From a virus (taxonomy: Duplodnaviria; Heunggongvirae; Uroviricota; Caudoviricetes): a stretch of 9,106 nt of DNA. The notes below the pieces were generated by a model, which had not been told where the DNA came from, did no database searches, and saw only the letters and a program-made list of their open reading frames with translations. The position numbers were made by a program, and so were the translations under genes. Of the stretch, positions 1-9,106 are shown one piece after another; positions within the stretch are counted from its first letter, which is position 1; the number at the start of each line of letters is the position of its first letter. The stretch lies in the IMG/VR virus record IMGVR_UViG_642979322_000006; one strand, written 5' to 3'.

Positions 1-173
1 TGTCAGTTATCATCTTCGGTTACGGTTATCGGCAGAACGCCCTGCCGCTGACAAGAGCTTATTTGCCTGACCAATCTACTCCACATGATAGATAACTATC
101 ATTTATAACATTTCATTGATTAGTCTTTATTTTTCACTGCGTTACAAATAACAACCCCGTCAAAAACAGCGAA

Positions 174-197
174 ATTAACTACACCATTAACTACACC
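174..197. repeat. Perfect tandem direct repeat, 2 x 12 bp (ATTAACTACACC)
   Basis: Read directly: 174-185 and 186-197 are identical. Confidence 0.85.
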
Positions 198-203
198 GTT
201 TCA

Positions 204-230
204 CGAACAATATCGAACAACCACGAACAA
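204..230. repeat. Three 10-bp-phased copies of CGAACAA
   Basis: CGAACAA at 204-210, 214-220 and 224-230, a related TCAACAC at 234-240. Helical phasing suggests protein-binding sites; function unknown. Confidence 0.7.
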
Positions 231-256
231 AGATCAACACGCTTTAACCGTTATCA

Positions 257-294
257 TTTTCCGGTTAAACGTTAATCAGGCTGGTGGGCTTTAC
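257..294. repeat. 38-bp perfect direct repeat, copy 1 (TTTTCCGGTTAAACGTTAATCAGGCTGGTGGGCTTTAC)
   Basis: Identical to 617-654. Copy 1 is preceded by an inverted repeat TTAACCG (245-251) / CGGTTAA (262-268). Confidence 0.9.
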
Positions 295-374
295 CTGTTC
301 GGTAGGTGTTATGATTATCGTAATACCCGTTAAAGGGGCCGAATACATCACCGGATTTAGGGGATGTTCCCTGC

Positions 375-413
375 CTCCTCAAATTGAGGATTGTGGAAGA
401 ATCAATGGGTTAG
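375..413. repeat. Imperfect internal repeat X1 (CTCCTCAAATTGAGG ... ATCAATGGGTTAG)
   Basis: Matches 483-521 in two conserved blocks (15 nt and 13 nt) around an 11-nt variable linker. Offset is exactly 108 bp. Contains a short hairpin CCTCA-AAT-TGAGG. Confidence 0.8.
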
Positions 414-482
414 TCTTACTTTCCCAACATCCCCCAATGGGGGTTTTCGAAACAATCAATAGCTTAGGCTTACTTCCCCGAT

Positions 483-521
483 CTCCTCAAATTGAGGTTG
501 CCGGAAATATCAATGGGTTAG
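483..521. repeat. Imperfect internal repeat X2
   Basis: Second copy of the 375-413 motif. Confidence 0.8.
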
Positions 522-575
522 GCCATAGTGCAATTTTGCACTCTGAAACAATATCAACCAGTTACCGCCGCATCC

Positions 576-597
576 CGATATGGGAATCCCCATATCG
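576..597. repeat. Hairpin H1 (9-bp stem CGATATGGG / CCCATATCG, 4-nt loop)
   Basis: Inverted repeat read directly. A related hairpin with similar flanks occurs at 692-717. Confidence 0.75.
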
Positions 598-616
598 AGA
601 TTGGATACCTGGCTTT

Positions 617-654
617 TTTTCCGGTTAAACGTTAATCAGGCTGGTGGGCTTTAC
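617..654. repeat. 38-bp perfect direct repeat, copy 2
   Basis: Identical to 257-294. Confidence 0.9.
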
Positions 655-691
655 ATACCCTTGATCACGGTAATGATGATTCAGGTGCTTA

Positions 692-717
692 CCCGATATG
701 GGGATCACCATATCGGG
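692..717. repeat. Hairpin H2 (10-bp stem CCCGATATGG / CCATATCGGG, 6-nt loop)
   Basis: Inverted repeat read directly; paralog of H1. Lies just downstream of the stop of the capsid-like gene on the minus strand but has no U-tract on either strand. Confidence 0.75.
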
Positions 718-733
718 ATAGATGCCGGAAAAA

Positions 734-1657
734 TCAGCTTTTCGCCAGAACGGTGACGGCCTTATCGAGTTTTTGCCATCCGCAATAGGTGATTGCCCTG
801 AACGCTGTAGCGTCATTCTGGAAAAGGCTAACCGCCCCTGATTCGGTTTTTATTACCGCCTCATCAGTTGGGGTTATAACCGTGGCTTCAACGTTAATAA
901 TCAGCTTTTGAGCGTCTATCAGCATCATGCGATCCGCCTGTTCGCTCACAATTACCGGTATTCTCAAAAGCTCTATCTGCCAGAACTCAGCATCAGTAAG
1001 CTGTAAAGCGTTTTCTACGGGCAAGATTAGCGACGACGTGGAAAGCGTGTTACCGTTCGCTATGTGCTTTTTGAAAAGCTCTATGAAGTTTTCGGCCTCA
1101 TCAGCACCATTAAGCACGCCCTCAGGGGATACGCCAGCCACCTCCTGATCACTGGAAAGAAATTTTTTATCTATTTCTTTCACCGATTCCGATGTGATCA
1201 AGTCTCTGATCGCTGAATTTGTACCAGGGGTGCTAAATTTGATTAGCTCGTTATTCAGCATCACAATAGCGCCAAGTTTGCACAGTTTTAGCGCGCTTTC
1301 GTTTACTTCTCCCTCTTTGACAGGGATTTCTTCGGCTTCTTTAAGCCATTTACTACCCTTGCCTGATATTGACTGCAATTTTGCGCCAAACGGAAGATTA
1401 AGCGCGCTGCTGATTAGCTTGCCTGGTACAGACTGCGAAAAAATATACTCGCCAAGCTCTCTTACTATCGGCTCTGCCACCAGCGACGGCATATTATCCG
1501 TAGTCATTCCGGCAACAATGGATTTTTCAAGAAATAACGATACTGCCGGATCATTTCTTTTCGTCATCTCTATAGCGTCAGCATGGCTAAATTTACACGA
1601 TGCCAGCACGCTGGCGGCGCGAACTGCTGGCACGCCTTTCATGTTTTTACAGATCAT
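734..1657 (-). CDS. HK97-fold major capsid protein homolog (Phage_capsid-like), 307 aa from the preferred start
   Basis: Long ORF (track 734..1666). AGGAGG at 1667-1672 is 9 nt from the ATG at 1657 and 0 nt from the ATG at 1666, so 1657 is preferred. C-terminal pattern LFQNDATAFRAITYCGW...AVTVL and mid-protein pattern ALKLCKLGAIVMLNNELIKF resemble conserved HK97-family capsid motifs by eye. Sits directly after terS. Confidence 0.6.
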   Translation of the reverse strand: MICKNMKGVPAVRAASVLASCKFSHADAIEMTKRNDPAVSLFLEKSIVAGMTTDNMPSLVAEPIVRELGEYIFSQSVPGKLISSALNLPFGAKLQSISGKGSKWLKEAEEIPVKEGEVNESALKLCKLGAIVMLNNELIKFSTPGTNSAIRDLITSESVKEIDKKFLSSDQEVAGVSPEGVLNGADEAENFIELFKKHIANGNTLSTSSLILPVENALQLTDAEFWQIELLRIPVIVSEQADRMMLIDAQKLIINVEATVITPTDEAVIKTESGAVSLFQNDATAFRAITYCGWQKLDKAVTVLAKS

Positions 1658-1808
1658 CTTCTTCATCCTCCTGGAAGCACGGGTTTAGTGTTTCGTGAAA
1701 ATATGGCATCAGAACAGCGGCGGCCTGTAACCGTATTTCGGTCGACTGCTGCTTGTCGTTCATGATTTCCGTGAGTACATCAATAGGGTCTGTGATGTAT
1801 TCGCTCAT
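1647..1808 (-). CDS. Small hypothetical protein (53 aa, acidic C-terminus), below the 60-aa track threshold
   Basis: Hand-translated: MSEYITDPIDVLTEIMNDKQQSTEIRLQAAAVLMPYFHETLNPCFQEDEEDDL. GAGG 8 nt upstream overlaps the terS stop; its own stop overlaps the start of the capsid-like gene. Could be spurious. Confidence 0.35.
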   Translation of the reverse strand: MSEYITDPIDVLTEIMNDKQQSTEIRLQAAAVLMPYFHETLNPCFQEDEEDDL

Positions 1809-1819
1809 AGTTCGCTACC

Positions 1820-2308
1820 TCAGTGTTTTAAGTCTGTTGGTGGCTTAGGGATGGGGAACCGATTTGAGTAGACACTAGCGGCATTGAGTTTTTTAACCTC
1901 TTTTTTCCCAATGCTGCCGATCTTGCGGTGGGTGAACTGGGCCAGCTTAAACGCGGCATCTAAAGCCAGTTTTGGATCTGTGTCCATGTTGTCAATCAGT
2001 ATCCTGCCCATTGCTTTGATGGGGTCGGGTAGGCCGTTATCCATCATCTCAATGGTGTTAATTGATGCCCGTTCCGGTGTAACTTTTTCGGTAACTTTCT
2101 TTGTAACTTTTTTCGGTTTTGTAACCTGAAAAGTTACATCAGAAGTTACAGCCTTAAGATACTTTTTCACCTCAGGATCGTTGGATAGCTGCCAGCCTTT
2201 AACCCTTGCGGTCTTTTCGCTGTATCCCGCATGTATAGCGGCTTCCGTGGGATTTGCGCCCCTTGATAACGCATCAGCAAACCGCTTTTTTTTGGTCGTT
2301 AATGCCAT
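1820..2308 (-). CDS. terS: Phage small terminase subunit (TerS, Terminase_2 / P27-like)
   Basis: N-terminal motif MALTTKKKRFADALSRGANPTEAAIHAGYSEKTARVKGWQLSNDPEVKKYL matches the HTH DNA-binding signature of small terminases. GAGG 8 nt upstream of ATG 2308. The track ORF extends to 2425 but that extension lacks an RBS and looks non-native. Confidence 0.8.
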   Translation of the reverse strand: MALTTKKKRFADALSRGANPTEAAIHAGYSEKTARVKGWQLSNDPEVKKYLKAVTSDVTFQVTKPKKVTKKVTEKVTPERASINTIEMMDNGLPDPIKAMGRILIDNMDTDPKLALDAAFKLAQFTHRKIGSIGKKEVKKLNAASVYSNRFPIPKPPTDLKH

Positions 2309-2437
2309 GCAAAAACCTCGTTTTGAGGGGGTGTAACTTTTCGTGTAACTTTTTTGAAAAGCAAAATTTTCTACGAATGAGACGGGGGGCGGTGTCCAGG
2401 GTGATCGACTTTCCGGCCGGAACACTCCCCCCCCATG

Positions 2438-2599
2438 TCATTGCTCACCGAGTAACGAGATCAGGCCTTCAACTTCATTACTCAGCTTGTTTATTCGTGT
2501 CTCAAGCTCTGCGATCTTTTCCATCAATGGCGCTATGGTGTCTCTTGTTTCCTCGCCAATGGCCTTAATGATGCTTGCCTCGCGTTCTGTGATAGCCAT
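2438..2599 (-). CDS. Small coiled-coil-like protein (53 aa), below track threshold
   Basis: Hand-translated: MAITEREASIIKAIGEETRDTIAPLMEKIAELETRINKLSNEVEGLISLLGEQ. AGGTGAGG 8 nt upstream of ATG 2599; tightly packed between the 64-aa ORF and terS. Confidence 0.5.
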   Translation of the reverse strand: MAITEREASIIKAIGEETRDTIAPLMEKIAELETRINKLSNEVEGLISLLGEQ

Positions 2600-2602
2600 T
2601 TG

Positions 2603-2797
2603 TTATGCCTCACCTGTTGCAATGCCCAGTCTTTCGCGTAACAGCACACGTGCAAGATGACCTATTGTTGGCGTGGCGGCTCTGCCGTATATACCAGCTT
2701 CATTCATCCGGCGAATAACATCGAATTGAAGTTTTTTAAGCTCGTTTAGGATCTCGTGATCAATCATCACGGTAGCGCTTTGCTTTATCTCTTCCAC
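2603..2797 (-). CDS. Small hypothetical protein (64 aa), GTG start
   Basis: ORF from track. Start codon is GTG at 2797 with AGGAGG (2805-2810) 7 nt upstream; internal ATG at codon 11 is an alternative. Possibly a small DNA-binding protein; no family assigned. Confidence 0.55.
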   Translation of the reverse strand: MEEIKQSATVMIDHEILNELKKLQFDVIRRMNEAGIYGRAATPTIGHLARVLLRERLGIATGEA

Positions 2798-2845
2798 TTT
2801 GTTTCCTCCTGATGCTTATCATCTAATAATCAGTATTTTCGATAG

Positions 2846-2860
2846 ATTATAATCAATCAA
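2846..2860 (-). promoter_or_regulatory. Putative promoter of the packaging module (perfect -10 TATAAT, no good -35)
   Basis: Minus strand reads TTGATTGATTATAATC; TATAAT corresponds to plus 2846-2851. At 17-18 bp spacing the -35 hexamer is only ATCTTA/TATCTT, suggesting activator dependence. Confidence 0.35.
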
Positions 2861-2884
2861 CCATTTTTTAAGATATGCGAGATC

Positions 2885-2909
2885 GAAAAAAAGCCGGATT
2901 GCTCCGGCT
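2885..2909 (-). terminator. Rho-independent terminator (minus strand)
   Basis: 7-bp stem AGCCGGA / TCCGGCT with 4-nt loop, followed on the minus strand by a U-run (plus-strand A-run 2886-2891), 19 bp downstream of the 83-aa ORF stop. Confidence 0.6.
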
Positions 2910-2927
2910 ATGTGTTCACTACTTCGG

Positions 2928-3179
2928 TTATTCTCCAGCGCTTTTAACGTTGATGGTTGTTACCTGTTCCGCTTCGGCAATCTCCCGTTCTGTCAGCGTG
3001 GCAAAGTTTGCAGCTGCCGTTGTCATGAATGCGCTTATCAGTTCGGGATTCTCCTTCGCGTATCCTTCCCGTGTGTGGCGGTCGATGATTTTTATCGCCA
3101 CCCTCAGCCAGTGCTCTGTAAGGTCAATGGCGCGGTTATGTGGTTTCTTCTGATTGTTCAATTTTCCTGATGTGTGCAT
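2928..3179 (-). CDS. Hypothetical protein (83 aa)
   Basis: ORF from track, ATG at 3179, followed by the terminator. Only a weak, distant SD (GAGGGT about 12 nt upstream). Preferred over the overlapping plus-strand ORFs 2875..3153 and 2910..3170 on operon context and protein-like composition. Confidence 0.5.
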   Translation of the reverse strand: MHTSGKLNNQKKPHNRAIDLTEHWLRVAIKIIDRHTREGYAKENPELISAFMTTAAANFATLTEREIAEAEQVTTINVKSAGE

Positions 3180-3227
3180 TTTTATTTTTACCCTCGTGTT
3201 TAAAAAGTTTTAGGTTGTGGTGCACCT

Positions 3228-3452
3228 CCTCTACCTCTCTACCCAATCATCTTTCAGGTCAGTAATGGCGCGGCTTTCAGATGGGTAGAGGGCTTTCGTG
3301 GCCCTCTACCCATCCTCTACCCGCCCCTCACAAACGACCTTAATCATGGTGGAGGGTGTAGAGGGCTTTTATTTGCCTTCTACCTGCCCCTCTACCCACT
3401 TATCATATTGAATAATGTATATTTATTTTCTTTAGGTAGAAGAGGTAGAGGG
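3228..3452. repeat. Iteron array: putative replication origin
   Basis: About 10 copies of CTCTACC / GGTAGAG (extended GGGTAGAGGGCTTT) in both orientations: direct at 3229-3235, 3237-3243, 3304-3310, 3315-3321, 3378-3384 (1 mismatch), 3390-3396; inverted at 3284-3290, 3357-3363 (1 mismatch), 3435-3441 (1 mismatch), 3444-3450. AT-rich stretch at 3401-3434. Immediately 3' of the primase/helicase gene. Confidence 0.7.
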
Positions 3453-3465
3453 CTTTTGTCTAAAA

Positions 3466-5220
3466 TTATAAAAACGCGTCGCAATCATCAGTTGTAATTG
3501 CGTTGGTCTGCGTTACTCCCTTAACTCTCCGCGTAATATATTCATGTCCGTAAACTTTTGCCGCTGGCTTCATGGCCTTGCTGAACTCAGCCACGTTTAG
3601 CGGCTTGCTTCTTCCTGCGTATGCCATAAACGCCAGATAGACGCGGTAAAGGCTGTTTCTGGTCGTGTACTTCACGGAATCGCCACCGCCACCCATCATC
3701 AGGCCGCGTGCTTCCTCCAGAAAATTCAGGAACTGGCAAAACTCAATAACCGGATCTGTCTGTTGCTTTATCGCCAGTGCTTCATCACCATCGCGCTGTT
3801 CCAGGAGTAAAGCCCGTGCCTTTTCAGGGTCGGCAAAATTAGCCAGCAAGCGGCGGATAATTACGGGGATTTCTGCCGCTATCTTTTCCGGTAATTCCTT
3901 GTCTTTTTCGTCCTCCCTTACAATGTTGTCGAACCGGAAAATCACCCGACGGCGTGACACACCTCCGGCCCGCTCGGTGAATATCATCGGGTTGTTGTTG
4001 GTCGCCAGTACCACCGCCCTTATTACCGTCGTGAATCGCTTCTCATATTTCGGGTTAATTTCGACGGGGTCGCCGCCCGTGATTTTCTTGATGCCCGTTC
4101 CTTCGCCTGTATATTTCGGTTGGTCAGCCAGGACGATAAGACGACTCCCGACAACCTGCGCACGTCCACCAGCATCATCAAGCGATGTCATTTCAGCGCT
4201 TACCGTGTTCTGTTTCCCTGCCAGAAGGCTGGCTATGTGCGTGAATGTACTTTTACCGCTACCGCCGTCTCCGGTGGCCTCAATAAACATCTGCCAGTCG
4301 TACCGGTTCGCCATAATCATGTACAGCGCGGCACATATACGCATCATCTTGCGCGGGTCTTTTCCGGCTGCGTGATCAAGCCATTTGTGAAAGTTTGGCG
4401 CGTTGTCGCGAATGTTCTCCCCAGGTGCTGGTGGCGTGTACTCAATGCCGTTGTGCGTGGTGATCCAGTTCTCCGGCGTGTGCGGGGAAAATTCCCCCGT
4501 TTTCAGGTCAAGCGCACCATTGGCGAACGGCAGCAAATCGCCGGACGGCTCCCCCATTGGTTCGGCAATAACTTTTAACGCTTCAACGGCGTTATTGATC
4601 ACGCGTTTGCTGAAAGTGGCCCTGTGCTCTGAATAGATCGCCACCATTTCGCGGCTAAGTTCCATTGTGCTGACCGGACACCATAACCCGCAGCGCCATA
4701 CGTGAACGATTTCACTTTCAGGATGTACGCAAACGCCATCAAAGCGATCGGAAAGCAGCTGAGCGCGTTCACTGTCCGCCATCTGCGAAAGTTGCGCCTT
4801 TTGCTTTACCGGAAGCTCAACGACCAGACCTTCAGAAAGATTCTGGCGCTCACGGGCAAGATATTCGCGCCAGTTCTCCACCTTCTGACCGTGCATTCCT
4901 TCGGGGTAAAAATTTGCATCCTGTACACCTGCCGCCGCCAGCTTCTGACCAATCGCCTTTATCATTACTGGCGCAAGATATCCGGCCCTGAATATGCGTA
5001 CTGATTTTCGGCCTTCCGGCACAATTTGCAGCTTATCCAGTTCGGATAACTGCTGATCCCCAAGCCACACAGGAGGCTCATTATCTCTGGCTATACGCGC
5101 GTCATGTTCCTGCCACTGTTTTGCATGTGCCCACGCATCACTACCCGCGAAAATAATTACCTCTGTGTCTTTGTGTTTTATTCCGCGTGGTTGTTTTTTT
5201 AAGTTCGGTGCGCTTTTCAT
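3466..5220 (-). CDS. Replication primase/helicase, P4-alpha-like (primase domain plus SF3/D5-type NTPase)
   Basis: 584-aa ORF. Walker A GDGGSGKST (around plus 4240-4270) and Walker B-like RLIVLAD. GAGG 6 nt upstream of ATG 5220. Start overlaps the upstream gene's stop as ATGA. Confidence 0.9.
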   Translation of the reverse strand: MKSAPNLKKQPRGIKHKDTEVIIFAGSDAWAHAKQWQEHDARIARDNEPPVWLGDQQLSELDKLQIVPEGRKSVRIFRAGYLAPVMIKAIGQKLAAAGVQDANFYPEGMHGQKVENWREYLARERQNLSEGLVVELPVKQKAQLSQMADSERAQLLSDRFDGVCVHPESEIVHVWRCGLWCPVSTMELSREMVAIYSEHRATFSKRVINNAVEALKVIAEPMGEPSGDLLPFANGALDLKTGEFSPHTPENWITTHNGIEYTPPAPGENIRDNAPNFHKWLDHAAGKDPRKMMRICAALYMIMANRYDWQMFIEATGDGGSGKSTFTHIASLLAGKQNTVSAEMTSLDDAGGRAQVVGSRLIVLADQPKYTGEGTGIKKITGGDPVEINPKYEKRFTTVIRAVVLATNNNPMIFTERAGGVSRRRVIFRFDNIVREDEKDKELPEKIAAEIPVIIRRLLANFADPEKARALLLEQRDGDEALAIKQQTDPVIEFCQFLNFLEEARGLMMGGGGDSVKYTTRNSLYRVYLAFMAYAGRSKPLNVAEFSKAMKPAAKVYGHEYITRRVKGVTQTNAITTDDCDAFL

Positions 5221-5516
5221 TTCTTGCCTCTGAATCCGTTAATCATGTTTTTCATCTTCTGAATATTGGCGCGTGCTTTCTCCCTGCTGGTGGGCACGTT
5301 ACGCGGTACAGCCTGCACCAGAGAAAAATCACGGTCGAACTGATAAACAGGAATCACGCAATCATATTCGTAGCCTTCACGGCGGTAAGTTACGCGCCGT
5401 TCCTCCACGCCCTTAATCATTACCGTGCCGCCGTACTGGTCGCGGTAAATATCCCCGCGCATAAATTCAGGTTGAGCTTTGCCACTGGCAGTTAAGCCAG
5501 AATATTTAAGTTTCAT
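5217..5516 (-). CDS. Hypothetical protein (99 aa), translationally coupled to the primase
   Basis: ORF from track; ATG 5516 with GGAG about 9 nt upstream; stop TGA overlaps the primase ATG. Confidence 0.6.
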   Translation of the reverse strand: MKLKYSGLTASGKAQPEFMRGDIYRDQYGGTVMIKGVEERRVTYRREGYEYDCVIPVYQFDRDFSLVQAVPRNVPTSREKARANIQKMKNMINGFRGKK

Positions 5517-5521
5517 TATTT

Positions 5522-5782
5522 TTATTCTCCGATAGCGTGACCTGATAAGCCGTTAATCTTCTCTGATATGCTCTCTATTTTGCTGGTGGAAATATTCAGT
5601 AATTCAGAAATGGCAAAGGTTAATCTTGTCGTTGACTCGTCACGCTCGCAATTTGTCAGCGATTCAAACCAGACGTTAATAATCTCACTTACGGCATTGT
5701 TGTAAGATATTGCGCTTTGTGTGAGTTCATTCAATTCGCAAATTACGCGTTTGTTATTGTTCATAGCGTTTAAATCTCTCAT
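5522..5782 (-). CDS. Hypothetical acidic helical protein (about 86 aa)
   Basis: Track ORF 5522..5785 begins at TTG; first ATG is at 5782, another at 5764. Start uncertain; overlaps the 3' end of the upstream ORF. Confidence 0.45.
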   Translation of the reverse strand: MRDLNAMNNNKRVICELNELTQSAISYNNAVSEIINVWFESLTNCERDESTTRLTFAISELLNISTSKIESISEKINGLSGHAIGE

Positions 5783-5945
5783 CAATTAACCACAGCGCAA
5801 CACTTCCAGAAAGTTTTGCCAGAAGGCCAGCTAATGCGGATATATCGTCATCCGTAAGTTTGTCAGGGTATACCTCAAGAAGGCGGCAAATGATTTCAAC
5901 CTGCTGCGCTCTTTCCGCAATTTCGTTTAATGTAAACTCCTGCAT
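5754..5945 (-). CDS. Hypothetical acidic protein (63 aa)
   Basis: ORF from track; ATG 5945 with GAGGAG 7 nt upstream; 3 nt after the stop of the upstream ORF. Confidence 0.5.
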   Translation of the reverse strand: MQEFTLNEIAERAQQVEIICRLLEVYPDKLTDDDISALAGLLAKLSGSVALWLIDERFKRYEQ

Positions 5946-5948
5946 TAA

Positions 5949-6134
5949 TTACTCCTCATCCTGAATACATGTCACTGTGTGGATAATTACGCCGGATAAA
6001 CCGGCTTTAGCTGATTTGTTAATTACTGTGCTGATTGCAGCCTGGACGTTTTCGGCCTTCACGTTCTGCGTGATGCCAACGGTATAGCCGCGCTTGTTAA
6101 CAGCACGGGAAAAAACGCGGAAGGTTTTAAGCAC
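5949..6134 (-). CDS. Hypothetical protein (61 aa), GTG start
   Basis: ORF from track; start codon is GTG (plus 6132-6134 CAC), no internal Met. Overlaps the upstream ORF by 8 nt. Coding status uncertain. Confidence 0.4.
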   Translation of the reverse strand: MLKTFRVFSRAVNKRGYTVGITQNVKAENVQAAISTVINKSAKAGLSGVIIHTVTCIQDEE

Positions 6135-6330
6135 GGCACACCCCCTGACGAATACGGGCCGCGAATACCATCACGCAGCCAACTGGGGATTGCTGGCGTG
6201 CTTCCTGTTCGCTGGTGGCCTCGATGGTAATCACGCGCGGCTGTGCCGTGCTCAGGGCGATAAAACGCCAGATGTATTTATTCAGGTTGTGCGAGTCCCG
6301 CCCTTGCGGGTGTGTGGTATGATTTAACAT
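6127..6330 (-). CDS. Hypothetical protein (67 aa), first gene of the replication-side operon
   Basis: Internal ATG at 6330 of the track's 219-aa frame, with GAGGT 5 nt upstream. The longer frame is rejected because it would cross the divergent control region and the plus-strand RHH gene. Confidence 0.4.
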   Translation of the reverse strand: MLNHTTHPQGRDSHNLNKYIWRFIALSTAQPRVITIEATSEQEARQQSPVGCVMVFAARIRQGVCRA

Positions 6331-6430
6331 AGCTACCTCGATACTGTTGCTATCGTTGGTTGTTAGACGCCCTGCGAGTGTTCCACCACTGCGGGGCTTC
6401 GCTGTATTTAATGGTTGCGTATCTTCAATA

Positions 6431-6475
6431 TGGTACGTACCATTGGGTTTCAGTTTATAATGGTGGTACGTACCA
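6431..6475. promoter_or_regulatory. Twin 12-bp perfect palindromes TGGTACGTACCA (putative operators) flanking a TATAAT -10
   Basis: Palindromes at 6431-6442 (extends to a 14-bp palindrome at 6430-6443) and 6464-6475, centres 33 bp apart. TATAAT at 6456-6461. The second palindrome abuts the ATG at 6476. Lies in the divergent region between the RHH-like gene and the replication operon. Confidence 0.55.
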
Positions 6476-6658
6476 ATGCAAGAAAAAAATGAGAAACCAA
6501 AATTTGATCGCTCTGGCAGCACAAAGAAAAACATCCGCTTCGAAGACACATTGTTGCAACAAATTAACGAAGTTGCTGGGCCTGGTAATTTCAGTTCATG
6601 GGTTAAAAATGCCTGTCGTGACAAGCTACGCAAAGAAGGCATAGAACCAAAAGGCTGA
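6476..6658 (+). CDS. Small ribbon-helix-helix-like DNA-binding protein (60 aa), possibly YlcI/DUF3950-like
   Basis: ATG 6476 with GGTGG 9 nt upstream. Motif NIRFEDTLLQQINEVAGPGNFSSWVKNACRDKL fits a strand-helix-helix pattern and resembles small prophage regulators from memory. The only convincing plus-strand gene in the window. Confidence 0.55.
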   Translation: MQEKNEKPKFDRSGSTKKNIRFEDTLLQQINEVAGPGNFSSWVKNACRDKLRKEGIEPKG

Positions 6659-6749
6659 TAGTCCACCAGCAAGCCAGCACACTGAGCACATTGCCCACCA
6701 GACAGCAAATCGCTATGATGTTCGGGCTTATGTTTAGTGTTTTCCCATT

Positions 6750-6777
6750 GGCGACCGCCACAGGTCGCCTTTGTTTT
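6750..6777 (+). terminator. Rho-independent terminator (plus strand)
   Basis: 7-bp GC-rich stem GGCGACC / GGTCGCC with 6-nt loop, followed by TTTGTTTT; about 95 bp downstream of the RHH gene stop, in the convergent gap before alpA. Confidence 0.55.
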
Positions 6778-6796
6778 ATGTGTCATATGCTCCCCT

Positions 6797-7021
6797 TTAC
6801 ACTGCCTTACCTGAATTAATGCGATCCCGGCTTTTAACCCATTCCATAACCTCGGACAGCAGCCACCCTACAGAACGACCGCCCAGATTAAGACGTGACG
6901 GAAAGCGCCCTTTTTTCTCCAGTTCGTAGCGTGTAGTGCGGCACACTCCTGTTAACTTACGGCATTCATCCTCACGGATTACGCGATCTGATAGTGATTG
7001 AAATTGTGTATTTTGATTCAT
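6797..7021 (-). CDS. alpA: AlpA-family prophage transcriptional regulator (HTH, excisionase-like)
   Basis: 74-aa ORF. Motif RKLTGVCRTTRYELEKKGRFPSRLNLGGRSVGWLLSEVMEWVKSR matches the AlpA (Phage_AlpA) signature. Position downstream of int is typical. Confidence 0.88.
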   Translation of the reverse strand: MNQNTQFQSLSDRVIREDECRKLTGVCRTTRYELEKKGRFPSRLNLGGRSVGWLLSEVMEWVKSRDRINSGKAV

Positions 7022-7056
7022 AAAAAAACGTCCTCGAACGTTGCCGAACGAGGACG
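7022..7056 (-). terminator. Intrinsic terminator-like hairpin plus U7 tract abutting the alpA start codon
   Basis: 8-bp stem CGTCCTCG (7029-7036) / CGAGGACG (7049-7056) with 12-nt loop. On the minus strand it is followed by UUUUUUU (7028-7022), then the alpA AUG. The 3' arm contains the only SD-like GAGG for alpA. Confidence 0.55.
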
Positions 7057-7083
7057 ATTCTAGGCGGTAGTAAAACGCCGTTT

Positions 7084-7116
7084 GTGTGATATCACACTAC
7101 CAGCACGTGATATCAC
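7084..7116. promoter_or_regulatory. Twin palindromes GTGATATCAC (putative operator pair) upstream of alpA
   Basis: 14-bp perfect palindrome GTGTGATATCACAC at 7084-7097 and 10-bp palindrome GTGATATCAC at 7107-7116, centres 21 bp apart. The second overlaps the stop codon of the 257-aa ORF. Confidence 0.45.
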
Positions 7117-7886
7117 TTTTTACGTTTTTGTTGAGATTCACGCCCCAAATACTTTTGCCATGTCTGCCAATGTGTTTTTGGAAATTCTATCCCTCTGGAT
7201 GCAGCTATAGAATCAATTAAATCTGCTATTTTAGGTAATGATTCCGTGTCCAGGTCTACATCACCCATTTCTGGAATAAGTTTAATTAAAGAGTAAATAA
7301 CCTCATTCCTTTTTGACGATGCTTTTGGGCTATCTTCTGTTATCTTCGGGAAGTCTCCCGTATTTTTTATATTATCTAAATCACTAGCCATCACACACAA
7401 ATAGTTAACATCAAATTCATAACCACCCTTACAAAAAACATACATGAGATTATCATCACCATACTTATTCGTAAGATGAGAACATTTTATATATTGTCTC
7501 ATGCTAAATTCGACATCAGCAAAAACATATGCCGGAGTATAATAAAACCCTGATAAGCTGCTAACATAATAACATTTGATAGAATTCCCTACAGGACCAA
7601 TAATGGCACTATCTAAAAATTCAGTGTCACCAGTTAAACCAACTGTAAAATTACTTCCAAAAACAGCAGATTCATCATTGAAAGGATATTTTATTAATTC
7701 TTCCTCATTACAACCATTGATAAAATGACATAATGAAAAATTGAATTTTTTAGCATCAATTTTTGGTATATATACAGAAATATTAAGAGCACCTATATAT
7801 GCGTAATGATAAAGATCTTTTATTGCACAGCCTAACTTTTCTGCCGCTTCAGGTAACGGATAATAGAGTCTTTTAGGTAATTTCAT
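7113..7886 (-). CDS. Orphan hypothetical protein (257 aa), AT-rich cargo gene between int and alpA
   Basis: ORF from track. ATG 7886 overlaps the int stop as ATGA; AAGGTGG 4 nt upstream. Visibly lower GC than flanking genes. Rich in Y/F/N/K/C, acidic helical C-terminal region, no motif I can assign. Confidence 0.75.
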   Translation of the reverse strand: MKLPKRLYYPLPEAAEKLGCAIKDLYHYAYIGALNISVYIPKIDAKKFNFSLCHFINGCNEEELIKYPFNDESAVFGSNFTVGLTGDTEFLDSAIIGPVGNSIKCYYVSSLSGFYYTPAYVFADVEFSMRQYIKCSHLTNKYGDDNLMYVFCKGGYEFDVNYLCVMASDLDNIKNTGDFPKITEDSPKASSKRNEVIYSLIKLIPEMGDVDLDTESLPKIADLIDSIAASRGIEFPKTHWQTWQKYLGRESQQKRKK

Positions 7887-9106
7887 TTGGCCACCTTCAG
7901 CATAACAATATTTTCATGATTTCCAGCCAGCACATCGAGACGCTCAACCCATAGATTAAGAGCGTCACGTTTTGCATCAAGATAACGGGAGTGATTATAG
8001 ACTCGTTGCATTCCTGGCAACTGGTGCGCGGTAAGCTGCTCCACAACGTGCGGTTCCACGCCTAAATCGTTCAGCATCGTTGTAAACGTGTGCCGGATGT
8101 CGTGCAACGTCCAGGGGGCTTGATTAATGCGTCTGTGTGCCGTTCTTCCGTACTCTGATACGGATGATTGCCCTTTCAGTTCTCCGAGCAATAATCCCGT
8201 GTGCCTGTTCTGCTCCACCAGCTTCATGACAAACGGCAAGATCGCTTCCGGTATTGGCCTGAATATTGCTACCTTCGTTTTGCTGTGTTCTTTCGGCACG
8301 GTCCAGAGCATTTCTTTAAAATCCCATTCCTGGACCTCAGAGCGTCTTAGCTCAGTGGTACGACATCCGAAGACAATCAGGAGGCGAATCAGGGCGCTGT
8401 AGTACGGTGGGTAAATTTTTTCATCAAGGGCGCGTAGTAATTCCCCAAGCTCCTTGTTTGTTAGTACGCGCTCGCTTATTTCTGCTTTTTTCCCAACATC
8501 ACCGACAACCATATCATCAAGAACGTTGCTGATTGCGTATCGTCGTTTTCGGCAGTACTTAAGCGCCTGTTTGCATACCTGTAGCAAAAATCCGGCTGAT
8601 ACCGGATTACGCTTAGCAAGCTGGTCAAAACAGGCCAGCCAGTGGCGTAGCTCGCATTTTTCCAGTGGCATAGCGCCAATCTGGCTAATTATGTGTTTAT
8701 TGATCCGGCTTTTCAGTGATTCGTAGTCAGTGCGCTTTTCCTTTGCGTACGATTCAAGCCAGTAAGTGAGCGCTTCCTTAACCGTCACGGGGGCTAACGC
8801 GTCCTGTACAGCATGATTAAGTTCATAGCGCGGATTTTTCCCCTCAGCCAGCCAGGCGCGACACTGTGCCGCTTTTTCCCTGGCAGCTTTCAGGCTCAGA
8901 TCGGGATAATTGCCCAGCCTCAGACGTTCCGGTGATATCTGCCTACCAGTTCCGGCCCTGTAAGTGAAATACCAGGTTAACAGGCCATTGGTTGAATGCC
9001 TTACGCTAAGGTTGCCACCATCATTAAAAAAGGTGTTTTTTGTGGTTGGTGATCCGCTTAATTTTCGTAAAAGAGTGTCGCTAAGTCTATGAATTGCCCT
9101 GCTCAT
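7883..9106 (-). CDS. int: Tyrosine site-specific integrase (P4-type)
   Basis: 407-aa ORF. N-terminal region typical of P4-like integrases (FNDGGNLSVRHSTNGLLTWYFTYR...LGNYPDLSLKAAREKA). C-terminal catalytic region with HDIRHTF and RVYNHSRYLD (catalytic Tyr). ATG is at 9104-9106, so upstream signals are outside the window and the true start could lie beyond the edge. Confidence 0.92.
   Translation of the reverse strand: MSRAIHRLSDTLLRKLSGSPTTKNTFFNDGGNLSVRHSTNGLLTWYFTYRAGTGRQISPERLRLGNYPDLSLKAAREKAAQCRAWLAEGKNPRYELNHAVQDALAPVTVKEALTYWLESYAKEKRTDYESLKSRINKHIISQIGAMPLEKCELRHWLACFDQLAKRNPVSAGFLLQVCKQALKYCRKRRYAISNVLDDMVVGDVGKKAEISERVLTNKELGELLRALDEKIYPPYYSALIRLLIVFGCRTTELRRSEVQEWDFKEMLWTVPKEHSKTKVAIFRPIPEAILPFVMKLVEQNRHTGLLLGELKGQSSVSEYGRTAHRRINQAPWTLHDIRHTFTTMLNDLGVEPHVVEQLTAHQLPGMQRVYNHSRYLDAKRDALNLWVERLDVLAGNHENIVMLKVAK

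Follow-up and report, generated by a model that had tools for sequence, protein, structure and literature searches.

The ways in which PICIs of Gram-negative bacteria sense their helper phages and act on them are still a largely open field, and in the 2018 description of these satellites the phage-encoded activator was still unidentified. In E. coli, PICIs of the EcCICFT073 type and capsid-forming PICIs share a tail (core, palindrome, array and usually a gene for a 93-aa protein), which ends satellites with two lambda-type cos sites as well as satellites with a full HK97-type capsid module. We found no published description of this tail, of its array or of its Chi enrichment in the literature, PICI papers included. 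Separate features of the tail do have described counterparts. The IHF nucleoprotein sites of lambda (I1 in cosB; H1, H2 and H' in attP) contain the exact consensus WATCAANNNNTTR with an A/T-rich 5' side and lie in a non-coding mobile-element end close to att. The RIB/RIP elements of E. coli (BIMEs with an IHF site) combine repeated palindromes with an IHF consensus at the 3' end of a transcription unit, and Chi serves as a RecBCD attenuator on rolling-circle and linear replicons. In lambdoid phages, an internal stretch of roi/rha (HK022 Roi, phi80 and P22 Rha), at which Roi and IHF may bind, is a single-copy, translated and sometimes imperfect palindrome. The Rha proteins of phi80 and P22 and the Roi protein of HK022 reportedly block lytic growth in IHF-deficient hosts.

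The locus described here belongs to a 9.2-kb island of E. coli O157:H7 that is inserted ~90 bp upstream of clpS, at a site that is empty in K-12. The window (the whole stretch of DNA that was analyzed) is 9,106 bp long. Read from its genes, att repeats and layout, the island is a PICI-type phage satellite: it has a tyrosine integrase gene at one end (int, 7883..9106 on the minus strand), flanking att direct repeats (the second copy of the att core lies beyond int at the other island end, L001 ~21281-21293), an insertion site distinct from prophage sites, alpA (PF05930), its own D5-type primase (D5_N/DUF5906) with adjacent origin features, and one-directional transcription, all annotated genes except one being on the same strand. 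Pfam and PHROGs identified a small terminase and a capsid-like gene, and no other virion-type genes. Its length is within the size range used for PICIs (about 7–20 kb). No lambda-type cos, that is, a cosN with flanking cosQ and cosB, was found in the island. Relative to the PICIs mentioned above, this island has neither two cos sites nor an HK97-type capsid module; its small terminase is a Terminase_2 protein, its capsid-like gene is truncated, the 93-aa gene has been lost, and the end core is duplicated.

Positions 245-730 of the window are the non-coding distal tail of this satellite. The RefSeq annotation has no gene in the interval from clpS to the capsid-like gene, in agreement with the original prediction of a gene-free region, and the att core at 92-102 puts the region inside the island rather than in ordinary chromosomal flank. 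The putative integrase arm-type motifs next to this att core also adjoin int at the opposite island end and occur in related satellites. The tail is a mosaic of cis elements common to many E. coli satellite tails, and it comprises two end cores, four tandem modules and two copies of a 24–26-bp palindrome (Table 1).

Table 1. Features in and around the distal tail of the island
Feature	Position	Strand	Basis or remark
att core ATAACTATCAT; junction of chromosome (clpS upstream region) and island	92..102	.	K-12 and the opposite island end compared
Putative integrase arm-type repeats: ATTAACTACACC x2 (174-197), CGAACAA x3 (204-230)	174..239	+	TRF
8-bp dyad TTTAACCG / CGGTTAAA, overlapping the start of 38-mer copy 1	243..269	.	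direct reading
End core copy 1 (38-mer): T-run, TTAAACGTTAA near-dyad, Chi GCTGGTGG at 280-287	257..294	+	exact repeat; Chi match
114-aa GTG ORF, not a gene	284..628	+	open frame inherited from the coding origin of modules 1–3
"Type a" post-core segment CTGTTCGGTAGGTGTTATGATTATCGTAATACC, imperfect dyad	295..327	+	identical in many satellites (L004, L005, others)
Module 1: palindrome CCTCAAATTGAGG (377-389), 10-nt gap, IHF consensus AATCAATGGGTTA (400-412)	372..413	+	
Module 2: palindrome CCCCCAATGGGGG (431-443), 11-nt gap, IHF consensus AATCAATAGCTTA (454-466)	426..467	+	
Module 3: palindrome CCTCAAATTGAGG (485-497), 11-nt gap, IHF consensus TATCAATGGGTTA (508-520)	480..521	+	
Module 4: palindrome AGTGCAATTTTGCACT (527-542), 10-nt gap, IHF consensus TATCAACCAGTTA (552-564)	523..566	+	
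3'-end remnant of the 93-aa satellite gene (phrog_1561), CAGTTACCGCCGC	559..571	-	alignment with L004, L005 and other tails that have the intact gene
Palindrome H1 CCCGATATGGGAATCCCCATATCG	574..597	.	same palindrome precedes the core in most satellites
End core copy 2 (38-mer), T-run before it at 614-620, Chi at 640-647	617..654	+	exact repeat; Chi match
"Type b" alternative post-core segment ATACCCTTGATCACGGTAATGATGATTCAGGTGCTTA	655..691	+	satellite tail comparison
Palindrome H2 CCCGATATGGGGATCACCATATCGGG	692..717	.	stop of the capsid-like gene is 16 nt away

Two copies of a bipartite motif offset by 108 bp, each with the hairpin CCTCA-AAT-TGAGG (377-389 and 485-497), and a CCCCC-AAT-GGGGG hairpin at 431-443 had been noticed at this locus. 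All are present, and they form part of a single four-unit array. A repeat finder and TRF resolve both motifs into three units with a 54-bp period (375-413, 429-467 and 483-521), and a fourth, more diverged unit follows (523-566). Each unit, 44–54 bp long, consists of a perfect short palindrome of 13–16 bp and then, 10–11 bp (one helical turn) downstream, an exact IHF consensus. The consensus WATCAANNNNTTR has four matches in the 9,106-bp window, against 0.55 expected; all four lie at 400-564, in one orientation and at spacings of 54, 54 and 44 bp. The array is indeed not a CRISPR array: its conserved part alternates with variable palindromes, not with spacers, and its units are 69–85% alike.

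The same arrangement is kept in related elements. The 34 distinct satellite tails have between zero and seven modules each, and close relatives differ by indels of whole modules. In 43 of the 56 distinct modules, a perfect palindrome of 5 bp or more lies 8–13 nt (mode 10–11) from the box, as against 1.3 in shuffled sequences. The satellite modules contain at least 11 palindrome types, with one compensated variant among the tails (AGCGCA..TGCGCT versus AGCTCA..TGAGCT), and one module subclass in other satellites has a degenerate box (TTCAGCGAGTTAC).

The array shares with the lambda IHF sites the exact consensus, the A/T-rich 5' side and the position in a non-coding end close to att (in relatives of the island, close to cos too). 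It differs from them in that the four sites are in tandem and in one orientation, each with its own palindrome, and lie 270–470 bp from the att core, beyond the usual arm, in an island without cosN. The likeness to RIB/RIP elements is also partial, because the modules lack the REP consensus (compared by eye with the module sequences), have one short palindrome per IHF box instead of two flanking inverted REPs, and are limited to satellites and phage genes rather than scattered over the chromosome.

Judged from their sequence, the modules all go back to a single ~45-bp stretch, of which they are non-coding copies; it lies in the region that codes for the Rha-type DNA-binding domain in roi/rha genes of lambdoid phages, and lambdoid phages are the helpers of such satellites. 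Modules and the inside of roi genes are 91–94% identical over 35–49 contiguous nt: module 1 matches a roi-like gene of phage phi330 (94% over 49 nt), and module 2 matches roi of VT2-Sakai and other Stx phages (92% over 48 nt). Three module types show this 91–94% identity to the roi/rha stretch with the same palindrome-gap-box layout in the same orientation, and within the Rha domain the codon positions that they match are the same. Modules of the GCGCAATTTTGCGC type match the RNFA...INEL stretch of canonical Rha genes; by comparison with Rha genes, module 4 is of this type and has an in-frame stop inside. Of the ~730-bp gene, only the same ~45-bp stretch appears in the tails, in several allelic types, and no other part of roi/rha is present in them.

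The phage and satellite versions of the stretch differ in symmetry. The phage copy CCCCCAATGGTGG is an imperfect palindrome because valine must be encoded, whereas the non-coding satellite copies are all the perfect CCCCCAATGGGGG; compared with its phage counterpart, the satellite version is also tandemly multiplied and of mixed allelic types. From one roi allele to another, the type of palindrome varies together with the putative recognition helix, and the palindrome types of roi alleles recur in satellite modules. In HK620 the single copy of its palindrome lies inside roi. Of 14 distinct sequences, 13 use CGCAATTTTGCG to encode RNFA, and synonymous sites in Rha-domain genes appear to be constrained. 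From the perfected copies, the compensated variant, the tracking of the helix and the single copy in HK620, we infer that the palindrome probably matters in its own right. The comparison exposes the palindrome (with the IHF consensus in the roi class) as a candidate cis element inside Rha-domain genes, and this bears on the old, unexplained IHF dependence of Rha/Roi phenotypes.

A perfect 38-bp direct repeat had been taken to bound the element. The 38-mer TTTTCCGGTTAAACGTTAATCAGGCTGGTGGGCTTTAC does occur exactly twice (none expected by chance), at 257-294 and 617-654. To call the element bounded by it is a misreading, the two 38-mers being copies of a conserved satellite end core and not the termini of a unit. 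The core, made up of a T-run, a TTAA(A)C/GTTAA dyad and a Chi octamer, is conserved across the 34 distinct satellite tails. A search for other genomic copies, as had been suggested, showed that 774 of the 5,426 complete E. coli genomes (14%) contain the 38-mer core as an unannotated sequence. A conserved tail in about one in seven complete genomes represents an unexplored part of these elements. No phage in the phage collection carries the 38-mer, so that it was not copied from a helper cos or pac. When species-representative genomes (596 Gb) were scanned with a 17-mer, 81 matches were obtained, nearly all of them chance matches in unrelated phyla because a 17-mer is too short for 596 Gb; none of the 81, including those in E. 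coli and Shigella, passed a filter for similarity to the 38-mer.

Both cores contain the exact Chi octamer 5'-GCTGGTGG-3' on the plus strand, and diverged core paralogues retain it between differing flanks. The window contains 10 Chi octamers, against 0.23 expected, and related satellites have a mean of 1.03 Chi per kb. The exact octamer kept within an otherwise diverging core and the heavy enrichment of the whole element recall the systems in which Chi attenuates RecBCD; in contrast to those systems, Chi is here embedded in a longer conserved core (38–70 bp) with dyads and a T-run, and across this element it is equally frequent on both strands. In a comparison with related satellites, the orientation of the core Chi fits their cos(+) end. 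The extreme Chi density suggests a way, perhaps a general one, in which the satellites may survive RecBCD without a Gam-like inhibitor.

The explanation that we favor, still tentatively and at somewhat less than even odds, is that the tail is a DNA-level platform for host IHF and for Rha/Roi-type regulators of the helper, with Chi as a shield against RecBCD. The tail would work as double-stranded DNA, not as RNA or protein. Its modules would form a multisite platform that binds host IHF, and the palindromes would bind Rha/Roi-type regulators made by the helper phage, with distinct palindrome types serving distinct helper alleles; the satellite would titrate or sense these proteins. The Chi octamers of the core would halt RecBCD entering from a nearby packaged or replicating DNA end, and they would turn the tail into a recombination hotspot, which may account for the duplication and shuffling of cores and modules. 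We infer a DNA-level function, rather than one in RNA or protein, from equal folding z-scores on the two strands, the lack of an Rfam match and an unconserved ORF (see below). Of the readings offered by the original prediction, the cluster of protein-binding sites is the one favored, on account of the four IHF consensus sites, the two Chi octamers and the operator-like palindromes at a fixed distance; its pac version is weakened, a structured RNA is unsupported, and a small protein is rejected.

A more specific proposal is possible but more doubtful: the tail may keep a tandem "library" of operator-like palindrome/IHF modules copied from the roi/rha cis element, one type per helper allele, as decoys or sensors (in DNA, or as antisense RNA) that capture or silence the Rha/Roi-type regulator of the helper. 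If true, this would add a new class to the known satellite-helper interactions, one that evolves as modules are gained and lost at a Chi-driven recombination hotspot. A tail built from pieces of a helper regulator gene points to a concrete interaction among IHF, Roi/Rha and the satellite, and suggests a so far undescribed mode of island-helper interaction.

Several observations limit these proposals. In the source genes, the letters of the IHF consensus (ATC AAY NNN TTR) also encode the conserved I-N-x-L of the Rha domain, so the match could be inherited rather than selected. Since the number of modules varies from zero to seven, the basic satellite cycle does not depend on the array. Phage lambda is not known to have a roi/rha gene. 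The 2018 description reported that lambda can induce and mobilize a related PICI. Roi/Rha therefore cannot be the general inducer. The association of palindrome type with recognition helix could be plain linkage, because the two are ~30 nt apart in roi. Compensatory changes are as compatible with hairpins, in RNA or in cruciforms, as they are with operators.

The alternative that survives best, and one that we consider unlikely, is that the tail is a non-functional relic: the scars left when Chi-stimulated recombination or gene conversion with roi/rha genes of helpers took place again and again, or those of a decayed gene, amplified by unequal crossing-over. The variable copy number, the whole-module indels between close relatives, the surviving reading-frame fossils (the 114-aa ORF included), the extreme Chi richness of the elements and the remnant of a lost gene end at 559-571 would all be expected of such a relic. 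Against it, random scars would have to have left ever the same ~45-bp stretch in several allelic types, to have kept a perfect palindrome at a fixed distance in most of the modules and to have perfected the palindromes relative to the phage copy, in a tail kept in 14% of complete E. coli genomes.

We give less credence to an antisense RNA array, in which the tail is the 3' untranslated end of a minus-strand late transcript that silences roi/rha of several helper alleles. P22 (sar) and P1 (c4) are established cases in which an antirepressor gene is under antisense control. In all tails examined the modules and the adjacent satellite genes are on opposite strands, and in a read-through transcript the modules would thus be antisense to roi; from the last gene to the array, no terminator is predicted on the minus strand, and the identity to roi extends past the palindrome and the box. 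The common orientation can be accounted for if the whole tail descends as one block, however, and the satellite copies improve the palindrome at the expense of complementarity to the phage gene. The array has no Rfam relative, and its short stems with 3–4-nt loops are poorly suited to loop-loop pairing.

Similarly improbable is an architectural element for packaging or DNA ends, in which an IHF-bent, Chi-guarded region aids terminase or protects a free end, as at lambda cos. IHF sites belong to lambda cosB, and the polarity of Chi is established. Most related satellites have two inverted lambda-type cosN sites, which lie 0.6–1.8 kb rightward of the core and are separated from it by the array, and from Chi polarity the core Chi would be oriented for recognition by RecBCD entering from the cos end of these relatives. 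This island has no lambda-type cosN, however: a scan of the window for GGGCGGCGACCT with up to two mismatches gave one 1-mismatch match, inside the primase gene and at chance level. Its likely pac repeats are elsewhere, at 2079-2355, in and before terS; the same tail accompanies three unrelated small-terminase types; some satellites have no modules at all; and no helper in the phage collection has the 38-mer. The tail is also a less likely pac site, there being a better candidate in and before terS and the tail recurring with unrelated small terminases.

A structured non-coding RNA on the plus strand, started from a weak promoter at the end of the 38-mer (TTTAC[C/A], 16–17 nt, -10-like hexamer), is very unlikely. 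The -35-like/-10-like arrangement recurs after all three core variants (one instance was scored), mismatches in one conserved hairpin of relatives are G-T and not A-C on the plus strand, and the plus strand folds slightly better in 27 of 32 relative tails, which are not independent sequences. In the window, both strands fold far better than shuffled sequences and equally so (z = -4.7 for plus and -5.0 for minus), and the only promoter-like match, at 650-677, formed by the core end and the type b segment, is no better than chance (one found, 2.2 in shuffles). The Rfam check that had been proposed matched no family: a scan of the whole window against Rfam 15 gave nothing in 245-730 even at E <= 1. 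A G+C-rich stem directly followed by a T-run was absent from both strands within 1-1000, in keeping with the earlier statement that the region has no canonical terminator, and the IHF consensus is not predicted by an RNA reading. As a test for RNA, strand asymmetry of folding was discarded, being absent in the window and slight in relatives. The window contains no tRNA or tmRNA.

A small repeat-containing protein translated from the GTG ORF can be dismissed: the frame does exist and stays open for 114 codons across three in-phase modules, but its start and stop both lie within the repeated 38-mer, no usable ribosome-binding site can be read at a proper distance, the ancestral frame of module 4 has an in-frame stop, the same start yields unrelated sequences of 6–115 aa in homologous tails, and the ORF matches nothing in Pfam (E <= 1), not even Rha (PF09669), or in PHROG (E <= 0.01). 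Its peptide repeat (PPQIEDCGRINGL / PPMGVFETINSLGL / SPQIEVAGNINGL) arises because the modules were copied from a Rha-domain coding stretch; only 15–30 aa of it are Rha-like. The ORF is a fossil of this origin, and it should not be annotated as a gene.

We also considered other roles for parts of the tail. The replication origin is not at 245-730 but at 3224-3460, where iterons and an AT-rich stretch lie by the replication gene. The 93-aa gene, absent from this island, was rejected as an antisense remnant of a Rha gene, since the similarity does not extend outside the modules; its product has no solved relative, and its homologues are near-identical "hypothetical" proteins only. The H palindrome was likewise rejected as a cosN analogue with a core like the lambda cosN-R3 spacer (TTTTCCGGTT[T]AA): the similarity is short, and the Chi polarity is contrary. 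H1 and H2 themselves are, as first described, palindromes with 9–10-bp stems, and they are 89% alike.

We found that 245-730 lies within a 9.2-kb PICI-type satellite, as indicated by the att core and by comparison with the empty site in K-12, which maps the chromosome/island junction to about position 102; the region is thus not ordinary chromosomal flank, an outcome that would have spoken against the original prediction. Positions 1-1000 match E. coli O157:H7 chromosomes at 100% identity, and in strain M1300706002 the first window base directly follows the clpS start codon. The insertion point is ~90 bp upstream of this codon, which cuts clpS-clpA off from whatever was further upstream. All but one of the island genes annotated in M1300706002 are on the minus strand (capsid protein, small terminase, several hypotheticals, DUF5906 protein, DUF4222, Icd-like protein, HTH regulator, and tyrosine integrase), and 245-730 has the integrase arm-type repeats on one side and, on the other, the last gene's stop codon (734). 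Both island arms (window 92-239, and 21107-21293 of L001, which has the other island end) carry the att core and putative arm-type repeats. Of virion genes, the island encodes only the capsid homologue and the small terminase, and the truncated capsid homologue presumably resembles capsid-size-redirecting homologues such as Ccm of SaPIbov5.

Features of the satellite and its tail (window coordinates)
Feature	Position	Strand	Remarks
att core ATAACTATCAT	92-102		second copy beyond int
Putative integrase arm-type repeats	174-239		ATTAACTACACC x2, CGAACAA x3
38-mer copies	257-294, 617-654		
Chi octamer GCTGGTGG	280-287, 640-647	+	one per 38-mer copy
Chi, whole window	280, 640, 4427, 5286, 5582, 6211	+	
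Chi, whole window	1477, 4166, 6663, 8215	-	
GTG-initiated ORF	284..628		114 aa
IHF consensus WATCAANNNNTTR	400-412, 454-466, 508-520, 552-564		
H1, H2 palindromes	574-597, 692-717		
Truncated HK97-type capsid homologue	734..1666	-	Pfam + PHROGs; 310 aa, Phage_capsid profile from position 47 of 280
Terminase_2 small terminase (terS)	1820..2308	-	Pfam + PHROGs
D5_N/DUF5906/Pox_D5 primase-helicase	3466..5220	-	Pfam + PHROGs
AlpA	6797..7021		Pfam + PHROGs

The exact 38-mer is present twice, as had been described, but instead of bounding an element it is a conserved satellite end core: together with the next 33 bases, it recurs at the same spot, in the tail adjoining att, in satellites of quite different cargo. 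These include an island adjoining phoQ (L004; RepA helicase, capsid, decoration protein, and small terminase) and a capsid-forming-PICI-like satellite (L005; HK97 capsid, protease, portal, HNH, P27-type small terminase, and large terminase). A scan of IMG/VR yielded about 45 further core loci and 34 distinct tails, and a 78-base query found the core in 774 of 5,426 complete E. coli genomes, unannotated every time; none of the phage records searched carried it. Other tails have diverged paralogues of the core in which the Chi octamer is exactly preserved and the flanks differ. The window as a whole holds ten Chi octamers in 9.1 kb (0.23 expected from shuffles), and 34 related satellite stretches hold 233 in 226 kb (1.03 per kb), split evenly between the strands; the average density of the E. 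coli chromosome is several times lower. This richness suggests evasion of RecBCD without a Gam-like inhibitor.

In the tail, the CCTCA-AAT-TGAGG motifs 108 bp apart, the CCCCC-AAT-GGGGG hairpin, and the paralogous H1 and H2 palindromes were all located as originally reported. The bipartite motif proved to be part of a three-unit array with a 54-bp period, followed by a fourth, diverged unit at 523-566. When every tail was aligned on its conserved box, the unit could be defined as a perfect palindrome, whose sequence varies per unit, then a 10-11-nt gap, and then the box ATCA(A/G)YNRGTTA(G/C). In the window, the box is the exact IHF consensus, and its four occurrences are the sole matches in 9,106 bases (0.55 expected). 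Among relatives, 43 of 56 distinct modules show a perfect stem, 5 bp or longer, located 8-13 nt from the box, compared with 1.3 in shuffles. Eleven palindrome types occur (including CCTCA/AAT, CCCCC/AAT, GCGCAA/TT, TTCGCC/GCT, CAGCC/GTT, and TTCCACA/GTC), and tails carry 0 to 7 modules. Direct observations comprise the makeup of the tail, its conservation among satellites, and its matches to the IHF and Chi consensus sequences.

BLAST against phages matched module 2 to the interior of roi of Stx phages and HK629 (92% identity over 48 nt) and module 1 to the equivalent position of a roi-like gene in phage phi330 (94% over 49 nt); for a third module type, the match is roi of HK620, H-19B, and P27. 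Roi combines a Rha domain (PF09669) at its N terminus with a KilAC domain at its C terminus, and the module-like stretch encodes Rha-domain residues ~45-60, in the same frame as the window ORF (PPMGVFETINSLGLL versus PPMVVFEKINNLGLL). Modules of the GCGCAATTTTGCGC type have their counterpart in the RNFA...INEL stretch of canonical Rha proteins. In a sample of Rha genes retrieved by degenerate peptide patterns (L304-L383), the RNFA codons are CGCAATTTTGCG in 13 of 14 distinct sequences, and neighboring codons vary. Satellite tails contain just this stretch of roi/rha genes, ~15-30 codons, and no other part. As judged from these alignments, the modules can be shown to originate from roi/rha genes. 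Rha-domain genes themselves have a DNA palindrome within their coding sequence. Across 80 roi loci (L144-L223, positions ~730-790), the palindrome differs by allele and tracks a putative recognition helix a few codons upstream: CCCCCAATGGTGG accompanies KQSIERL, CCTGCATTGCAGG accompanies KISIERL, and CCTCAA(A/T)TTGAGG accompanies KRTIETL. HK620 has its palindrome in single copy, within roi. These patterns hint at a cis-acting site in the genes, perhaps an autoregulatory one. In satellites, perfect palindromes are maintained in a non-coding context; CCCCCAATGGTGG is perfected to CCCCCAATGGGGG, and there is one compensated variant.

We tentatively read the modules as a DNA platform. They would act as double-stranded sites for IHF and might also bind Rha/Roi-type winged-helix proteins of the helper, as decoys or sensors; the Chi cores would attenuate RecBCD arriving from a nearby DNA end and could drive the shuffling of modules and cores seen in tails. 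Henthorn and Friedman in 1995 and Clerget and Boccard in 1996 reportedly linked Rha/Roi genetically with IHF. Our caution has several grounds. The IHF consensus letters double as codons for the conserved I-N-x-L in the source genes, which weakens this reading; some tails lack any module, so the array is dispensable; and lambda, which to our knowledge has no roi gene, can serve as helper for a related PICI. The original prediction is partly supported: of its interpretations, the protein-binding cluster is favored, by the IHF consensus and the palindromes.

The commoner island form, found in O157:H7 and other Shiga-toxin-producing strains (L008; NZ_CP039834.1, 1501-2745), has a tail 245 bp longer than that in window 1-1000, with an extra and different module set and three Chi-bearing cores within 650 bp; this difference indicates that the tail is a modular, recombining region that changes as whole modules are gained and lost. 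The two 38-mers of the window reflect a partial duplication: copy 2, H1, and H2 are part of the capsid-like/terminase island type, and copy 1 arrived together with the array and what remains of a lost gene's end (559-571). That gene encodes a conserved 93-aa protein (phrog_1561) beside the array in most satellites (e.g., L005 6498-6779, minus strand), and its stop codon falls within the last IHF-like box. The protein has >1,000 near-identical homologues in E. coli and Shigella; a search for a solved structural relative found none.

An unlikely alternative is that the array is a relic of recombination. Quite improbable, and to a similar degree, are an antisense 3′ UTR and a role in packaging or end architecture. 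Against the latter, the window has no lambda-type cos. Most related satellites (L004, L091, L093, L095, L119, L137, and others) have two inverted lambda-type cosN, GGGCGGCGACCT, with conserved cosQ-side flanks, 0.6-1.8 kb right of the core (+570 to +1780 from the 38-mer), bracketing one gene directly past the 93-aa gene. Two cos sites have been reported in EcCICFT073 (PMC6092414), and these satellites are therefore of that type. The proposed pac site at 245-730 is disfavored, as terS and the bases right ahead of it hold (A)AAGTTAC repeats that make the better candidate (2079-2355; five scan matches versus 0.39 expected), for either a pac site or a small-terminase binding array. Two of these repeats closely precede the terS start, three or more matches to the scanned motif fall within terS, and more are visible by sequence.

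A plus-strand non-coding RNA is very unlikely. Single-strand folding beats dinucleotide shuffles on both strands (z = -4.7 and -5.0), and in the window the two fold equally, which speaks against strand-specific structure; an Rfam scan of 245-730 found no RNA family, leaving the RNA proposal unsupported. The plus strand folds slightly better in 27 of 32 tails of relatives, which are not independent. The 114-aa ORF and its peptide repeat exist, but a translated small protein can practically be dismissed: across homologous tails the ORF from the GTG in the 38-mer ranges from 6 to 115 aa with unrelated sequence, it has no family match, and module 4 has a stop in the ancestral frame. The modules' coding origin survives in the peptide repeat as a fossil.

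The region lacks the defining features of cos sites, replication origins, CRISPR arrays, Rfam families, REP-based elements, terminators, and Rha proteins, in agreement with the earlier statements that it is not a CRISPR array and has no canonical terminator. Among known systems it comes nearest to the roi/rha stretch itself, to the IHF sites in lambda cos and att, to RIB/RIP elements, to protective Chi sites, and to the tails of described E. coli PICIs; in the papers that we searched or read, we found no description of the tail, the module array, or the Chi enrichment. The tail is a cis-acting repeat array on a mobile element, unusual in that its building material is a cis element concealed within regulator genes of helper phages. 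It is real, widespread, and undescribed, and the function that we infer for it points to testable satellite-helper biology.

Replication was assigned elsewhere: an AT-rich stretch with flanking GGTAGAGGG(C) iterons, which occur in both orientations, makes 3224-3460 a probable origin directly downstream of the D5-type primase-helicase gene, and an Rfam miRNA match inside it was attributed to chance. A related satellite on an 11,098-bp metagenome contig (L109; IMGVR_UViG_3300045988_152974) has a 119-bp terminal overlap, indicating a circular or concatemeric assembly, which would fit an excised form.

Follow-up and report, generated by a model that had tools for sequence, protein, structure and literature searches.

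A lone HK97-type capsid homolog in a complete PICI of Escherichia coli O157:H7, matched to the heads of Stx-type prophages

'Type A' PICIs share a core of five components, namely integrase, regulator, primase-replicase, capsid morphogenesis gene and small terminase subunit. All five occur together in 375 elements, 97% of them in E. coli (de Sousa et al. 2023, PMC10085698). Capsid homologs had already been noted in EcCICFT073 (c1499, together with the decoration homolog c1500) and in PmCI172 (Fillol-Salom et al. 2018, PMC6092414). PmCI172, from Pasteurella multocida, combines terS with a homolog of the major capsid protein (MCP) and gives small capsids (PMC6092414). The capsid homolog Ccm is 24% identical to the capsid protein of its helper; it forms the pentamers of small T=4 shells and does not assemble alone (PMC8569155). 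Although lone capsid homologs rank among the core components of E. coli PICIs, no study has demonstrated what they do in E. coli, and the sole deletion tested was free of phenotype.

Here we analyse a stretch of 9,106 nucleotides (the window), which matches positions 3782839-3791944 of E. coli O157:H7 strain M1300706002 (NZ_CP089270.1) at 100%. The start codon of clpS falls at window position 0, just left of position 1, and yljB and cspD are the right neighbours of the island in the RefSeq genome context. A 21-bp att core, TGATAGATAACTATCATCTAT, is present twice, against one copy in the empty clpS-cspD intergenic region of K-12. Bases 1-107 of that empty site correspond to window 0-106, and bases 87-323 to window-equivalent positions 9274-9510. 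The clpS promoter side of the chromosome lies left of the att core copy at 86-106; the second copy lies about 168 bp past the right end of the window. By this comparison the inserted element measures 9,188 bp, of which only about 170 bp of non-coding right end fall outside the window.

The att duplication and the clpS and cspD flanks mean that the island is essentially whole in the window, with no leftward continuation. An earlier note on this DNA had allowed that the capsid gene might be the edge of a capsid-forming island running past position 1, which clpS at the left edge and the duplicated att core refute. The same boundaries rule out the edge of a cf-PICI. The element is a complete 9.2-kb AlpA-type PICI, inserted in E. 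coli O157:H7 between clpS and cspD. The features of the window are listed below; all of its substantial ORFs are on the minus strand.

86-106, no strand: left att core copy, 21 bp, TGATAGATAACTATCATTTAT (comparison with the K-12 empty site)
107-733, no strand: non-coding, repeat-rich left end, 627 bp, after the MCP gene (repeat analysis)
734-1657, minus: MCP homolog, 307 aa, HK97-fold capsid body, the PICI 'capsid morphogenesis' component (Pfam, PHROG, tblastn, family profile)
1647-1808, minus: 53-aa ORF, resembling the TerS core at profile level (phrog_641 'terminase small subunit', positions 89-125, E 4e-7)
1820-2308, minus: small terminase subunit TerS, 162 aa, Terminase_2 (PF03592, E 2.3e-10; phrog_641, E 3e-43)
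2078-2352, minus: five AAAGTTACA repeats, inside and just upstream of terS (5 against 0.10 expected by chance)
2378-2434, minus: cos-like block common to helper-type prophages (sequence conservation and position)
2438-2599, minus: 53-aa ORF, resembling the N-terminus of a 461-aa post-portal repeat protein of the helper-type head module (tblastn, 13/23 identical, E 0.02; phrog_1289, E 0.005)
2603-2797, minus: 64-aa ORF, head of the packaging-side module (travels with the module into the O111 island)
2928-3179, minus: 83-aa ORF, head of the packaging-side module (phrog_1231, function not known, E 6e-45; also in the O111 island)
3466-5220, minus: primase-helicase, D5_N/DUF5906 (Pfam, PHROG)
5217-5516, minus: DUF4222 protein, replication module (Pfam, PHROG)
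6127-6534, minus: Icd-like protein (NF033153, E 1.2e-18; RefSeq annotation)
6797-7021, minus: AlpA-family regulator (phrog_2790, E 4.8e-18; RefSeq, HTH regulator)
7113-7886, minus: 257-aa low-GC ORF beside int, a conserved backbone gene of unknown function (GC 31-36%)
7883-9106, minus: tyrosine integrase (PF00589, PF13356)

Measured against the published definition, its gene content makes the element a canonical E. coli PICI of Type A. Its integrase stands at one end (7883-9106), with att direct repeats at a specific chromosomal site, and its regulator, ORF 6797-7021, is of the AlpA family (phrog_2790, E 4.8e-18). The primase-replicase combines D5_N with DUF5906 (phrog_864, E 2e-173), and the capsid morphogenesis gene (734-1657) is accompanied by a terS homolog (1820-2308). 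No terL, portal, head-tail connector, tail or lysis gene is present; the 9,188 bp lie within roughly 7-15 kb, and some small ORFs have no family. The SatelliteFinder definition of Type A is matched without difference, with all five components and no forbidden cf-PICI or phage gene (PMC10085698). Published descriptions of E. coli PICIs already count a lone capsid-like gene among the standard parts; the finding is correct but largely ordinary.

The cf-PICIs EcCIEDL933 and EcCI2 are about 15 kb long and also encode HNH, terL, portal, protease and head-tail connectors, none of which is found here. Neither the island nor the 12 kb on either side holds terL, portal, protease or a head-tail adaptor or connector. 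In a tblastn search of this 33-kb locus with 11 proteins from the head and tail of a related phage, the sole confident matches were TerS and the MCP homolog, and no terL, portal, protease, connector or tail gene was detected in the window or in the flanking 12 kb. The search gave no pseudogene traces of terL, portal or protease either. No complete head module was found in the 12 kb on either side of the window.

RefSeq names the product of 734-1657 'phage major capsid protein' (WP_000562894.1). Its gene is the last of a tight minus-strand operon and has a GGAGGA Shine-Dalgarno sequence 8 nt upstream of the ATG at 1657. The preceding 53-aa ORF (1647-1808) overlaps it by 11 nt and is translationally coupled to it.

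The protein scores 28.6 bits with PF05065 (Phage_capsid), above the gathering score of 24.2, with an E value of 1.2e-6 and across profile positions 47-274 of 280. The PHROG major head protein families 617 and 10 are matched too, and the TIGR01554 equivalog is narrowly missed (26.6 bits, with the cut-off at 27.5). Among 50,697 phage records, tblastn matched 112, all at annotated capsid genes, with 24-27% identity over 93-96% of the protein and E values down to 1e-17. A family profile reached the solved structures of Bxb1 MCP (2e-9) and 80alpha MCP (1.5e-6); it was needed here, as phmmer with the single sequence returned one spurious match only from the PDB.

An exhaustive profile search of 1.84 billion representative proteins found 2908 relatives, against 6 to 16 from a word-index homolog search, which gave fewer when the alignment was larger. 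Many of these 2908 are proteins of 630-670 aa in which the match is limited to the C-terminal ~330 residues. A first AlphaFold model, based on a 6-sequence alignment, had a pLDDT of 51, and its Foldseek matches were HK97-fold proteins with poor TM-scores; the model was redone with a 19-sequence alignment. The E-loop region, spine helix, A domain and P domain of the HK97 fold are all found in the 307-aa protein. Altogether, 734-1657 is a genuine copy of a phage capsid protein, though a highly diverged one.

Much of what the earlier note had read from the letters holds. It had taken the gene for an HK97-type MCP homolog, and the PF05065 check (28.6 against 24.2 bits), PHROG, tblastn and the family profile agree. 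It had placed the gene last in the packaging-side operon, which is so on the minus strand, with non-coding repeats after it, which extend for 627 bp (107-733). The portal, protease and scaffold genes that it had missed in the window were not found by tblastn. Its statement that the gene stands beside terS needs adjustment: terS is near, and since the 53-aa ORF 1647-1808 lies between, it does not directly adjoin the MCP gene.

A pairwise alignment places residues 7-304 of the island protein on residues 291-633 of a 645-aa phage protein, a fusion of protease, linker and MCP, with 24% identity to the MCP part. The phage protein has an S78 prohead protease domain at 48-153 and a capsid domain from about residue 386. 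As the alignment starts at phage residue 291, the island protein corresponds to the capsid body without the protease and the ~125-residue linker. This linker presumably acts as the scaffold of the fusion. The 307-aa protein has neither a scaffold or delta domain nor a maturation protease, fused or alongside.

The fusion belongs to the head module HNH-terS-terL-protease/MCP-portal of PPompW and of the Stx1a- and Stx2c-converting prophages of O157:H7. This class of head module, which we call helper-type, is that of a common lambdoid prophage class of Shiga-toxin-producing E. coli. The TerS of the island is 47% identical to that of the Stx1a, Stx2c and PPompW-type prophages, the same phages that give the best MCP match among E. 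coli phages. Its N-terminal DNA-binding part and its C-terminal part are conserved with respect to phage TerS, while the middle is divergent.

Upstream of the island terS, 57 nt (2378-2434) are 81% identical to the HNH-terS intergenic region of one of these prophages, and the core of this cos-like block, CGATCRCCCTGGACACCGC, is exact in seven loci. An HNH gene adjoining the terminase is reportedly a hallmark of HK97-like cos packaging. Because of this hallmark and of its position, we read 2378-2434 as a probable cos core. Beside the block, helper-type phages and terS-less islands carry GTTAAC repeats, and the island carries its AAAGTTACA repeats; the kind of repeat tracks whether an island has its own terS. 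The AAAGTTACA repeats are candidate binding sites of the island TerS, similar to cosB, and the exchange of repeats would fit a TerS of changed specificity. Sequence comparison thus indicates an ancestry of TerS, MCP homolog and cos-like block in common with one type of phage head module. By lineage, the capsid homolog belongs to the HK97 (PF05065) group and is matched to the heads of Stx-type prophages.

Several small ORFs accompany these genes. The 53-aa ORF 1647-1808 aligns with the stretch DPIKAMGRIL...LDAAFKLAQFTH of island and phage TerS. Pairwise BLASTP against phage TerS gave no match, and its likeness to TerS therefore stands on the HMM match and this alignment. It is kept upstream of the MCP gene in the related loci L015, L006 and L009. 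A homolog of the other 53-aa ORF, 2438-2599, directly precedes the MCP gene in the terS-less islands L008 and L010. At the opposite side of the element, the 257-aa ORF (7113-7886) has no Pfam, PHROG or PADLOC match, and a homolog with 38% identity occupies the same position in a Klebsiella aerogenes island. PADLOC matched neither the MCP homolog nor the 257-aa ORF nor any of the small ORFs.

Of 5426 complete E. coli genomes, 220 carry the capsid gene together with its 53-aa partner; every copy is full length, and identity never falls below 96%. In a sample of 40 carriers drawn from across the ranking, most are O157:H7, O55:H7, O26 and O111 strains or bovine isolates; an O121 carrier is also among the genome matches. 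At least 80% of the whole window is found in only 29 genomes, which, against the 220 carriers of the pair, means that the module sits in several backbones. In the O111:H- strain 11128, it resides in a tRNA-Pro island with a RepA-type helicase and a different integrase. The capsid gene is under purifying selection: dN/dS (Nei-Gojobori) is 0.10-0.19 among four alleles, excluding the window's own and including pairs with an allele whose protein is 80% identical to that of the window.

More distant relatives, 39-52% identical, are found in Serratia aquatilis, Serratia marcescens, Klebsiella aerogenes and Arsenophonus nasoniae; the related-locus search gave one locus, in Serratia aquatilis. Where their context is readable (Serratia, K. 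aerogenes), the MCP gene belongs to an int-alpA-replicase island, in which it lies at the att-proximal end or close to it, with no further head gene called nearby. Some related islands have no terS, and in these the cos-like block and phage-type GTTAAC repeats stand directly upstream of the capsid homolog. As such islands keep both, the pair of cos-like block and capsid homolog is the constant core of the family. SaPIbov5 shows the same pairing, with cos and ccm. Low dN/dS, an intact gene in every carrier and recurrence of the module in another backbone (at tRNA-Pro) and in other genera point to a functional capsid gene.

EcCIIHE3034, from strain IHE3034 and marked in PMC6092414, is a particularly close counterpart. 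It is inserted at the same att site between clpS and cspD, the integrases of the two islands are 93% identical, and it shares the backbone of alpA, Icd-like, DUF4222 and primase genes, as well as a lone capsid homolog. Its module is of lambda type instead: the TerS resembles Nu1, the decoration protein gpD and the MCP gpE (PF03864). No similarity could be detected between this MCP homolog and the 307-aa protein. On sequence comparison, PICIs of one backbone swap packaging cassettes, the types of TerS and capsid homolog switching together. Since the two change together between PICIs, the capsid homolog can be argued to act on the capsid of the matching helper. EcCICFT073 has a lone capsid homolog as well, c1499, which is without known phenotype, but it has no terS.

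PmCI172 resembles the island in being an AlpA-type Gram-negative PICI with terS and a lone MCP homolog, a likeness by gene content. It differs in its host and in the contractile tail of its helper, and its size-redirecting gene has never been pinned down. Ccm of SaPIbov5 (Staphylococcus aureus) is 9% identical to the 307-aa protein, too little for homology by sequence, so that the two were acquired independently. Ccm also keeps an 87-residue delta domain, which is cleaved off; the 307-aa protein begins with the capsid body, the roughly 290 residues before it in the fusion being absent. Unlike SaPIbov5, the island has its own TerS, and the helper capsids concerned are presumably isometric here and prolate in the SaPIbov5 case.

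We now propose how the packaging operon may act. A helper of the Stx-type head class would induce the island, and the island operon would be expressed. The island TerS would steer the helper TerL, with HNH, to the island's own cos region. The scaffold-less capsid paralog would co-assemble with the helper capsid protein, as SaPIbov5 Ccm does with the capsid protein of phage phi12, and shells would close smaller. Such shells would fit one or two copies of the 9.2-kb island and exclude the helper genome of 44-65 kb; they would thereby promote transfer of the island and interfere with the helper. Of this scheme, we infer the identity of the helper, the co-assembly and the change of capsid size. 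On balance, and from the anatomy of the locus, we think it somewhat probable that the gene redirects capsid size through such Ccm-like co-assembly into small capsids, coupled to TerS-directed packaging. Size redirection or helper interference, which the earlier note had offered as one alternative, is the accepted reading of this PICI component in the literature (PMC10085698, PMC6092414) and would fit the anatomy seen here.

Scaling gives a sense of the sizes involved. By arithmetic only, about 43% of a T=7 genome would go into a T=4 shell and about 28% into a T=3 shell. A single island amounts to 16-21% of the PPompW/Stx1a-type genomes (44-57 kb) and to about 14% of a 65-kb Stx2c phage. On this arithmetic, a T=3 shell might plausibly take a single copy and a T=4 shell two.

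Published work and the protein itself also offer points against size redirection. Deletion of c1499 in EcCICFT073 had no effect on transfer or interference, and the packaged DNA was all phage-sized (PMC6092414). In the same study, TerS-encoding E. coli PICIs were not mobilised by resident prophages (PMC6092414), so that the class has no known helper. A long delta or scaffold segment at the N-terminus, such as Ccm has, is missing from the 307-aa protein. Moreover, the protein is only 24% identical to the MCP of the candidate helper, so that the direct helper could be another phage.

An alternative explanation does without a change of size. The capsid homolog may be an interference or accessory factor, which binds or poisons helper capsid assembly or has a subtle role, or none, under laboratory conditions, while multimers of the island travel in full-size helper capsids. 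EcCICFT073 indeed uses full-size capsids, and no phenotype was detected for its c1499 (PMC6092414); the cos-like block of the present island would permit the cos-to-cos packaging of multimers that has been proposed for EcCICFT073. We give this explanation an appreciable but clearly minor chance, since purifying selection across genera argues for a function that matters, the MCP homolog is always paired with the cos-like block, even in terS-less islands, and the closest architectural analogues, PmCI172 and SaPIbov5, do form small capsids (PMC6092414, PMC8569155). At the other extreme, the island protein could build a whole small shell by itself around the helper portal, with the helper protease, as a capsid-forming strategy of minimal kind. 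That is unlikely: the island has no scaffold, delta-like domain or protease, and the defining cf-PICI genes are missing. The scaffold-like linker of the helper is covalently part of its own MCP and so would not easily act in trans, and Ccm by itself cannot form capsids (PMC8569155).

Other explanations do without a role in island packaging. The gene is enriched in STEC lineages rich in prophages of the related head type, and PICIs often carry anti-phage functions; it might then be a defence decoy that poisons the capsids of incoming non-helper phages with related MCPs, to the benefit of the host and independently of island transfer. We hold this for very unlikely, because the gene has no PADLOC match, lies in the packaging operon with terS and the cos-like block and not in an accessory hotspot, and co-varies with the packaging type. 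Erosion had also been suggested, and a capsid gene standing alone at the extreme end of the island, beside repeat-rich non-coding DNA of variable length, does recall the decaying remnant, without present function, of a cf-PICI or of a prophage head module. Yet the dN/dS of 0.10-0.19, the intact, full-length gene in all 220 of 220 genomes, the tight operon coupling with a good Shine-Dalgarno sequence, the same lone arrangement in islands of the 39-52% identical relatives in other genera and the lack of pseudogene traces of terL, portal and protease make decay highly improbable.

Coming back to size redirection, we can also formulate a more specific and rather doubtful version of it. The packaging operon would be a helper-matched cassette of cut-down helper head parts, exchangeable between backbones: a mini-protein from the N-terminus of the post-portal protein, a TerS of altered specificity, a TerS-core mini-protein and a capsid body stripped of protease and linker, beside a helper cos core with swapped repeats. 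The scaffold-less paralog would dilute the scaffold that is joined covalently to the helper protein and thereby give a smaller capsid, unlike Ccm, which keeps its delta domain.

The island makes a cleaner test case, with capsid paralog, TerS and cos-like block all pointing to one abundant STEC prophage class that includes the Stx1a and Stx2c converting phages. If the capsid homolog redirects or poisons helper capsids, both the yield of Stx phage particles and the mobility of islands in EHEC would be affected.

Size-determination genes of the P4 type were considered as candidates and rejected, with no Pfam match to Sid or Psu among the ten larger ORFs. Rfam gave no match anywhere in the window. 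A promoter and terminator scan was uninformative, with 1 promoter-like site against 5.9 expected.

The non-coding left end has a structure of its own. An arm-like repeat at 167-239 is also present at the right end of the island. A perfect direct repeat of 38 nt occupies 257-294 and 617-654, and three 54-nt units lie within 375-521. Palindromes are found at 572-597 and 694-719, the latter just after the MCP stop codon. The distance from clpS to this stop codon depends on the strain (733, 860 or 979 bp), and the arrangement differs as well. The palindrome, at 692-720, is also kept in the O111 island (L016).

Immediately upstream of the island terS lies a short block that is shared with helper-type prophages, set among repeats that differ from theirs, and two mini-ORFs belong to the same packaging operon:

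2378-2434, minus strand: cos-like block of 57 nt, sharing 81% identity with the stretch that separates HNH from terS in helper-type prophages
2078-2352, minus strand: five AAAGTTACA repeats flanking the 57-nt block
1647-1808, minus strand: 53-aa ORF downstream of terS and ahead of the capsid gene, matching positions 89-125 of phrog_641 (E 4e-7)
2438-2599, minus strand: 53-aa ORF similar to the N-terminal ~50 residues of a phage protein of 461 aa that is rich in repeats
7735-9120 of L002, a helper-type locus: the 461-aa protein itself, annotated 'portal protein', whose gene directly follows the portal gene

The block is also kept in related islands from other genera. At the place where the island of the window has AAAGTTACA, the phage and the terS-less islands carry GTTAAC repeats. 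Judged from these sequences, the block and its repeats look like a shared cos core, in which the putative TerS-binding sites have been swapped.

At the profile level, the ORF at 1647-1808 matches a segment of the TerS core, and it can be aligned to the conserved DP...LDAA.KLAQFTH stretch of both island and phage TerS; pairwise BLASTP against phage TerS returned no similarity. This small protein could act as a mimic of the TerS ring, an idea parallel to Ppi of SaPIs. As for the second mini-ORF, repeat proteins of the 461-aa type are fused to the portal in some phages (phrog_2271), and in two related terS-less islands (L008 and L010, the latter from Klebsiella aerogenes) a homolog of the mini-protein directly precedes the capsid homolog. 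In both of these islands, a tail-gene homolog comes after the capsid homolog:

11000-13297 of L010: 765-aa protein, full-length match to the tape-measure family phrog_2854 (E 3e-174)
4038-4622 of L008: 194-aa protein matching phrog_32, a family of tail assembly proteins (E 1e-67)

Downstream of the capsid gene, the island ends in a non-coding mosaic of repeats (107-733 in the window; 1501-2360 and 1501-2479 in L013 and L014, the versions from other strains), whose length varies from strain to strain: 733, 860 and 979 bp. Within 107-733 we found a perfect 38-nt direct repeat with copies 360 bp apart, a 54-nt unit present three times and a 26-nt palindrome present twice; no Rfam family matches this segment. 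The palindrome right behind the capsid stop codon is also kept in the O111 island.

Two further genes lie towards the integrase:

7113-7886, minus strand: 257-aa ORF overlapping the integrase gene, GC 31-36%
6476-6658, plus strand (opposite to the others listed): YlcI/YnfO-family gene

The 257-aa ORF has no match in Pfam, PHROG, NCBIfam or PADLOC. Its homolog in the K. aerogenes island (38% identity; L010 5304-6017) occupies the same position, which marks this ORF of unknown function as part of the conserved backbone, not as cargo. A YlcI/YnfO-family gene also adjoins the HNH gene of a helper-type prophage (L021 2073-2300).

The published PICI of E. coli IHE3034 (L019 6457-16225) uses the same clpS-cspD site, with an integrase 93% identical to that of the window. 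Unlike the window island, it carries a lambda-type cassette, with a gpE-like MCP, a gpD-like decoration protein and a Nu1-like TerS. Sharing site and integrase while differing in cassette, the two show that PICIs of one backbone swap cassettes. Adjoining this integration site, between clpA and tRNA-Ser, IHE3034 encodes a type I-F CRISPR-Cas system (L018 3765-13721), whose csy2 has an internal stop.

Follow-up and report, generated by a model that had tools for sequence, protein, structure and literature searches.

The repeat array and its genomic setting

The DNA analysed here is a stretch of 9106 bp (the window), which is found in identical form over its whole length in E. coli O157:H7 chromosomes. 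In O157:H7 strain 6535NalR, the island of approximately 9.2 kb to which it belongs is flanked by clpS and cspD, and the att core ATGATAGTTAT occurs as a direct repeat at both island ends, 9.2 kb apart in the genome; a second copy lies beyond int in locus L001. For two PICIs at cspD-clpS, EcCIIHE3034 and EcCI18098, the published att core is this 11-bp sequence (PMC6092414, Table S1), and the attachment site is described as exclusive to PICIs and not used by prophages (PMC6092414). The gene order is integrase, a 257-aa protein, an AlpA-like regulator (phrog_2790, 74 aa), an Icd-like protein, a DUF4222 protein, a 584-aa protein annotated as 'DNA primase family protein', the repeat array described below, three small proteins, the small terminase and a capsid-like protein. 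Nearly all annotated island genes lie on the same strand; a small YlcI/YnfO gene runs the other way. The features of Gram-negative PICIs, namely int, an AlpA-type regulator, near-unidirectional genes and the att core between cspD and clpS, were all found. Because the published att core flanks the island as a direct repeat, the element was assigned to a known PICI site; it is a PICI-type satellite at the published EcCIIHE3034 site.

Several repeats were observed elsewhere in the window. Two families of 12-nt repeats, GTAACTTTTTCG (3.2 copies) and GTGTAACTTTTC (1.9 copies), are located at 2079-2117 and 2331-2353, inside or just upstream of the small terminase gene, and are candidates for the pac site. 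Near the att core, at a distance of about 75-140 bp, ATTAACTACACC and CACGAACAAGATCGAACAAC are each present as a tandem pair (174-197 and 202-239), and they are probably arm-type sites of the integrase; the reverse complement of ATTAACTACACC is given as the 'att core' of EcCIDI14 (PMC6092414, Table S1). The region between the capsid-like gene and the att end (250-720) is rich in repeats: palindromes occur at 572-601 and 686-716, a 38-nt sequence is found at 253-290 and again as a direct repeat at 617-654, and a 54-bp unit is present in 2.8 tandem copies at 374-523. The IHF consensus is matched exactly four times on the stretch with the 54-bp repeat (at 400, 454, 508 and 552), compared with 0.9 expected in the whole window. 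A mechanically called ORF of 114 aa (284-628, plus strand), not annotated in RefSeq, overlaps this stretch.

The array is located in the intergenic region 3180-3465, between the 584-aa ORF and an 83-aa ORF, both of which lie on the minus strand (Table 1). Counted on both strands, the heptamer CTCTACC occurs in seven perfect copies in the window, all within 3229-3450, compared with an expected number of 0.46; none of 200 dinucleotide-preserving shuffles reached seven copies. With at most one mismatch, CCTCTACC was matched at 11 sites in 3228-3451 and at only two sites in the rest of the window. All nine perfect copies of the hexamer TCTACC in the window lie inside the array, and two of the 11 array sites are degenerate (CCTCCACC and CCTCTACA). 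The first-pass annotation had described about ten copies in both orientations, in agreement with the 11 sites counted here on both strands; the eight copies it took to be perfect have to be corrected to seven perfect heptamers or nine perfect hexamers. The array starts 14 bp 3' of the initiator stop codon (3466-3468), with the first repeat ending at 3451, which bears out the earlier remark that it lies right after the initiator gene as in SaPI/PICI-type elements. No other cluster of this repeat was found in 18.5 kb of genomic context.

Table 1. Position of the array, the initiator gene and associated features in the window
Feature	Position	Strand	Remark
att core ATGATAGTTAT	92-102	minus	clpS-side island end; exact match to published EcCIIHE3034 att core
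First gene downstream of the putative origin, 83 aa, phrog_1231	2928..3179	minus	function not assigned
Iteron 11, CCTCTACC	3228..3235	plus	module B, distal doublet
Iteron 10, TCTCTACC	3236..3243	plus	module B, distal doublet
Conserved non-iteron block CAGTAATGGCGCGGCTTTCAG	3261..3281		nearly invariant in 41 aligned origins
Iteron 9, CCTCTACC	3284..3291	minus	module B
Iteron 8, CCTCTACC	3303..3310	plus	module B
Iteron 7, CCTCTACC	3314..3321	plus	module B
Iteron 6, CCTCCACC	3348..3355	minus	degenerate
Iteron 5, CCTCTACA	3357..3364	minus	degenerate
Iteron 4, CTTCTACC	3377..3384	plus	position peculiar to this allele group
Iteron 3, CCTCTACC	3389..3396	plus	inverted relative to iterons 1 and 2
AT-rich tract, 34 bp	3400..3433		88% A+T; predicted DNA-unwinding element
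Iteron 2, CTTCTACC	3435..3442	minus	module A
Iteron 1, CCTCTACC	3444..3451	minus	module A, gene-proximal doublet
Initiator gene Pri-Rep, 584 aa	3466..5220	minus	D5_N, SF3 helicase P-loop domain (DUF5906), C-terminal winged helix
Terminator-like hairpin and T run	3480..3502	minus	consensus scan; 8 pairs, 3 G-C; weak; overlaps last initiator codons
Predicted origin-binding winged-helix domain, residues 488-576	3493..3759	minus	phmmer match to 1KA8, E 6e-6
N-terminal TOPRIM-like domain, residues 1-135	4816..5220	minus	catalytic motifs absent

The 34-bp AT-rich stretch that had been noted before was recovered inside the array. In a nearest-neighbour calculation across the window, duplex stability was lowest in the 40-bp segment that begins at 3399 (-40.8 kcal/mol; mean -55.2, sd 4.5). 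The tract is flanked by opposed doublets of repeats, on the minus strand at 3435 and 3444 and on the plus strand at 3377 and 3389. A promoter scan gave no sigma-70-like promoter in the array region, and the array contains no match to the IHF consensus and no perfect DnaA box; two DnaA sites with one mismatch at the array edges correspond to chance frequency. The sole perfect DnaA box of the window, TTATCCACA, is located far away at 5978-5986 (minus strand), among small genes upstream of the DUF4222 gene. In P4, a terminator is annotated after alpha at the place matching the hairpin at 3480-3502. An Rfam search of 3000-3700 returned only sub-threshold hits to plant miRNA precursors, which arise because inverted repeats surround the AT-rich tract, and these were rejected as chance matches.

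The ORF of the 584-aa protein is intact, with no internal stops. Pfam searches assigned D5_N (1.8e-13) and DUF5906 (3.5e-10), and the Pox_D5 C-terminal domain scored 21.0 bits, just below the cut-off of 21.4 bits. Residues 190-442 match SaPI5 PriRep (PDB 7OLA, E 2.3e-14), and the C-terminus is homologous to 1KA8, the solved origin-binding winged-helix domain of P4 alpha. Residues 1-135 gave no sequence match in Pfam or PDB. The TOPRIM Glu and DxD motifs are missing from the protein, which has IIFAGSD and IFRAGY instead, and the zinc finger is missing as well; a full zinc finger and TOPRIM domain are present in P4 alpha and in the Morganella relative L004 (794 aa). Judged by these motifs, the 'primase' domain at the N-terminus appears to be a TOPRIM remnant without activity. 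Hence, of the label 'primase/helicase' given at first pass, the second half is supported by the SF3 helicase domains, whereas the first is doubtful since the TOPRIM catalytic motifs are absent, and 'primase' is probably a misnomer for this allele.

EcCICFT073 and the wider family of initiator loci

The nearest origin for which experimental data are available is that of EcCICFT073. When its rep gene and putative ori were cloned in a temperature-sensitive plasmid, colonies were obtained at the restrictive temperature (Fillol-Salom et al. 2018, ISME J, PMC6092414); the rep mutant gave 0 colonies and deletion of ori gave significantly fewer colonies (PMC6092414). The Pri-Rep protein of EcCICFT073 is 95.5% identical to the window initiator, and the binding domains are 96% identical with four substitutions. 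In the 290 bp after pri-rep of EcCICFT073, 11 TCTACC sites are present at offsets of 17, 26, 72, 94, 105, 114, 145, 156, 178, 224 and 233 from the stop codon, and the sites in the window follow at 17, 26, 70, 82, 104, 113, 145, 156, 177, 223 and 231. EcCIIHE3034, with an initiator of 89% identity, has 10 perfect sites in an array that matches closely. Compared with EcCICFT073, the flanking genes have 85-100% DNA identity and the origin only 55-77%, with the repeat cores kept; the 83-aa protein downstream of the array is 86% identical to an 85-aa protein at the matching place. Because both the orthologous initiator and the array match those of EcCICFT073, the array in the window represents an allelic variant of an experimentally supported origin, and as a close variant of the EcCICFT073 origin it is largely ordinary.

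Counting against a reading of the array as an origin are the two degenerate sites among the 11 and the replacement of one of the three direct repeats by an inverted one. Since these changes are seen relative to both EcCICFT073 and P4, the array could be the intact-looking but inactive origin of a decaying O157:H7 island. The island is small, its late region is reduced in comparison with EcCIIHE3034 and EcCICFT073, and many database fragments carry deleted or fused versions of the initiator gene; the island may be partly decayed. The initiator ORF, however, is undamaged and closely matches a functional orthologue, nine perfect cores are left, and both doublets beside the AT-rich tract are intact. 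Moreover, several distinct loci share the allele type with C before TCTACC and repeats at offsets 70 and 82, which speaks for its maintenance. An inactive relic is therefore considered very unlikely.

In all, 86 loci encoding relatives of the initiator were compared. Their diversity came via IMG/VR: a set of genomes from 185,579 species, searched with a single protein, yielded only 3 loci, and the first homologue search returned near-identical proteins only. An array of like kind follows the initiator stop codon in all 86 loci. The repeat word is TCTACC in 67 of them, TGTTCA in 12 and GTATAC in 7, with a layout common to all three, and an AT-rich tract was present at the matching place in the oriented loci inspected, which span all three iteron classes. 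The non-iteron block CAGTAATGGCGCGGCTTTCAG was found in 43 of the 86 loci, including L072 of another iteron class. CATTACTG is also present inside P4 ori, and ten bases of the block (AATGGCGCGG) are repeated at 3126-3135 in the gene downstream of the array.

To quantify conservation, 41 distinct origins of the TCTACC class, taken from IMG/VR, the genomes and the window, were aligned. Among the 66 core columns 71% are invariant with a mean entropy of 0.21 bit, and among the 196 other columns 18% are invariant with a mean entropy of 0.78 bit; the Mann-Whitney p of 3.6e-13 for this difference is indicative only, because alignment columns are not phylogenetically independent. Within and between arrays, and even under identical binding domains, TCTACC is preceded by different bases (C, G, A, T), and for this reason the hexamer TCTACC is regarded as the conserved core. 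The CTCTACC core proposed at first pass thus describes a real and enriched repeat, but its first base is not part of what relatives conserve. The idea that the preceding base (C versus G/A) forms a separate specificity tied to an AEFS/NDFG difference in the binding domain was also considered and found unsupported as a functional claim: mixed-base arrays occur under one domain, and the AEFS locus L008 has a G/A-type array. Since the two features are only 100-300 bp apart, linkage alone explains their association.

The repeat word changes together with the C-terminal domain of the initiator. Domains of the type SLYR(V/L)Y...AFM are found with TCTACC, the type YLYHAYL.YM with TGTTCA and the type YLYHAYLAFLE with TGTATACC; TGTTCA-type words occur in L003, L004, L006 and L072-L077. 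A pair with such a switch is L080 and L081. Identity between their initiators amounts to 98% for the body, 100% for the N-terminal domain and 89% for the binding domain, and their arrays carry GGTATACA (L080) and GGTGTTCAT (L081) at essentially all sites, with a few variant or hybrid sites. Candidate specificity residues are those at the Y-to-R and A-to-K changes in PPHYPRIYLYHAYLAF. In L080 and L081, recombination has exchanged a block that starts just before the binding domain and also takes in downstream genes, so that this pair alone cannot distinguish the initiator domain from a downstream protein as the binder. However, TGTTCA is common to P4, L003, L004 and L006 despite different neighbour genes, and TCTACC is common to EcCICFT073, EcCIIHE3034 and this island despite differing packaging genes; one word recurring with unrelated downstream genes indicates the initiator's own domain as the binder. 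The earlier suggestion that the iteron defines the specificity of the initiator is in keeping with a word that changes with the DNA-binding domain across relatives while the layout stays fixed. As a separate observation, the last iteron doublet of L078 and L084 forms hybrid arrays, with ATGAACACC beside ATGTATACC; these mark recombination between origins of different specificity.

The same data bear on an alternative in which the repeats serve the late genes as operators or as a packaging (pac/cos) site and are bound by a regulator or the small terminase. The array does lie between the replication gene and a downstream operon that includes terS, and the downstream genes of L080 and L081 change together with the repeats. 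Opposed to this are the lack of a sigma-70-like promoter in the region and the presence of TCTACC arrays in islands with different late genes; a terminase small subunit is annotated once each in EcCIIHE3034 and this island, but is unannotated in the EcCICFT073 record. In P4, Serratia, Morganella and IMG/VR loci the word follows the initiator domain type with unrelated genes downstream, and for a pac site the distinct 12-nt repeats located inside terS and upstream of it are the better candidates. The probability of an operator or packaging role is accordingly next to negligible. Seen together, the PICI att site, the P4-family SF3 initiator, the match with EcCICFT073 and the co-variation of word and domain support the satellite origin that had been called probable at first pass; judged from these sequence comparisons, 3228-3451 is very probably the vegetative replication origin of the approximately 9.2-kb PICI of E. 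coli O157:H7.

Repeat spacing in P4 and a proposed course of initiation

The positions and orientations of the repeats were compared with those in P4, for which ori and crr were taken from the P4 GenBank annotation (Table 2). The spacing and orientation of P4 ori are found in the gene-proximal half of the array (module A, 3348-3451), and EcCICFT073 agrees with P4 ori at six of six positions. Relatives from Serratia, Morganella and phage vB_KppS-Ant match module A within a few bases, and in a multiple alignment the repeats are in register with P4, with part of the AT-rich tract also aligning. Counted from its own first site, module B has the offsets 0< 11< 32> 78< 86< in the window and 0< 11< 33> 79< 88< in EcCICFT073, in both cases close to the P4 crr unit. 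P4 alpha reportedly binds the type I repeats of both ori and crr (Ziegelin et al. 1993, 1995; Yeo et al. 2002). By its spacing and the partial alignment, the array looks like a P4 ori unit joined to one P4 crr unit, a reading which goes beyond the published description. In L066-L069 and L072 (first 330 bp after the initiator gene), the crr-like module B comes first and module A, the half with the AT-rich tract, second; because the module order is reversed there, an origin built of two movable modules is suggested.

Table 2. Repeat layout given as offsets of repeat centres, counted from the first repeat along the reading direction of the initiator gene, with orientation marked by > or <
Element	Module A	Module B
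This window	0> 9> [AT] 53< 65< 87> 96>	128< 139< 160> 206< 214<
EcCICFT073	0> 9> [AT] 55< 77> 88> 97>	128< 139< 161> 207< 216<
P4 ori, alpha direction	0> 10> [AT] 55< 75> 86> 96>	n/a
P4 crr unit, own zero	n/a	0< 12> 30> 75< 84<

The likeness to crr raises the question of whether the array is only an auxiliary cis element, with the true start elsewhere in the island. In P4 it is crr, and not ori, that lies directly 3' of alpha, and the distal half of the array has the crr-like spacing. Yet neither the island nor its 18.5-kb genomic context contains a second TCTACC cluster, and in the proximal half the repeats are laid out as in P4 ori, AT-rich tract included, for which reasons a purely auxiliary role was judged to be extremely unlikely. 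It is also at odds with the maintenance of a plasmid by rep and the putative ori site of EcCICFT073 alone (PMC6092414). With regard to the function of crr, the P4 cosmid paper (PMC9942202) contained no usable statement.

With the array as the origin, the following course of initiation is proposed. Upon induction the island would produce the 584-aa Pri-Rep, whose C-terminal winged helix is expected, by analogy with SaPI Rep and P4 alpha, to bind the TCTACC hexamers. Because the doublets flanking the AT-rich tract point in opposite ways, they may position initiator hexamers face to face across 3400-3433. The tract would then melt, and the SF3 helicase ring could load itself there and unwind the DNA. 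The five repeats of module B (3228-3321), as the counterpart of P4 crr, probably hold extra initiator for assembly. Should the N-terminal domain be inactive, host DnaG is likely to do the priming.

A wider reading was formulated from these parts, in which the CFT073-type origin is a true homologue of the P4 replicon, with ori and crr units side by side, and not a separate SaPI-like invention; at least four words (TCTACC, TGTTCAC(C), TGTTCAT and TGTATACC) would have come about via exchange of a block of binding domain and origin, and the primase would have become a dead TOPRIM stub, so that host DnaG is needed. We lean slightly towards this joint reading.

Comparison with known replicons

What is added here to the known EcCICFT073 origin is modest and comprises the hexamer as core unit, the persistence of cores while spacers diverge, several specificity classes with natural switches, the P4 ori and crr layout and the degenerate TOPRIM domain. 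A text search of the literature gave no relevant paper on TCTACC as an iteron; the iteron-sequence figure of PMC6092414 was outside its coverage. The analysis assigns a probable function to a conspicuous non-coding stretch of an O157:H7 island, which would thereby carry both the cis and the trans parts of an autonomous replicon. Furthermore, the natural specificity switches (L080 versus L081; TCTACC versus TGTTCA) could be used to map the winged-helix residues that read the repeat. For annotation, short inverted repeats and an AT-rich tract right after a P4-family primase gene are proposed as a reliable marker of satellite origins.

SaPI origins are defined as being located immediately downstream of rep, with 6-12 short repeats and an AT-rich tract (Ubeda et al. 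2007, 2012; PMC9371898), and with at least two repeats on each side of the tract in opposite directions (PMC9371898). SaPI Rep, a hexameric SF3 helicase, binds its cognate iteron origin without ATP and is thought to load one hexamer per side of the AT-rich tract (PMC9371898). The array in the window has the published SaPI-origin layout: the PICI/SaPI range of six to twelve iterons of 5-8 nt includes its 11 sites with the core TCTACC, and the protein encoded next to it combines an SF3 helicase with a winged helix at the C-terminus. Like SaPI, the island thus has its putative origin 3' of rep and an SF3 initiator that is predicted to load itself. In contrast to SaPI, the host of this island is Gram-negative, repeats and spacers have no sequence similarity, the AT-rich tract is off-centre (2 repeats versus 9), and SaPI5 PriRep is related to the window initiator in the helicase core only (E 2e-14). 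The iteron plasmids of the RepA/pi/TrfA type have tandem direct iterons of 17-22 bp upstream of rep, and DnaA boxes; unlike these, the repeats in the window are 6-8 nt long, lie in both orientations and are located downstream of the gene.

The closest likeness is to EcCICFT073 and EcCIIHE3034, which share with the window the TCTACC core, the place directly 3' of pri-rep, near-equal offsets and the AT-rich tract between opposed doublets; EcCIIHE3034 also has the same att site as this island. The differences are the base before TCTACC (mostly C in the window, G or A in the two relatives), the direct repeat of EcCICFT073 at offset 77 from the first repeat that is replaced by an inverted repeat at offset 65, the two degenerate repeats of the window and a late gene set that is shorter than in both relatives.

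P4 resembles the window in the homologous helicase and C-terminal origin-binding domain of alpha and in the position of crr directly 3' of the initiator gene. It differs in its type I iteron, which is TGTTCACC where the window has TCTACC, and in the zinc finger and active TOPRIM primase of alpha, both absent from the window initiator; sid, delta and psu of P4 are absent from this island. In P4, ori and crr are approximately 4.5 kb apart, with crr duplicated and directly after alpha, whereas the island has a single cluster in which all repeats form one contiguous array. The match to P4 ori and crr links the two families of satellites through the arrangement of their origins and qualifies the published claim that this organisation is common to no other replicon.

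Follow-up and report, generated by a model that had tools for sequence, protein, structure and literature searches.

Two copies of a 12-bp palindrome in a phage satellite of Escherichia coli very probably act as operators for a small ribbon-helix-helix (RHH) repressor, and belong with its gene to a swappable “immunity cassette” that heads the replication operon of the satellite. The positions of both palindromes are conserved in relatives from several genera, their sequence changes in step with the allele of the adjacent protein, and palindromes and gene are exchanged between islands as a unit. The earlier note had proposed a repressor-controlled switch with the RHH-like protein as the candidate repressor, a reading that these three lines of evidence, all drawn from comparison of sequences, now support.

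Genetic context of the palindromes

The window (the whole stretch of DNA analysed, 9,106 nucleotides) corresponds at 100% identity to a 9-kb island that E. coli O157:H7 genomes carry between clpS and cspD and, judged by sequence, is an EcCICFT073-type phage-inducible chromosomal island (PICI) of E. coli O157:H7. It has the layout of Gram-negative PICIs (int, alpA and primase in this order, genes mostly co-oriented, 9-15 kb), and the presence of int, alpA, primase, terS (small terminase subunit) and capsid genes bears out the satellite context proposed previously. Every gene except one is carried on the minus strand. The tyrosine integrase gene (int, 7883-9106, minus strand) is separated from alpA by a gene for a 257-amino-acid protein (7113-7886, minus strand), for which searches of Pfam and NCBIfam gave no family match. 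The alpA gene (6797-7021, minus strand; Pfam Phage_AlpA, 1.9e-16) encodes the activator of PICI induction, and lies upstream of the icd-primase operon in the same orientation. The 257-amino-acid protein is identical in strain 9000, and sister islands carry BRO-N, antA/antB or DUF6387 genes instead. Apart from a major-capsid-like gene (310 amino acids) and the small terminase subunit gene (together 734-2425, minus strand), the island is without morphogenesis genes.

The leftward operon begins with an Icd-like gene (6127-6330, minus strand; NCBIfam NF033153, 3e-19), whose ATG at 6330 is preceded by the Shine-Dalgarno sequence GAGGT (6339-6335). It continues as a run of contiguous or overlapping minus-strand ORFs (3466-6134) that comprises small ORFs, a DUF4222 protein gene (5217-5516) and a D5/P4-type primase gene (3466-5220), so that the replication-side operon does begin divergently at 6330, as had been suggested. 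In NZ_CP089270, PGAP starts the Icd-like gene at 6534. We rejected this start in favor of 6330, which is preceded by a Shine-Dalgarno sequence and agrees with the 204-nt gene called in five other records (loci L002-L005 and CFT073). The long PGAP call (136 amino acids; L001 11028-11435, equivalent to window 6127-6534) overlaps the RHH gene and both operators, and probably reflects a misannotated start.

Gene order in the prototype EcCICFT073 is that of the window, and the prototype shares the module and has a near-identical Icd-like protein. The sister loci, too, show int, alpA, RHH gene (opposite strand), icd, DUF4222 and primase in this order. CFT073 carries at L019 10243-11053 the YlcI/YnfO gene, another small ORF on the opposite strand and the Icd-like gene. 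The locus tags C_RS30120, C_RS30125 and C_RS30800 are out of series with those of their neighbors there, the high-numbered C_RS30120 being the YlcI/YnfO gene.

Twin palindromes abut the gene for a predicted RHH protein

Exactly two copies of the 12-bp palindrome TGGTACGTACCA are found, as the earlier note had described, 33 bp apart from centre to centre. The first, putative operator O1, is an exact match at 6431-6442 that extends to the 14-bp form ATGGTACGTACCAT at 6430-6443. The second, putative operator O2 (6464-6475), does touch a start codon, its last base pair at 6475 abutting the ATG at 6476-6478. No further copies of TGGTACGTACCA with up to two mismatches are present elsewhere in the 9106-bp window. 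At this stringency 0.22 matches are expected by chance, and two or more were obtained in 4 of 200 shuffles, while an exact 12-nt repeat within the 73-bp variable intergenic part was reached in only one of 1000 dinucleotide shuffles.

The gene that begins at O2 (6476-6658, plus strand) is the sole plus-strand gene, in agreement with the previous description, and is annotated as a 60-amino-acid ORF by RefSeq in the identical O157:H7 island. An earlier start is ruled out by an in-frame TAA at 6458-6460. The gene is without a Shine-Dalgarno sequence and has an A-rich coding start. The ORF is under strong purifying selection, with a dN/dS of 0.06 relative to the closest allele and, between genera, a pS of 0.8-0.97 (synonymous sites saturated) against a pN of ∼0.2. 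Its product scores above the curated cut-offs of both PF13132 (33.1 bits versus 25) and NF041551 (YlcI_YnfO_N; 31.1 versus 30), and RefSeq names the identical protein as a member of the YlcI/YnfO family (DUF3950). A search with the YlcI/YnfO profile yields 1038 relatives; wherever an organism is named among the 120 matches listed, it belongs to the Enterobacterales. No functional study of the DUF3950, or YlcI/YnfO, family was found in the literature searched.

The RHH-like character assigned to this protein in the earlier note holds for the topology of the predicted model (pLDDT 75), which is ribbon-helix-helix-like and not HTH. It does not extend to matches with known structures, as a Foldseek search of the model against the PDB returned nothing significant and the family profile recovers Arc alone among PDB sequences, at E=0.95. 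Together, these results lend modest support to an RHH-like fold for the 60-amino-acid protein.

The RHH transcript would end before alpA at an intrinsic terminator-like hairpin (6750-6769, plus strand) that has seven pairs, six of them G-C, and the tail TTTGTTTTAT; the T-tail is found on the plus strand only. A segment of ∼50 bp right after the RHH stop codon (within 6658-6775) is kept across different cassettes (L007, CFT073 and strain F11). This segment, which contains a direct repeat of CCACCAG (6658-6674 and 6690-6706), precedes a promoter-like TTGCCC-17-TATGAT (6691-6719, plus strand) and the terminator at 6750-6769. The stretch 6658-6775 may mark the edge of the cassette, bind a protein, or give rise to another short RNA antisense to alpA read-through.

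Many RHH proteins of such size are antitoxins with palindromic operators, and the 60-amino-acid protein might accordingly be the antitoxin of a toxin-antitoxin pair, with the palindromes serving as its autoregulatory operator. However, no co-transcribed partner ORF is annotated. A 90-nt spacer separates the gene from the terminator, whose hairpin crosses the only downstream ORF (6715-6819). Moreover, the protein has no toxin-antitoxin family match above cut-off in Pfam or NCBIfam. We rejected this reading on the grounds that the gene stands alone, and regard its probability as negligible.

Putative operator positions are conserved and motifs follow the protein allele

A pattern scan of IMG/VR raised the number of relatives to 20 distinct regions, which represent at least four genera and derive from E. 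coli, Pantoea, Xenorhabdus, an Enterobacteriaceae MAG and IMG/VR contigs. Each of these regions has a full-length homologue of the protein downstream and, where contigs are sufficiently long, most also match int, alpA, DUF4222 or primase in the same relative order. Both palindrome positions are kept, with a spacing of 33-34 bp in 17 of the 20 relatives and 28 bp in the other three. In Pantoea stewartii, four Xenorhabdus species and the Enterobacteriaceae MAG, the core GGTACGTACC or a one-nucleotide variant of it is located at -44 to -35 and at -11 to -2 from the ATG, and the homologues in these organisms are 70-75% identical to the 60-amino-acid protein. The 21-bp spacer between the palindromes diverges freely, and synonymous sites of the gene are saturated.

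Many other protein alleles occupy the same slot of E. coli islands, and each is accompanied by a motif of its own in two or three copies. Nine other alleles of the 60-amino-acid protein have such a repeated motif. These allele-specific motifs include TGTGCGCACA, ATCGCAC, GAAACACAC, GTGTTRAACAC, GTCAGCCAC, (A/C)ATACAC within GGTGTATTTCACC, and GGTAATTACC, and in EcCICFT073 two copies of GGTGTGGCCCAC are joined by a degenerate third copy. A matrix of eight motif classes against 17 loci is perfectly block-diagonal with the protein allele, and EcCICFT073 adds a ninth class. In every locus, the repeated motifs lie at predicted promoters.

The motifs themselves show some regularities. In a comparison that included the intergenic regions of L003-L007, L014, L015, L017 and L019, the operators of the “long” alleles mostly conform to GGTG-N5-CACC with an allele-specific centre, and G(G/T)T(A/G)-N2-(T/C)A(C/A)C describes those of the window type, L016 and L003. 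The window and L003 proteins share a KKNIRF strand and their operators differ, which means that the strand by itself does not determine specificity. In E. coli ETEC1747 (L016 1937-2110), the same slot holds an unannotated 57-amino-acid RHH ORF that begins MSTPLEKRSPPYQMRLPEEF and ends GIVPKG. Twin GGTAATTACC palindromes are found there 30 bp apart, and the second of these also abuts the ATG.

Since the two copies of TGGTACGTACCA form an inverted repeat, they are complementary to each other, and the second abuts the AUG. The palindromes might therefore act in RNA, either as a 12-bp stem with a 21-nt loop in a rightward transcript that controls translation of the 60-amino-acid gene or as a terminator. 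However, the direct, non-palindromic repeats in L004 and L007 are unable to pair in this way. In addition, the Xenorhabdus O2 sites carry only the one-nucleotide variants GGTACATACC and GGTACACACC, which break the complementarity, and O1 has no compensating change. The direct repeats and the uncompensated variants led us to reject an RNA stem, which we consider highly improbable.

Two natural exchanges separate the motif from other island genes. In a blastn comparison of the window with L004 (strain 9000), homology ends at 6397 and restarts at 6658, in the stop codon of the RHH gene, from where 98.8% identity continues through alpA, the gene for the 257-amino-acid protein and int. The icd side of L004 is also homologous to the window, and the cassette in between holds a different protein allele and a different motif. 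This comparison delimits the swappable cassette to 6398-6657, which contains the operators, the promoters and the RHH gene. Conversely, L002 (APEC E18006) has the cassette of the window but different alpA, int and primase genes. The RHH gene is therefore the only one with which the motif moves.

These exchanges bear on the idea that some other factor, such as AlpA, the Icd-like protein, primase at iterons or a host protein, binds the palindromes and that the 60-amino-acid protein is unrelated to them. One point in favor of this idea is that 320 bp away lies the gene for AlpA, an activator that binds DNA. Nonetheless, in L004 and L002 the motif changes with the RHH allele rather than with those of alpA, int, icd or primase, and the motif matrix is block-diagonal with the protein allele. 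On the evidence of the cassette swaps we rejected the palindromes as AlpA, primase or Icd sites, and we judge binding by an unrelated factor to be very unlikely.

A conserved predicted leftward promoter overlaps the putative operators

We examined both strands of the 100 bp upstream of the ATG in the 20 distinct relatives, using a PWM scan and a positional hexamer profile. The minus-strand position 6457-6452 is the only one on either strand at which TAnnnT occurs in at least 50% of the relatives, and it does so in all 20. The hexamer, TAAACT in the window, is the predicted -10 element of a promoter, termed P_left, that points towards icd and primase. Eight different hexamers are found at this position (TAAACT, TAGGCT, TAGGGT, TATGTT, TAATCT, TATATT, TAGGAT and TAGACT), and columns 6452, 6456 and 6457 are invariant (alignment A5). 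The putative -35 element TTGCAT (6481-6476, minus strand) is the reverse complement of ATG-CAA, the invariant Met-Gln codons 1-2 of the RHH gene. The distance from TTGCAT to TAnnnT is fixed at 18 nt, and O2 lies within this spacer.

P_left of the window is a weak match to the consensus (PWM score 6.8-7.1). Stronger predicted versions occur in all other alleles, including all long ones, in which TTGAC[AG]-17-TAnnnT is accompanied by motif copies in the spacer and just downstream. For L016, the scan tool independently calls TTGACA-17-TACTAT, with a perfect -35 that overlaps the RHH start codon.

The earlier note had drawn attention to a consensus TATAAT between the palindromes. This hexamer is indeed present at 6456-6461 on the plus strand, but it is found in only three of the 20 relatives and its -35 is poor (GTACGT). 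We therefore rejected it as a conserved core promoter, although it may provide an allele-specific second start for the RHH gene. The hexamer owes its TA simply to being complementary to the minus-strand -10. For the RHH promoter, the best candidate is TTGCGT-17-TACCAT (6415-6420 and 6438-6443, plus strand; PWM score 7.7), whose -10 is the right half of O1. The pattern TTGCnn-17-TACCAT recurs in 14 of the 20 relatives, and the other six have TATA(T/G)T abutting O1. Under both arrangements, binding at O1 and O2 would repress the RHH gene as well. The identity of the RHH promoter is thus ambiguous, with TTGCGT-17-TACCAT a better candidate than TATAAT.

The weakness of P_left in the window is one reason to consider that the RHH protein only autoregulates or has an accessory role, for example on helper-phage DNA, and that icd-primase is driven solely from the alpA promoter. 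This possibility is also consistent with the fact that AlpA alone suffices to induce EcCICFT073, and with the non-regulatory context of phage homologues near cos. On the other hand, the minus-strand -10, found in 20 of 20 relatives, is the sole positionally conserved promoter element between the operators, and leftward promoters close to the consensus are predicted in other alleles, where operators occupy both the spacer and the start site. We consider autoregulation alone to be unlikely.

Hairpins and a candidate antisense RNA upstream of icd

Regardless of the adjoining cassette, the ∼70 nt upstream of icd (6331-6400) are kept in about 1300 of the 5426 complete E. coli genomes. This region contains two hairpins on the plus strand. 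HP1 (6366-6400) has a T-rich tail and is a candidate terminator on the basis of covariation and of a terminator call by the scan tool in L016. HP2 (CGATA-loop-TATCG, 6339-6355) lies by the icd Shine-Dalgarno sequence, and a double change from A-U to U-A in it separates E. coli from the other genera. For both hairpins together, standard pairs fill 98.6% of cells when read on the plus strand versus 87.1% on the minus strand, and compensatory changes are present. For HP1 the values are 98.1% and 82.6%, respectively, with many G.U pairs. This difference disfavors HP1 as a leader structure of the leftward mRNA.

An extended -10 sequence, TGGTATGAT (6315-6323, plus strand), is located inside icd codons 3-5, at a suitable distance upstream, and is a candidate antisense promoter. 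It is kept as TGnTAnnnT in all loci of the four genera, for which coding constraint is an alternative cause. An 81-nt RNA from this region has a predicted folding energy of -29.5 kcal/mol (z -3.5). Taken together, these features suggest a cis-antisense RNA of ∼75 nt (about 6330-6408, plus strand) that would cover the icd start codon, the Shine-Dalgarno sequence and HP2, and end at HP1. Rfam searches found no C4, isrK, sar or other family (E≤10 in 6290-6480, E≤1 in the whole window), and our literature search for Icd-like genes with an antisense RNA found no functional study.

A model for repression and induction

From the sequence anatomy, its conservation, the co-variation, the cassette exchange and the fold prediction we infer binding, repression and the lifting of repression. 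We think it likely that RHH dimers acting at O1 and O2 control both the icd-primase operon and their own gene, within an exchangeable specificity cassette. Dimers of the 60-amino-acid protein would bind both GGTACGTACC palindromes. P_left would serve as a leftward sigma-70 promoter with transcription starting near 6445, such that O2 falls between its two hexamers and O1 spans roughly +3 to +15 of the transcript. With this arrangement, occupancy of the two sites would shut off the icd-DUF4222-primase operon. Because O1 overlaps the TACCAT -10 and O2 comes just before the AUG, the protein would also regulate its own synthesis. The promoters are interdigitated, and thus RNA polymerase probably uses only one at a time. 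The candidate antisense RNA, which would cover the icd ribosome-binding site, might provide further control at a second level.

In EcCICFT073, overexpression of AlpA alone leads to excision and to replication that is uncontrolled and depends on the primase, and helper phages induce alpA (PMC6092414). The 60-amino-acid protein is therefore not a dominant master repressor of the Stl type, and for the same reason we favor AlpA-driven leftward read-through as the means of lifting repression. Since alpA is upstream and co-oriented, and the hairpin at 6750-6769 has its T-tail on the plus strand only, read-through is the simplest induction route. Such transcription would circumvent P_left, cross the RHH gene in the antisense direction and perhaps dislodge the repressor. 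Read-through across the cassette as the induction step is speculation on our part.

Comparison with known regulatory systems

In phage P22, the divergent promoters Pant and Pmnt overlap and carry short symmetric operators. The module in the window resembles this arrangement in that a small, predicted RHH repressor is encoded divergently from the operon it would control, with putative operators on overlapping predicted promoters. The immI region of P22 includes the RHH repressors Mnt and Arc and the sar antisense RNA (PMC2629481), and if our candidate RNA is real, a cis-antisense RNA over a ribosome-binding site in the controlled operon would be a further likeness. Unlike P22 immI, the module has one RHH gene rather than two, resides in a satellite rather than a phage, and precedes an Icd-like gene and primase/replication genes rather than the antirepressor gene ant. 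The YlcI/YnfO protein is also only marginally similar in sequence to Arc. Genes of the ant/BRO type are found elsewhere in some sister islands only, and ant is not the controlled gene.

The immI region of P1 (c4-icd-ant) offers a second parallel, as here too an Icd-like ORF comes first and an RNA regulator appears to target the region where its translation starts. In contrast to P1, Rfam detects no C4 or isrK RNA, the candidate RNA comes from the opposite strand, no ant gene is located downstream, and a putative protein repressor is encoded as well. Because the ant gene and C4 RNA are absent, the module is a member of neither P22 immI nor P1 immI.

Gram-positive PICIs have a repressor gene that diverges from the operon leading to replication and lies between the int and rep sides (PMC6092414). 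The module shares with SaPI Stl and Gram-positive Rpr this position of a divergent gene between int and rep sides, as well as the diversity of alleles. However, Stl is a larger HTH protein that is inactivated by helper-phage proteins, whereas the island encodes a predicted RHH protein and the activator AlpA. Both the predicted fold, which is not HTH, and the induction of the prototype by AlpA overexpression alone set the protein apart from Stl-type master repressors. The exchange of a putative repressor gene and its cognate operators as one cassette between genomes that are homologous elsewhere, with a different predicted specificity in each, is reminiscent of lambdoid immunity regions (such as imm434 and imm21). 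These differ in using HTH CI/Cro proteins and tripartite OL/OR operators instead of a predicted RHH protein of 60 amino acids and two operators, and the module shows no evidence of SOS cleavage.

By HMM, the protein belongs to the same family as YlcI (DLP12) and YnfO (Qin) of E. coli K-12 and a lambda homologue. K-12 YlcI shares with it the RNIRFP strand and the GNFSAWV...ACR helix motifs. Unlike the gene in the window, ylcI-type genes lie between the lysis and small terminase genes, by cos, and lack twin operators and a divergent replication operon. A DNA search of a phage collection gave no match, and a protein search of it recovered only distant family members located by cos in lambda-like and HK97-like phages. 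The family members in DLP12, lambda and HK97-like phages (L020 8252-8834; L021 3516-3716) are likewise situated by cos without an operator pair. Helper-type phages therefore encode homologues of the putative satellite repressor, and the YlcI/YnfO family need not always repress, because its lambda-like phage members adjoin cos without operators.

Implications for PICI regulation

No repressor in Gram-negative PICIs is described in the literature we searched. Likewise, searches on an EcCICFT073 repressor and on RHH proteins in phage satellites found no functional study, and no description of the EcCICFT073 module. PICI genes have been called unidirectional in later surveys (PMC10111431). EcCICFT073 and more than 1000 E. 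coli genomes have a small opposite-strand gene with matched putative operators heading the replication operon.

A broader proposal, which we advance tentatively and regard as possible but doubtful in full, is that two layers of immunity keep Gram-negative PICIs, including EcCICFT073, quiescent. One would be an allele-specific DUF3950 RHH repressor, and the other a conserved antisense RNA of ∼75 nt over the icd ribosome-binding site. The cassettes would then define heteroimmune groups, and homologues from helper and satellite might cross-talk, through mixed dimers or cross-binding, in induction or interference.

The finding addresses an explicitly open point in the regulation of PICIs and gives a DUF family a testable role. 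If the protein is indeed a repressor, this would assign a function to the DUF3950/YlcI family and explain why the replication operon is silent without AlpA. It would also predict specificity, or immunity, groups among satellites, and would supply a set of orthogonal small repressor-operator pairs.

Follow-up and report, generated by a model that had tools for sequence, protein, structure and literature searches.

The short interval between the int-X gene pair and alpA in this phage satellite appears to be organized as a compact gate, at which alpA would remain silent unless its own promoter fires. This is the reading that we favor, with moderate confidence, for positions 7022-7116 of the window, which is the whole stretch of 9,106 nucleotides that was analyzed. 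An initial annotation of this segment had described twin palindromes, a -10-like hexamer and a terminator hairpin abutting the alpA start codon, and had interpreted them as an insulator separating alpA expression from upstream transcription. All of these elements were recovered base for base at their positions, and comparison with divergent relatives lends support to the insulator interpretation through covariation of the hairpin, masking of the Shine-Dalgarno (SD) sequence, the register of the hexamer and the spacing of the palindromes.

Gram-negative PICIs are launched by an activator, AlpA, which also stimulates the promoter of its own gene (PMC6092414, PMC11773190). Since over-expression of alpA triggers uncontrolled island replication and loss of viability (PMC6092414), the gene needs to be silenced. 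Helper phages switch on alpA transcription by way of a factor not yet named in the literature (PMC6092414, PMC11773190). The PICI literature that was searched makes no mention of a terminator, a hairpin or palindromes before alpA, and treats the alpA promoter no more finely than as fragments several hundred bases long.

Gene Organization and Comparative Material

The window represents a PICI-type phage satellite and is 100% identical to the stretch between clpS and cspD in Escherichia coli O157:H7 M1300706002. The relevant genes all lie on the minus strand and comprise int, X, alpA, an Icd-like gene, a DUF4222 gene, a D5-type primase gene, the small terminase gene and capsid genes. The features that typify Gram-negative PICIs can be read from the genes, namely co-oriented int, alpA and primase genes, packaging genes and flanking att repeats, with dependence on a helper phage being predicted; att core and arm repeats are present at both island ends, and no tail or lysis genes were found in the island gene content. 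X overlaps int by 4 nt, so that the two form one overlapping pair. The genes central to this analysis and the far att arm are located as follows:

7883-9106, minus strand: int, a tyrosine integrase of 407 aa (Pfam Phage_integrase and Arm-DNA-bind_3), the first gene of the int-X pair
7113-7886, minus strand: X, a "cargo" gene of 257 aa, candidate DNA-binding regulator
6797-7021, minus strand: alpA, 74 aa (Pfam PF05930, 1.9e-16)
204-228, plus strand: far att arm, with three copies of CGAAC at 10-bp spacing, a motif shared with the hairpin loop described below

This version of the alpA region was found in 66 of 5426 complete E. coli genomes and occurs also in Salmonella, Klebsiella and Providencia. 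Relatives were collected from both sides of the junction. Searches based on alpA yielded about 50 loci, while a scan of genome contigs with AlpA returned four distant loci only, which were uninformative here. A search with the X protein gave 19 clusters and an HMM search gave 389 representatives; in the DNA around 13 X representatives the order was always int, X, a gap of 53-96 nt and alpA, and the int preceding X encoded 405-407 aa wherever the contig extended that far. Twelve divergent lineages carry the X C-terminal module seen here (from E. coli, Salmonella, Klebsiella, Providencia and metagenomes), with X identities among them as low as 29-33%, and one further X variant, L073, has a different C-terminus. 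Loci of classes B and C encode a DUF6387 protein in place of X, and those of class D, which include EcCICFT073 and EcCIMP1, have no gene between int and alpA. The alignment of the hairpin comprised 11 distinct sequences.

Sequence Elements Upstream of alpA

In the direction of alpA transcription, the segment contains the following elements, with promoter positions counted from the predicted transcription start:

7107-7116, both strands: palindrome 1, GTGATATCAC, with a predicted center at about -61.5; contains the X stop codon
7084-7097, both strands: palindrome 2, GTGTGATATCACAC, a 14-bp dyad with the core GTGATATCAC at 7086-7095 and a predicted center at about -40.5
7057-7062, minus strand: TAGAAT, candidate -10 element of an alpA promoter, with no -35 element and no TG extension
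7029-7056, minus strand: hairpin with an 8-bp stem, a 2x2 UU/UU internal loop, 2 bp and a GCAA loop; predicted anti-SD and terminator stem
7056-7049, minus strand: 5' arm of the hairpin, CGTCCTCG
7048-7037, minus strand: 12-nt loop of the hairpin, with two inner pairs around GCAA
7036-7029, minus strand: 3' arm of the hairpin, CGAGGACG
7049, minus strand: predicted transcription start, the G that closes the 5' arm, 8 nt past TAGAAT and placed from the position of that hexamer
7035-7049, minus strand: doubled GTTCG (7049-7045 and 7039-7035, 10-bp spacing), predicted AlpA or RDF-type sites
7031-7035, minus strand: GAGGA, the SD sequence inside the 3' arm, as read from the sequence
7022-7028, minus strand: U7 tract, the tail of an intrinsic terminator in this lineage
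7021, minus strand: ATG of alpA, directly after T7

The TGA stop codon of X (7115-7113) falls within palindrome 1, and the two palindromes are 21 bp apart from center to center. A mini-ORF between them (GTG-CTG-GTA-GTG-TGA) has no SD sequence and is unconserved.

A Conserved Hairpin Predicted to Mask the alpA Ribosome Site

The junction contains a hairpin, which is conserved about 55 nt past the X stop codon and which carries the alpA SD sequence in its 3' arm. Folding of the RNA, which the initial annotation had suggested as a check, bears the structure out: the 131-nt region has a folding energy of -40.2 kcal/mol (z = -4.9), none of 200 shuffled sequences being as stable, and the hairpin alone accounts for -17.0 kcal/mol, with six G-C pairs in its 8-bp stem. 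Among the 11 aligned sequences, 9 of 11 pairs have changed on both sides, a covariation score that none of 500 shuffles matched, and 91.7% of the cells are paired, compared with 34-44% when the 3' partners are slid out of register. About 10 of the paired cells are G-U; because the opposite strand would have A-C mismatches at these positions, the structure belongs to the alpA-sense RNA. The alignment thus identifies the hairpin as a real RNA structure on the alpA-sense strand. Rfam returned nothing at threshold, the best match over the hairpin being ctRNA_p42d, with 19.9 bits where the threshold is 50.

A purine-rich SD sequence lies within the 3' arm in every lineage, and the ATG follows the stem by 4-9 nt in all of them; in the window, GAGGA is the sole SD-like sequence before alpA. 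The proposal that the SD sequence is buried in RNA reading through from upstream is upheld by its position in a covarying arm and by folding predictions, in which its unpaired probability in long transcripts is 0.00. The complementary proposal, that an RNA starting just past TAGAAT would leave the SD sequence free, is likewise in keeping with prediction: in RNA from the predicted +1 the SD sequence is unpaired with a probability of 0.36-0.62 in the X lineages, the corresponding values being about 20% for class B and 51% for class C.

The hairpin had also been called a terminator. Judged by its sequence, the hairpin of this window is also a strong intrinsic terminator, with a G+C-rich stem followed directly by U7. 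Its formal loop is 12 nt rather than the usual 3-8 nt, the two inner pairs leaving a GCAA tetraloop, and a consensus scanner passed over it as a terminator because of the loop of more than 8 nt. The U-tract, T5-T8 in length, is shared by the E. coli and Salmonella lineages and the metagenomic lineage L069; in the others it is replaced by ATTTATCT, AATCATTT, ATATCCAT or AGTA. With the hairpin kept, the tract is absent from L060/L066, L062, L064, L068 and L073; among the X lineages compared, four lack it. The description as a terminator that buries its own SD sequence therefore holds universally for SD occlusion, but termination is unconserved. Since the U-tract is missing in several lineages, occlusion of the SD sequence appears to be the constant function and conserved core of the element, with termination as an add-on in the lineage of the window. 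In class D loci, where no co-oriented gene abuts alpA, the GC-rich hairpin is absent, with a terminator-like structure found approximately 120 nt farther upstream, a pattern that fits an insulating role for the hairpin.

A Candidate alpA Promoter Adjoining the Hairpin

The ATG is only 7 nt from the hairpin, and a leaderless alpA mRNA was ruled out since there is no -10 element at 7033-7028; the alpA mRNA must consequently start inside or upstream of the hairpin. Among 82 hexamers in the approximately 90 nt upstream of the ATG, TAGAAT ranks first for -10 score. It matches the -10 consensus at five of six positions, and a -10-like hexamer adjoins the 5' arm in every lineage, with A2 and T6 at the same register in 10 of 10 lineages. 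The hexamers found are TAGAAT, TACAAT, CAGAAT, AATAAT, CAATAT, CAAAAT, TAGGCT, TAAGAT and AAAAAT. When -10 weight-matrix scores were averaged over the 10 lineages, the only peak fell at the register of the hexamer (+2.5 bits), against a background of about -3.5 bits and a next best register at +0.55. The suggestion that TAGAAT serves as a -10 element is thereby strengthened, this being the sole consistently promoter-like position across the 10 lineages. The predicted start, a G, is invariant in all 11 sequences and lies 7 nt past the hexamer in the other lineages.

The candidate is incomplete as a promoter. At 17 bp there is ACAAAC, which is not a match to a -35 element, and a TG extension is also missing; a promoter scanner omitted the site for want of a -35 element, and the promoter, if real, would depend on an activator. 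Some of the hexamers are weak, CAATAT ranking 26 of 82 and TAGGCT matching at three of six positions. In most lineages the last two bases of the A-rich hexamer also pair with the tail (pairs 8-38 and 9-37), and conservation of the hexamer could be partly structural rather than promoter-related.

These weaknesses give some room to a regulated attenuator, in which alpA would have no promoter of its own, its mRNA would come from read-through of int-X or from a start at or upstream of the palindromes, and a factor would override the hairpin. A helper-phage antiterminator, an RNA-binding protein or AlpA itself could be imagined in that role. The hairpin and U7 abut the ATG, so that any RNA initiated upstream meets them; the hexamer has no -35 partner and may be taken for an A-tract that pairs with the tail; and helper phages induce alpA by a route left unspecified in the literature (PMC6092414). 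We nevertheless judge this reading rather unlikely. The folds show no antiterminator structure competing with the hairpin, no nut- or boxB-like element or Rfam match was found, and the only consensus promoter that the scanner located on this strand lies about 500 nt upstream, within X. Lineages that lack the U-tract keep the hairpin, so termination is not the regulated step there, and the distance between palindrome and hexamer, fixed at 27-28 nt, is hard to explain without promoter geometry.

Twin Palindromes and the X Protein

The interpretation of the palindromes as operators for a dimeric regulator, also put forward initially, agrees with their conservation. Two identical perfect 10-bp palindromes no more than 40 bp apart occurred in none of 2000 Markov-simulated windows. 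All 12 lineages that carry this C-terminal module of X have the twin dyads, palindrome 1 spanning the X stop codon in 11 of the 12; the dyads were found in none of the approximately 50 alpA loci without X, nor in L073, in which an X with the same N-terminal helix has the other C-terminus. The center-to-center spacing of the dyads is 20-22 bp, or two helical turns, in all 12 lineages, and the center of the proximal dyad lies 27-28 nt from the hexamer in each of the 10 lineages measured, while sequence conservation is lacking between and after the dyads. Dyads that are repeated in helical phase and kept as their flanks diverge are what would be expected of a pair of operators. With the transcription start placed as above, centers at about -40.5 and -61.5 would be typical of a class II and class I activator pair, and equally suited to occluding polymerase.

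The two copies could instead act as RNA, copy 1 pairing with copy 2 in a stem-loop of 10-13 bp that ends the int-X message and serves as a stabilizer or an RNase III site. In most lineages the minimum-energy folds do pair both copies, with an intervening spacer that varies as a loop might. For such a stem, complementary copies would suffice, whereas each copy here is a perfect dyad in itself. The Klebsiella sequences bear on the two readings: copy 1 there is GTGAATTCAC, which keeps the dyad and pairs poorly with copy 2 (GTGATATCCC or GTGATATCTA; about 4-5 bp predicted), and this favors recognition of DNA by a dimer over an RNA stem. The spacing of two helical turns and the fixed distance to the hexamer speak against the stem as well, and we regard it as improbable.

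Several known binders and arrangements were considered for the dyads. A MerR-type promoter, with the dyad between -35 and -10, is discounted because no hexamers flank either dyad; for CRP, the half-sites TGTGA and TCACA are present but with a spacer of 2 bp rather than 6; and the P2/P4 Ogr/Delta site TGT-N12-ACA is absent here. Within the island, the initial annotation had named AlpA and the RHH-like protein as proteins to be assayed on the palindromes. Both now seem unlikely binders, since loci that have the dyads and loci that lack them encode the same AlpA recognition helix, RTTRY, and the small opposite-strand gene for the RHH-like (YlcI) protein is missing from several X lineages. The integrase family is common to dyad-free loci too. 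A helper-phage regulator, suggested at the same time, is a possible binder.

With the AlpA helix, the integrase family and the YlcI-like gene each failing to track the dyads, X becomes the leading candidate. Its N-terminal domain resembles the winged helices of Xis and MerR proteins; for the C-terminal domain, no match to a DNA-binding fold was found. The DUF6387 "cargo" proteins were rejected as relatives of X (hhalign probability 0.9%), and the AT-palindromes upstream of them lack a fixed spacing. The gene taken for "cargo" probably encodes a regulator, and co-occurrence together with the winged helix gives X about an even chance of being the protein that binds the palindromes. The estimate is set no higher because physical linkage of the dyads to the 3' end of X confounds the co-occurrence; because the E. 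coli variants share one recombination block, made up of identical C-terminal 66 residues of X and the downstream region; and because L073 has no dyads. A more specific proposal, which we advance tentatively, is that X, which annotations everywhere list as a hypothetical "cargo" protein, is a helper-responsive regulator acting on the twin GTGATATCAC operators, whose fast-evolving middle domain would sense a helper product and decide the state of alpA.

Excisionase-Type Repeats Within the Hairpin and the att Arms

A point absent from the initial annotation is that the "loop" of the hairpin is a direct repeat, cGTTCGgcaacGTTCGa (7049-7035), whose two GTTCG repeats recur in identical form as the tandem repeats of both att arms. 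With 0.27 expected, the window has three occurrences of GAAC-N6-GAAC, two of which lie in the far att arm, and matching arrays of three and two repeats are found just beyond int (L001, 11471-11569). Every lineage has such arrays flanking int, and the motif covaries between arm and hairpin, Klebsiella having GTTCA in the arms and TGAACA in the hairpin and E. coli having GTTCG in both. The repeat appears in either orientation, giving a UU/UU or an AA/AA internal loop, and is never turned into a perfect stem. Direct repeats at about 10 bp, two in the hairpin and three, two and three in the arms, make up an arrangement of the RDF type.

This organization has a parallel in TorI, the KplE1 excisionase, which binds GTTCG-type pentamers (three, at 10-bp spacing) and represses the adjacent integrase promoter PintS (PMC2951348). 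The binding-site sequence, when checked, showed GTTCG three times at 10-bp spacing. TorI matches this AlpA family with an hhalign probability of 75% (E 2.5e-5) and fails the PF05930 threshold. We infer that AlpA, as an excisionase, would bind the att arms and also the doublet at +1 to +15 of its own promoter, where the simplest outcome would be negative feedback. In EcCICFT073, AlpA is reported to be a positive autoregulator (PMC6092414), and a GAAC array of that island is located some 300 nt upstream of alpA; sites at +1 to +15 leave that positive autoregulation unexplained. The repeats refine the picture of the hairpin, which would be dual-coded as an RNA stem and as excisionase-type repeats. 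That the inverted repeat is solely a DNA platform on which AlpA or Int uses the GTTCG doublet, with RNA pairing incidental, is highly improbable: the loop motif does equal and covary with the att-arm motif, and a UU/UU or AA/AA mismatch kept in every lineage is expected of a direct repeat and not of a stem, but the outer stem drifts freely in sequence with its pairing kept, its G-U pairs would be mismatches on the opposite strand and in terms of duplex symmetry, and the SD sequence is always found in the 3' arm.

A Model for the Control of alpA

Under the favored reading, the gate would operate at two levels. A transcript of int-X would terminate at the hairpin and U7, and any RNA reading through would carry a buried ribosome site. 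The candidate -10 element TAGAAT of an alpA promoter adjoins the 5' arm, and RNA from it would start at the last base of that arm, G7049; lacking the anti-SD strand, this RNA would be translatable. A promoter without a -35 element would rely on a protein at the twin dyads near -40.5 and -61.5, for which X, with its winged helix, is the best candidate, as activator or repressor. Once AlpA is made, the GTTCG repeats at +1 to +15 could serve as its sites and return feedback, most simply negative, on the promoter.

Relation to Known Control Systems

The proposed gate recalls the insulation of IS elements against outside transcription, as in the "fold-back inhibition" of IS10 and IS50 reportedly described by Davis, Simons and Kleckner in 1985. 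In these systems, as here, the ribosome site of a transcript entering from outside is paired with a strand upstream of it, RNA from the element's own promoter starts inside or beyond the masking strand and is translated (a prediction in the present case), and the guarded gene is harmful if untimely. IS200 uses a terminator hairpin and an RBS-occluding hairpin to guard against impinging transcription (PMC3196728). The alpA junction departs from the IS elements in that one hairpin would be both terminator and RBS mask, and in that the guarded gene is the master regulator of a satellite and not a transposase; furthermore, the promoter is apparently activator-dependent with twin operators, and the loop is predicted to double as a protein-binding repeat.

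The repeats are most similar to those of attL and PintS in KplE1 (CPS-53), where GTTCG-type tandem pentamers at 10-bp spacing occur in blocks of two and three, are bound by the small winged-helix RDF TorI and serve both recombination and promoter control (PMC2951348). In KplE1, however, the TorI sites lie upstream of the integrase promoter -35 element and within attL, whereas the doublet described here is 2 kb from att, in the hairpin of the alpA leader, and TorI is only a distant relative of this AlpA, below the PF05930 threshold. Satellite P4 offers another comparison, since in its PLL-vis-eta/kil region the alpA homologue vis comes first behind a helper-activated promoter without a -35 element, and termination and translational coupling control downstream expression (PMC10111431), to which the present arrangement can be likened. 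The P4 promoters differ in using TGT-N12-ACA near -55 for Ogr/Delta, which is absent here, and P4 has no int-X operon abutting vis.

If X were a repressor, it would resemble Stl of the SaPIs, as a DNA-binding protein of the island with a rapidly diverging sensor part that holds the master switch until a helper protein arrives (PMC6092414, PMC9638917). X has no sequence or fold relation to Stl and is co-transcribed with int rather than divergently placed, and its role as a repressor is hypothetical; the placement at -40 and -61 and the missing -35 element fit activation at least as well. Lastly, the Q-like antiterminator AlpA of Pseudomonas aeruginosa shares the name, and in both systems a terminator lies between promoter and regulated genes (PMC7969949, PMC9371919). 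That AlpA is larger, with eight helices and a helix-turn-helix at 128-142, and binds GGGACG between -35 and -10 (PMC7969949, PMC9371919); it is a different protein with the name alone in common, and its antitermination was ruled out as a model.

Implications for the Induction of Gram-Negative PICIs

The analysis divides the alpA region into parts, namely an insulating hairpin, a probable embedded promoter, a pair of operators tied to an uncharacterized protein family and a set of excisionase-type repeats. Were X to prove to be a helper-responsive regulator, it would constitute a Stl-like or activator-type switch in a PICI subfamily with no known regulator of that sort. The value of the finding lies in the concrete handle that it provides on how helper phages induce PICIs, and the design would show how a mobile element can place a dangerous regulator directly after a gene pair that is presumably transcribed in quiescence.

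Probable recombination within X, and the region ahead of alpA

Among the E. coli variants of X (P0002-P0006 and P0011), the candidate DNA-binding regulator encoded between int and alpA, the C-terminal 66 residues are 100% identical to those encoded at window 7113-7310, while overall identity is just 42-66%. Sequence comparison points to recombination inside X, which would shift the C-terminus, the twin palindromes upstream of alpA, and the alpA region as a single block. In locus L073 (2740-2860), the C-terminus of the X variant is a different one, and just 53 nt separate this variant from alpA. GTGATATCAC is absent ahead of alpA in this interval, and the hairpin before alpA is kept; within the end of the X-variant coding region lies an inverted repeat, GGAAATAC-N15-GTATTTCC. 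The T-run that follows the hairpin varies in length among otherwise near-identical sequences, being T6 in L009, T7 in the window (7022-7028), and T8 in L067; the homopolymer has slipped where terminator and leader meet.

Repeats at the island ends and in EcCICFT073

The same repeat set is found at both ends of the island (window 85-235; 11425-11600 in locus L001), and comprises the following features.

Both island ends: doubled AACTACACC-type 8-mer, 11-bp spacing, reading GGTGTAGT on the other strand
Both island ends: CGAAC arrays, 10-bp spacing, beside the doubled 8-mer
Both island ends: common core around ATAACTATCAT

The AACTACACC-type 8-mer differs among lineages and, in its doubled form, is likely the integrase arm site. 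In the experimentally studied island EcCICFT073 (L072, 14160-14260), a run of GAACAA/ACAAC repeats with 10-bp spacing begins directly after the int stop codon, approximately 300 nt upstream of alpA. This run is a candidate AlpA site for the autoactivation reported in that island.

The YlcI-like gene and the region downstream of alpA

GGTACGTACC, a perfect palindrome, occurs twice in identical form, at window 6432-6441 and 6465-6474. This second palindrome pair, with its members 33 bp apart, encloses a perfect TATAAT on the plus strand and lies directly ahead of the ATG (6476) of a YlcI/DUF3950-like gene. The pair looks like a further operator pair within the divergent control region, and is present in only two of the 78 fetched loci (L001 and L053). 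Downstream of this gene, with 28 nt left before the alpA stop codon, is a clean plus-strand terminator (6750-6769; GGCGACC...GGTCGCC followed by a T-run), at which transcription of the YlcI-like gene, converging on alpA, would end just short of alpA.

On the minus strand, a 219-aa ORF (window 6127-6786) overlaps the alpA stop codon. As a whole this ORF is probably not real, and RefSeq annotates only 6127-6534 (Icd-like) within its span, so that some 260 nt after alpA would be non-coding on this strand. The Icd-like segment matches a PHROG annotated 'transcriptional repressor' (9.5e-56).

Gene content of the island

The packaging-type content of the island is confined to a small terminase and a capsid protein, and only about 500 nt separate the capsid gene from the island end, where the att core lies near position 100 (window 1-1700; L001 2300-3960). 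Given this content and early end, the island appears to be related to capsid-forming PICIs, EcCIEDL933 among them, in a short or decayed form.
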